A DNA stretch of 64,000 nucleotides from Pristiophorus japonicus (Eukaryota). The position numbers and the translations under genes were made by a program. The DNA is taken from the NCBI RefSeq assembly GCF_044704955.1, contig NC_091988.1, positions 95,914,001 through 95,978,000 of the forward strand, given 5' to 3'. This document shows positions 1 to 64,000 of the stretch, piece by piece. Position 1 is the first letter of the stretch, and each line of letters begins with the position of its first letter. The notes below the pieces were generated by a model. That model saw nothing but the letters and a program-made list of their open reading frames with translations. It was not told where the DNA came from and searched no databases.

Positions 1-335
1 TACAGGAACATTAATCTTACTTAAGGAAATTAAAGCCATCTCCCAGCCAAATTTCTGATTCTCAATTTTTCACCGTACAAGGCCAAGAAATCTGGACTCT
101 TTTCTTCTTTGACTGTGCACCCACCCCTCAACCTCTCTTACTTCTGTCCTGAAGGTGCTGATTGATCCTTGGGGTCATTTCCATGAACATGGAGTCAAGG
201 CATTGAGTGTTGTTCAACTGCAGGGGCATCACAACTGATCCTGTCATTACCTGGTAAACATCCACACACATTCCAACAACAGAGGAATGCTGAATCTTTT
301 TTCTCCCCATCTTGAGAAACCCCTGATCTATACTG

Positions 336-725
336 AGTGTCAGCTGTTGCTCAGTGTTATCACTCTTTCCTCTGAGTCCAAAGGTCGTGGGTTCAAATCG
401 CACTCCGGAGATCTGTGCACGTAATCCAGGCTGACACTCCAGTGCAGTACCGAGGGAGTGCTGCACTGTCGGAGGTGCCATCTTTCGGATGGGAAGATAA
501 ACCGAAGGCCGGTCTGTCCACATGAAAATTTATTGCCCAACCAATACCACTGGAAAGAGAGTAACTAATCATTTGTCTCACTGCTAAGTGTGGGATCTTG
601 CTGTGTGCAGATACGCTGCTGTTCCTCCGATATAACAGTGATTACACGTAAAACATACTTCATCGCCTGTGAGGTATTTTGGGACAGCCGGAAGATGTAA
701 AAGGTGTGATACTGTATAAATGAAA
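336..725 (+). mobile_element. tRNA-headed SINE with Deu-domain-like core (SacSINE1/DeuSINE-like)
   Basis: tRNA-like head (GCTCAGTG...GGTTCAAATC), core GGAGGTGCCATCTTTCGGATG...AAACCGAAGGCC, and L2-like 3' tail. The same core recurs about 10 times in the window. Confidence 0.75.
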
Positions 726-779
726 ATACTTCGGTTGTATTGGGCTCATGACCACGGGGCAATGCATTTAACTGGGCAT

Positions 780-1077
780 TGAAGTACCCCATCCCCCCAC
801 AGGAAGTGACAGATCCCCCCCCCTCCCCGGGCAGTGGGCACTCTCTCCTCTCCCTTCCCCCTGCCGCCGCCCCCCGCGGGCAGTGACCCTCTCTCTCCCC
901 CTCCGGGGACAGTGAGCCGCCCCTCTCTCTCTCTCTCTCTCTCTCCCCCCCCCCGGGACAGTGAGCCCTCCCTTTCTCCCCCGGGCTTTCTGCGCATGTG
1001 TCGGGCCGGTTTCCGGTCGGGCTCATGCTGCTGATTGTCGGTGCCGGAAGTGCCCGAGAGCACGTTAGCCGGAGCGG
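780..1077 (+). promoter_or_regulatory. THUMPD3: CpG-rich THUMPD3 promoter and putative non-coding exon 1
   Basis: GC/CpG-rich stretch with ETS-type CAGGAAGTG (800-808), TTCCGGT (1011-1017) and CCGGAAGTG (1044-1052), and NRF1-like TGCGCATGTG (991-1000). Candidate splice donor CGG|GTGAGG at 1077/1078. The TSS cannot be determined from sequence. Confidence 0.65.
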
Positions 1078-1207
1078 GTGAGGAGCCCCCGGGGAACCGG
1101 TACCGGGGGAGGGGGCGCGCATCGTACTGTGGCCGGGTCGGGAGCACTGATCCTTAATTCTGGCGGGACAGACGATTGGTGTCGGGGTCAGTCACTGGCT
1201 GGGGGTG

Positions 1208-3508
1208 GAGGTGTGACCTCGGTCACTGAGGGGGAGGGGAGGTGTGACCTCAGTCACTGAGGGGGAGGAGGAGGAGGAGGAGGGGAGGTGTGACCTCAGT
1301 CACTGAGGGGGAGGGGAGGTGTGACCTCGGTCACTTAGGGGGAGGGGGTGTGTGACCTCAGTCACTTAGGGGGAGGGGGGTGTGACCTCAGTCACTTAGG
1401 GGGAGGGGGGTGTGACCTCAGTCACTTAGGGGGAGGGGAGGTGTGACCTCGGTCACTGAGGGGGAGGGGGAGGGGAATTGTGACCTCGGTCACTGAGGGG
1501 GAGGGGAGGTGTGACCTCGGTCACTTAGGGGGAGGGGAGGTGTGACCTCGGTCACTTAGGGGGAGGGGAGGTGTGACCTCGGTCACTGAGGGGGAGGGGA
1601 GGGGAGGTGTGACCTCGGTCACTGAGGGGGAGGGGAGGGGAGGTGTGACCTCGGTCACTGAGGGGGAGGGGAGGGGAGGTGTGACCTCGGTCACTGAGGG
1701 GGAGGGGAGGGGAGGTGTGACCTCGGTCACTGAGGGGGAGGGGAGGGGAGGTGTGACCTCGGTCACTGAGGGGGAGGGGAGGGGAGGTGTGACCTCGGTC
1801 ACTGAGGGGGAGGGGGGGTGTGACCTCGGTCACTTAGGGGGAGGGGGGGTGTGACCTCGGTCACTTAGGGGGAGGGGAGGTGTGACCTCGGTCACTGAGG
1901 GGGAGGGGAGGGGAGGTGTGACCTCGGTCACTGAGGGGGAGGGGAGGGGAGGTGTGACCTCGGTCACTGAGGGGGAGGGGAGGGGAGGTGTGACCTCGGT
2001 CACTGAGGGGGAGGGGAGGGGAGGTGTGACATCGGTCACTGAGGGGGAGGGGGGGTGTGACCTCGGTCACTTAGGGGGAGGGGGGGTGTGACCTCGGTCA
2101 CTTAGGGGGAGGGGAGGTGTGACCTCGGTCACTGAGGGGGAGGGGAGGGGAGGTGTGACCTCGGTCACTGAGGGGGAGGGGAGGTGTGACCTCGGTCACT
2201 GAGGGGGAGGGGAGGGGAGGTGTGACCTCGGTCACTGAGGGGGAGGGGAGGGGAGGTGTGACCTCGGTCACTGAGGGGGAGGGGAGGGGAGGTGTGACCT
2301 CGGTCACTGAGGGGGAGGGGAGGTGTGACCTCGGTCACTGAGGGGGAGGGGAGGGGAGGGGAGGTGTGACCTCGGTCACTGAGGCGGAGGGGAGGGGAGG
2401 TGTGACCTCGGTCACTGAGGGGGAGGGGGCGGTGTGACCTCGGTCACTGAGGGGAGGGGGAGATGTGACCTCGGGGGAGGTGTGACCTCGGTCACTGGGG
2501 GGAGGGGAGGTGTGACCTCGGTCACTGAGGGGAGGGGGAGGTGTGACCTCGGTCACTGAGGGGGAGGGGAGGTGTGACCTCAGTCACTGAGGGGGAGGAG
2601 GGGAGGTGTGACCTCAGTCACTGAGGGGGAGGGGGAGGGGAGGTGTGACCTCGGTCACTGAGGGGGAGGGGGTGTGTGACCTCAGTCACTTAGGGGGAGG
2701 GGGGTGTGACCTCAGTCACTTAGGGGGAGGGGGGGTGTGACCTCAGTCACAGGGGGAGGGGAGGTGTGACCTCGGTCACTGAGGGGGAGGGGGAGGGGAA
2801 TTGTGACCTCGGTCACTGAGGGGGAGGGGGAGGGGAATTGTGACCTCGGTCACTGAGGGGGAGGGGAGGTGTGACCTCGGTCACTGAGGGGGAGGGGAGG
2901 TGTGACCTCGGTCACTGAGGGGGAGGGGAGGTGTGACCTCGGTCACTTAGGGGGAGGGGGGGTGTGACCTCGGTCACTTAGGGGGAGGGGGGGGTGTGAC
3001 CTCGGTCACTTAGGGGGAGGGGAGGTGTGACCTCGGTCACTGAGGGGGAGGGGAGGTGTGACCTCGGTCACTGAGGGGGAGGGGAGGTGTGACCTCGGTC
3101 ACTGAGGGGGAGGGGAGGGGAGGTGTGACATCGGTCACTGAGGGGGAGGGGGAGGTGTGACCTCGGTCACTGGGGGGAGGGGAGGTGTGACCTCGGTCAC
3201 TGAGGGGAGGGGGAGATGTGACCTCGGGGGAGGTGTGACCTCGGTCACTGGGGGGAGGGGAGGTGTGACCTCGGTCACTGAGGGGAGGGGGAGGTGTGAC
3301 CTCGGTCACTGAGGGGAGGGGGAGGTGTGACCTCGGTCACTGAGGGGAGGGGAGGGGAGGTGTGACCTCGGTCACTGAGGGGGAGGGGAGGGGAGGTGTG
3401 ACATTGGTCACTGAGGGGGAGGGGAGGTGTGACCTCGGTCACTGAGGGTGTGTGTAGGTGTTGACCTCGGTCACTGAGGGGAGGGGGAGGTGTGACCTCG
3501 GTCACTGA
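1208..3508. repeat. Minisatellite, roughly 80 units of ~26-36 bp: palindromic GTGACCTCGGTCAC core plus variable GGGGA tracts
   Basis: Directly visible tandem array. The TEVTPPLPSPS-type ORFs here are artefacts of the repeat. Confidence 0.97.
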
Positions 3509-3789
3509 GAGGTCCTGGGTCTGATCCCACTCACAGTGAGTCTTAGGCAGAATGCAGCAGCTCTCTCTTGCTGCTTACTTGACACTGCCGGAAAGAACAC
3601 TGACATTACTGTGACTGACTCACGACTAACTGTTTTCTTATTAATTTGGGATTTTTGCCGAGTTCCCCGATTCTGGCCGTTCCTGTGTGAAAACGAATTC
3701 AGTAGTATTAACAAATAGCAACTACATCCACAAATGCAGAGACTTGTGAGCTGGTGGGGGAGGGGGGTCTGTCAGTGACTGAGGGAATG

Positions 3790-4092
3790 TCGGATGATCT
3801 ATTAAACCTCTGCCCTCTCAGGTGGATGTAAAAGATCCCACGGCACTATTTTGAAAAAGAGAAGGCGAGTTCTCCCCGGTGTCCTAACCAATATTTATCC
3901 CTCAACCAATACCGCTAAAACAGATTATCTCGTCATGATCTCATTGCTGTTTGTGGGATCACGATCGCAAAGTGGCTGCCGCGTTTCCTATGTTACAACA
4001 CTTCAAGAAGTAATTAATTGGCCATAAAGCGCTTTGAGACGTCCTGAAGTCGTAAAAAGAGCTATATAAATTCAAGTCTTTCTCGTTCTTTT
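3790..4092 (+). mobile_element. 5'-truncated Deu-core SINE whose tail abuts the THUMPD3 exon 2 acceptor
   Basis: CTGCCCTCTCAGGTGGATGTAAAAGATCCCA core and a tail ending TATAAATTCAAGTCTTTCTCGTTCTTTT. Confidence 0.8.
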
Positions 4093-4105
4093 AAATATTG
4101 AAGAG

Positions 4106-4372
4106 ATGTCTGTGCTGAATGGAGATGCCGATGGGCTAACTGCAGCAGCGAGCGTGACTGATGTGGAAGACGGTCCTGTTGAAAATGGAGCAGTGAGAAT
4201 GAAGCAGAGTGACGGCTCACCAGAGGGTTCGATCACCGTCGGAGCGACCGTTCCAACCGGCTTCGAGAACACCGCTGCCGACGAAGTCCGGGAGAAAATT
4301 GGATCCGAGTCCAGGATTAGCAAGGATCGAGGAAGGATTTATTTCCCGGTGTCCATGGATAATCTTTTTCAG
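4106..4372 (+). CDS. THUMPD3: THUMPD3 coding exon 1 (start codon), tRNA (guanine-N2)-methyltransferase
   Basis: Encodes MSVLNG...TVGATVPTGFENTAADEVREKIGSESRISKDRGRIYFPVSMDNLFQ, matching the THUMPD3 N-terminus (human TIGATVPTGFEQTAADEVREKLG). Donor CAG|GTTGGT. Confidence 0.95.
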
Positions 4373-4464
4373 GTTGGTTTATATTGTTCCATATATTTTT
4401 TCCTTTCCTTACATATTAGAGCAGTGGCAGCCCACTGGCACCTCGTCCAACGCGAGTGATCCAC

Positions 4465-4975
4465 CACCAACAACAACTTTTATTTATATAGCACCTTTAA
4501 CGTAGTGAAACGTCCCAAGGCGCTTCACAGGAGTATTATGAGATAAAACATTTGACACCGAGCTGCATAAGTAGAAATTAGGGCAGGTGACCAAATGTTT
4601 AGTCAAAAAGGTAGGTTTTAAGGAACGTGTTGAAGGAGGTAGAGAGGCGGAGAGGTTTAGGGAGGGAGTTCCAGACCTTGGGGCCTAGGCAATAGAAGGC
4701 CAGGCCACCAATGGTTGAGCGATTATAATCTAGGTTCAAGAGGGCAGAATTAGAGGAGTGCAGACATCTCGGGTGGGGGGGTTGTGGGGGGGGCGGGGGG
4801 AGGAGATTAGAGATAGGAAGGGGTGAGGCCATGGAGGGATTTGAAAACAAGGATGAGAATTTTGAAATTGAGGCGTTGCTTAACCAGAAGCCAATGTAGG
4901 TCAGCGAGCACAGGGATGATGGATGAGCAGGACTTGGTGCGAGTTAGGACACGGGCAGCCGAGTTTTGGATCACG
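4465..4975 (-). mobile_element. L2-clade LINE 3' fragment
   Basis: Minus-strand peptide GPKVWNSLPKPLRLSTS...FLKTYLFD is typical of an L2 ORF2 C-terminus, and there is a (TTG)n tail. Confidence 0.75.
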
Positions 4976-5104
4976 TCCAGCAGCTGGGAGATCAGTTGCC
5001 CCCACAGCCCTAGCTCAGCACAGACTGGGAGTCAAACCCAGGACCTTACTGGTCTGTGTGTCTCAGCCACGGCTCAGCCTCTGAGCCAGCCGTTTGCGAG
5101 TTTG

Positions 5105-5655
5105 AGCTCACTCCAAGAACTTGAGTACAGAATCCAGACTGACCCTTCAGTGCAGTACTGAGGTAGTGCTGCACTATCGGAGGTGCCAGCTTTCGGATGA
5201 AACGTCAAACTGAGGCTCCATCTGCCTGTTCAGGTGGACGTGAAAGATCCCATCGCAACTATTCGAAGAGCAGCACCTGGCCAACATTTATCCCTTAATC
5301 ATAACCTAATTTATCACATTGCTCTTTGCGGGATCTCACTGTGCACACATCTGCGTTTTCTACATTACAACTGTGATTATACTTCAAAAAGGGTTCAATT
5401 GGCTATGAGATAGAGGAATGTAGAAACAGGAGGAAACCATTCAACCCCTCGAGCCTGTTCCGCCATTCAGTGAGATCGTGGCTGATTTGCAATCTAACTC
5501 CATATACCCGCCTTTCGCTCATGTCCCTGAATACCTTTGGTTAACAAAAAGCTATCGGTCACCAATTTTAAAATTAATAATTGATCTATCATCAGTTGTC
5601 GTTTGCGAAAGAGATGTGTCATCAGGATGTGAAAGCTCTATATAAATGCAAATTA
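5105..5655 (+). mobile_element. Deu-core SINE interrupted by a minus-strand CR1 3' tail (~5410-5615)
   Basis: SINE core GGAGGTGCCAGCTTTCGGATG, with the CR1 tail motif CCCCTCGAGCCTGTTCCGCCATTCA inside it. Confidence 0.7.
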
Positions 5656-5689
5656 ATTTGTTGTTCATCACCCTGGGCAGTACATAGTA

Positions 5690-6147
5690 AATAAGAAAGA
5701 AAGACTTACATTTCTATAGTGCCTTTCATGACCACCGGACATCTCAAAGCACTTAACAGCCAATGAAATACTTCTGAAGTGTAGTCACTGTTGTAATGTA
5801 GGAAACGTGGCAGCCAATTTACGCACAGCAAGCTCCCACAAGACTGCAATGTGATAATGACCAGATAATCTGTTTTTGTTCCGTTGATTAAGGGATAAAT
5901 ATTGGCCAGGACACCGGGGATAATTCCCCTGCTCTCTTCAAAATAGTACCATGGAATCTTTTATGTGCACCTGAGGGGGCAGACGGGGCCTCGGTTTAAC
6001 GACTCATCCGAAAGACGGCACCTCGCGACAGCGCTCCCTCACTGGAGTGTCAGCCTAGAATTATGTGCTCAAGTTCCTGGAGTGGGACTAGAACCCACAA
6101 CTTCTGACTCGGAGGCGAGTGTGCTCCCCACTGAACCATAGGTGGCA
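5690..6147 (-). mobile_element. Full-length Deu-core SINE
   Basis: Reverse complement of the SINE core, with a GAAAGAAAGAC tail at left and a tRNA head at right. Confidence 0.8.
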
Positions 6148-6252
6148 CTATAAACTCGGGGAAGACACTCAAATTATTTTCTCAACTCATATCTGTCTTT
6201 TCAACTGCTAATTCATGGGAATTTCATAGATATATACTTTTTTCTCTTTCAG

Positions 6253-6330
6253 GTTCATCTTTTGAGATCTGTTGATAATTTATTTGTTGTTGTCCAGGAG
6301 TTTCCTCATTACCAGTTTGATGAAAGCAAG
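6253..6330 (+). CDS. THUMPD3: THUMPD3 coding exon 2
   Basis: Acceptor TTTCAG|, encodes VHLLRSVDNLFVVVQEFPHYQFDESK, donor |GTAAGA; 78 nt, phase 0/0. Confidence 0.95.
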
Positions 6331-6654
6331 GTAAGAACCTTACTAAAGTCATACACCAAAGATTAAATGTGGACAGAGCTTCAAATAGCCTTTCAAAGGA
6401 GCTTTAAAATTAACTAAATCACCATTTCACTTGACATCAGCTTGCCTTTTTTGACTAAATTCATCGTGAACCTAGCCCTGTCCTCTCTTTTCTGCTGCTG
6501 TTGCTCCTTTTGCTGTCCCCACTTCTACCTACGTCTGGTTCTTAATAGACCTCTCTGCTGAGCACTGGCAGTGATCCAGGCCACTGTATACTGTCGGCCA
6601 GCAACCCTCACAACAACAGGCGTTCCTGCCACCAGCAACTGGGACTGTTAAACA

Positions 6655-7652
6655 ACTGAAGCTTGGAATGGTCCAATAGCAGCTGGTGAACCCCTGGAAT
6701 GGTCCATTAGCAGCTTTTAAATCCCTGGAATGGTCCATTAGCAGCTGGTGAAGCCTGGAATGGGCCATTAGCAGCTGCTGAAACTCTTTTGAGTTTACCT
6801 GAAAATAAACATAAACATTAAAACCATGCCACCCGCCTGGGTGACACAGCTGACATTTTCAAGGCCCCTTTTTTTTTCCCTTTTTTTTTTTGGGGCGCTA
6901 AAATCAAATTTTTTCCAGTGCCCCCTATAAAAGGGGAGGGGGACACTAAAAGCACCGGCAATTAAAACAAATTAAACTTTAAAACGTAAAATCAAATTAA
7001 AATTTGGTTGCCGGGCGTGATGATGCACTCCAGTCCCTCCGGTGCCCACCTCTCGCAGAAGGCCGCGAGCGTACCGGTGGACACCGCGTGCTCCATCTCC
7101 AAGGACACCCTGGACTGGATGTAAGAGCGGAAGAGAGGCAGGCAGTCAGGTTGAACGACCCCCTCGACCGCCCGCTGCCTGGACCGGCTGATGGCACCCT
7201 TGGCCGTGCCCAGGAGCAGTCCTACGAGGAGGCCCTCGGACCTACCCGCTCCCCTCCGCACAGGGTGCCCAAAGATCAGGAGAGTGGGACTGAAGTGCAG
7301 CCAGAATTTCAGGAGCAGCCCCTTCAAATAATGGAACAGGGGCTGCAACCTTGTGCACTCAATAAAAACATGGAACACGGACTCCTCCAGACCGCAGAAA
7401 TTGCAGGCGGCCTGGGAGTCCGTGAACCGGCTTAAAAATTTGTTGCACGGCACTGCTCCGTGCACCACCCTCCAGGCCAAGTCCCCGATGAATAGTGGGA
7501 GGACCCCTGCGTAGAGTGCCCTTCATCGGGGACCCCCGCCTCCTCCGGACGGCAAGATGGTACGCCATGGTGTGTCCGGACGGCTCTAGCAGCTGCTGAA
7601 GCCTGGAATGGGCCATTAGCAGCTGGTGAAGCCTGGAATGGGCCATTAGCAG
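6655..7652. repeat. ~30-bp tandem repeat (AGCAGCTGGTGAAGCCTGGAATGGGCCATT) split by a Tx1/L1 insertion
   Basis: About 4 units at 6655-6782 and about 2 units at 7587-7652. Confidence 0.85.
6783..7586 (-). mobile_element. 5'-truncated Tx1/L1-clade LINE (ORF2 C-terminal zinc knuckle) with a 14-bp TSD
   Basis: Minus ORF 6992-7480 reads AWRVVHGAVPCN...CNFCGLEESVFHVFIEC (CX2C...HX4C, L1/Tx1 C-terminus). TSD TAGCAGCTGCTGAA at 6769-6782 and 7587-7600. Confidence 0.85.
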
Positions 7653-8879
7653 GTCGATCAGGGGAGTTGCGGGATAGGGAGGGAAATGAATAACACAATG
7701 GAGCGGAGAGGGGGTAGGGAAATGGACAGTGGATGGCATTGAAACAGAGAAAGGGACAATGAAGGGGAGAGGGGAAATGAAAAGAAGGCAGGAGTGGTGC
7801 TTTGAGGTAACGGAGCAGAATGTTAGTGTTAACTAAAGGAGCAGGGGAGAGAGTTCAAGCACGAGCTGTGGTGTGGGAGAAAGAGTGTCAGGGGAAGTGG
7901 GGAACCCAATGCTAGCTTGAACTGAGGAGGTACAAGAGGGAAACAAGTGCCAGCTTGTACTAGGACGTTCAGTAGTGGCAGCTTGACTGAAAGGGTGTAA
8001 GACGCATCAGCTTGGTCTGGATTGGATGTGGAGACGAGTGCAGGTTGAATAGAGATGGAAGGGGAAAGGAGGAAGGAGTTCCAGAATCAACTGGGAGGGT
8101 AGGAAGCAGAGGAAAGGGTGGAGAGTTGGATTTAAAGCTGTCTCTCTGTGAGTTAGGTTCAATGGGGTGCAGAGTAACTCTGAACTGGGGCAGGAGGTGA
8201 TTGCTTGTGAGAGAGTAACTGTTGAGGTAAGTTTTGGGGAATTGATGGTCTAATAATTGAGAAATATTGATAAAAATGCTTACATTTAACCAGAATTAAT
8301 CATTTGAGTGCAAAAGTTGAAACTTTCCTGGAGTGCATTCGCTAGTATCCCTGTAGAAGTGCACCACCAAATTTGTGCCTTCAGCATTTGCATTTTCCTC
8401 TTCAAGCTTTCATGTACTTATGCTTTCGTCCTCCAATAGAAGTGATGGAGTTTCCTGTACACCTACAGCTTAAGGTCCAAAGGCCATGTGGCTGATTGTT
8501 TTCACACATCATATGCTTATGATCAGGGCCATTCATGAGCTGTCAGATTTTTGGGACTGTCAAAGCGGTTGGTCTGCTTTGCGGGCCTGCATGTTTTCAT
8601 TCCTTCTCCATTGCTACTCCTCTCCTGAGAGCTCGGGCTCATGCTGGCACACCGTGCTCCACTCAGTACCTCACACAAGTGGCCAGTCTTCATGTGCGAA
8701 TTTAGGGAGGCCATCAAGGCGAGTCCGTGGGAGTCCTTGCGCAGTTATCAGTAGTAGGAACTCTGCACTTCCACTTAACCTAGGGGCGCTGAGGACAATT
8801 CTAACCCCCAATTGCTGCCCTGGCTCAGATCAGACTGGGGTATGAACCTGCATATTGTGGTGTGCATGGCTGAGTTAAA

Positions 8880-9520
8880 AGAAAAAAAGGCACAGGAACA
8901 GGACGAGGCCATTCGTCTCCTTGAGCCTGTTCCACCATTACATCATGGCTGAACTGCACCTCAACTCCATTTAACCGTCTTGATTCCATATCCCTTAATA
9001 TCCTTGTCTAAATATAAATCTCAAGTGTTGAAATTTTCAATTGACCCAGCCTAAACTGCTTTTTGGGGGGAGAGACTTCCAGATTCCGACTACCCTTTAT
9101 GTGAAGAAGTGCTTCCTGACATCACCCCTGAACGGCCTAGCTCTAATTTTAAGGTTATGCCCCCTTGTTCTGGATTCCCCCCCACCAGAGGAAATAGTTT
9201 CTTTCTATCTGCCCTATCGACTCTTTAAATCATCTTAAACACCTCAATTAGATCACCCTTTAATCTTCAGTATTCAAGGGAATACAATAGTCTGTGTAAC
9301 CTGTCCTCATAATTTAACCCTTTCAGCTCCGATATCATTCTGGTGAATCTGTGCTGCACCCCCTCCGAGACCAATATATCCTTCCTGAGGGCAGGGCCCA
9401 CAACTGGAAGCAGTACTCCAGATGGAGTCTAACCAGATCTCTGTACAGCTGTAACATAACTTCCAACCTCTTTGTATTCCAGCCCTCTTGAGATAAAGGC
9501 CAACATTCCATTAACTATCA
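8880..9520 (-). mobile_element. CR1 LINE 3' fragment
   Basis: Reverse complement of a CR1 RT C-terminus and 3' UTR (GGCCATT...GAGCCTGTTCCACC). Confidence 0.75.
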
Positions 9521-9885
9521 TTTAATAAGTGCCTTTCATGTCCTCGGGACGTCTCAAAGGGCTTTAAAGTCAATTAAGTACTTTAGAAGTGTAGCCACTG
9601 TTGTAATGTAGGAAATGCGGCAGCCAATTTGTGCACAGCATGGTCCCATAAACAGCAATGTGATAATGACCAGATAGTGATGCTAGTTGAGGGATAAATA
9701 TTGGCCAAGACACTGGGGAGAACTCCCCTGAACTTCTTCGAAATAGTGCATTGGGATCTATAACCTGAGAGGGTAGACGGGGCCTTGGTTTAACATCTTG
9801 TCCGAAAGGCGGTGCCTCCGACAGTACAGCGCCCCCTCAGCACTGCACTGGAAGTGTCAGCTTCAATTTTGTACATCAGTCTCAT
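9520..9885 (-). mobile_element. Deu-core SINE
   Basis: Reverse-complement SINE core ending just before the exon acceptor at 9915. Confidence 0.75.
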
Positions 9886-9915
9886 TGTTTATGAGTACGT
9901 CATTTTCTTTAACAG

Positions 9916-10476
9916 GAAAATGTACTGGAGGACTTCAGGCAGTTGGCTGGCCGGCTTCTCTGGACTTCTCCCCTTGAAGTATGGGAATTAAACAACAGTC
10001 TGAAGAAGAGGAAGTTCCAGCACAGCAAAGGCAGCCGAGGAAGTATTCCAGATACAGAAGCACCACAGGAGGCTGACGAAAATAAAGACGCCCATTTGGA
10101 GCCCATCCCCTCTGACCAATCAGCTGCTGGAGATGGCAGGACGGGATCGCCCCCCTCCGATTCGAGGCCAAATGGAGATCAGACCTGTGAAATCGATGAG
10201 GCCACCTTGCTCCCTAATGATGCAGTCGCTGATCTGGTGGTGCTCTGTAATCAAGCAAAGCTTTCACACGAGGAGCTTCCATCCGACAAAAGCGAAGATA
10301 CAGCTGTAGAAGGCGAGGACGAAGGGAAGGGCTGTGGGCCACTTCGGTTCCGCGTCACCTGCAACCGAGCTGGGGAAAAGCACAGCTTCACCTCAATGGA
10401 GGCGGCCAGGGAATTCGGAGGAGCGGTTCAGGATCTGTTCCAATGGAAGGCTGATATGACCAAATTCGACGTGGAG
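9916..10476 (+). CDS. THUMPD3: THUMPD3 coding exon 3 (acidic linker and start of the THUMP domain)
   Basis: Acceptor AACAG|, encodes ENVLEDFRQLAGRLLW...LRFRVTCNRAGEKHSFTSMEAAREFGGAVQDLFQWKADMTKFDVE, donor |GTACGC; 561 nt. Confidence 0.95.
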
Positions 10477-11281
10477 GTACGCAATGATTTATTTAATTAT
10501 TCCCTCCCCACCCCCACCCCCCCTTTTTCTTCCCTTCTCTTAAGCTGCCAGCTGCTGTGGATTGCCCGCCACCATCTCGGACAAGTAGCTGTTCATCACA
10601 TGCGAACCCCGCCGTGAGGATCAGACGGCTGCTCAACCGTGTGTGGCCTCACAGCCAGGCCTAGCCCCACCCACACAGTGTCACGTTGCCACTGTTTCAT
10701 GCTGGAGACCGCTTTCAGTGGGACGAGTTACAGAAGAAAATGGAGCAAATAGCAAGCAGAAGGATTGATTTGAAAGCACTGACCAGTTGGGCGCTGAGCT
10801 ACAGCACACAAAAGATGGCGGCCGCAGCGCTATCACCTCCCCTTTAAGGGCGGCCGGGTTGTCCCAGCCACCACAGCTCCTCGCCCGCGAAGCTGTCGGT
10901 GGCAATTTCCCTCACGGGGCGCAAAGGGGTCGGTGCACACAGCGATGATGTCACTACTCATGGGGTGCGGCACAAAGCACCTTTTGCGCTCCGAGCCCCG
11001 TGGGGAGTGAGCGCTCTAGCTGCCGCGCCTGGCGAATACCCTTTAGTGCCCCATTAGCGCCTCCCAGAGGTGCTAACCAGCCTTTCTGAGAGAGGCAATT
11101 TCAGTCCCTTTGTCTTTACCTGTGTTGTAGTAACACGTGTGCTGGAATTTAGGATTCCATCTTAGTCTCCTATCAGTTAAAATATGGAGGTGTCGCACTC
11201 GGGACCCAACTGTACAGGCTGAAATAGCCGAATTTTATATATATATATATATATATAGAAACAGTATTTAGGTGTATAAAT

Positions 11282-11815
11282 CATCACCATCATAATCATA
11301 GGCAGTCCCTCGAAGCGTCAAAGTTCGCAGGTGTTTCAATGAAGGACCTAAAATTCCAGGTCCGAACTAAATCTTGAAGTGTGGAAGATGCCTGCGTGGA
11401 TTTTTTTAATGTGTAGTGGCTGTTGCACACCAGCCACCACACGGGCTTGACAGAGCTAGGTCTTGGTCCAGTGGCAAGGGTTAACCAGGACGACTGGAGA
11501 CCAGCTCTGCTTCACGGACCTAGTGCGCACACATATCGCAGTGTGGGCTGGCCCATGCTGCCCCTGGGCCCTCGCCTCTTCTGGGCCCCGATCACGTCCC
11601 TCTACAATCTCTTGTCGCTCCCTCGCCCCAACCTCGCCGCTCCTGCCGTACCTGTCCACGCTCCAATCACCGACCTGGATCTTGGTGACGTCCCTCTTCA
11701 CTGCCATTGCTCTCCTGCTCCAGCACGTGCTGCACCCCGGTGTGGTACGCTGCCACACTGCTCCTTCCGCTCCCCGGCCTGCTCCGATGGTGCTCGCAGG
11801 CCGGGGGCTCGTGCA
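11282..11815 (-). mobile_element. RTE-associated retroelement 3' region with (CAT)n tail
   Basis: CATCATA...GGCAGTCCCTCG terminus, shared with copies near 12110, 16790, 19940 and the RTE at 35700. Confidence 0.55.
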
Positions 11816-12157
11816 GATGTGTGGTATATAAAAGTTGACAGTTGTCAAACAGAGATGCTAAATGGTAGCTGCAAATTGAGCAGTTTACCTTATGCAAACT
11901 CCTTCAGTTCTACAAAGAATTTTGAGCAATTGTCTTTTGGTGAAGTCATGTAAATGCAGTAGTGATTTTCATATAACATATTCACATTTTGAAGCTGTTT
12001 TCCAGTATCCTGAGTAATACTTTGATAACTACCTGCTACTCTACTACCCTCCTGGCTCCCGTGCAAGCTGATCTTGTAAACTGTTCCCTCTCCCTTTTAA
12101 ATCTGGTGTCGTCATCATCATAGGCAGTCCCTCGAAATTGAGGAAGACTTGCTTCCT

Positions 12158-15007
12158 GTAATGAGTTGACGGCACAAATCATTACAAATGGGTATGATTT
12201 GGTGGCCACTACAGAAACGTGGTTGCAGGGTGGCCAAGACTGGGAATTAAACATACAGAGGTATCTGACGATTCGGAAAGATAGACAAGAAGGGAAAGGA
12301 GGTTGGGTAGCTCTGTTAATAAAGGATGATATCAGGGCAGTTGTGAGAGACGATATTGGCTCTAATGAACAAAATGTTGAATCATTGTGGGTGGAGATTA
12401 AAGATAGTAAGGGGAAAAAGTCACTGGTGGGCATAGTTTATAGGCCCCCAAATAATAACTTCACAGTGGGGCAGACAATAATCAAGGGAATAATGGAGGC
12501 ATGTGAAAAAGGAACGGCAGTAATCATGGGGGATTTTAACCTACATATCGATTGGTCTGATCAAATCGCACGGGGTAGGCTGGAGGAGGAATTCATAGAA
12601 TGCATACGGGATTGTTTCTTAGAACAGAATGTTACAGAACCTACAAGGGAGCAAGCTATCTTAGATCTGGTCCTGTGTAATGAGACAGGAATAACAAAAC
12701 GATCTAGTAAAAGATCCTCTCGGAATGAGTGATCACAGTATGGTTGAATTTGTAATACAGATTGAGGGTGAGGAAGTAGTCTCTCAAACGAGTGTACTAT
12801 GCTTAAACAAAGGGGACTACAGTGGGATGAGGGCAGAGTTGGCTAAAGTAGACTGGAAACACAGACTAAACGGTGGCACAATTGAGGAATAGTGGAGGAC
12901 TTTTAAGGAGCTCTTTCATAGTGCTCAACAAAAATATATTCCAATGAAAAAGAAGGGCAGTAAGAGAAGGGATAACCAGCCGTGGATAACCAAGGAAATA
13001 AAGTAGAGTATCAAATTAAAAACCAATGAATATAAGGTGGCCAAGGTTAGTGGGAAAATAGAAGATTGGGAAAATTTTAAACGACAGCAAAGAATGACTA
13101 AGAAAGCAATAAAGAAAGGAAAGATAGATTACGAAGGTAAACTTGCGCAAAACATAAAAACGGATAGTAAAAGTTTTTACAGATATATAAAACGGAAAAG
13201 AGTGACTAAAGTAAATGTTGGTCCCTTAGAAGATGAGAAGAGGGATTTAATAATGGGAAATGTGGAAATGGCTGAGACCTTAAACAATTATTTTGCTTCG
13301 GTCTTCACAGTGGAAGACACAAAAACCATGCCAAAAATTGCTGGTCACAGTAATGTGGGAAGGGAGGACCTTGAGACAATCACTATCACTAGAGGGGTAG
13401 TGCTGGACAGGCTAATGGGATTCAAGGTGGACAAGTCCCCTGGTCCTGATGAATTTCATCCCAGGGTATTAAAAGAGATGGCAGAAGTTATAGCAGATAC
13501 ATTCGTTATAATCTACCAAAATTCTCTGGACTCCGGGGAGGTACCAGCGGATTGGAAAGCAGCTAATGTAACGCCTCTGTTTAAAAAAGGGGGCAGACAA
13601 AAGGCAGGTAACTATAGGCCGGTTAGTTTAACATCTGTGGTGGGGAAAATGCTTGAAACTATCATTAAGGAAGAAATAGCGGGACATCTAGATAGGAATA
13701 GTGGAATCAAGCAGACGCAGCATGGATTCATGAAGGAGAAATCATGTTTAACTAATTTACTGGAATTCTTTGAGGATATAACGAGCATGGTGGATAGAGG
13801 TGTACCGATGGATGTGGTGTATTTAGATTTTCAAAAGGCATTCGATAAGGTGCCTTACTGCAGAAGATAAAGGTACGCGGAGTCAGAGAAAATGTATTAG
13901 CATGTATAGAGAATTGGCTGGCTAACAGAAAGCAGAGAGTCGGGATAAATGGGTCCTTTTCGGGTTGGAAATCGGTGGTTAGTGGTGTGCCACAGGGATC
14001 GGTGCTGGGACCACAACTGTTTACAATATACATAGATGACCTGGAAGAGGGGACAGAGTGTAGTGTAACAAAATTTGCAGATGACACAAAGATTAGTGGG
14101 AAAGCGGGTTGTGTAAAGGACACAGAGAGGCTGCAAAGAGATTTAGATAGGTTAAGCGAATGGGCTAAGGTTTGGCAGATGGAATACAATGTCGGAAAGT
14201 GTGAGGTCATCCACCTTGGGGGAAAAAAACAGTAAAAGGGAATATTATTTGAATGGGGAGAAATTACAACATGCTCCGGTGCAGAGGGACTTGGGGGTCC
14301 GTGTGCATGAATCCCAAAAAGTTTGTTTGCAGGTGCAGCAGGTAATCAGGAAGGCGAATGGAATGTTGACCTTCATTGCAAGAGGGATGGAGTACAAAAG
14401 CAGGGAGATCCTTCTGCAACTGTATAGGGTATTGGTGAGGCCGCACCTGGAGTACTGCGTGCAGTTTTGGTCACCTTACTTAAGTAAGGATATACTAGCT
14501 TTGGAGGGGGTACGGAGACGATTCACTAGGCTGATTCCGGAGATGAGGGGGTTACCTTATGATGACAGATTGAGTAGACTGGGTCTTTACTCGTTGGAGT
14601 TCAGAAGGATGAGGGGTGATCTTATAGAAACATTTAAAATAATGAAAGGGATAGACAAGATAGAGGCAGAGAGGTTGTTTCCACAGGTCGGGAGACTAAA
14701 ACTAGGGGGCACAGCCTCAAAATACGGGGGAGCCAATTTAAAACTTGAGTTGAGAAAGAATTTCTTCTCCCAGAGGGTTGTGAATCTGTGGAATTCTCTG
14801 CCCAAGGAAGCAGTTGAGGCTAGCTCATTGAAAGTATTCAAGTCACAGATAGATAGATTTTTAACCAATAAGGAAATTAAGGGTTATGGGGAGCGGGCGG
14901 GTAAGTGGAGCTGAGTCCACGGCCAGATCAGCCATGATCTTGTTGAATGGTGGAGCAGGCTCGAGGGGCTAGATGGTCTACTCCTGTTCCTAATTCCTAT
15001 GTTATGT
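12158..15007 (+). mobile_element. Near-complete CR1 ORF2 (APE endonuclease plus RT), degenerate; inserted into an RTE-type tail
   Basis: Endonuclease motifs TETW, YRPP and MGDFN; RT motifs NYRPVSLTS, QHGF, YLDFQKAFDKV, GVPQGSVLGP and KFADD; CR1 3' UTR. Stops and frameshifts are present. The host sequence GACTTGCTTCC|ACTCTAAAA resumes at about 15008. Confidence 0.93.
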
Positions 15008-15094
15008 TCCACTCTAAAAGTGAGTTCTCAGGTGACTGAACGGTCCAATACTAGAATTACAGTCTCTGTCATAGATGGGACAGACAGTGGTTGA

Positions 15095-16482
15095 AGTCAT
15101 CACCCCCTCCTCAAAAAACCCATCCTTGACTCCCCCCGCCCTCTTTCCCCCCCCCCCCTCCCATCCTTGCAAACAACCGCCCATCGGCAACCTCCCCTGA
15201 ATGCCTCCCAAATTTGTGTCCATCATTCCTGCAACTCTGTTTTAATCTCCCCAGTCAGGTTTCCTCCCCAGCCACAGCACTACAATGGCCCTAATCCATG
15301 CCTCTGTGACCATGGAACACTATCTCTCCTCAGTCTTCTCGACCTCTCTTGAACCCTCTGACACGATTGGCCACACCATTCTCCTCCAGTGCCTCTCCTC
15401 TGTTGTCCAGCTGGGTGGGACTGTCTCTCCCTGCTTCCACTTTTACCTACCTAGTCGTGGCCAGGGAATCTCCTGATATGGCTTCTCTTCTCACCCCCAC
15501 ATGATTACCTCTGGTGTCCCCAAGGATTTACCCTTGGCGTCCTCGTATTTCTCATCAACATGCTGTCTCTCGGCGACATCATCCAACAACTTGATATCAG
15601 TTTCCACATGTAAGCTGATGACCCCCAGCTCAACCTCACAACTGCCACTCTTGACCCCTCCACTGCCTCTTGTCAGGCTGCTTGTCCGACACCCAGTCCT
15701 GGATGAGCTGCAATTTCCTTCTATTAAACAATCGGAAGACCAAAGTTGTTGTCTTCGGCCCCTGCTACAAACTCCGTTCCCTCGTCACCCAATCCATTCC
15801 CCTTCCTGGCCACTTTCTCAGCCTGAACCAAACTGTTTGCAACCTCGCCGTCCTATTTGGCCCTGAGCTGAGCTTCCAACCTCATATATCCCTCCATCAC
15901 ATAGACTGCCTACATCCACCTCTGTAACATCATTCCCCTCTGCCCTGCCTCAACTCATTTGCTGCTGAAACCCTCATCCGTGCCTTTGCTGCCTCTAGCC
16001 TCGACTAATCCAGTGCTCTTCTGACTGGCCTCCCATCTTCCTGTGCAAACTTGAGCTCATTCAAACTCGCACAAAGTCCCATTCATCTATCACCCCTGTG
16101 GTCGCTCATCTACACCACCATCTCGATCTTAAAATGTTCATCCTCGTGTTCAGCTCCCTCCATGGCCTCGCCCCTCCCTATCTCTGTTACGTCCACCAGC
16201 TCTACAACCCTCCAAGAAATCTACGTTCCTCCAACTCGGGCAACTTCTTGTGCATCCCCCACTCTCTTTGCCCCACCATTGACGGACGTGCCTTCAGCCT
16301 TCTTGGCCCTAAGCTCTGGAATTCCCTCCCTGAACCTCTCCACCTCTCCTGTAAGACCTTCCTTAAAACCTACCTATTTGATCTGGCTTAGTGTCCATTT
16401 TGTCTGATTCCGCTCCTGTGAAGCGTGTTGGGATGATTTATTATGTTAAAGGCGATATAGAAATGCAAGTTAATGTTGTTGA
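15095..16482 (+). mobile_element. Degenerate L2 LINE (RT region and 3' end)
   Basis: Peptides SLLSLLDLS, TSGVP, CLSDTQSWMSCNFL and GPKLWNSLP...FLKTYLF, ending in a (GTT)n tail. Confidence 0.8.
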
Positions 16483-16944
16483 AGGTTAGTCAGCTGAGGT
16501 TCCAGTAACCATACTCTGTCTGTATTTCCGGATCTTATACTTTAAATAATATGTTTTCCCTTGACAGTCTTTGAAGTATTGTTTTAGCAGCTAACCTTGA
16601 TAAGAATACAGATCCTACACAATTGACTAGGTAGATGGATATTGAGTTGACACAAGGCCACAGTAATCCCAGGGAATTATAAACAATGGACTGGGTTCTG
16701 GGAAGCCAGATTTGTGTGTCACAAAGATCATACAGCCACCAAAGAACTCACTTCGGGAGTGGAAGCAAGCCTTCCTCTGTTCCGAGGGACTGCCTATGAT
16801 GATGATGAAACCCCAATTTCAGCTGGGGAGCTATGCTGCCGGCCACTGTGTACATCTGTTAGCATTTGACGCCCCTGAGGAAAGTGATTCCTTATTGTAT
16901 TCACTTTACGTTCCCATCCCCCGCCCTGCTACAGTTGTCATAAG

Positions 16945-18358
16945 AACATAAGAAATAGGAGCAGGAGCAGGCCATACAGCCCCTCGAGCCTGCTCCGCCA
17001 TTTAATACGATCATGGCTGATCCGATCATTGGCTCAGGTCCAATTCCCTGCCCACTCCCCATAACCCCTTATTCCCTTATCGGTTAAGAAACTGTCTATC
17101 TCTGTCTTAAATTTATTCAATGCCCCAGCTTCCACAGCTCTCTGAGGCAGTGAATTCCACAAATTTACAACCTTCCGAGAGAAAAAATTCCTCCCCATCT
17201 CAGTTTTAAATGAGATTATTCTAAGATTATGCCCCCTAATTCTAGTCTCCCCTATCAGTGGAACCATCCTCTTTGCATCCACCTTGTCAAGCTCCCTCAT
17301 AATCTTATACATTTCGATAAGATCACCTCTCATTTTTCTGAATTCCATTGAGTAGAGGCCCAACCTTCTCAACCTTTCTTCATCAGTCAACCCTCTCATC
17401 TCCAGAATCAACTTAGTGAACCTTCTCTGAACTGCCTCCAAAACAAGTATATCCTTTCGTAAATAAGGAAACCAAAACTGTACACAGTATTCTAGGTGTG
17501 GCCTCACCAATACCTTGTATAACTGTAGCAAGACTTCCCTGCTTTTATACTCCATCCTCTTTGCAATAAAGGCCAAGATTCAATTGGCCTTCCTGATCAC
17601 TTGCTGTACCTGCATACTATCCTTTTGTGTTTCATGCACCAGGACCTTCGGGTCCCGTTGTACTGCAGCACTTTGCAAATTTTCTCCATTTAAATAATAA
17701 CTTGCTCTTTGATTATTTTTTTGTACTTTCCAACATTATACTCCCATCTGCCAAATTTTTGACCACACACTTAGCCTATCTATGTCCTTTTGCAGGTTTT
17801 TTGTGACCTCCTCACACATTGTTTTTCCTCCCATCTTTGTATCATCAGCAAACTTGGCTACGTTACACTCGGTCCCTTCATACAAGTCGTTAATCTAGAT
17901 TGTAAATAGTTGGGGTCCCAGCACTGATCTCTGCGGCACCCCACTAGTTACTGATTGCCAACCCGAGAATGAATCACTTATCCCAACTCTCTGTTTTCTG
18001 TTCGTTAGCCAATCCTTTATCCATGCTAATATATTACCCCCAATCCTGTGAACTTTTATCTTGTGCAATAACGTTTTATGTGGCACCTTGTCAAATGCCT
18101 ACTGGAAGTCCAAATACACCACATCCACTGGTTCCCCTTTATCCACCCTGTTCGTTACATCCTCAAAGAACTCCAGCAAATTTGTCAAACATGACTTCCC
18201 CTTCATAAATCCATGCTGACTGTGCCTGACTGAATTATGTTTTTCCAAATGTCCTGCTACTGCTTCTTTAATAATGAACTCCAACATTTAGCCAACCACA
18301 GATGTTAGGCTAACTGGTCTATAGTTTCCTGCTTTTTGTCTGCCTCCTTTTTTAAATA
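16945..18358 (-). mobile_element. CR1 LINE RT and 3' fragment
   Basis: Minus ORFs contain QHGFMKGKSCLTNLLEFF, GVPQRSVLGP and RPHLEYCVQFW; TAAGAACATAAG tail. Confidence 0.9.
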
Positions 18359-18759
18359 GTGGACAGCCAAGGATGGCAACTTCTTGCAGACAAGACATTT
18401 CATTTCAAGGTATTCAGATTTATCTAATGAATATTACATTTAAAAAAGGTATTTAACTCTCAGGTGGAAAAAAGATCTTGCGAAGTAGGGGTTCGAGGTT
18501 ATGCGAATAGGTGCAGACTGAGATGTCCAGATACTCGATGGGACACAATGGTTCCTTTGCTGGTGGGAGGGGATGCATGTAGTTTGAAGGATGAATATTC
18601 TGGAGTTTCACTTCATTGCCTTTGGGATGAAAGAGCATTTCCCATTAAAGCAACTAAAGTGATCGGATAGATTCCACAATAGGGTGGATTTTTAATTTGT
18701 ACAAGGAATGAACTTGATGAGTTAATTGCCTTTTCTCATTTCATGTTTTTATATTACAT

Positions 18760-19520
18760 AGGATCACATTGGATATATGGCACGGAAACAGGCCAAACAG
18801 CCGAACCAGTCCATGCTGGCATTTATGCTCCACTCTAGCCTCCTCCTGCCTTTCCTCATCTAAATCTATCAGCATAATCCTCTATTCCCTTCGCCCTCGT
18901 ATCCTTGTCTAGCCTCTCCTTAAATGCATCTATACTATTCGCTTCAACCACTCCCTATGGTAGCGAGTTCCACATTCTCACCACTCTTTGGGTAAAGGTG
19001 TTTCTTCTGAATTCCCAATTGGATTTCATGGTGACTTATTTTATATTGATGGCCTCTAGTTATGCTCTTTCCCACAAATGGAAACATTCTTTCTATATCC
19101 ACTCTATGAAAACCTTTCATAATTTTAATGGCCTCTATTCGGTCACCCCTCGACCTTCCCTTTTCAAGAGAAGAGACCCAGCCCATTCATCCTTTCCTGA
19201 TATGTATAACTTCGCATTTCTAGTATTATCCTTGTAAATCTTCTCTGCATCCTCTGCAGTGCCTCTTTTTATAATGTGGCAACCAGAACTGTACGCGGTG
19301 CTTTAAGTGTGGTCTAACATACAGGTTTGGCATAATTAACCTACTTTTCAATTCTATCCCTCGAGAAATAAACCTTTGTGCTTGGTTTGCTTTTTATTGC
19401 CTTGCTAAACTGTGTCACAACTTTTAGTGTATTTGTACTCCACGATCCCTTTGTTCCTCTACCACACATAGACTTGCACCCTCCAGGTAATAAGTGACCT
19501 TCTTTTTCCTCCTTCCAACG
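18760..19520 (-). mobile_element. Older CR1 3' fragment
   Basis: Minus peptide SLEKGRSRGDRIEAIKIMKGFHRV. Confidence 0.7.
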
Positions 19521-19523
19521 CAC

Positions 19524-19913
19524 GGGTTGGATACAGAGTAAAGCTTCCTCTACACTGTCCCATCAAACACTGCCAAGTCAGGTACAGCATGGGTTAAATA
19601 CAGAGTAAAGCTCCCTCTACACTGTCCCATCAAACACTGCCAAGTCAGATACAGCATGGGTTAGATACAGAGTAAAGCTCCCTCTACACTGTCCCATCAA
19701 ACACTGCCAAGTCAGGTACAGCATGGGTTAGATACAGAGTAAAGCTCCCTCTACACTGTCCCATCAAACACTGCCAAGTCAGATACAGCATGGGTTAGAT
19801 ACAGAGTAAAGCTCCCTCTACACTGTCCCATCAAACACTGACAAGGCAGGTACAGAGTAAAGTTCCATCTACACTGTCCCATCAAACACTCCCAGGACAT
19901 GTACAAGCATGGG
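19524..19913. repeat. 67-bp tandem repeat, ~5.7 copies
   Basis: Unit GGGTTAGATACAGAGTAAAGCTCCCTCTACACTGTCCCATCAAACACTGCCAAGTCAGGTACAGCAT starts at 19524, 19591, 19658, 19725 and 19792. Confidence 0.95.
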
Positions 19914-20544
19914 AAAATGTGTGTATATTATATCATATCATATAGGCAGTCCCTCAAAGCGAGGATGACTTGCTTCCATGCCAAAAAAGGATGAGTTCAC
20001 AGGTGTTTCAAAGAAGGACCGAATATTTCAGATCCCGAACTACATCCTGAAGAGTGGAAATGACCGGGGCCTGGGAGAGGCATGAGTTTGGAGCTCAGAC
20101 GAGGCGAGGGCGCAGGGACAGTAGGCCAGCCCACACTGCGATATGTGTGCGCACTAGGACTGTGCTGCAGAACTGGTCTCCAGTCGGTGTATATTATAAT
20201 CCAATACTAACGATCAATGTAATTGTAAAAAAAGAGTAAAATCCATAACATACAATTATCTGCTATCTAATATTGAATTAAGTCTACTTACAGTTGATGT
20301 GTTAAATCTAGATTTTTTTGCAATGTACTGAAATACTATGTGCAGCTGGCACACAGGCAGGATGTCTCTGGGTACAGCAGGAGGTTGTTGGTTTTGATGG
20401 TGTCATTTACATCGCTAGAAAGTAACCATGGTAACGCTGAGGAGTAGTTTGCAATCTGTGGGAGGCAAATGACACTATTGTGCGCCCATCATTAACTATC
20501 TTGTTTCTCTCGCTCAATCCATTCACACACCTTTATTTTTGCAG

Positions 20545-20675
20545 ATCTTACTCAACATTCATGATGATGAAGTAGTGGTTGGTATAGCCCTTACAGAGGA
20601 AAGTCTACACAGGCGAAACATAACGCACTTTGGGCCTACAACTCTTCGATCTACTTTGGCCTATGGGATGTTAAG
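20545..20675 (+). CDS. THUMPD3: THUMPD3 coding exon 4
   Basis: Acceptor TTTTTGCAG|, encodes ILLNIHDDEVVVGIALTEESLHRRNITHFGPTTLRSTLAYGML(R), donor |GTATGT; 131 nt. Confidence 0.95.
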
Positions 20676-21914
20676 GTATGTTTCATTCTAGCTGTGGAGA
20701 ACGGGATTTGAAACCATTCAGTCGGATGGTGAATTCTTTTTGCTGCTCATTAAAGGCCCCAAGCAATAGCTTCGCCTGATAGCTCAGTTGGTAATGGCAG
20801 TGAGCAATTGAATCATACAGACCAGGATTGATCCCAGGCCTGGGCTCAGTTTTCTGATTTCAGCCAGGGTGATCGAGAGGTCGTTACAATTGGACTGGGG
20901 ACAGGGGGAAGTCGTCCAGGGTTTCTGCTCTTATCTTGCCAGTAACCTCCCTCCTCCCTCCCCCCCCCCCCCGGCTGCCACTTTGCTGGCAAGTGCGGAC
21001 ATTAGGTGAGGGATTTGGTTACAATGTCCCCACTGACTATGCTCGTGTGAAAAATGGCCACCTAAGTGAAGTAGCAGTGACTGACCATTCCCTGTGGAAC
21101 TGTACCTCAGCACAAGTCCATGCTTGCGAGTGTGGAGGGTGGGACAACATTGTAAGTGGAAATGGATTTAGACAGTCTCAATGTCTCTGAATTTGATGTC
21201 ACAAAACTCTGGAAGAGTTAAAGAGTTCCTATAGGCCCAGGCACAGTATAAAACTAGCCAAAGTGCTATCATTGAACTCAAATTGGTGGTCGGGAGTGGT
21301 CCACTCCCGATCATTGGATCACACTGGGGAGGTAACTGCTTGAGACACCAGAGTTTCACTATACAGATTGTCTGGAGCCAGGTACCAGAGCAGGACAGTT
21401 CATAGGGCCTTCATGCTACGTAAATAAACATTCACTAATCCAGGCAACTGTTGGTGTGTTTCGGTAATAAAAACTTAGCCACCTACCAGAAAACAAGATT
21501 AGTTGATTTGTTCATAGAATCCTGCAGAACAGAGGGAAGCCATTCAGCCCATCATGCCTGTGCCGGCTCTTTGAAGGAGCTCTAATTAGTCCCAGTACCC
21601 TGCATTTTCCCCATAGCCATATAAATTGTTCCTTTATTGTAGAATGTATTTTACTATTGCTCCTTAGCTGGTTAGAAATCACCATTTGAGGCCATTTCAA
21701 TCTGTACTTTGGCTACCTCTGTGAATACTATTTCTCTATCTGTAAGATAGTTATAGGAGAAGCTTGCATGTTTTTACCAAACATGCCCTTGATCTAACTG
21801 TTGAAGTTGACTAGCTTAGTGCTGGTCATTTGAGTAATTTGTCTCACCTACCGAGCCCATATACTCTGTCACTATTAAGCCTCACCTCATAGTATAACAT
21901 AACAAAATGTGACC

Positions 21915-22935
21915 CTAGAATCATAGAATGGTTACAGCACGGAAGGAGGCCACTCAGCCCGTCGAGCCCGTGCCGACTCTCAGCAAGTCCCACTTCTCTC
22001 CTTTCCTGGTGGCCCTGCAAATTTTATTCCTTCAGATACTTATCCAACTCCCTTTTGAAAGATAAGATTGAGTCTGCCTCCACTACCCTTTCAGGCAGTG
22101 CATTCCAGATCCTAACCACTCGCTGCATAAAAACGTTTTTTCTTGCATCACCTTTGGTTCTTTTGCCAATCACCTTAAATCTGTGTCCTCTGGTTCTCGA
22201 TCCTTCCGCCACTGGGAACAGTTTCTCTCTATCTACTCTGTCCAGACCGCTCATGATTTGAACACCTCTATCAAATCTCCTCACAATCTTCTCTGCTCCA
22301 AGGAGAACAACCCCAGTGTTTCCAGTCTATCAACGTAAGTGAAGTCACTCATTCCTGGAATCATTCTCGTAAATCTTTTCTGCTCCTTCTCTAAGGCCTC
22401 AACATCCTTTCTAACGCATGGTGCCTAGAATTGGACACAATACTCCAGTTGGATATACAGGTTCATCATTTCCACACTTGTACTCCAAACCTCTTTTTAT
22501 GAAGCCCAGGATCCCGTATGCCTTTTTAACTGCTTTCTCAACCTGCCCTCCCACCTTCAACGATTTATGCACACATACCCCCAGGTCTCTCTGTTCTTGC
22601 ATCCTCTTTAGGATTGCACCATTTAGTTTGTATATCCTCTCCTCATTCTTTCTACCAAAATGTATCATTTCACACTTTTCTGCATTAAACTTCATCTGCC
22701 ACGTATTTGCCCATGTCACCAGTCTGTCTGTGTCTTCCTGAAGTCTTATCACTCTCCTCACTGTTCACTATACTTCCCAAGTTTTGTGTCATCTGCAAAT
22801 TATGAAATTGTGCCCTGTACACCCACGTCCAAGTCATTAATATAGATGAAGAAAAGCAGTGGTCCTAGAACCGACCCCTGGGAAACACCACTGTATACCT
22901 TCCTCCAGTCTGAAAAACAGCCATTCACCACTATA
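21915..22935 (-). mobile_element. CR1 LINE RT and 3' fragment
   Basis: Minus peptides [23 protein letters not shown] and RVVRIWNALP; TAGAATCATAGAA tail. Confidence 0.85.
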
Positions 22936-24515
22936 CTCACACCCCCCATCCCAAGAGCGTGCCCCCCCCCCCCGGCTTCGGACACACCCAACACCGCGAA
23001 CACTCCCCCTGCACCCAACCCGCCCCGTCCCGTCAGAATCCTTCCCAAATGCCGAACACCCCCGGATGTCGAGCTCCCAGCCCCGGCCATGTTGGTGGAG
23101 GACACCGGTGCGAACTCCCCTGCTCCTCCTCAAATAGTGTCATGAGATCTTTTATATTCACCCGAGAGGGCAGACATCTCATCTAAAGGACGGCACCTCC
23201 GACACTGCAGCACTCCCTCAGTACGAGAGTGCTATCACTGAGCCAAGTCTGACACTGCAAATAGTAGCAGGCAAAAAATGGCCGCATTGGGTCCACATGC
23301 GGCAAGTCTGAGAACAGAACTGTGCAAGTTTATAGTACAGGAGGAGTCCACCATAACTGTACCAGTTCTTACTCTAAAACAATCTAAAACTAATCTCTCT
23401 GTCCCACTCTCTCCCTGCATCTTCCTCTGCTTCAAATATTTTGCCTATTGTCCCTTAAAGGATTCAATGCTCTCGGTTCCAACCGCTCCCTGTGACAAAG
23501 CATTTTGTGCTTCAAAAGCCTCTGCGTAAAGGAATTTCTGCTCGTGCCTCTCCTCACTCGCTTAGTGACAAGTTTAAATTGGCCCATTGTCACTGATTCC
23601 CCAACCAGAGGAAATGGTCTTTCCTATTCATTGTATCCAAACCCAAGATAAATCTGACTGCGCATCTCAATAACCTGTCTGTATCTACCTGAACTCTTAG
23701 TCGCCCTCGCTGTTTGCCAATCCCCCTACTTTTGTGGCCTCAGCACATTTTAAGATTGCACTCCCTGTGCTCAGATTCAAATCATCGATATACACACACA
23801 ACAAAAGTAGACTCAGCACTGATCCCTGGGGTGCACCCCTTCCACCTCCTCTCCAGTCCGAGCGACACCCAGTCTGTCTCTTTGTTTCCTGTCCATCAAT
23901 CAACTCCTGCTGCTACGCTGCCTCATACACTACACGGCTGCATTTTTCGAAAAAGCCTTTTGTGAGATATCTTATCGAAGACCGTCTAAAAATCCATGTA
24001 CACTAGGTCACTTCTTCAAAAAAACAAACTCATACATTTGTCAACCAGATCTGTCCTAGCTGCACTTGATAAGCACGTGCATTTTTAAATGCTTACTAAT
24101 TTTATCTTGAATTATGGATGTTGATTTGAAGCCCTCGTTGTTCACTGACTTCTACCTAATTATGCAGTAAACTTGGCACTACAGGGTGTTGGATAAAAAA
24201 CACAGTGTGAGATTGACTCCTTTTCACAGTGACTCTATTGTATATTCAATACCCATTTGAGAGAAATCTTACTGCAAAGGCATTCCGGTGCGCTGACATC
24301 CCACACCACGTGGCCACTGACCCACTAAACCCAGCGTGATCCTCACATTCCCCGTTCACAACTCAGCTGGAATTTGAGCGGCATTGTCTGTAATTGTGGA
24401 TCCTATGGTTGTGTTAAAGCATGAGCTCGCTGGTCTAGCCCAATGCTGCAGGTAAATGTAAGAGTAAATGTTTTGTCTTTATGATTCTTAACATTTTTTC
24501 AATTCTGCATCGCAG

Positions 24516-24585
24516 GCTTTGTAATCCTCAGTCAACCGATATCATCATCGATCCAATGTGTGGAACTGGAGCTATTCCGATCGAG
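24516..24585 (+). CDS. THUMPD3: THUMPD3 coding exon 5 (SAM-binding motif I)
   Basis: Acceptor CGCAG|, encodes LCNPQSTDIIIDPMCGTGAIPIE, donor |GTAAGG; 70 nt. DPMCGTG is the methyltransferase motif. Confidence 0.95.
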
Positions 24586-26789
24586 GTAAGGCTGTTGAGA
24601 CTGGTACAGAGTGGTATGGCCCCGGCATTCCATGCATCGTATCTCCTGCACTGCATCACACACACATGTTACAAATTCCAGCCCGCCATAGATACCTTCT
24701 CCAATTCAGCGGTGTCACTTATTCTCATAAGTAGATCCCTCAACCCTTATGTTTTAGAGTTGGCTAGCACTGCCTAATACTTATATAATTTTATACTTGC
24801 TGTCACCAGCACTTTTTTCTTTGTCTCTGTCTCCATCTCTCATCCACTTTTCTCTGTGTCTTTCTCCTCTATTTTCCTTTCACTCTCTCCTTACACTTCA
24901 CTCTACCTTCCGCCGTCTTGGGTTCTCTCCCTGTGCTTTTGGCTCTTCCCCTCCAATTACATTCTCTCCCTCATGCTTCTCACTCTCCCCACCCTCCCAC
25001 ACTTTGCATTCCCCCCCCCCCCCCATTTCTCTCCCCACTTTCACCCCCTTCAGCTGTTACTCACGTTCTCAATTCTTACTTTCCCCTTTATGCAAACTGC
25101 AACAGCACTTCACAGCCAAAGTCAGGTTCCAGATGATCAAGTTTGAAAGCTGTGGGTCATCAGGGGGAAATATTACCACCACATGCACCCTTCATTACCC
25201 CTTGTGAAATGAACATAATCAACTGCTTGCAATGGCCACATTCCACTAGTGGATTTACCAGGATATCCAGCAACATTCCGTGCACAACAGGGAGGAGAGC
25301 AGGTCTAGTGTAGAGCGATGTGGCCCCGGTGATGCATGCATCGTATCTCCTGCACTGGATCGCACACCAAGCTGTGACTGAGGCCCATTCATTCAGGACT
25401 CCCCAATACTGCATCACGTTATTGCTTATCAACTGCTCCCTGAAACTGACTTGCGCTATACTGCCTGCTGCTCACAGTGAGACTTGTGCATTGTCGCTGC
25501 ATATCTTGCACTTTGTCCTTTGCAACCCACCGAGACAGGCCTTGCACCTCACCAGTGATGCACACACTGAGCCATACAGACCAGAAGGTGGCCAGGTTCC
25601 ATCCATGATCTGTGCTGTTAGCTAGTCTCTGATGGAATGATAGTAAGAACATAAAAAATAGGAGCAGGACGAGGCCATACGGCCCCTCGAGCCTGTTCCA
25701 CCACTCAATAAGATCGTGGCTGATGTAGGTGCTGTACAATCGACCAATGCGGTATGGAAAGGAAAAATTAGCCAGGGTTCTCAGCCCAAGTGCTTTGACA
25801 TGCAGTGAGTGTAGCATGCTTTGGGGGGAAGATAGGGAAACTTTGGACCTAAGTTCACACAGCTCTCCAGCACTAACGTTTTTCTCTGTATTTATGGGTC
25901 TGCTGTAGACTAATTAGAAGAGAATGATAACTATGATTAGTCAGTAACTCCATTATCATTGTATCATGTGACTACCAGGATGGTAGAAGGTGAACCAGAT
26001 GGACCGTGGTCTGAATTGGTCGCCTAGCTCCTATGCTTTAGTGAGGACAGGATGAGGCTCAGCTCTGACATCGTCCACAGACAACTATCCTGCCAGCACT
26101 CACTATCCAGGAGATGGTTACCTGGAGAATGACCATTTGGGTGAGATGGTGGAGGGCTCCCAGCAAGAGTCGACATTGTCACTGGGCAGAGGTGGGGCAG
26201 GAATAAATAAAGTTTAGATATAGTGGCAGGGAATGACTTCATCCCTCCTGGTAATTTCTTACCTTGAATGTGCTGATGTTCATATTAAGTCTCCTTTTTA
26301 GTAGTTTTGTGAGTCACAAACAATAAAGTAAACCTGTCCCAAGAGATTACACGGCACCGGCTGGGGTGGGGAGTGTCTATATTGGGATACAAAGGACATC
26401 ACGGCTGGATGGACCAGAACTTCTTTACCTGTCCGTCATTCATCATATCTTCGTTTGTATGTACAATGTGTGCAGTGTAGGCAGTATTGGAAATCAGTTT
26501 AAAGGTTGGGTAGTAGTCCCAAATTTGTAGTGGTTTTGAAAATCCTGACAGTGTGGTTCCCCTGGGTTCCGAGTCTGTGCCACCCTCCTTCCAGCTTTAC
26601 TCCTACTGGTGATGTCATGGATCGGGCCAGCAGAGAGGAAGGTCTGCAGTCAGAAAGTTGTCCAAAAGGGTCAGAAGTTCTTGTAATTACTTTTTCTGTA
26701 AAACGAGGCAGTACTTTGAACAGAAGATACTCCCTCTGGACTATGCCTTAAGTCGTGGACCTCAGTATCTCATTTAAATACCCCTCTAG

Positions 26790-26905
26790 GGAGCTTTAGA
26801 ATTCCCACAGTGTTACTTTCTTGGTGGAGACAACAATGTACTGGCTGTGAACAGATCCGTCAATAACATCAACTCCCTGCAGAAGAAGAGACTGGATAAG
26901 GGAAG
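26790..26905 (+). CDS. THUMPD3: THUMPD3 coding exon 6
   Basis: Acceptor CTCTAG|, encodes GALEFPQCYFLGGDNNVLAVNRSVNNINSLQKKRLDKG(R), donor |GTAAGG; 116 nt. Confidence 0.93.
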
Positions 26906-28088
26906 GTAAGGACTCGTCCTGCTGCACACACTGCTCACTGAGTGCTCCCTTTGTGAGTGAATGAGATGTTAGTTAGAACTGATTGTACAATCAGTGTATG
27001 GTTTAGCTTCAAACCTCTGTTCCTGCCAAATTAAGCTTTTCCAGCTGTGATTTTTCAGTTAGTCTCCCCTCACCTGAAGACACTGCCAATTAGGGAGGAG
27101 GGAGAAATCAGCCAAGATTACAGCTCCTGATCACTGACCATTGATCTCAGTTATAAAACGGGTATGTCTGGCAAAGAGAGGTTTGTGCTCAGTTAGGATG
27201 CCCCCTGCCATGTGGCTAAGTGACCTGCCGACACTCACTGTCCAGGCTCATACATGAAGCCTGTCCCTTTGGATAAAGAGTGTGTGGGCGCACACGGACT
27301 GTACACGACACGGGTCAGTGTCTTCAGGAGAATCGGGTGCTCGGGTCAATTCTCTCCCCGTTTGCAGACTAGATTTTGGATAAGAAAACTAGGAAGATTC
27401 CTGGAACATTAATAACCATCAAACATCACGAGTCAGGAACTGTAATTATTTTTCATTCAGAAATCTCAGTTTAAAAACCCATACTGCAGGACATCACTAA
27501 GGTGGAAAAGACTAGGAGAGAAGGTGAGATGAATTGGATCGGGACAAGCCTGGTTGTTAAGTGCCTGTAGCGCTATAGTATTGTGCTACCTGAGTGTTCA
27601 GACATTATTGAGTCCCGGCCTGTGTGTCCAGTTATAAGAATTGTTCGCCCCCCCCCCCCCCCCCCCACCCCTTTGTAATGGCTATACAGACCAGCTGATT
27701 CCCAGATTCATTCCCAGATTTCTGCTGAGTTGGCTGTTCTCAGCTGGGATGGTGGTCAGGGCAGTGCATTGGACCTAAGCACCCTGGGGTCAGGAGAGGA
27801 AAAACAACCAGGGTTCCTGCTCCTGATGCCTGTCCAATGGCACCCATAACTGGATATCCTGTCAGTACTCGCTGTCTGAGCTCTCACCTGAAGGACGCAC
27901 CCTTGGGTGTGAGGTACTGTAGGGCACCTTGCAACTGTGGAAATATACTCCCAATATGAGCAGCATGTTCGGGGAGGGAGTAGGGGCAGATGTAAGAAAA
28001 GCATCCTTGTTGTGATGGAGGCCAGCCAAATTGTGGCCTCACTTAAAGTCCATTCTTTTACTGAATTGTGTTTTATTGTGCATTGCAG

Positions 28089-28196
28089 AACTAACTGGGG
28101 CATATCACTAGATGTTATTCAGTGGGACATCTGTAAACTTCCCCTGAAGACCAGTTCTGTAGATGTAATTATATCAGATATGCCTTTTGGAAAGAG
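28089..28196 (+). CDS. THUMPD3: THUMPD3 coding exon 7
   Basis: Acceptor TTGCAG|, encodes TNWGISLDVIQWDICKLPLKTSSVDVIISDMPFGK(R), donor |GTAAGA; 108 nt. DMPFG is the catalytic-type motif. Confidence 0.95.
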
Positions 28197-28634
28197 GTAA
28201 GACACTGTACTGTGAAATTAATTTGTCAATCACCAGAAACAACAGCTGATCATTCATCTCCTTGCTGTTTACGGGATCATCTTTTGAGCAAAATTGGTTG
28301 CCCCGTGTGCTTACATAACAGTCATTACACTTCAAAACAATACAGTACATTGCAAAATGCTTTGACACATTTCAGAGATGTGATAAGGTGTTCTCCTCTT
28401 GGGTTGTCTGACTCTGGCCTTCTGTGTATTCTTCCCACCATCAGTGACAGAGCATTCAACTGCTCCCTCCCAAAATCCCTCCACCTCTTAAAAAATATAC
28501 TTAAAACTCTTTTCGACCAAGTTTTCAGTCACCCCTCCCAAGCTCCCCGATTCTCAATATACTTCCACTTGTGAAGCATCTTGCTACCTTCTTTGTGCTA
28601 TAAGTGCTATGTAAAGTTGTTGATATCAAGAGAC

Positions 28635-29062
28635 AGACAGAACTTACATTTATATAGCGTCTTTTGCGACCTCGGAATGTCCCAAAGCAATTTACAGCCA
28701 AAGTGTAATCATTGTTATAATGTAGCAAACGCAGCAGCCAATTTGTGTACAGCAAGGTCCCACAAAAAGCAATGTGATAATGACCAGATAATCTGTTTTA
28801 ATTATGTTGGTTGAGGGGTAAGTATTGGCCAGGACACGGGGGAGAACTCCCGTGCTCTTCGAAATAGTGTCATGGATCTTTTATATCTACCTGAGAAGGC
28901 AGGCGGGGTCTTGGTTTAACATCTCATCCAAAAGACGGCACCTCCGACAGTGCTCCCTCAGTGTCAACCTAGTGTCACTGGAATGTCAGCCTAGATTACG
29001 TACTAAAGTCTCCGGAGTGGGAATTGAACCCACAACCATCTGACTCTGAGGCAAGGGTGACA
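28635..29062 (-). mobile_element. Deu-core SINE
   Basis: Reverse-complement SINE core and tRNA head. Confidence 0.78.
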
Positions 29063-29829
29063 CACTTAATGTTGGTATCTGTTCCATACTTTTCATAATT
29101 GCCATTTATGCCTCAATCTCATTTTCTTAGTGTACTGATAAGTAACATTCTGGATTTATGCACCTTATACCATTTGACGTTTTATATATCTCAAGAGGTC
29201 CCCTCCCCCTTAAACCACTTTGGTCTAAATCTTAAGGTTCTCTAATCTCAGTTTATCCATTTTACAGTAGGGGGCATTCTTCATTCTGTAGTCCTAAGCC
29301 CAAAAGAGTACTCTGTGTGGACTGACCAGTGACAAGTCTCCAGCCTTGCACTGCACTTGGTTGGCTGTTATTTCAGCTGTTGCTAACCTAGGTGACAAAC
29401 AGTGTATTCTCAGCTCTGGAATGAATTTGGATTCAAACGTGTAGCTGATTTTGTTTAATTTCAGAGTCCATTTGTGAATCTGCTACCACAGGATACAGCT
29501 GAACTGTAGACTGCTGGCAGGTTCAGTGAAACCTCTGTCTCCGACTGGTTTTGCTTTCCCCCACTCCTGCACTGTAAAACTGAAATAAGCACTAATATTA
29601 CAATGAAAACCTGGATCTGAAAGATTCCATGGAGTGATAGTATCACCCAAATTAGGTAGTGCTGTTGCCAGGTAGATTAGCCATCAGCCCCAATTGGCCC
29701 AGATGAGGAAATGAGCTCACGGCGTTCAGAAGGTTAAAGCCCAGCTTCACTCCTGAGTGGGCCGTCTCCATTTTATAGTTTTAAGAAGCACCCAACTGTT
29801 AAATCCTCAGTGAGGCTGCTGTACTCCTG

Positions 29830-30235
29830 AAAAATCCAAGATCGGGGAACTACAGACCAGTTAGCCTGACATCAGTAAGTAGGGAAAATGCTAGAATCTA
29901 TTATTAAGGACGTGGTAACAGAGCACTTAGAAAATAATAAGATTGGGCAGAGTCATTACGGATTTATGAGAGGGAAATCATGTTTGACAAATCTGTTAAG
30001 AATTTTTTGAGGTTGCAACTACAGAATAGATAAGGGAGAACCAGTGGATGTGATGTATTTGGATTTTCAGAAGGTATTCAATAAGATGCCACACAAGAGG
30101 TTATTAAACAAAATTAGGGCTCATGGAATTGGGGGTAATCTGTTAGCATGGATTGAGCATTGATAACGGACAGAAAACAGAGAGTAGGAATAAATGGGTC
30201 ATTTTCAGGTTGGCAGGCTGTAACTAGTGGGGTTA
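29830..30235 (+). mobile_element. CR1 RT fragment
   Basis: Degenerate NYRPVSLTS and YLDFQK coding sequence. Confidence 0.8.
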
Positions 30236-30244
30236 CCTAGATCC

Positions 30245-33200
30245 ACAAGGTTCTTGGTTGAGGGGCAATGATACCTTACCCTTAAATGAAGTCACCCCAC
30301 CTGGCATTACTTTCCAACACTTGCCCCGCTCAGACCTCCTTATTGGCAGTGTGATTTTCATCAGCAAATCATCTTGGTCTGTCCCCTACTCCTCCGGCAC
30401 TTTCTCCTCCTTTCAGTATCTCACCTTATTCCACCCCTCTCACCTCTCATTTAAAATTCTCGTTCTCTCCCGCCCACCCAAGTATGATAAAAATGTTATA
30501 ACCGATATTTCTTCACTACTGTCCTCCCTCAGCCTCTGCACCAAGTGACTTCTCATCCTTGGGGATTTCAACCTCCATCTCAATTCGTCATGCGCTCTCC
30601 TCTAAGATCATTACCCTACAATCCTCCCTTAATTTCTCCCTCCATGAAAATTCCCCAACCCATATTCATGGCCACCCCCTCGACCTTACCATCTCGTGTG
30701 GCCTTGCTACTCCCATCATATCAGTCGCAGATAAGGCCATTTCTGACCACTTCCTCGTATCGTTCTCCACCCGCATCCCCCTTCCAACCTGCGCCTACCT
30801 CCTTCTGTGTCTGCCCCTGGAAAAAAACCTCTCCCGATTCTCTTAGAACGGCACTGATCAACTCCCAGCTGTCCAGCCTCTGGTCCTCCATTCACCATGA
30901 CATTTCTGCAGCTACCAATCTGCTCAATCACACCCTCACCACCACCTCTGATGCCCTAGTCCTTGTTAAAACCATTACTCTCCCTCACCCCTGCCATTCC
31001 CCCGGTACAGCCCTGATCTTCGCTCCCTTAAGTCCAAGGGACGCAGACTTGAACGGCTATGTTGGACGACTGCTTTAGCCATTCACCGCCAGATCTGGCT
31101 GGACCACATAAAGCACTATCGGGTCCTACTCTCGTCTGCCAAAATCGTTCACTATTCCAGAATCATTCTGAAATGTAAAGATAAACCCCGGCTTCTATTC
31201 TCCAGTTAACCGTCTTTTTAAACCCCTCTCCCCAGTCACCACCCTCACCTCTGACAATAAATGTGAGGAGCTCATGGACTTCTTTGTCTCTTAAGATTGA
31301 GATCACCCATTTGGCCGCCTCTGCCTCTTGCTTTCCTGCTCGTAGCCCACCAGGTCAAACTTCCTCTAAGGATCTCCCCTACCCTAGCCTTGACCTCACA
31401 TCTTTCTCCAGTTTCTCTCCGATCTCCCCTCATGACCTTTCCGAGCTCATCCTGTCCATGAGACCCACTTCCTGCTCCCTTGACCCTATTCCCATCAAAC
31501 TGCTGACCACCCAACTTCCTTTTCTGGCTTCCATATTAGCTGATATTGTTAATGGTTCTCTCTCCTAAGGTACCACATTTGGAAAGCAGTGACAGGATCG
31601 GTCCAAGTCAGCATGGATTTATGAAAGGGAAATCATGCTTGACAAATCTTCTAGAATTTTTTGATGATGTAACTAGTAGAGTGGACAAGGGGGAGCCAGT
31701 GGATGTGGTATATTTAGACTTTCAAAAGACTTTTGTCAAGGTCCCACATAAGAGATTAGTGTGCAAAATTAAGGCACATGTTATTGGGTGTAATGTATTG
31801 ATGTGGATAGACAACTGGTTGGCAGACAGGAAGCAAAGAGTGGGAATAAACAGGTCCTTTTCAGAATGGCAGGCAGTGACTAGTGGGGTGCCGCAGGGTT
31901 CAGTGCTGGGACCCTAGCTATTTACAATATACATTAATGATTTGGATGAAGGAATTGAATGTAATATCTTCACGTTTGCAGATGATACTAAGCTGGGTGG
32001 CAGTGTGAGCTGTGAGGAGGATGCCAGGAGGCTGCAGGGTGACTTGGACAGGTTAGGTGAGTGGGCAAATGCATGGCAGATGCAGTATAATGTGGATAAG
32101 TGTGAGGTTATCCACTTTGGTTGCAAAAACAGGAAGGCATATTATTATCTGAATGATGACAGATTAGTAAAAGGGGAGGTGCAACGATATCTGGGTGTCA
32201 TGGTACATCAGTCATTGAAGGTAGGCATGCAGCTACAGCAGGCAGTAAAGGCGGCAAATGGCATGCTGGCCTTCATAGCGAAGGGATTTGAGTATAGGAG
32301 CAGGGAGGTCTTATTGCAGTTGTACAGGGCCTTCGTGAGACCACACCTTGAGTATTGTGTGCGATTTTGGTCTCCTAATCTGAGGAGACCAAATTCTTGC
32401 TATTGAGGGAGTGAAGCGAAGGTTCACCAGACTGATTCCTGGGATAGCAGGACTGACGTATGAAGAAAGACTGGATCGACTAGGCTTATATTCATTGGAA
32501 TTTAGAAGAATGAGAAGGGATCTCAGAGAAACATATAAAATTCTGACGGGATTGGACAGGTTAGATGCAGGAAGAATGTTCTCGATGTTGGGGAAGTCCA
32601 GAACCAGGGGTTACAATCTAAGGATAAGGGATAAGCCATTTAGGACCGAGATGAGGAGAAACTTCTTCACTCAGAGAATTGTGAACCTATGGAATTCTCT
32701 ACCACAGAAAGTTGTTGAGGTCAGTTCGTTAGATATAATCAAAAGGGAGTTAGATGTGGCCCTTACAGCTAAAGGGATCAAAGTGTATGGAGAAAAAACA
32801 AGAATGCGTACTGAAGTTGCATGATCAGCCATGATCATTTTGAATGCTCGAAGGGCCGAATGGCCTACTCCTGCACCTACTCTCCCCCCTCCCTCAAATC
32901 TGCCGTCGTCACCTCTCTCCTCAAAAAAACAACCCTCGACCCCTCCATCCTTGTAAACTACCGGCCCATCTCCAACCTCCCATTCCTCTCAAAAGTCCTT
33001 GAACGTGTTGTCGCCTCCCAAATCCGTGCCCATCTTTCCCACAATTCCATGTTTGAATCCCTCCAATTCAGTTTCCGCGCCTGCCACAGTACCGAAACGG
33101 TTCTCATCAAAGTCACAAATTACATCCTTTGTGACTGTGACAAAGGCAAACTATCCCTCCTCGTCCTTCTTGACTTGTCTGCAGCCTTTGACACGGTTGA

Positions 33201-33660
33201 CCCCTCCATCCTTCTCCGATGCCTCTCCATCGTCGTCCAGCTGGGTGGGACTGCACTCACCTGGTTCCATTCTTAGCTATCTAATCATAGCCAGAGAATC
33301 ACCTTCAATGACTTCTCTTGCTCCCGTATCATTACCTCTGGTGTTCCCCCAAGAATCTATCTTTGGCCCCCTCCTATTTCTCATCAACATGTTGCCCCTT
33401 GGCGACATCATTCGAAAACACGGTGTCAGTTTATACATGTACGCTGATGACACCCAGCTCTACCTCACTACCACTTCTTCACGGCCTCCAGATTGTCAGA
33501 CTGCTTGTCTGACATCCAGTTCTGGATGAGCAGAATTTTTCTCCAATTGAATATTGGGAAGACTGAAGCCATTGTTTTCAGTCCCCGCCACAAACTCCAT
33601 TCTCTAGTCACTGACTCCATCCCTCTCCCCAACTTCTGTCTAAGGCTGAATCAGACTGAC
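30245..33660 (+). mobile_element. L2 LINE ORF2 (endonuclease to RT), degenerate, with a nested CR1 at ~31574-32880
   Basis: L2 peptides THIHGHPLDL, SDHFLV, SCSLDPIP, NYRPISNLPFLSKVLE, LLDLSAAFDTVD and YADDTQLY. The L2 sequence resumes after the CR1 tail. Confidence 0.85.
31574..32880 (+). mobile_element. CR1 RT and 3' end nested in L2
   Basis: QHGFMKGKSCLTNLLEFF, GVPQGSVLGP, FADD and RPHLEYC, followed by a CR1 3' UTR. Confidence 0.9.
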
Positions 33661-34683
33661 TTATGTTCTTATCTTGGGGGTGGTGGTGAACCTGTAGTTC
33701 TATTTGTGATGTCCCTTGAAAGAAAGACCTGGCATTAAACTGGAGACCTACTCTTTTTATTATTTATTCGCGGGATGTGGGCATCACTAACAAGGCCAAC
33801 AGTGTGCATTGCCCCTTCCTAGTTGTCCAGAGAAGGTGGTGATGGGCTTTTTTGAGTGGCAGCAGCGGTCTGTGTGGTGAAGGTGCTAACTTCAAGCATT
33901 GCCCTTCCCAGTTTCATACCAGCATGGCCGCCAGTCCCTATTGGCTCGCCAATAAAAAAGAGACTTGCATCTTACACTGCCTCCCACGGTAGCTCTCAGG
34001 AGTCACAGAAAGCTGGGTCCTGGTTGCTGTCTGAGGTGTGGAGAGCACCTCCTTTATGTAGCAGCAGAGTAATACTCACCTGCTGCTGGCATTGAATTCA
34101 GTCAGCAAGCACCTACTCTGGCATCATATCCATAGCATTCCTAAGTGTGATCTGGAGCTGGACTGATTCACGTGTCACACCCAGAAAGATTTCTGGTCCT
34201 GTTTCTGTTGACCGTGTTTATTTATGACTGATGTCATTTAATTATGGCCACTGGCCTTGACCCAGTAGGAGCTGGAACACTCTATAACCGATGGCTCAGC
34301 TGGTTACAGACCATGAAGGCCTTGGGTTTGGCTCTGGTCTGTGCTGAATTTAGCTGCTCTCAGCTAGTACAGTGGTAACCTATGGTCTAGGGAGAAGAAA
34401 ATGAGCCAGGGTCTCCGCTTCTGATTGCTATCCAGTGACTCCTGTTGGAAAGTGTGTTCATGGACATTGGGTGAGGTAAGATTGGGCTTGACTCTGATAT
34501 CCCCCATCGTCAAACAGGCTTCTAATATTCACTGGGCTCACATGAAAAATGGCCATTTTGGTGAAATACTTGAGCCGTCCGCGGAAATGTATTCTAAGCT
34601 TGAGTTGTTGTCTTTGGGGGAGGGGAGAGGAAAACATTTTAGAAAGCAATCAACATTTTCTGAACTTTATTGAATGAAACCAG

Positions 34684-34807
34684 GATAGGCTCCAGGAGAA
34701 AAAACTGGGACCTGTATCCAGCCTGCCTGAAGGAAATGGGGCGTGTGTGCAGACCAGAGACTGGCAGAGCTGCTCTTCTAACGCAGGACAAGAAATGCTT
34801 CGTAAAG
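34684..34807 (+). CDS. THUMPD3: THUMPD3 coding exon 8
   Basis: Acceptor AACCAG|, encodes IGSRRKNWDLYPACLKEMGRVCRPETGRAALLTQDKKCFVK, donor |GTAAGA; 124 nt. Confidence 0.95.
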
Positions 34808-35699
34808 GTAAGAAGATGCCTGCATTCCTGGGATTGTCCCGTCGTGCTGGGACACCGAGCTCCTGATGAAACCACGTGAGATGCTGGTGTGGTGCAGGCT
34901 GCACAGTGAAATGTGAGTGTAGCCTGCTAAGCTGAGACTGTGTAGCGATCAACGACTACTCGCTTAATTGATGTCCTGGCATCCGTTTGCAAATTCCTCA
35001 ATATAATCCAGTGCTTAATTTGGAGTTCCTGAGGTGCCTCCAAGTAAGGTTGCCAATTAGTGTCGATATTGGAGTGTTTTTTTTCCTGGCCCACTAGAAC
35101 CTTGATTGAGACGGCACCTTACGTAGGGCCTTTGCAGCCAGCAGATTGGTCCTAGGGATGTATGTCCGTGTAAAAGGTTGCTGAAACGTGTGTGTGTGAT
35201 GCTGACGATCAAATGCTGAAATCTGTTTAAATCAATTACCCGGCTCTCTGTTTTGTTATCCATTATATCGTATTAAGTTTACAGAGCAGTTCCCAACCCC
35301 CCCACCCCCCCCGGTCCAGACTGGTGACACACTGAGCCGATCCTGGAAATTGCATCTCATGATGCCACTCTAAACCATGACAGGTTTTCCATTTCTCCCG
35401 ATTGTTCCCGATGTCACAAAGCCGCTGTGGGGAGGTGGCCTCCTCCGGTGACAGTAGCCTAGAGACAAATCTTCTACCAGTTTTTCCTGCCCCTCACACC
35501 ACCATGGCGCTGTCTATTGCTTAAGATCTGGAATGGTGGGCAAAGGCTAGAGGGCATGAACCCATTGTTCTGTCCTCACCCATCGATGCAGCACTGTCAA
35601 TGGTGATTATTGCCATGGTAACACTTTAATACAGCCCATTGAGTTGGATCGGGGTAGCATGCAGTAACTACCCCAGAGACTGCTAAATGCACCACCTAT

Positions 35700-36378
35700 T
35701 CATCATCATCATCGGAATCAAAGAAGACTTGCTTCCACTCTTAAAATGAGTCCTTAGGTGGCTGAACAGCCCAATATGGGATCCACAGTCCCTGTCACAG
35801 GTGGGACAGATAGTTGTTGGGGGAAAGGGTGGGTGGGGTTGGTTTGCTGCACGCTCTTTCCGCTGCCTGTGCTTGATTTCTGTACGCTCTCGGCGACAAG
35901 ACTCGAGGTGCTCAGTGCTCTCCCGGATGAACTTCCTTCACTTAGGGAGGTCTTTGGCCAGGAACTCCCAGGTGTCAGTGGGGATGTTGCACTTTATCAG
36001 GGAAGCTTTGAGGGTGTCCTTGTAACGTTTCCTCTGCCTACCTTTGGCTCATTTGCCGTGAAGGAGTTCTAAGTAGAGCGCTTGCTTTGGGAGTCTCGTG
36101 TCTGGCATGCGGACAATGTGGCCTGCCCAGTGGAGCTGATCGAGTGTGGTCAGTTCTTCAATGCTCGGGATGTTGGATTTGCAGGATCTTGCGGAGACAT
36201 CGTTGGTGGTATTTCTCCAGCGACTTTGAGATGTCTACTCTACATGGTCCATGTCTCTGAGCCATACAAGAGGGCGGGTAGTACTACAGCCCTGTAGACC
36301 ATGAGCTTGGTGGCAGTTTTGAGGGCCTGGTCTTCAAACACACTTTTCCTCAGGCGGCCGAAGGCTGCACTGGCGCTC
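35700..36378 (-). mobile_element. RTE-clade LINE 3' fragment
   Basis: Minus strand encodes SAAFGRLRK...TKLMVYRAVVLPALLYGSETWT...RCLRKIL (RTE RT C-terminus); (CAT)n tail. Confidence 0.85.
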
Positions 36379-36807
36379 TACAGAGACCACATGCTCCATC
36401 TTAGCGTAGGCCGTGGTTGGGGCACAATAATAGCATGAGTGTCTCTCTTTTTGGCTTTTGATAACTATAAGCATCCCCTGTTGGAAATGGGTGTATGTGG
36501 GGAGCGCTGACGATAGGTTTGTGCTTGGTTGTGATTAGCCTGACAGGACTTGATATCTAAAATCATGTAGAAAGAATGGGCGCTTGACCAAGGTACCAGA
36601 GGGTGACTGGCACCCATGGAACCGTATTTCAGCACGAGTCAGTACCACTCCATGCTGAGCCAGGGTTGGAAGCAGTTCTGGTCGTAACCAACTTTTCTGT
36701 AAGTATAATTTATTGTGAGCCCAGGACATGCATTACCTGAATATACAGGGTCTAAGATCCTTCTACAGCCTCAGAACTTAAAACTTCTTTTCAATTTCTT
36801 ATTGTAG

Positions 36808-36990
36808 GCCATGTCGAGAATGGGCCACCTCTGGAAGAAGTCTCACACTGTCTGGGTGAACGTGGGCGGGCTCCATGCTGCTGTCTACCTGCTGAAACGC
36901 ACCGGTCTTTCCTTTGACAAGTTATTTAAGACACCCCAAGAACCTGCTCATAGTGAGGAGATTCCCTGTAAAACGGGGGCAGAAGAATAA
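36808..36990 (+). CDS. THUMPD3: THUMPD3 last coding exon (stop TAA)
   Basis: Acceptor TTGTAG|, encodes AMSRMGHLWKKSHTVWVNVGGLHAAVYLLKRT...GAEE*. The summed CDS is 1638 nt (545 aa) with consistent phases. Confidence 0.95.
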   Translation, partial: AMSRMGHLWKKSHTVWVNVGGLHAAVYLLKRTGLSFDKLFKTPQEPAHSEEIPCKTGAEE

Positions 36991-38526
36991 GAGGAGCTGG
37001 GCGTGTATACTCCCAAGGGAAAACATTTGTGTGGGATAAATACGAGCCATGTTGGAAAGAGAGGGGGAACAGTCCTTGAACTCTGTTGCTGTCATTTTGT
37101 ACGTCCGATGGAACAGAATGGGGAGGAGATTTATCCTTTCTCCAGTTGACCATGGGTACCATTTTCAGACTTCTCGAGCCTCGCTTTGGCTGAAGAAGGC
37201 AGAGTGACGGTGAACAGCATTACATGGGCAAACACTTCTGAGAAATCAGAGGAGAGGGAGAGAGCAGTTTGAGGAGATTCCATCCTCAGTAACACTGGAT
37301 ATGAACATCCAACTCTAGGAAACAACTGAGACCCTCTCCATTGTCAGTTACATCCATGTCTTGCAATAGAACCAGTGCTGGCCTTTGGTGAGCGTTTCCC
37401 AAGGTGGATTGTTAGTATTTGTTAGATTTACAGGGCTGAGAAAAATTGGGGCCACAAACAGTGAGCAGAATTTTTCCTTCAAATGAACCAAAGCCAACAA
37501 CACTCTGCACTTCAGTTCAAAAATTCCCTGTTCTGGCCTCTGTTTAAAACTCTGGAATTCTTGCTGTTTTTGCTGTAAGTTAACAGTCAATGTTAAACGT
37601 TCAGTTTTTTGGGTTGCCCTATTATAATAGGGAGTAGAAGGTAAATGTTTGATAATTGTTCATTCTTTCCCCTTTGACTTTGTTGCATTTTTCCACCAAG
37701 ATTTCCTTTCCCCGAACCCCACCACCGCCACAGTCCTTGGCTCTGATATCTTAGTTTATAAATGCGCCACCCAGTACGGTAATGGTGCATACAAACCAGG
37801 AGTGCTCCCCGTTCAATGCCTGGATGGTGCTCCTCCAGTTCCCCTCGTCACTCCTGGATTAAGTACGTGGGGGAGAGGAAATGTGTCAGGGTTTCCCCTC
37901 CTCATCACTATCCAGTAACCCTTGCTGTAAAGAGCAAGTGTGGCTGATATTTTCCTACATTTGAATAGCCTGCCATCATTCGCTGGTTGTGTTCACACGG
38001 GAAGAATGGCACTGGAAGCAGCCGTCTGTCTGGCCTGCATTTGACCCATGTCCCAGAGAGATAAAAGGCACTCCACTGCCCAGTCCCCAGTATTGAGAGT
38101 TGGAGAGAAGTGAAGTGGGGAAACTCCCACATCGTCCCTGGTGTTTCACCGATTCTAATACTCGCATTTATATGGTGCCTTATCACATCGAAACATCTGA
38201 GTGCTTCACACAACTAATTGCTGTTTGTACTGCTCATGATGTATATAGGCTTGTCTTCGATTTGAGTCATCCTATGGACCCTGCTGCGTAGTGAGAGGCA
38301 GTGTATGCAGGATGCCTTGTCTTCAGTTTGAAGATTGAAGACTACCTACAAGCTGACATTGTTCTTTTCACTCCTGCAACAGGGCTAAAATACATTTAAA
38401 TTGGTTACATGAAAGTGAGACTTTGCCCAGTGTTTTGATGCGCTGAGAGGGGTCGGCGAGAGCGTGGCTGAACTCAAATACATGAGTACATTTTGATTTA
38501 CTTTAACATTATTATTTAAATTTTAC

Positions 38527-38532
38527 AATAAA
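38527..38532 (+). terminator. Probable THUMPD3 polyadenylation signal
   Basis: AATAAA about 1.5 kb after the stop codon, preceded by an AT-rich tract and followed by GT-rich sequence. Confidence 0.55.
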
Positions 38533-38889
38533 GGTTTGGATGTGATTACATGATGTTTGTCCATTTTATCCAGCAGTACTGTCCCTGACAATAACCTCAG
38601 TATAACACCAAACTTAGAAGGGGAAGGCAAATTAGGAGAGGGAGGTGAATGTCTTGACTGGCCTGCTGATAAGTACCTGGAGATGAATATGATGAGAGAG
38701 GATGAGCGGTATTGTAGTTTGATATTTTCAACATACTAGGAGCAGCCAGAAAGAGCACGGTGGATTTTTCTAGCCCTGCAGATGCCTGGGTTCCTGGGTT
38801 AAATGTATCTGGTTACCAATTCTCCATCATCTTGTGAAAGTGTAGACTTTTGCGGAGTTACTGTTCCATGGGTGCTGTGGTGTCTGCCA

Positions 38890-39332
38890 TTAGCTGTATG
38901 TCATGGCTCAGTTAGTAGCCTCTGAGTCAGAAGATTGTGAGTTCAAGTCTCACTCTAGAGGCTTGAGCACAAAATCTCAGCTGACATTCCATGCAGTATC
39001 TGAGGGAGTGCTGCACTGTCGGATGAGCCATCTTGCATCCGTTAAACCAAGTCTACGTCTGCCCTCTCGGGAATGGCGCTATTTTGAAGAAGAGCAGGGC
39101 AGTTCTCCCTGTTGTCCCAGACAACATTTATCCCTCAATCAACTTCACTAAAAAAACAGATTAATTAGTCGTTATCACATTTCTGTTTGTGGGATCTTGC
39201 TGTGTGCAAATTGGATGTTGTGATTCCCACATTACAACAATGACTACACTTCAAATGTACTTCATTTGCGTAAAGGGCTTTTGGACGTCCTGAGGTTGTG
39301 AAAGGCGCTATGTAAATGCAAGTTTTCCCTTT
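38890..39332 (+). mobile_element. Deu-core SINE
   Basis: tRNA head (TGGCTCAGTT...GTTCAAGTC), core and tail. Confidence 0.78.
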
Positions 39333-39344
39333 TATAATGCAAGT

Positions 39345-40460
39345 ACCAGACGAAGTTTGTAAGAAAAGAGGGAGAGAACAAACAGGGAACTACAGGCCAG
39401 TTAGCCTAACATCAGTCGTTGGGGAAATGCTGAAATCCATTATGAAGGCAGAGATAACAGGGCACTTAGAAAATCATAATTTGATTAGGCAGGGTCAACA
39501 TGGTTTTATGAAAGGGAAATTGAGTTTAACAAATGTAGTCACGTTTTTTGAGGATATAACTAGTAGGGTAGATAAAGGGAATCCAGTGGATGTAGTGTAT
39601 TTGGATTTCCGAAACGCATTCGATAAGGTGCTGCATAAAAGATTGCTCATGGGGTTGAAGGTAATATATTAGCTTGGATAGAGGATTGGTTAACGGACAG
39701 AAAACAGTAGGGATAAACCGGTCGTTTTCCGGTTGGCAGGCTGCAACTAGTGGGGTGTCGCAAGGATCAGTGTTGGGACGTCAACTATTTACAATCTAGA
39801 TTAATGACTTGGATGAAGGGATTGGTTATAATGTATCCAAGTTCGCTGATGATTCAGAGCTAGGTGGGACAGTAAACTGTGAGGAGGACACAAAGAGCGT
39901 GCAAAGGGATATAGACAGGTTGCGTGAGTGGGCATTAAGGTGGCAGGTGGAGTATAATGTGGGGAAATGTGAAGTTATTCACTTTGGTAGGAAGAATAGA
40001 AAAACAAAAACATTTTTAAATGGTGAGAAACTATTAAATGTTGGTGTTGAGAGATTTAGGTGTCCACGTACAGGAAACACAAAGTTAGCATGCAGGTACA
40101 GCAAGCAATTAGGAAGGCAAATGGCATGTTGGCCTTTACTGCAAGGAGTTTGGAGTACAAGTCTTACTACAATTGTACAGGGCATAGTCCCAGGATAAAG
40201 AGTTGTCCATTTAAGACTGAGATAAGGAGGAATTTCTTCACTCAGAGGGTTGTGAATCTTTGGACTTATCTACCCCAAAGGGCTGTGGCTGCTGAGTCAT
40301 TGGGTACATTAAAGGCTGAGATCGATAGATTTTTCTCTCAAAATCATCGGATTTGAGGATTGGGCAGGAAAGTGGAATTGAGGTCGCAGATCAGCCATAA
40401 TATTGAATGGCGGAGCAGGCTTGAAATGCCGTATGGCCCACTACCGCTATTATGTATTCT
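39345..40460 (+). mobile_element. CR1 RT and 3' fragment
   Basis: NYRPVSLTS, QHGFMKGK, YLDF and KFADD. Confidence 0.88.
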
Positions 40461-41449
40461 TACATTCTTATGTAAATATCTTTATCATTTTCCGAATGGA
40501 AAGGTGACCTCAATTGGAGGAGTTCAGAGCATTCTCTGTCTAGTAGGTACCCAAGCATCCACTGTGTCACGGATGGTTCAATGCATCAACCCCAATCCCT
40601 ACATCAACAGGATGGTGTACCACTCCGTTAATGTGCAGGCCCTTTAGGCTACAGCAAAGTGATCCTGAAAGTGCCTGTTTTCGGGAGTAGTCATGATGCT
40701 CTCATTAGGGAGCAGTCCACAGTCCCTGTATTCTTTGACAGCTCCTCGAAAGTGAACTGAAGAGTGTTGGGAGACCAGAGTTACCTGTCAGCCATTGCTG
40801 ATGACCCCAATCAGAAAGGAAGTCGGGGGTTTTGGGGAGCGGGCAGGAAAGTGGATTTGAGGCCAAGATCAGATCAGTCATAATCTTATTGAACGGCGGA
40901 GCAGGCTCGAGGGGCCAAATGGCCTACTCCTGCTCCTATTTCTTATGTTCTTAGTGCCACACAGCTGCAGAGCTGAATGAAGCCCACGCCACCACCTGGG
41001 TTACTGTGGAATTAGGATAGTAAAGGGACTGTTCTGTTGTGAAAACCACTTTACTGCTCTGCAGTCCAACCAAAATCAACAAACAGCTGCTTTTGCCATC
41101 AAAGGAGAAGGTTCACGGGGCTGCAGGACCACAGGAACTGAATGAGGAGGAGAGCTGACACAGAGGGAGCAGATGTGCAGGCAAGGAGAATGTGGCACAA
41201 CTTCCAGTAATGGACCCCTTCTGCCTCTCCTACACACTGTCACCCCAGGACCATGCTGCAATTCCTTCCACTGAAGCTGAACTGCCATCTTTCAGCCCGC
41301 CTGCTAGATATTTTCCCAGCCCTATCCAACAACACTGTCCATACAAAGCAGAAATTAAAAGATTTATACGTATTTAGTGCTATTTACATTGGTAATATGG
41401 TCTAGGTTCTACACTTGTGCTTTCTCTTGGTCACCTTATTACATGAAAT

Positions 41450-43340
41450 GTACAACACAGAAACAGGCTATTCGGCCCAACTGGTCTGCTCCACACGAGT
41501 TTCCTCCCACCTTTCATCTAAACCTATCATCATCTTCTATTCCTTTCCCCCTCATGTACTATTGAGCTGCCCCTTAAATGCACTATGCTTATTCGTCTCG
41601 ACTTCTCCACGTGGCAGCAAGTTTCACATTCCACATAGTCTCTGGGTAAAGAAGTTTTTCCTGAATTCCTTGTTGGTGACCATCTTATACTTGATTCCTC
41701 TCCCCACATCGAATCATAGAAATTTAAGGCGCAGAAGGCGGCCATTCGACCCATCATGTCTATGCCAGCCAAAAAAAAGCTAGCCAGCCTAATCGCACTT
41801 TACAGATCTTGGTCCGTAGCCTTGTAGGTTACGGCTCTCTAAGTGCACATCCAAGTAGTTTTTAAATGTGATGAGCATTTCTGCCTCTACCACCCTTTCA
41901 GGCAGTGAGTTCCAGACCGCCACCACTCTCTGAGTGAAAAAAAATTCTCCTCAACTCCCCTCTAATCCTTCTACCAATTACTTTAAATCTATGCCCTCTG
42001 GTTAAATTATTCTCTCTACTCGGGGAAATAGGTCCTTCTTATCCACTCTATCTAATTTTTTACACCTCAACCAAGTCTTCCATCAGCCTCCTCTGTTCCA
42101 AAGAAAACAGCCTATCCAATCTTTCCTCATAGCTAAAATTCTCCAGCCCAGACAACATCCTTGTAAATCTCCTCTCTACCCTCTCTGGTGCAATCACATC
42201 TTTCCTGTAATGTAGTGAGCAGAACTGAATGTGTACTGTAGCTGTGCCTTGGTGAATAAAGGAAAGTATCCCAAATGCCGCCTTATCCACATGATCTACT
42301 TGTCCTGCTACCTTCAGGGATCTGTGGACATGCACTCCAAGGTTCCTCTGGAATTCTCAGTACCTTACTATTCATTGTGTAATTTCTTGCCTTGTTAGCC
42401 CTCCCCAGATGCATCACCTCATACTTGTCCGGATTGAATTCCATTTGCCATTATTCTGCCCACCTGACCAGTCCATTGATATCTTCCTGCAGTTGACAGA
42501 TTTCTTCCTCACTGTCAATCACATGGACAATTTTTGTATCTTCTGCAAACTTCTTAATCATGGCCCTTACATTGAAGTCTAAATCATTGATATATACCAC
42601 AAAAAGCAAGGGACCTAGTACATAGAAACATAGAAAATAGGTGCAGGAGTAGGCCTTTCGGCCCTTCTAGCCTGCACCGCCATTCAATGAGTTCATGGCT
42701 GAACATTCAACTTCAGTACCCCATTCCTGCTTTCTCGCCATACCCCTTGATCCCCCTAGTAGTAAGGACCTCATCTAACTCCTTTTTGAATATATTTAGT
42801 GAATTGGCCTCAACAACTTTCTGTGGTAGAGAATTCCACAGGTTCACCACTCTCTGGGTGAGCCCTGCGGAATCCTACTGGAAACAAGAACATCCATCAA
42901 CCATTACACTTTGCTTCCTGCCACTGAGCCAATTTTGGGTCCAACTTGTCACTTCCCCTTGGATCCCATAGGCTTTTACTTTTCTGACCAGTCTACCATG
43001 TGGGACTTTCCCAAAAGCCTTGCTAATATCCATGTAGACTACATCAAATGCACCACCCTCATCAACCCTCCTTATTACTTCCTCATAAAATTCAACCAAG
43101 TTAGTCAGACACGACCTTCTCATACAAATCCATGCTGACTGTACTTGATTAAATGACAATTAATCCTGTCCCTCAGAATTTTTTTCCAACAATTTGCCCA
43201 CAACCGAGATAGGCTAACTGGCCTGTAATTACTCAGTCTATCCCCTTCTCACTTTTTAAACAATGGTACTTTAGCAGTCCTTCAGTCCTCCGGCATCACA
43301 TCTTTAGCCAGAGAGGATTGAAAAATGATGGTCAGAGCCT
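41450..43340 (-). mobile_element. Nested minus-strand CR1 fragments
   Basis: Several CR1 tails (near 41450, 41710 and 42620) and RT peptides SCLTNLVEFYEE and YMDISKAFGKVPH. Confidence 0.8.
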
Positions 43341-43789
43341 CCACTATTTCCTCCCTTGTGGAAACAACTTTCCTATGTCTGCCCTATTGAATCTTCATCA
43401 TTTGAAATACCTCTAATTAGGTCAGCCCTCGAGAGAAAAGAGCACCAGCCTGTTCAGTCTTTCTTGATAGTTATAACCTTATAATGCATGCTTGCCCTAC
43501 TTCAGAACTATAAATTGTATTCACGTGCTCCAAGTGGGAGGAATAACGATGGTGGTAAGGTTTGATGGTCCAGCTCTGTTGGGATGGTTGTGGTCTTGAA
43601 CATCTGGGTCACAAGATGTCCCTGCACCAGTTGGAGTCATGTCCGATGATGTAGTGACTGCTTGCGCTTCCTCAAATCTTCAAGGGGCTTGGCTACTATG
43701 GGAGGATATGCAGCCACCTTGAGAGGAAGCCTCCATATCGGACCCTTCTGCTGGATCACCACTGGGCAGCATGAATAGGGCTGGAGCTT

Positions 43790-44550
43790 GTCACCCCCAA
43801 CCACAAATCTATCAATCTCAGTTTTGAAAATTTCAATGGACTCAACAGCTTTTTGGAGGAGAGAGTTCCAGAATCCCACTACCCTTTGTGTGAAAAAGTG
43901 CTTCCTGACATCACCACTGATTTTAAGGTTCTTCTGGACTTCCCAACCAGAGGAAATAATTCCTCTATCGACCCTGTCAAATCACCATTGTTATTCCTCC
44001 TTAAAGGGTTAAATGATGAGGACAGGTTGCATAGACTAGCCGTGTATTCCCTTGACTATAGAAGATTAAGGGGTGATCTCTCTATCCTATCAAATCCTGT
44101 AATCAGCTTAAACACCTCAGATTCATCATCCCTCAATCTTCTAAACTCAAGGGAATACAAGCCTAGTCTATGCAACCTGTCCTCATCATTTAACCCTTTT
44201 ATTCCCAATATCATTTTGATGAATCTGTGCTGCACCCCTTCCAAGGCCACTATACCCTTCCTGAGCTGCAGTGTCCAGAACTGAACACAGTACTCTAAAT
44301 GGTGTGTAATCAGAGCTTTATACAACTGTAACATCACTTCCACCCTTTGTATGCCAGCCCCCCTTGAGCCTTTTTAATTAGTTTTTGTACCTGCCCACTA
44401 GCTTCTGAATGTGGTCCCCTAAATCTCTCTGCTCCTCTATAGTTCCTAGCTTCTAGCCATTTAGAAAATACTATGATATACCTTTCCATGTCCAAAGTGG
44501 ATGACGTTATACTTCCTCACTTTAAACTTTCCATCAGCCACAGTTTTGCC
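43790..44550 (-). mobile_element. CR1 fragment with an internal inverted duplication
   Basis: HLEYCVQFW...KGLNDEDRLHRL on the minus strand, and the same KGLNDEDRLHRL on the plus strand at about 44003-44040. Confidence 0.8.
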
Positions 44551-46035
44551 CAGGATTCTGGGGAGGTCCCAGCAGATTGGAAAACTGCAAATGTAATGCC
44601 CCTATTTAAAAAAGGAGGCCAACAAAAAGCAGAAACTATAGACCAGTTAGCCTAACATCTGTGGTTGGGAAAATATTGGAGTCCATTATTAAAGAAGTAG
44701 TAGCAGGACATTTGGAAAAAATTCAGTCAGGCAGAGTCAGCATGGATTTATGTTTGACAAATGGAATGTTGGCCTTTATTGCAAGGGGGATAGAGGAGAA
44801 GTCATGTTTGACAAATTTTCTGGAATTCTTTGAGGATGTAACGAACAGGCTGGATAAAGGGGAACCAGTGGATATGGTGTATTTGGATTTCCAGAAGGCA
44901 TTTGACAAGGTGCCACATAAAAGGTTACTGCACAAGATAAAAGTTCACGGGGTTGGGTAATATATTAGCATGGATAGACAATTGGCAAACTAACAGAAAA
45001 CAGAGAGTCGGGATAAATGGTTCATTCTCGGGCTGGCAATCAGTAACTAGTGGGGTGCCGCAGGGATTTAACTATTTACAATCTATATTACTGGCTTGGA
45101 TGAAGGGACTGAGTGTAATGTAACCAAGTTTGTGCTGATGATACAAAGATGGGTGGGAAAGCAAATTGTGAGGAGAATACAAAAAATATAGACAGGCTTA
45201 GTGAGTGGGCAAACGTTTGGCAGATGGAGTACAATGTAGGAAAATGTGAGGTTATCCACTTTGGCAGAAAAAATATAAAAGCAAATTATAATTTAAATGG
45301 AGAAAAATTGCAAAGTGCTTCAGTACAGAGGGACCTCGGGGTCCTTGTGCATGAAACACAAAAACTATGCAGGTACAGCAAGTGATCAGGAAGGCAAATG
45401 GAATGTTGGCCTTTATTGCAAAGGGGATGGAATATAAAAGCAGAGAAGTCCTGCTACAACTGTATAGGGTATTGGTGAGGCTACAAAAACTGTGCAGTTT
45501 TGGTCTCTGTATTTAAGGAAGGATATACTTGCATTGGAGGCAGTTCAGAGAAGGTTCACTAGGTTGATACCAGAGATGAGGGAGTTGACTTATGAAGATA
45601 GGTTGAGTAGGTTGAGACTATACTCATTAGAGTTCAGAAGAATGAGAGGTAATCTTATCGAAACATGTAAGATAATGAGAGGGCTCAACAAGTTCGATGC
45701 AGAGAGGATATTTCCACTCATAGGGGAAACTAAAACTAGGGGCATAGTCTCAGAATAAGGGGCCACCCATTTAAAACTGAGATGAGGAGGAATTTCTTCT
45801 CTCAGAAGATTGCAAGTCTGTGGAATTCTCTGCCCCAGAGAGCTGTGGAGGCTGGGTCATTTTATATATTTAAGGTGGAGTTAGACAGATATTTGAGTGA
45901 TAAGGGAGTAAAGGGTTATGGGGAGCGGGCAGGGAAGTGGAACTGAGTCCATGATTAGATCAGCCAGGATCTTATTAAATGGCGGAGCAGGCTCGAGGGG
46001 CAAAATGGCCGAATCCTGCTCCTATTTCTTATGCG
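44551..46035 (+). mobile_element. CR1 RT and 3' fragment
   Basis: DSGEVPADWKTANV, YLDFQKAFDKVPH and WQMEYNVGKC, followed by a CR1 3' UTR. Confidence 0.9.
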
Positions 46036-46379
46036 TTCTCATTTTTGTTAACAGCCTTTTGTGTGGAATTTTATTGAATGTCTTCTGCAAGTCCATATAA
46101 ACAAAATCCATAGGCACTCCCTTATCTGCCACGTTAGTTACCTCCTAAAAAAAATCCACTTAGTTCATTAGACATGACTTACTATTTACAAATTCATGCT
46201 GACTCTATCTGATCAGCTCATATTTATCCAAATGCTCAGTCCCTCTGACCCCATAATAGTAACTTCCACACAATAAATAGGCCTATAATTCTCTCCAACC
46301 CTCCTTATATAATAGTGACATTGGCTATTTTCCAATTCCTGAATCAAGAGGTTGGGGGTTCAAGAAACCCCACATCAGT

Positions 46380-46668
46380 CAATGAGCCCGCCCCCTCCGG
46401 AGTAGGAGGGGCACCATCAGCTTCATCCAATTAAAGAACAGAGCTGTGATGGATGTACGTGCTGACCAATCACCGCGCGGATCCAGAACACTGGCAACTA
46501 TCACCATATTAACTGTCAATCAGGGCGAGCCCAGTGATTGACAGCCAATTAACCAATCAGCACGGCAGCGGCACGTTAAGAGGCGGTTCCAGCCAACCCA
46601 CCCAATCCGGGGGCTGCATGCGCCGGGTTTGAGTGGCGCAGCGAGCAGGCCGAGTGTTTCCCCGAGCA
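46380..46668 (+). promoter_or_regulatory. VHL: VHL proximal promoter and 5' UTR
   Basis: GC box CCCGCCCCC (~46387), five CCAAT boxes, HRE core TACGTG (46456-46461), an inverted TGATTGACAG pair (46513-46544) and CpG enrichment. Confidence 0.75.
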
Positions 46669-46873
46669 ATGCCGGAGAATGTGAACCCAGAGGCCGAGGC
46701 CTCGGAGGCCGTGGGCCGGCTCCGCTCCTACCACAGCCTCGAGCGCTCGTTCGTCACCTTCTGTAACTGCACGGGCCGCAGCGTCCGGCCGGTCTGGATC
46801 AACTACCGCGGGCAGCCCGAGGCGTACGCCAAGTTGGCGGCGCAGAGCGGCCGCAGGATGAACACTTTCCTGG
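46669..46873 (+). CDS. VHL: VHL exon 1 (von Hippel-Lindau E3 ligase substrate receptor, beta domain)
   Basis: Encodes MPENVN...RLRSYHSLERSFVTFCNCTGRSVRPVWINYRGQPEAY...GRRMNTFL(G), matching human [36 protein letters not shown]. Donor G|GTGAGG, phase 1. Confidence 0.95.
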
Positions 46874-47152
46874 GTGAGGGGAGCGGCCCGGGCCGGAGAG
46901 GGAGCTGGGGGAGGAAGAGGCCCCGGGCCTTGGGGGAACGGGCCCGGGCATTTACATAGGTTTGGGTGGGAGGTATTTAGACGAGTTTCAAGTATGTGTG
47001 AGGGTGGAGGGTATTTAGGTGGGTTTGGGGTGGGGGAGCTGTTTAGGTGGGCTGTGGGTGGGGTTTGGGGTAGAGGTGACTCCATTCTCCGCTTGCAAGT
47101 TTGTCTTTTCAAGTATTGCATTGCTTTATCTGTCTGTCTGGTTCTCTCGCAG

Positions 47153-47290
47153 GTCACCCATGGATGTTCCGGGATGCAGTTTCTGATGACCGGCTTCTCG
47201 TCAATGGGCACGAGGTCTTTGTCCCACCTCCTGGGCAGGATAATGAAATTGGACAGCCTTGCTACATCATGGTTAATATCACCATTCCAG
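47153..47290 (+). CDS. VHL: VHL exon 2
   Basis: Acceptor CGCAG|, encodes HPWMFRDAVSDDRLLVNGHEVFVP...NITIP, donor |GTAAGC; 138 nt. Confidence 0.95.
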
Positions 47291-48246
47291 GTAAGCAGCT
47301 GCCTGCAAAAAAAAAAAAATCTGTGGGCAAAACATCATTACAGGCTGTTCCCACCTTTTTCCCCTCCCCAATGGCTCAACGGCAAAAGTGCTCCCTGCTC
47401 TGGCACTGTGCCATAAACACAACGTTCCATTCCCAGCTTGTGCTGAGTTAGCTGATCTCATCTGGGTTGTTGCACTCTCCTTCAGTGCCCTGGTTCAGGA
47501 AGGGAAATGTAGCCACTCACTGATTGCGATCCCCGACGGGTGAGGGCATCAGGCTTGCCTCTAGTAATCCTCGTGGTCGGATAGCCCCTCACTTCCGCCT
47601 CCATCCCTTTGCAAGACTCCCTGCATAGGCTTGCACGTTAAGAATAAGGGATTCTCGGGATATGGGGGTCTGTCATTGGGAACTGATGTGAAGATCCGCC
47701 ATGATCTTATTGAATGGCGGAGCAGGCTCAAGGAGCAATATGGCCTACCCCATGCTCCCATTATTTATATTCTTATGAACTGCCATGCTTTACCTAAAAT
47801 GGCCAATGCTTGCTGAATAGTATCCCAGCATGAGGTTGCCTCGAGCATCGAATGGCAAGGACAGAAAGCTCCTGCTGCCTGCTCTGTGTTTACAGACAGG
47901 TCTGCACTTTAGGTGGAGAAGGAGCTGCTTCATATTCAGAGAGTTTTGAATATTTGTGATTAAAATTAGCTTCAATGTTGGAAGAATATTTTCTGTATTG
48001 AGTGCCCCTCCCTCTCCCTGCTGTGGGTGATAGATTTAAGCTGGCATTGCAATATGCATTAATAAAAACAGAAAATGCTTGAACACACAGCAGATCAGGG
48101 CGCATCTGTGGAGAGAGAAATAGAGTTAATGTTTCAGGCCGATGGCCTTTCCATCGGAACTGGTATAGTAATGTCCAGCTGCAGTGGTAATTAAATTTTC
48201 TCTTGTGCATCGTCATTCTGCCAAGCAGAATTGAAGCCCACGGTAA

Positions 48247-48665
48247 GGAAAGAAAGACTTGGATTTATATAGCGCCTTTCACAACCACCAGACATCTCAA
48301 AGCGCTTTAAGGTCAATGAAGTACTTTTTGGAGTGTAGTCACTGTTATAATGTGGGACTCTCTCAAACAGCAATATGATAATGGCCATATAATCTGTTTT
48401 ATTTTGTTATGTTGATTTGAGGGATAACTACTCACCAGGACACCAGGGATAACTCCCCTGCTCTGCTTCGAAATAGTGCCGTGGGATAATTTACGTTCAC
48501 CTGAGCGAGCAGACAGGGCCTCGGTTTAACTTCTCATCTGAAAGACGGCACCTCCGACAGTGTAGCACTCCCTCAGCACTAGTATCAGCCTAGACTTTTG
48601 TTTGTGCTCCAGTCCCTGGAGTGGGACTTAAACCCACAGGCAACCCACTGACCCACAGCTGACAC
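48247..48665 (-). mobile_element. Deu-core SINE in VHL intron 2
   Basis: Reverse-complement core with a GAAAGAAAGAC tail at left. Confidence 0.8.
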
Positions 48666-48734
48666 TGGAAGAATCAATGCGGGCACCTATGCCTAGAACG
48701 AGAGGGGCATCGGCAGAGTACATAACTGGCCCAG

Positions 48735-49150
48735 GTATCAGCCGCAGCTCAATGGGTAGTATTCTCGCCTCGAGTGAGAACGTTGTGGGTTCAAGCCCCA
48801 CTCCAGGAGCACAAAATCTGGGCTGACTGTCCCAGCGCAGTACTGTGGGAGTGCAGCACTGTTGGAGGTGCCGTCCTTTAGATGAGATGATAAACCGAGG
48901 CCCTACCCTCCCAGGTGGACGTAAAAGATTCCACAACTCTCTTCCGAAGACCCTCCACCAACACCTAAAGCAGATGATCTGGTCATTTATTTAATTACTG
49001 TTTCAGTTGGAGCTTGCTCTGCAGAATTTGGCTGCTACGTTTCCTGCATTACCATGGTGACTACACTTCAAATGTACTTTCATTGGCTATAAAGTGCTTT
49101 GGGACATCCTGAGGTCGTGAAAGATGCTATATAAATGCAAGTTTTTTTTT
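48735..49150 (+). mobile_element. Deu-core SINE in VHL intron 2, head-to-head with the previous copy
   Basis: tRNA head GCTCAATGGGTAG...GGTTCAAGCCC, core and tail. Confidence 0.8.
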
Positions 49151-49324
49151 CTCTTGTGCTATCTCACGCAATGAACTGGAAAGGACTATGAGATAACGAT
49201 GGATTGTCTGGTTTGAGAAAAATGAAATTTAAACTGTACAACTTTTTAAAAAAATGTTTGTCAGTGAGCAAGCCAACTGCTCCTTTGCAACAAAGCTCAA
49301 ATGGTGTATTTCCTTTCTATGCAG

Positions 49325-49509
49325 TTTATACACTAAAGGAGAGGTGTCTGCAAGTGGTGCGAAGCCTTGTGAAGCGCGAGGATTACAGGAATCTGGAGAT
49401 TGTCGGATCGCTTTATGATGACCTGGAGGATCAGCCACAGGTCCTGAAAGATCTTCAGCGACTTCAGCAGCAGCTGGCTGAATCAGAGGAGACTTTAGAA
49501 GCTGACTAA
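49325..49509 (+). CDS. VHL: VHL exon 3 (alpha domain, BC box, stop)
   Basis: Acceptor TGCAG|, encodes [35 protein letters not shown]...LEAD*. Total CDS is 528 nt (175 aa). Confidence 0.96.
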
Positions 49510-51264
49510 CCTGGAGTGACCTCAAGCGAGCTATCCCCTCCCCTCCTCTCCCCTCAGCCCCCAAATCAAGACTTGTATATAGCCAAGCCGCAAACCAGCT
49601 TACCCATATACATGAGTAGAATGGACCACACCGGGCATTTAAAATGTGGAGTACAAGCACAGTGTGACTGACACAAAGCTATGAACAAGACTGCCATCTG
49701 ATTTTTAGACCTTTTATTGTGCGGTAAATTTTCAATGTTTCTTCACCTTTTCTCTTTCTTGGACCAAACAATTTGCTTTTTCAATTCACCTGAAGTAAAG
49801 ATCCCCTTGCACAGCAAGGTCCCAGAATCTGTCCTCCATCGGTGTGGTGAATTAGCTAACCTCAACATTGGGCAGCAGTAGGTGGTAGTGTGCACCGGTG
49901 AGCTCGAGAGGACAAAGTCAGCCAGGGAATCCAGAGGGTGACTAGTACAGTGGTTAGAATGTGGAACTCACTGCCACGGGGAGTGGTTAAGGTGAATAGC
50001 TTGGATGCAATGAAGGAGAAGCTAGATAAGTACATGAGGGATAAAGAAAGACTTGCATTTATATAGCGCCTTTCATGACCACTGGACGGCTCAAAGTGCT
50101 TTACAGCCAATGAAGTACTTTTGGAGTGTAATCACTGTTGTAATGTGGGACATACTGATGAAATAGTTTAGAGCATAAACACCAGCATGGACCAGTTGAG
50201 CCGAATGGCCTGTTTCTGAGCTGTACATTCTATGTAGTAGCTCAGGGTGGCGTAGACCTTGAGCAGTAGTCTTGAGAAACCAGCTTGCAGTTAGTTTCAC
50301 AACTGAAGATCTTTTACTTTGCCCTGCTGCTCTCCGATGACTAAATGCTTAATGGGGAAAGGCTTTATCGATTAAACTTTTTATTTAAAAAAAAAATGAA
50401 ATCTCTGGTAACTGACGGACAGATGCTGATTACACAGCCGCACTTGTCACGGGTCAGTTGTACACGGTGCACCAGCCCTGTGTCACATAAGGAAAGGCAG
50501 AACTGTGTGCTTTTATTGGATATAAACTGGCAGAGCCTGGAAGATGGCAACCAATCAGACCTTCAGCTGAAAATTTCTGGGTGAAAATTGACATTTTATT
50601 TTGATGAAAATTAATGGTTGTGACACTTTGGAGCAAAACAAAATATACAGGTTTTTATTAACCAAAAGCTAAATGAAAGTTCTGCACTTCAGTTACATTA
50701 ATAGCAGAATGAGGTTGTTTGGTGGCTGGTGGTGATTAGATTGTGGGAAAGCCTTTAATGCAATTCGGGCTTACTATTTTATAGGCCTCACTGCCTCTCC
50801 ACAAGAGGGAGAAGGGTGAGAGGTGTGCCCTGAAAATAATAGGAACAGGAGTAGACTATTCAGCCCCACTCTGCCATTCAATTAGATCATGGGGAAGAGT
50901 TCCAGATTTTCATTGTCCTTTGTGTGAAGCGGTGCTTCCTGACATCACCCTTAAACGGCCTAGCTCTAATTTTATTATGCCCCAATGTTCTGGTCTCCCC
51001 CACCAAAGGAAATAGTTCCTCTATCTACTCTATCAAGCCCTTTAATGTACAAATGTTCGAATTGGCAGCCAAGTTTGTGTTCTTCACCTACAACTTGCTG
51101 TTCACTTTAAATCAGGCTCCTAACTGAAAACAATGTCTTCTTTCTCAAACCCCCCCCCCCCCACCAATTTTCTCCTCTCCTGAAGGTTGCATAGTATTTA
51201 CAGCACAGAAGCAGACCATTCGGCCTAACCGGTCTATGCTGCACTAGTCTCCTCCCACCCTTGT

Positions 51265-51705
51265 GTGTCAGCTGTGGCTCAGTGGGCAGCACACTTGCCT
51301 CTGAATCAGAAGGTTGTGGGTTCAAGTCCCGCTCCAGGGAGTTGAGCACAAAAAAAATTCAGGCTGACACTCCAGTGCAGTGCTGAGGGAGATGTTAAAC
51401 TGAGGGCCCCGTCTATCTCAGGTGGATGTAAAAGATCCCATGGCACTATTTTGAAGACGAGTAGGGGAGTTATTCCCAGTGTCCTGACCAACATTTGTCC
51501 CTCAATCATCGTAACAAAAAGCAGATTATCTGGCCGTTAACACATTGCTGTTTGTGGGAACTTGCTTTTGTGCAAATTGGCTGCCGCGTTTCCTACATTG
51601 CAACAATGACTACACTCCAAAAGTACTTCATTGACTGTAAAGCGCTTTGAGACGTCCAGTGGTTGTGAAAGGCGCTATATAAATCCAACTGTTTATTTCT
51701 TTCTT
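51265..51705 (+). mobile_element. Deu-core SINE nested in a minus-strand CR1 (~51190-52530)
   Basis: Complete tRNA head, core and tail, flanked by CR1 3' sequence. Confidence 0.78.
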
Positions 51706-52714
51706 TTCTCTAACCCCATCAGCATATCCTTCTATTCCTTTCTCGTCTTTATCTAGCTTCCCCTTTATTGCATCTATGCTATTTCTACTCCTTGTGTTCC
51801 ACATTCTAACCACTCTGGCTAAAGGAAGTTTTTTCGGGACTCCCTATTTTATTTATTAGTGACTATCTTACATTTATGGCCCCTAGTTTTGGTCTCCCTA
51901 TCAAACCCTTTCATAATCTAGACCTCTATTAGGTCACCGCTCAGTCTTTTTTCAAGAGTAAAGAGCCCCAACGTGTTCAATCTTTCCTGATCAGTATAAC
52001 ATCTGTTCTGGTATCCTAGTAAATCTTTTTTGTATCTTCTCCAGTGCCCCTACATCCATTTTGTAATATGGAGACCAGAACTGGTCACAGTACAGGCACT
52101 TCAAAATGTGGTTTAACCAAGTTTCTTGCCAGGTTTAACACAACTTCTCTGTTTTTCAATTCTATCCCTCTAGAAATTAACTCCAGTGCTTTTTAATGGC
52201 ATCACTACTTTTACTGATTTGTGTATTTGTACTCCCAGATCCCTCTGCCCGTCTACACCATTTAGACATACTTTCCAAGGTGTATGTGGTCTCTTTATTT
52301 TTCCTACCAAAATATACCACCTCACACTTACCTATACTAGTTCATTTGCCAATACACGCCCATTCTTCAAGTTTATTAATGTCTTCCTGTACCTTATTGC
52401 AGTCCTTCTCTGACTGTACCCCCTCCCAATTTGGTGTCGTCTGCAAATTTTGACGTACTTCCGATTTGAGTCCAAATCATTTATGTAAATATGAACAGCA
52501 CTGGTACTTGTGGAACACCAATTCCCACCTTTTACCTTGTGGCTTGCTGTGTTTTATTTTCCAGCCTGTGGCACAGGTACCAGTTGTTCCCACGCTCCCC
52601 CAGTACTTTCACATAAGTGACTGTATGAACCCAGACCACTAATGTCAGCAAGGTATTTAACCATGGAATCCATCATGGCTTATCCTAACTGCCCGGAGTG
52701 CTGAGGCCAGTAGT

Positions 52715-54097
52715 AACACCCCGACTGACACAGCACCCGAGATCACCCTGACTGGCACAGCACCCGAGAACACCCCGACTGGCACAGCACTCGAGAACAC
52801 CCCGACTGGCACAGCACCCGAGAACACCCCGACTGGCACAGCACCCGAGAACACCCCGACCGGCACAGCACCCGAGAACACCCCGACCGGCACAGCACCC
52901 GAGATCACCCCGACTGGCACAGCACCCGAGATCACCCCGACTGGCACAGCACCCGAGAACACCCCGACCGACACAGCACCCGAGATCACCCCGACCGACA
53001 CAGCACCCGAGATCACCCCGACCGGCACAGCACCCGAGAACACCACGACCGACACAGCACCCGAGAACACCACGACCGACACAGCACCCGAGAACACCAC
53101 GACCGACACAGCACCCGAGATCACCCCGACCGGCACACCACCCGAGAACACCCCGACCGACACAGCACCCGAGAACACCACGACCGACACAGCACCCGAG
53201 AACACCACGACCGACACAGCACCCGAGATCACCCCGACCGGCACAGCACCCGAGAACACCCCGACTGGCACAGCACCCGAGAACACCCCGACCGACACAG
53301 CACCCGAGAACACCACGACCGACACAGCACCCGAGATCACCCCGACTGGCACAGCACCCGAGAACACCCCGACCGACACAGCACCCGAGAACACCACGAC
53401 CGACACAGCACCCGAGAACACCACGACCGACACAGCACCCGAGATCACCCCGACCGGCACACCACCCGAGAACACCCCGACCGACACAGCACCCGAGATC
53501 ACCCCGACCGGCACACCACCCGAGAACACCACGACCGACACAGCACCCGAGATCACCCCGACCGGCACAGCACCCGAGAACACCACGACCGACACAGCAC
53601 CCGAGATCACCCCGACCGGCACACCACCCGAGAACACCCCGACCGACACAGCACCCGAGATCACCCCGACCGACACAGCACCTGAGATCACCCCGACTGG
53701 CACACCACCCGAGAACACCCGACCGACACAGCACCCGAGAACACCCCGACCGGCACAGCACCCGAGAACACCCCGACCGGCACACCACCCGAGAACACCC
53801 CGACCGGCACACCACCCGAGAACACCCCGACCGGCACACCACCCGAGAACACCCCGACCGGCACAGCACCCGAGAACACCCCGACCGACACAGCACCCGA
53901 GAACACCACGACCGACACAGCAGCCGAGATCACCCCGACCGGCACACCACCCGAGAACACCACGACTGACACAGCAGCCGAGATCACCCCGACTGGCACA
54001 GCACCTGAGATCACCTGCGGCTGGCACAGCACCCGAGATCATCCCGACTGGCACAGCTCCCGAGATCATCCCGACTGGCACAGCTCCCGAGATCACC
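52715..54097. repeat. 27-bp CpG-rich minisatellite, ~50 copies (CACCCCGACCGGCACAGCACCCGAGAA)
   Basis: Directly visible. The long minus-strand ORFs (479 and 403 aa) arise because the unit is nine stop-free codons. Confidence 0.97.
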
Positions 54098-54682
54098 TGC
54101 AGCTGAGCCTCACTAAACTGGAACCACGGTCTTTATAACACACGGCTTGCTATGAATTTTTGGCATCATTTTATTGTAAACGCTACCTGTTTTTAAGATA
54201 CTCTGCATCTGTGATATCTGTACAGTGAACCCTTGTATATATTTTGTATGTAATATCTGAACACAAGGTCATTAAATGTATGCACACACGTGTTGCAGTG
54301 GTGAGGTCCTTCTAACAAAGTCTGTGAGCGCAGGGTGTTGATATGTTAATTAATCACAATCATCATGACAGCAGAGAGACTGGTTGGTCTCAGTGCCCTT
54401 GGGATACAGAGGGACAATTCGCCCTACTTTAATTACCGCTGCTGTACACTATCCAGTGACTGGCGGGAGAGTCTGCATGTGTCGACACGGTGTGAGGCTA
54501 GCATCAGGCTTGCTTGTGATGTCATCTTTAGAATCGCTTGACAATGCTAACTATCCAGGATCACACCTGAAGGATGAGGTGCCAGATTACGACCACTTGT
54601 GTGGTACCGTAACCCAGCATGATAATGGCATCTTCAAGCAAGAGAAGGGGAAAGTGGGAATATAAACATTGTCTATTCTCAC

Positions 54683-57600
54683 TGTTGTGTATGTATATAT
54701 CCTGTACACTCAATGTACAGTTACATAAGATCATTGAATGTATCTTTACACTGTATACACTATGCCTGTACCACCAGAGGGTGCAAATGGTGGAGACCTA
54801 GGGGTCACCTGTCCACTGCAGGTAACCAAGTATAAAAGGGAGCTCACCTTACTGTATCTTCATTCAGGAGCTGCAATAAATGGACTAAGGTCACAACAGT
54901 TCAAGTGCAATAACTTACCTCTTATAGACACAACATTTGGTGATGAGAATACGAATTTCCACACGAAAAATGGCTAACCTTGGCAACTTTCAACAATTTG
55001 CTGATGGTAAAGATTGGGATACCGTTGTGGAAAGGTTAGAACACTACTTCATTGCGAATAACCTGGCTGGGACCACACTGACCTCGCTGGCTGATAAGTG
55101 CCGAGTTATCCTGCTCAGCAGTTGTGGGCCCACTGTTTATGGCCTTGTCAGGGACTTGCCAGAGAAGACGACAATGAAAACGTTCGCGGAGCTCATAACG
55201 TTGATACAGGAACAGTTCAATCCTAAAGAGAGCATCCTAACAGCCAGACAACGGTTCTACACACACCGGTGGCACAAAGGCCAAGAAATCGCAAAATATG
55301 CTGCAGACCTGAGACGATTGGCTGTACTGTGTGATTTTGCCGACCACCTCACCGAAGCACTGAGGTACATATTTGTTATTGGAATCAGCCATGCCCATGA
55401 AGGACTCCTCCACAGGTTGTTCTCTGCGGACATCACGGTCACTCTGCAGAAGGCAATTAACGTGAGCCAAGCGTTCATGGCCTTGGCCTGCGATTCCAGA
55501 AGGATGATGACTCAACCCCAGGACTCTATAATGGCAAGTACAGTGAACCAAATGGCGCCTTTAAGAGGCAAAACTGTGACCCTGAGCCCCACGACCATGA
55601 GTCCGCCGCAGGGGGCCGACCGGCCAGCTCCATGCTGGCGTTGTGGAGGAAATCACAGAGCCCACCAGTGCCGGTACTGAGACTATACTTGCAAAGGCTG
55701 TAACACTAAAGGCCATCTCCAGCGAATGTGTAAACAAAATTTTACTCACCGAGTCGCTGATGGTTGGCCAATCACCCGGCTCCAGCGCTGATGAAGCTGA
55801 AGAGCAAGTCCAGGAGGCAGCTCAGCCTCAGGAAGAGGTATACGGAGTGTTTACCTGCTTCACCGAGAGTTCCATGTTGAAAATAGAAGTTGAAATCAAC
55901 AGTGTTCCAGTCTCGATGGAGGTTGACACGGGCGAGCCAATCGCTGATGAACCAGTCGAGAAACTCTGGGACACTCCCTATCGAACAACCCAAAATGCTC
56001 CCAATCCAGGTGAAGCTGCTCACTTACACAAACGACACCATCCCAGTCGTTGGCAGCATGGATGTCCAGATGTCCTACAGCGGCGCGATGCACAAGTTAC
56101 CTTTGTGGATCGTTGCTGGTGATGGTCCAACGCTGCTAGGAAGAAGATGGATGAAACAAATCCAAATCTGTTGGAGCTGGGAAAGCCTCCAGGCCCCGGC
56201 GATCGACGTCCTATGCAGCCACAAATTTGGATCCATCGCAGCACCTGAAGATCCAACCGTCCAACTCGACTACGCGGCGATGACACAGACCGCACTACCC
56301 AACGGCGAGATGATCCAACCCGAACGACCAGACTTCACCTTCAGGGCTCCTGTGGCAGGACTCCGAAGGAAGAAGATCGATGCAGAAGATAAATTCCCGG
56401 CTTCAGTGGCAGAACCTGGGGAGAAAAGTATCACCTCAGCCTACCTCGTGGAGAGAAAGAAGATGGCGCCCGCACCACGAGGTGAAGCGTCTGAAATCAA
56501 GATGGCCGCAACCAGACCACGATGGGCAGCGTTGAGGGAGCAACACGCGATGCCGAGCAGTGAATTGGATTGGGGTAAAGATTACAAGGCCCTCTTAAAG
56601 AGGACCGGAACCCAGAACTTTTTGTACAGCAATGCCGGTGATACTAATGTAAGAAATGTAATTAACAAATATAAGTATTTAAATGTACCACTGAAAAACG
56701 ATGCCGGTAGAATACGTGGAAAAGATGTAAGTGATGAATACAAGTATCTAAATGTAATATTGTACAGCGATGCCGGTAATATACAGGGAAAATATGTAAT
56801 TGAGGGAAAAGATGTAATTGACAAATGTGAATTAGTACCTGAGTGAGATCAGAGCCAATGTATCATGAGGTAAACGATGGAATAATGTGTGATGCCGGGT
56901 TCAATATGCACGCCGACAAAACCAAGGGCAACCTCCCGTTTGAAGCACCCAGGTCCAGCGGGCCACCCGATCATGTAGCCTGTGCCTCCGGGACCAATGT
57001 GATGCCCCAGGGAGTGTGGCCTCACACAGTGGGAGCATACCCACTGCAGGGCCAGTGATTAGCGGATGGCACAGGCACCACTACTGGCACCCTGCCCCAG
57101 ATTGGCCCTACCTCTCTGGCCATCAGGGCCAGCACTGGGAGCAAGAGGCCAGAACCCTCCAGCCCTCCCGACAGGACCTGGGCTGACCAGGCTCCCACTA
57201 CCGCTGAAGGGCAACAGGGAGACCCTGCAGCCCTCAAAGGAGGACAGGGAGGCTACACATTCCTGTGGCTCTGCCCACCACTGGGCAACGACAAAGGCCC
57301 TGAGACCCAGCCAGGGGAGTGATCTGAACCCACCCAGGTGGCAGGGGCTCAGTGCCACCATCAGACAACCTGGACACAGCCCGGTTACTCTGGAACTAGC
57401 ATCCTCACCCACCTGCACCTACATCCCAGAGGCAAGACTGTAACCTTACCTGTCCTATGTACTTGTTCCACTTCTGCAAGACCCAAACAGTGATGTAACC
57501 AATCTTACTCTTTTTTTTCCATTCTCTGTACATGCAGATGTCAAGCCACACACATGTTCTATGTATGGGGGGGGGGGGGAGAAATGGGGGTTTGTAGCCA

Positions 57601-58096
57601 TGGACACACATGAATCACACCCAGAACCCACTCAAACCCTCATTGCAACTTCCAACCATCCACTGCTGACCATTTTCCAATGTTGTGGCAATAAGGACTT
57701 GGGGATCCACAGGGAGAGAGCCATTCCCAAGCACAGACAAAGTGCAAGGGCTTTGGGCACTCAAGTCGAGGGCCAGAGCACCCAGTGCAAAGGCCAGTGG
57801 CACAAAACTTAGGGGGGAGTGATGTTGTGTATGTATATACCCTGTACACTCAATGTACAGTTACATAAGGCCACTGAATATATCTTTACACTGTATACAA
57901 TATATCTGTACCATCAGAGGGTGCAACTGGTGGAGACCTAGGGGTCACCTGCACACTGCAGGTAACCAAGTATAAAAGGGGGCTCACCTTACTGTAACCT
58001 CATTCAGGAGCTGCAATAAATGGACTAAGGTCACAACAGTTCAAGTGTGATACCTTACCTCGTGGAGTCATTACTAGAGTGCTTACAGACGCAACA
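54683..58096 (+). mobile_element. Gypsy (Mag-like) LTR element 1: gag-protease only, no pol
   Basis: LTRs TG...CA at 54683-54935 and 57823-58096, with TATAAAA and AATAAA. PBS TGGTGATGAG, PPT AGGGGGGAG at 57811-57819, and TSD CTCAC/CTCAT. Confidence 0.92.
54970..56846 (+). pseudogene. Disrupted gag-protease ORF of LTR element 1, with a non-pol C-terminal extension
   Basis: DWDTVVERLEHYFIAN Gag N-terminus; knuckles CWRCGGNHRAHQC and CKGCNTKGHLQRMC; protease MEVDTG and GPTLLGRRW. In-frame TGA at 55678-55680 and later frameshifts. Confidence 0.88.
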
Positions 58097-58229
58097 CTCA
58101 TTATCATCCAGCCACGGCAAAAAATGAAAGTTGATGGAAGCGTGATGGTGCAGTGGTCAGATTGGCACTAAGCTCTAGGTTAGGAGGGCTGGCAGTGATC
58201 CTGTCACTTGACCAATCTGGGTTACAAGG

Positions 58230-58872
58230 AATCTGACACTGACCCGTCTCAAGGTCAGCAGGGTCCAACACTTACCCTGACCAGTCTCAGAGTTAGGAGG
58301 ATCTGACACTGACCAGTCTCTGAGCGATGAGGGTCTGACACTAATCAGCCTCTGGGTTAAGAGAGTCTGATACTGACCAGACTCTGGGTTAAGAGAGTCT
58401 GATACTGATCAGTCTCTGGGTTAAGAGGGTCTGATACTGACCAGTCTCTGGGTTAAGAGGGTCTGATACTGACCAGTCTCTGGGTTAAGAGTGTCTGATA
58501 CTGACCAGTCTCTGGGTTAAGAGTGTCTGACACTGACCATTCTCTGGGTTAAGAGGGTCTGATACTGACCAGTCTCTGGGTTAAGAGAGTCTGATACTGA
58601 CCAGACTCTGGGTTAAGAGAGTCTGATACTGACCAGACTCTGGGTTAAGAGGGTCTGATACTGACCAGTCTCTGGGTTAAGAGGGTCTGATACTGACCAG
58701 TCTCTGGGTTAAGAGTGTCTGATACTGACCAGTCTCTGAGCGATGAGGGTCTGACACTGACCAGTCTCTGGGTTAAGAGAGTCTGATACTGACCAGTCTC
58801 TGGGTTAAGAGGATCTGATACTGACCAGTCTCTGTGTTAAGAGAGTCTGATACTGACCAGTCTCTGGGTTAG
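58230..58872. repeat. 32-bp minisatellite, ~20 copies (GTCTGATACTGACCAGTCTCTGGGTTAAGAGA)
   Basis: Period of 32 (e.g. units at 58461 and 58493), degenerate at the left edge. Confidence 0.95.
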
Positions 58873-58879
58873 GGCTAAC

Positions 58880-60620
58880 ATAAAGGGGAGTCCAAAGGTC
58901 TGTAGGCATATTAATAGTAAACGAGTTGTCAGTGGAGCAGTGGGTCTGATTAGAGTACAACAAGGAGATCTATTAGAGGAGACATTAGGCATATCTGAGG
59001 TACTAAATTAATAATTTGCATCAGTGATGGTGCCAGAGGACTGGAGGATTGCAAATGTCACACCCTTGTTCAAAAAAGGGGAGAGGGCTAGAAACCTGGC
59101 AGTTACAGGCCAGTCAGTTTAACGGTGGTGGGGAAACTCATAGCATCAATAATCTGGGAGAAAGTTAGAAGCCACTTGGACAAGTATGAACTAATGTAGC
59201 AGAGCCAGCATGGATTTGTTAAGGGCAAATCATGTTTAAATTGATTGAGTTTTTTGATGAGGTAATAGAGAGAGTTAATGAGGGCAGTGTTGTTGATGTT
59301 ATGTATATGGACTTTCCAAAGGTGTTTGATACAGTACCACATAATAGGCTTGTTAGCAAAATTGAAGCCCATGGGATAAAAGGGGCAGTGACAGTGTGGA
59401 TACAAAATTAACTAAGGAATAGAAAGCAGATAATTGTGATGAATGGTTGTTTTTGTGACTGGAGGGAGGTATACAGTGGTGTTCCCCTAGGTTCAGTACT
59501 AGGAGCACTGCTGTTTTTGATATACGTTCATGACTTGGACTTGGGGTACAACATTTCTAAATTTGCAGATGACGCAAAACTTGGAAGTGTAGCAAACACT
59601 AAGGAAGATAGTAATAGAACTCCAGAGGAGATAGACTGTTAGAATGGGCGGACATGGCAGATGAAATACAATGCAGAAAAGTGTGAAGTGATACATTTTG
59701 GTAGGGGGAATGAGGGGAGACAATATAAGCTAAATTGTACAATTTTAAATGGGGTGCAAGAACAGGGAATCCTGGGGGTGTCTGTGCACAAATCTTTGAA
59801 AGTGGCAGGACAGGTTAACAAAGCAGTGTACATTTCTGTCTGGCCTAAAAATAAAACGGGGAAGGTGGCTCAACCGTGGCTAACAAGGGAAATTAGGGAT
59901 AGTGTTAAAACCAAGGAAGAGGCATATAAATTGGCCAGAAAAAGCAGCAAACCTGAGGACTGGGAGAAATTTTGAATTCAGCAGAGGAGGACTAAGGGTT
60001 TAATTAGGAGGGGGAAAATAGAGTATGAGAGTAAGCTTGCAAGGAACATAAAAACTGACAGCAAAAGCTTCTACAGATATGTGAATAAAAAAAGGTTAGT
60101 GAAGACAAATGTCGGTCCCTTGCAGTCAGAATCAGGTGAATTTATAATGGGGAACAAAGAAATGGCAGATCAATTGAAAAAATACTTTGGTTCTGTCTTC
60201 CTTAGGGGACTGAGGGTCTAGCGAGAAGGAGGAACTGAAGGAAATCCTTATTAGTCAGGAAATTGTGTTAGGGAAATTGATGGGATTGAAGGCCGATACA
60301 TCCCCAGGGCCTGATAGGCTGCATCCCAGAGTACTTAAGAAAGTGGCCCTAGAAATAGTGGATGCATTGGTCGTCATTTTCCAACATTCGATAGACTCTG
60401 GATCAGTTCCTACGGATTGGAGGGTAGCTAATCTAACCCCACTTTTTAAAAAAGGAGGGAGCGAGAAAACAGGGAATTATAGACCGGTTAGCCTGACATC
60501 GGGAGTGGTGAAAATGTTGGAATCAATTATTAAAGATGTAATAGCAGCGCATTTGGAAAACAGTGACAGGATCGGTCCAAGTCAGCATGGATTTATGAAA
60601 GGGAAATCATGCTTGACAAA
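58880..60620 (+). mobile_element. Two juxtaposed CR1 ORF2 fragments
   Basis: RT motifs GVPLGSVLG and KFADD up to ~59830, then a second fragment with PWLTREI, SPGPDRLHPRVLK, NYRPVSLTS and QHGF. Confidence 0.85.
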
Positions 60621-60836
60621 TAGAAACATAGAAACATAGAAATTTACAGCACAGAAGAAGGCCATTTTGGCCCATCGTGTCTGTGCCGGCCGACAAAGAG
60701 TCGCTCGTCCCTTTGTCAGCAGCCCTAAAGGTTAGATACAAACCCATGAACAATAACGGAAAGGCAAAGAGCACCCAGCCCAACCAGTCCGCCCCACAAC
60801 ACTGCAACACCCCTTATACTAAAAATATCTACACTC

Positions 60837-63612
60837 TGTGGTGTATGTAGCACACAAATCACTGACTCCACACGGTCTGGTGTTAATCTAACTGCTGTGA
60901 CCTTCGTCCTTTATTGAACAGCTCCAGAGTGACTCTCAGGTGTGGTGGTCAGCCTTTTATACTGCCTCTTGCAGGTACTTTCAGGTCTCCCACCACAGCA
61001 CCCTCTGTGGTGTACCATTGTGCTTATTATACATTTAAGGTACCAGGACGATACACACATCAATACATAACATCTTACTTCCCCCCCAGGAGGCAGGACG
61101 ATACACACATCGATAAACATCTCACTCCCCCCCCCACCCCCAAGTCCCGAAGCCGTTGCCTGGGATCTCGACCTTGTTTGTCCAACGGAAGGCAGGTAGG
61201 CATAGACAGTGCGTTTATATGGTACATGTTATCTGGTACAGATGTTGCATCAATGGGTTGCGGGTACACTGAGCAGTTACATTAAATAGTTATTAACTGG
61301 TAAGGGATCCCTGATTTCCTTATTAGCTCTTATCATTAATTGTATTTCATATCCATTATTTTACACAATCAAAGTGACCATTCAGCATTAAAATATTAAT
61401 TCTTATTATAAATCCGTCATCTCACATTAACATAGCTCATTTTAGACTCGCTCTTGTCTTACAAAAGTCACTTTGTGGGGACCACCACGTGGTAAGGCTC
61501 TTTTAAGACTCCCGGGTGCATTTCCTTTTTAAGGCGCCATCTTTGATGCAGCAGGATTCGACGAGGCTTCTCCTTGGGCGCCGCCATCTTTGATGCTCTG
61601 CTGCTCTGGACACGAGGCCGCCGCCATCTTGCTCTCCGCCACTCCGGATGCCCTCCGCTGCCGCAGCCACCGCTCCCCTCCACTGCCACCTGACTTGCTG
61701 CCTCTCCTGTGGCCGTCATCGTCGCTTCTCCGGCGGCCACCGTAGCCGCCTCCCCTGCGGCCGTCGTGGCCTCTCCAGCCGCCGCACTTGCCGCCTCCCC
61801 TGTGGCCTCCGTAGCTGCCTCCTCTGCGGCCACCGTGGCCAGCAACCTCCAGCTGTTGCCGCCGCCCGATTCTCCCTCTGCGTGGGCCCCTCCGATCCGC
61901 CGGCCCTCCTGGATCCCTCGCACCCCGCCCGCAGCGCCCCGCCGGCTCACCGCCCCCCCCCCCCCCACTAGGTCCGCCTCTGCAGGGCTGCTTGCCTGTG
62001 GGTACTGAGGCTGCAGGATCTCTGTGTGAGGTCCGGGCCTGGGGCTTGCTCTGCTTGCCTGTGGGTGGATTGAGGCCGCACGACAGCACCCCGGGGAGCA
62101 GCAGCCTGTGGAGTGATGAAGTCTTCCCAGCTCCCATGGACCGTCCCCATCCACCTCCGGCCGAGGAGTGTCGGCCCATCGCCTGCGATGACCCACAGAG
62201 GTAAACCGTGCATCTCGTCCCCGTGGGATACCTGCACCATCGCTCTGCCAAGAACAGGTATTAGTTCCCTGGTGTAGGTACGCAGCTTCACCGTGACCGG
62301 GACCAGCTTGGGTCGTGCAGCTGGGTTAATCCACAGTTTATCAAAAGTTCTCCGACTCATCAACGATGGACCCGAGCCCGTGTCCACTTCCACACTCACA
62401 GGGACTCTGTTGATTTTTACTTCCCTTATCACTGGGGGCGAATCGTCGGTGCACGTATACAGTCCCAACACGTCATCTTCTTTTGCCTGCTCCTCGCTGA
62501 ACAGTGGATCATCCCCCATCTCCTCAGCCACACGGTGAGTCCGATTTCTTTTACACTTACGCTGAAGGTGGCCTTTCGTGTGGCAGGTATTGCACGTGTA
62601 CTCCGCAAACCTGCACCAGTGAGCCCCATGGCTTCCTCCGCAATGCCAGCATGGTGCTGCTTGATTGGCCCCCCTCAGCGGACTCTGAGTTCCAGGACCC
62701 CGAGGTCCGTGCTCTCTGCCCCGGGCAGAGCCACGTTCTGCAGTTTTGTCCGTGGTGGGCGCTATCCTGTGGACAGTGCCGGCCGGGTTCGAGACTGTGT
62801 GGATCATTTGCTTGGTGCTGCACATCGAGGTCATATATGCCCGGCTGATGGTGATGGCCTTTGTCAGGGTGACTGTGGGTTCCGTGGCCAGCAGCTTGTG
62901 AAGGAGGCCCTTGTGGCCAATCCCCATAACGAAAACGTCCCGCAAAGCCTCGTCAAGGTGTGCGCCAAAATCACACGGCGCCGCGAGTCTCCTGAGGTCC
63001 GCAGCATATTTGGTGATATCCTGGCCCTCAGGTCTGCAGTGATGGTAAAATTTGTATCTGGCCGTGAGGATGCTCTTCTTCGGTTTCAACTGGTCACGAA
63101 TGAGTTCAGTCAGCTCATCGTATGACTTGTCCCTGGCGCTCCCAGGTGCTAGAAAATCCCTGACAAGACAGTAAACCTCATCGCCACAACTGGAGAGCAA
63201 TATCGCCTTACGCTTATCTCTCATTGCGTCCGTGTCCTCCGTCAGGTCGTTTGCTGTGAAGTGGTACTCGAGCCTTTCCGTAAAGGCCTCCCAATCATTG
63301 CCCATGGTAAAATCCTTTTAGCGAGCCCAGAGTAGCCATGGTTGCGTGGAGTTCGTCCGCTTCCTTGTCGCCAATGTGGTGTATGCAGCACACAAATCAC
63401 TGACTCCACACGGTCTGGTGTTAATCTAACTGCTGTGACCTTCATCCTTTATTGTTCAGCTCCAGAGTGACTCTCAGGAGTGGTGGGCAGCCTTTTATAC
63501 TGCCTCTTGCAGGTACTTTCAGGTCTCCCACCACACCGCCCTCTGTGGTGTACCATTATACTTATACATTTAAGGTACCAGGACGATACACACATCAATA
63601 CATAACATCTCA
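60837..63612 (-). mobile_element. Gypsy (Mag-like) LTR element 2: gag-protease only, no pol
   Basis: LTRs at 63375-63612 (5') and 60837-61077 (3'), differing by about 11 substitutions and one 3-bp indel. PBS TGGCGACAAGG, G-rich PPT, and a perfect TSD CACTC at 60832-60836 and 63613-63617. Confidence 0.93.
61968..63305 (-). CDS. Uninterrupted Gag-protease ORF (445 aa) of LTR element 2
   Basis: DWEAFTERLEYHFTAN; CWHCGGSHGAHWC and CNTCHTKGHLQRKC zinc knuckles; aspartic protease VDTGS and GPTLLGRRW. The probable original ATG at 63339 is out of frame by one base. Confidence 0.8.
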   Translation of the reverse strand: MGNDWEAFTERLEYHFTANDLTEDTDAMRDKRKAILLSSCGDEVYCLVRDFLAPGSARDKSYDELTELIRDQLKPKKSILTARYKFYHHCRPEGQDITKYAADLRRLAAPCDFGAHLDEALRDVFVMGIGHKGLLHKLLATEPTVTLTKAITISRAYMTSMCSTKQMIHTVSNPAGTVHRIAPTTDKTAERGSARGREHGPRGPGTQSPLRGANQAAPCWHCGGSHGAHWCRFAEYTCNTCHTKGHLQRKCKRNRTHRVAEEMGDDPLFSEEQAKEDDVLGLYTCTDDSPPVIREVKINRVPVSVEVDTGSGPSLMSRRTFDKLWINPAARPKLVPVTVKLRTYTRELIPVLGRAMVQVSHGDEMHGLPLWVIAGDGPTLLGRRWMGTVHGSWEDFITPQAAAPRGAVVRPQSTHRQAEQAPGPDLTQRSCSLSTHRQAALQRRT

Positions 63613-64000
63613 CACTCCACCCCAACTGGAGCCATGTGATCTCCAGGGAGAGGCAGAATCCAGATAAAAACCCAGGCCAATTTAGGGAGAAAAAATCTGG
63701 GAAAATTCCTCTCCGACCCATCCAGGCGATCGAAACTAGTCCAGGAGATCACCCTAGCCGTATTCTATTCCCTGCAGTACTTACCATTATATCTGCACCG
63801 ACCAACAAAAGGTCTAATCCCAATGACCAGCTCTAGGTCTGTAATCCTGCAGGTTACGGCACTTTAAATGCCCATCCAACCATCTCTTAAAAGTGGTGAG
63901 GGTTTCTGCATCCACCACTCTTCCAGGCAGCGAGTTCCAGATTCCCAAACCCTCTGCATAAAGAAGTCCCCTCTCAAATCCCCTCTAAACCTTCCACCAA

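What the first reader, a model, noticed from the sequence alone, without database searches (positions are those of the whole stretch)
54683..63612. Two distinct, complete LTR elements that keep gag plus protease but replace pol with a repeat/low-complexity tail
Seen: both elements (3.4 kb and 2.8 kb) have paired LTRs, a PBS, a PPT and TSDs, so each integrated as a unit. Both encode Gag with two zinc knuckles and a protease ending GPTLLGRRW. Neither has recognisable RT (no YxDD region), RNase H or integrase. They are clearly different sequences, yet they lose pol at the same point and share KMA-type motifs downstream (GEASEIKMAA versus GEASSNPAASKMAP). Known: paired CX2CX3HX4C/CX2CX4HX4C knuckles and a TGGCGACGAG-type PBS (complementary to the tRNA-Ser(GCT) 3' end) fit Mag-like Gypsy elements, and gag-only non-autonomous elements are described in plants (TR-GAG). 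Inference: a stable lineage of 'Gag-Pro-X' non-autonomous elements that supply their own capsid and protease and borrow RT and integrase in trans.
Basis: partly seen in the sequence, partly recalled or inferred. Interest (0 to 1): 0.7.

Follow-up and report, generated by a model that had tools for sequence, protein, structure and literature searches.

The report
Shark retrotransposons with eroded copying enzymes
These two inserts belong to a clan of at least five high-copy shark jumping-gene families that kept their capsid and protease genes, let their copying enzymes wear down to a still-readable remnant, and likely borrow those enzymes from intact relatives, a way of life described in plants.

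Summary
Both elements are real LTR insertions, each a copy of a family with thousands of look-alikes. Of 80 copies fetched, 67 had both LTRs and none held pol inside. With three more families found here (C, D, E) they form one pol-less clade of Mag-type Gypsy elements, sister to abundant pol-bearing families with the same tRNA-Ser primer site, polypurine tract and related LTRs. Gag-protease stayed under purifying selection after pol was lost (net dN/dS 0.06-0.22 in A). The tail is not new sequence: in family E it aligns to the RT thumb, connection and RNase H of pol (E about 1e-11), and A's tail aligns to E's; the RT catalytic core is deleted and integrase is gone. In A, C, D and E this remnant stays one open frame but is only weakly constrained as protein. 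B's tail could not be traced. 'KMA' is a DNA motif (AAGATGGC, YY1-like), out of frame in B. Similar pol-less families are known in plants; this scan earlier noted a gag-protease-only element elsewhere in this genome. New variant of a known kind; interest 0.5.

The parts
54678..54682 (+). left target-site duplication of element A (CTCAC)
   Evidence: 5-bp duplications at most family copies
54683..54935 (+). element A 5' LTR (21 nt shorter than the 3' LTR near its end)
54938..54950 (+). primer binding site, decayed; family form TGGCGACGAGAAT is complementary to tRNA-Ser(GCT) plus CCA
54970..56150 (+). element A gag (capsid, two zinc knuckles) and aspartic protease; broken in this copy
56151..57399 (+). 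element A tail: eroded pol remnant in the gag frame (RT thumb-derived from about 56310, RNase H-derived about 56870-57050, RNase H-integrase linker-derived about 57107-57200); family stop at 57397
56460..56507 (+). pair of AAGATGGC motifs 39 nt apart (YY1-like; read as KMA)
57811..57822 (+). element A polypurine tract and TGA spacer
57823..58096 (+). element A 3' LTR
58097..58101 (+). right target-site duplication of element A (CTCAT)
60832..60836 (+). target-site duplication of element B (CACTC)
60837..61072 (-). element B 3' LTR
61078..61087 (-). element B polypurine tract (with a 50-nt duplication just upstream)
61088..62150 (-). element B tail: GC-rich, repeat-expanded, origin not traced
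61536..61631 (-). three AAGATGGCG motifs, 40 and 47 nt apart, in different reading frames
61968..63339 (-). element B gag and protease (open 63317-61971 in this copy; break just after the start codon at 63339)
63362..63373 (-). element B primer binding site (TGGCGACAAGGA)
63375..63612 (-). element B 5' LTR (family start at 63607, plus 5 extra nt)
63613..63617 (+). target-site duplication of element B (CACTC)

Best explanation
Both inserts are copies of two high-copy, pol-less families in one clade of Mag-type Gypsy retrotransposons that kept gag and protease under selection, carry a worn-down piece of pol as an in-frame tail, and likely get reverse transcriptase and integrase from pol-bearing sister families by co-assembling into shared particles. 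Shown: anatomy, family size, absence of pol, one clade, selection on gag-protease, pol origin of the tail in E (direct) and A (through E), deletion of about 180 codons holding the RT catalytic core. Inferred: an ancestor lost the RT core and integrase once; its RNA, translated into Gag-protease-tail, is packaged by its own Gag, which explains selection on gag; helper Gag-Pol, made from a single frame, joins the same particle, primes on the shared tRNA-Ser site and integrates the copy with a 5-bp duplication. The tail is most likely kept open and partly conserved for what it does as RNA or DNA (letting ribosomes run to within a few hundred bases of the 3' LTR, and holding a YY1-like motif pair) rather than as a folded enzyme; this last step is about even odds.
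For: First-look candidates in G000: A tail 4761, A gag 5651, B tail 3494, B gag 4375, C tail 5657 (not copy numbers). No pol inside 67 of 67 two-LTR copies among 80 fetched, 34 of them among 40 picked by gag alone. Families A-E one clade, support 100/100 and 99; all 5 pol-bearing elements with an A-like protease end fall in the sister clade. Net dN/dS between A subfamilies: gag-protease 0.06-0.22, off-frame controls 1.0 or above; between families capsid pS 0.47-0.68 against pN 0.12-0.22. E tail against pol: 280-318 aligned residues, 24-25% identity, E 5e-11 and 8e-12, score 200 against shuffle maximum 90; A tail against E tail 31-32% identity, E 1e-29 to 1e-37. One family-wide open frame in A from gag to about 430 nt before the 3' LTR, with about 20 shared stops in each other frame of the tail; 0 of 20000 shuffles open. 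Sister pol families share PBS, PPT and LTR blocks of 65-86% identity and overlap A in LTR age.
Against: A's tail does not match pol directly (score 75-76, within shuffles; hhalign none; best DNA profile hit E 0.03). B's tail matches neither pol nor the other tails beyond chance. Protease constraint is not significant in B (net dN/dS 0.43, 1.08), and family D lacks the end of the protease. No helper with near-identical LTRs was found, only related ones. Copies were the best BLAST hits (20 of 40 listed out of thousands), so rare pol-bearing members could be missed; the pattern test fits 20 of 32 A and 4 of 9 E copies but 1 of 35 B and 0 of 9 D. Tail dN/dS in A is 0.42-0.71, below 1 in two of three comparisons, so some protein-level constraint is not excluded.
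Confidence: 0.82

Rival explanations
1. The tail is a working protein domain: the dead RT-thumb/RNase H remnant acts as an adaptor or decoy that draws helper Pol into the particle or competes with it.
For: Frame kept open across four families at 31-37% protein identity; shared indels inside A's frame are 3 and 24 nt; 16 invariant columns in 14 natural tails; net dN/dS 0.42 and 0.48 in two A comparisons. A neutral model keeps such a frame open in 37 of 5000 runs per lineage at 15% change.
Against: Between families the thumb-derived segment has pS 0.34-0.36 and pN 0.24-0.29 for A, C, E, far from the capsid pattern; no Pfam or PDB match; B thrives with an unrelated-looking tail whose frame varies (motif in frame in 9 of 25 anchored copies).
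Confidence: 0.25
2. A and B are ordinary internal-deletion derivatives of their own, still unsampled, autonomous families and lost pol independently.
For: Independent loss does occur here: a 1.8-kb gag-only insert in L017 groups with a different pol family. Sampling covers under 1.2 Mb of a 5.9-Gb genome.
Against: 0 of 40 gag-picked copies showed pol in place of the tail; five pol-less families group together to the exclusion of all 15 pol-bearing rows; A, C, D, E share derived tail features.
Confidence: 0.07
3. The tails are captured host or foreign sequence that replaced pol.
For: AAGATGGCG motifs resemble mRNA start regions (recalled); an earlier scan note reports host-gene cargo in another gag-protease element of this genome (unchecked). 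B's tail is untraced.
Against: E and, through it, A map collinearly to pol; protein searches with A's tail found only shark gene models that contain the same repeat clan; Rfam nothing above chance.
Confidence: 0.1

Closest known systems
Pol-less Athila families of Arabidopsis (Marco and Marin 2008, PMC2410132; abstract, sections 5 and 9 read)
   Same: Whole gag-defined Gypsy families without pol, long-lived, ORFs under purifying selection, argued to be mobilised in trans by other families.
   Different: Plant, 3-31 copies per family, gag or gag+env; here a vertebrate Mag-type clade, thousands of look-alikes per family, gag+protease plus an in-frame pol remnant from one loss.
TR-GAG elements (Chaparro et al. 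2015, PMC4350172; abstract and Discussion read)
   Same: Under 4 kb, LTRs, PBS, PPT, 5-bp TSD, one ORF with Gag, no close autonomous partner found.
   Different: Defined in plants as Gag only; these keep a protease and 200-430 further codons.
Sugar beet non-autonomous families with GAG/PROT or decayed POL domains (PMC13570524; passages read)
   Same: 28-29 families keep only GAG/PROT, 14-15 keep decayed RT, RH or INT pieces; many have no traceable partner.
   Different: Plant; domain presence reported as patchy within families, whereas here the remnant is a family-wide open frame shared by four families.
Mag clade of Ty3/Gypsy (PMC2577118 and PMC3286476; passages read)
   Same: Two CCHC arrays, tRNA-Ser primer, mostly 5-bp TSD, short LTRs.
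   Different: No usable RT or integrase, so membership cannot be tested on an RT tree for these elements; no named Mag reference was put in the tree.
Mammalian MaLR elements (recalled, no call)
   Same: Vertebrate high-copy LTR elements with a gag-like ORF and no pol.
   Different: ERV-L-derived, not Gypsy; no retained protease or pol remnant as recalled.

Membership tests
Ty3/Gypsy LTR retrotransposon, Mag-type | TG...CA LTRs, PBS, PPT, 5-bp TSD | tested here: met
   B copies: 27 of 35 with at most one TSD mismatch, 3 worse, 5 not scored
Ty3/Gypsy LTR retrotransposon, Mag-type | two CCHC arrays in Gag | tested here: met
   feature from PMC2577118
Ty3/Gypsy LTR retrotransposon, Mag-type | tRNA-Ser (or Leu) primer | tested here: met
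   743 genomic T-loop+CTCGTCG matches; 2 of 4 loci called tRNA-Ser(GCT); feature from PMC3286476
Ty3/Gypsy LTR retrotransposon, Mag-type | pol in PR-RT-RH-IN order in full-length relatives | tested here: met
   relatives P0001-P0005 with RT, RNase H, rve; landmarks in sister copies
Ty3/Gypsy LTR retrotransposon, Mag-type | placement with named Mag elements on an RT tree | not tested
   no named Mag reference sequence was fetched; the Mag label rests on the features above
Autonomous LTR retrotransposon | intact RT, RNase H, integrase | tested here: not met
TR-GAG | under 4 kb with LTR, PBS, PPT, 5-bp TSD | tested here: met
   median 3475 and 2743 nt
TR-GAG | single ORF coding Gag only, no polyprotein domain | tested here: not met
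   protease present and pol-derived tail
Non-autonomous family mobilised in trans | many dispersed copies with the same defect and their own TSDs | tested here: met
Non-autonomous family mobilised in trans | direct proof that a helper supplies RT and integrase | not testable with these tools
   only circumstantial: shared PBS, PPT, LTR blocks, overlapping ages
LTR-mediated retrocopy (captured host mRNA) | internal region matches a host gene | tested here: not met
   for A; for B only Pfam was run, so weaker

The most novel reading that the evidence does not exclude
A vertebrate Gypsy lineage split into a two-part system: pol-less capsid donors supply the surplus Gag that single-frame Gag-Pol helpers cannot make, and their dead RT-thumb/RNase H tail has been turned into a working adaptor that draws helper Pol into their particles, so that the pair drove much of this 5.9-Gb genome's expansion together.
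Probability: 0.15. Interest if true: 0.8.

Novelty: new variant of a known kind. Interest (0 to 1): 0.5.

Why it matters
Selection on a gene of an element that cannot copy itself is direct evidence that Gag favours its own RNA, a point called unsettled for LTR elements (PMC7070016, PMC13558583; passages read). This clade offers thousands of dated copies and a graded series (E, C, A and D, B) of an enzyme gene wearing away while its frame stays open, beside very abundant helpers. It also warns annotators: pieces of these tails already sit inside shark gene models (FSIP1, bile-acid transporter, tetraspanin labels), and RT-based surveys miss such families.

Tried and rejected
Direct profile tests of A, D and B tails against pol gave nothing; only E (strong) and C (weak: score 105 against shuffle maximum 94; hhalign E 0.016) match. 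A profile of the A/C/D/E motif region hit B's motif region at best 8.9 bits against a null maximum of 7.8: inconclusive. AlphaFold on 14 tails: mean pLDDT 37, uninformative, no fold search run. PDB and Pfam on tails: none. The Atlas look-up did not run. Sequence look-ups in earlier findings: nothing. A first tRNA pattern was badly formed and found nothing. No RNA holder listed among sequencing runs; contigs of three runs, one labelled as a second organism, cover all 30 bins of element B but their kind is unknown. The 'TAIL D' block repeats B's output because the D profile was empty; D was redone. The L041 locus looked like a pol-tail recombinant but is a tandem B insertion into a pol-bearing copy. 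Row C2_L077 was labelled pol-less though only a gag fragment is known; it was left out. Within-subfamily S>N was not used, as CpG decay confounds it. A few stops shared by half of the copies in the small C (3 stops, 6 copies), E (2 stops, 8 copies) and D samples were not traced.

Full report
Observation. Element A spans 54683-58096 on the plus strand and element B 60837-63612 on the minus strand. Each has paired TG...CA LTRs, a primer binding site, a polypurine tract and a 5-bp target duplication, with the caveats given under the observation check. Both encode a Gag with two zinc knuckles and an aspartic protease; B's gag-protease aligns to a full-length Gypsy polyprotein at 34% over 402 residues and the match ends exactly where that protein goes on into RT. 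Pfam and tblastn with 850 residues of pol find no RT, RNase H or integrase in either. The primer site is complementary to tRNA-Ser(GCT): 743 genomic matches of a T-loop followed by the complementary end, and 2 of 4 such loci were called tRNA-Ser(GCT).

Families, not accidents. The window lies in a 5.9-Gb genome. DNA searches gave 4761 and 3494 first-look candidates for the protease-tail junctions of A and B, and 5651 and 4375 for their gag regions; only 40 are scored per search, so these are rough sizes. I fetched 80 copies, 20 from each list. 67 had both LTRs and none held pol between them; the 6 gag-picked loci without an LTR pair showed no pol either; pol hits in two tail-picked loci lie in neighbouring elements. 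Median lengths are 3475 and 2743 nt, median LTR divergence 0.073 (A, 32 copies) and 0.035 (B, 35 copies).

A clade. Flanks and protein searches revealed three more pol-less families: C (5657 candidates; 7 of 12 fetched copies with LTR pairs, none with pol inside), D and E. On gag-protease trees, A-E form one clade (100/100 with 41 rows; 99 with 30 rows), B next to E and A next to D, sister to pol-bearing families. A pattern for an A-like protease end followed by RT found 5 elements genome-wide; all 5 fall in the sister clade. That pattern fits A and E but hardly B or D, so it is a partial test. A separate 1.8-kb gag-only insert groups elsewhere, an independent loss.

Selection. In 24 aligned A copies one frame has no stop shared by 40% of copies from the start codon to about 430 nt before the 3' LTR, about 820 codons; the other frames have about 20 shared stops each in the tail alone, and shared indels inside the frame are 3 and 24 nt. 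Net divergence between A subfamilies gives dN/dS 0.06-0.22 for gag-protease (bootstrap P at most 0.015, with or without CpG codons), 1.0 or above in off-frames, and 0.42, 0.71 and 0.48 for the tail (0.45, 0.90, 0.49 without CpG). In B, gag gives 0.27 in two of three comparisons (the third has almost no divergence) and the protease is not significantly constrained. Between families the capsid shows pS 0.47-0.68 against pN 0.12-0.22, the protease 0.58-0.79 against 0.21-0.31, but the thumb-derived tail segment only 0.34-0.36 against 0.24-0.29 among A, C and E. C, D and E also keep one long frame through the tail, apart from a few untraced stops in small samples.

What the tail is. A, C, D and E tails are homologous (A against C, D, E 31-34% identity; DNA profiles E 1e-75 to 1e-129). 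E's tail aligns in one run to pol of the sister clade, from the RT thumb through connection and RNase H to the linker before integrase (280-318 residues, E 5e-11 and 8e-12; score 200 against reversed 76 and shuffle maximum 90; hhalign probability 96% for the RNase H end). DNA profile hits place E's first 146 nt on the post-protease linker and its positions 166-226 about 540 nt further on, so the stretch with the RT catalytic motif is missing (landmarks). C matches weakly in the same register; A and D do not match pol directly. The window's A copy aligns to E over the thumb-derived and linker-derived segments and to C over the RNase H-derived one, so its tail is the same remnant, further worn. 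B's tail, GC-rich and repeat-expanded, matches nothing beyond chance; 8 of 32 B copies have a 618-654-codon frame, but the frame read through the tail differs among copies, and such a tail is stop-poor anyway (160 of 20000 shuffles open).

The KMA motif. All five families carry a pair of A(A/G)ATGGC-type motifs about 39-40 nt apart; B has three, 39-40 and 47 nt apart, so they cannot all be read as KMA, and the first is in frame in only 9 of 25 anchored copies. None was seen on the sense strand of three pol-bearing elements checked. AAGATGGCG is a described YY1 motif (PMC4871433, passages); binding here is untested.

Mechanism. Shown steps are above. Inferred: the element's RNA is translated into Gag-protease-tail and packaged by its own Gag, which is why gag stays under selection in a family that cannot copy itself; RT and integrase come from co-assembled helper Gag-Pol. 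Helpers are plentiful (216434 first-look RT candidates) and appear to make Gag and Pol from one frame. The sister families share the primer site, the GGGGGGAGTGA-TG tract and LTR blocks of 65-86% identity with A-E, whereas the 15 LTRs of the RT-picked set show no match at E under 0.001; sister-family LTR divergence (0.04-0.10) overlaps A's. No partner with near-identical LTRs was found. Why the tail stays open is the open point: chance is unlikely, protein-level constraint is weak, so I favour a role at RNA or DNA level, with an adaptor role as the main rival.

Comparison. Pol-less families under purifying selection are described for Athila (PMC2410132; abstract, sections 5 and 9), Gag-only elements as TR-GAG (PMC4350172; abstract, Discussion), and GAG/PROT or decayed-POL families in sugar beet (PMC13570524; passages; its supplementary tables were not read and may hold closer cases). 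Mag features come from PMC2577118 and PMC3286476 (passages); cis-preference from PMC7070016 and PMC13558583 (passages). Seven library searches listed no paper on such a clade in sharks; Repbase and Dfam could not be searched, so prior naming is not excluded. Close protein relatives were found only among entries labelled with one shark species, which says little, as repeats are usually masked. An earlier scan note (e1-9852668, unchecked) reports a gag-protease-only element with host cargo elsewhere in this genome; it prompted the capture test.

Verdict. Real, well supported as a non-autonomous clade; the tail is eroded pol rather than a new gene for A and untraced for B. New variant of a known kind, interest 0.5.

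Noticed in passing
L017 6612-8423 (G000 C12): A 1.8-kb LTR element with gag and part of a protease but no pol, inserted in an A copy; it groups with a different pol family, so pol was lost at least twice in this genome.
   Followed up: partly
L125-L134 (family D): Family D has an in-frame loss of the last part of the protease yet reached over 100 scored copies with LTR divergence 0.01-0.07; it occurs in 2.6-kb and 2.9-kb forms.
   Followed up: partly
L041 3172-6290: Tandem B dimer sharing one LTR, first unit largely deleted, inserted in the RT of a pol-bearing element.
   Followed up: yes
window 63608-63612: The B copy seems to carry 5 extra nt of PPT-side spacer at its 5' end, perhaps from an unusual end-processing; it sits inside a short interspersed repeat whose empty form shows in reads.
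   Followed up: partly
L097, L101, L105, L106, L109 (family B): A 54-nt unit just after the protease is tandemly expanded in several B copies, in frame.
   Followed up: no
L115, L117, L121 (G000 C13): Three E copies share identical flanks, so they are one insertion duplicated with its surroundings, not independent insertions.
   Followed up: no
window 52715-54097 and 58277-58871: 27-nt (51 copies) and 32-nt (19 copies) minisatellites flank element A; CR1-like LINE fragments lie between A and B (59000-60640; CR1 label recalled from the translation).
   Followed up: no
proteins P0017, P0020, P0023, P0099: Public shark gene models labelled FSIP1, bile-acid cotransporter, tetraspanin-4-like and HABP2-like contain pieces of these elements as predicted exons: annotation artefacts or exonisation.
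   Followed up: no
G000 whole: An RT query drew 216434 first-look candidates, and about 10 of 40 random flanks held Mag-type pol: a very large Gypsy load.
   Followed up: partly
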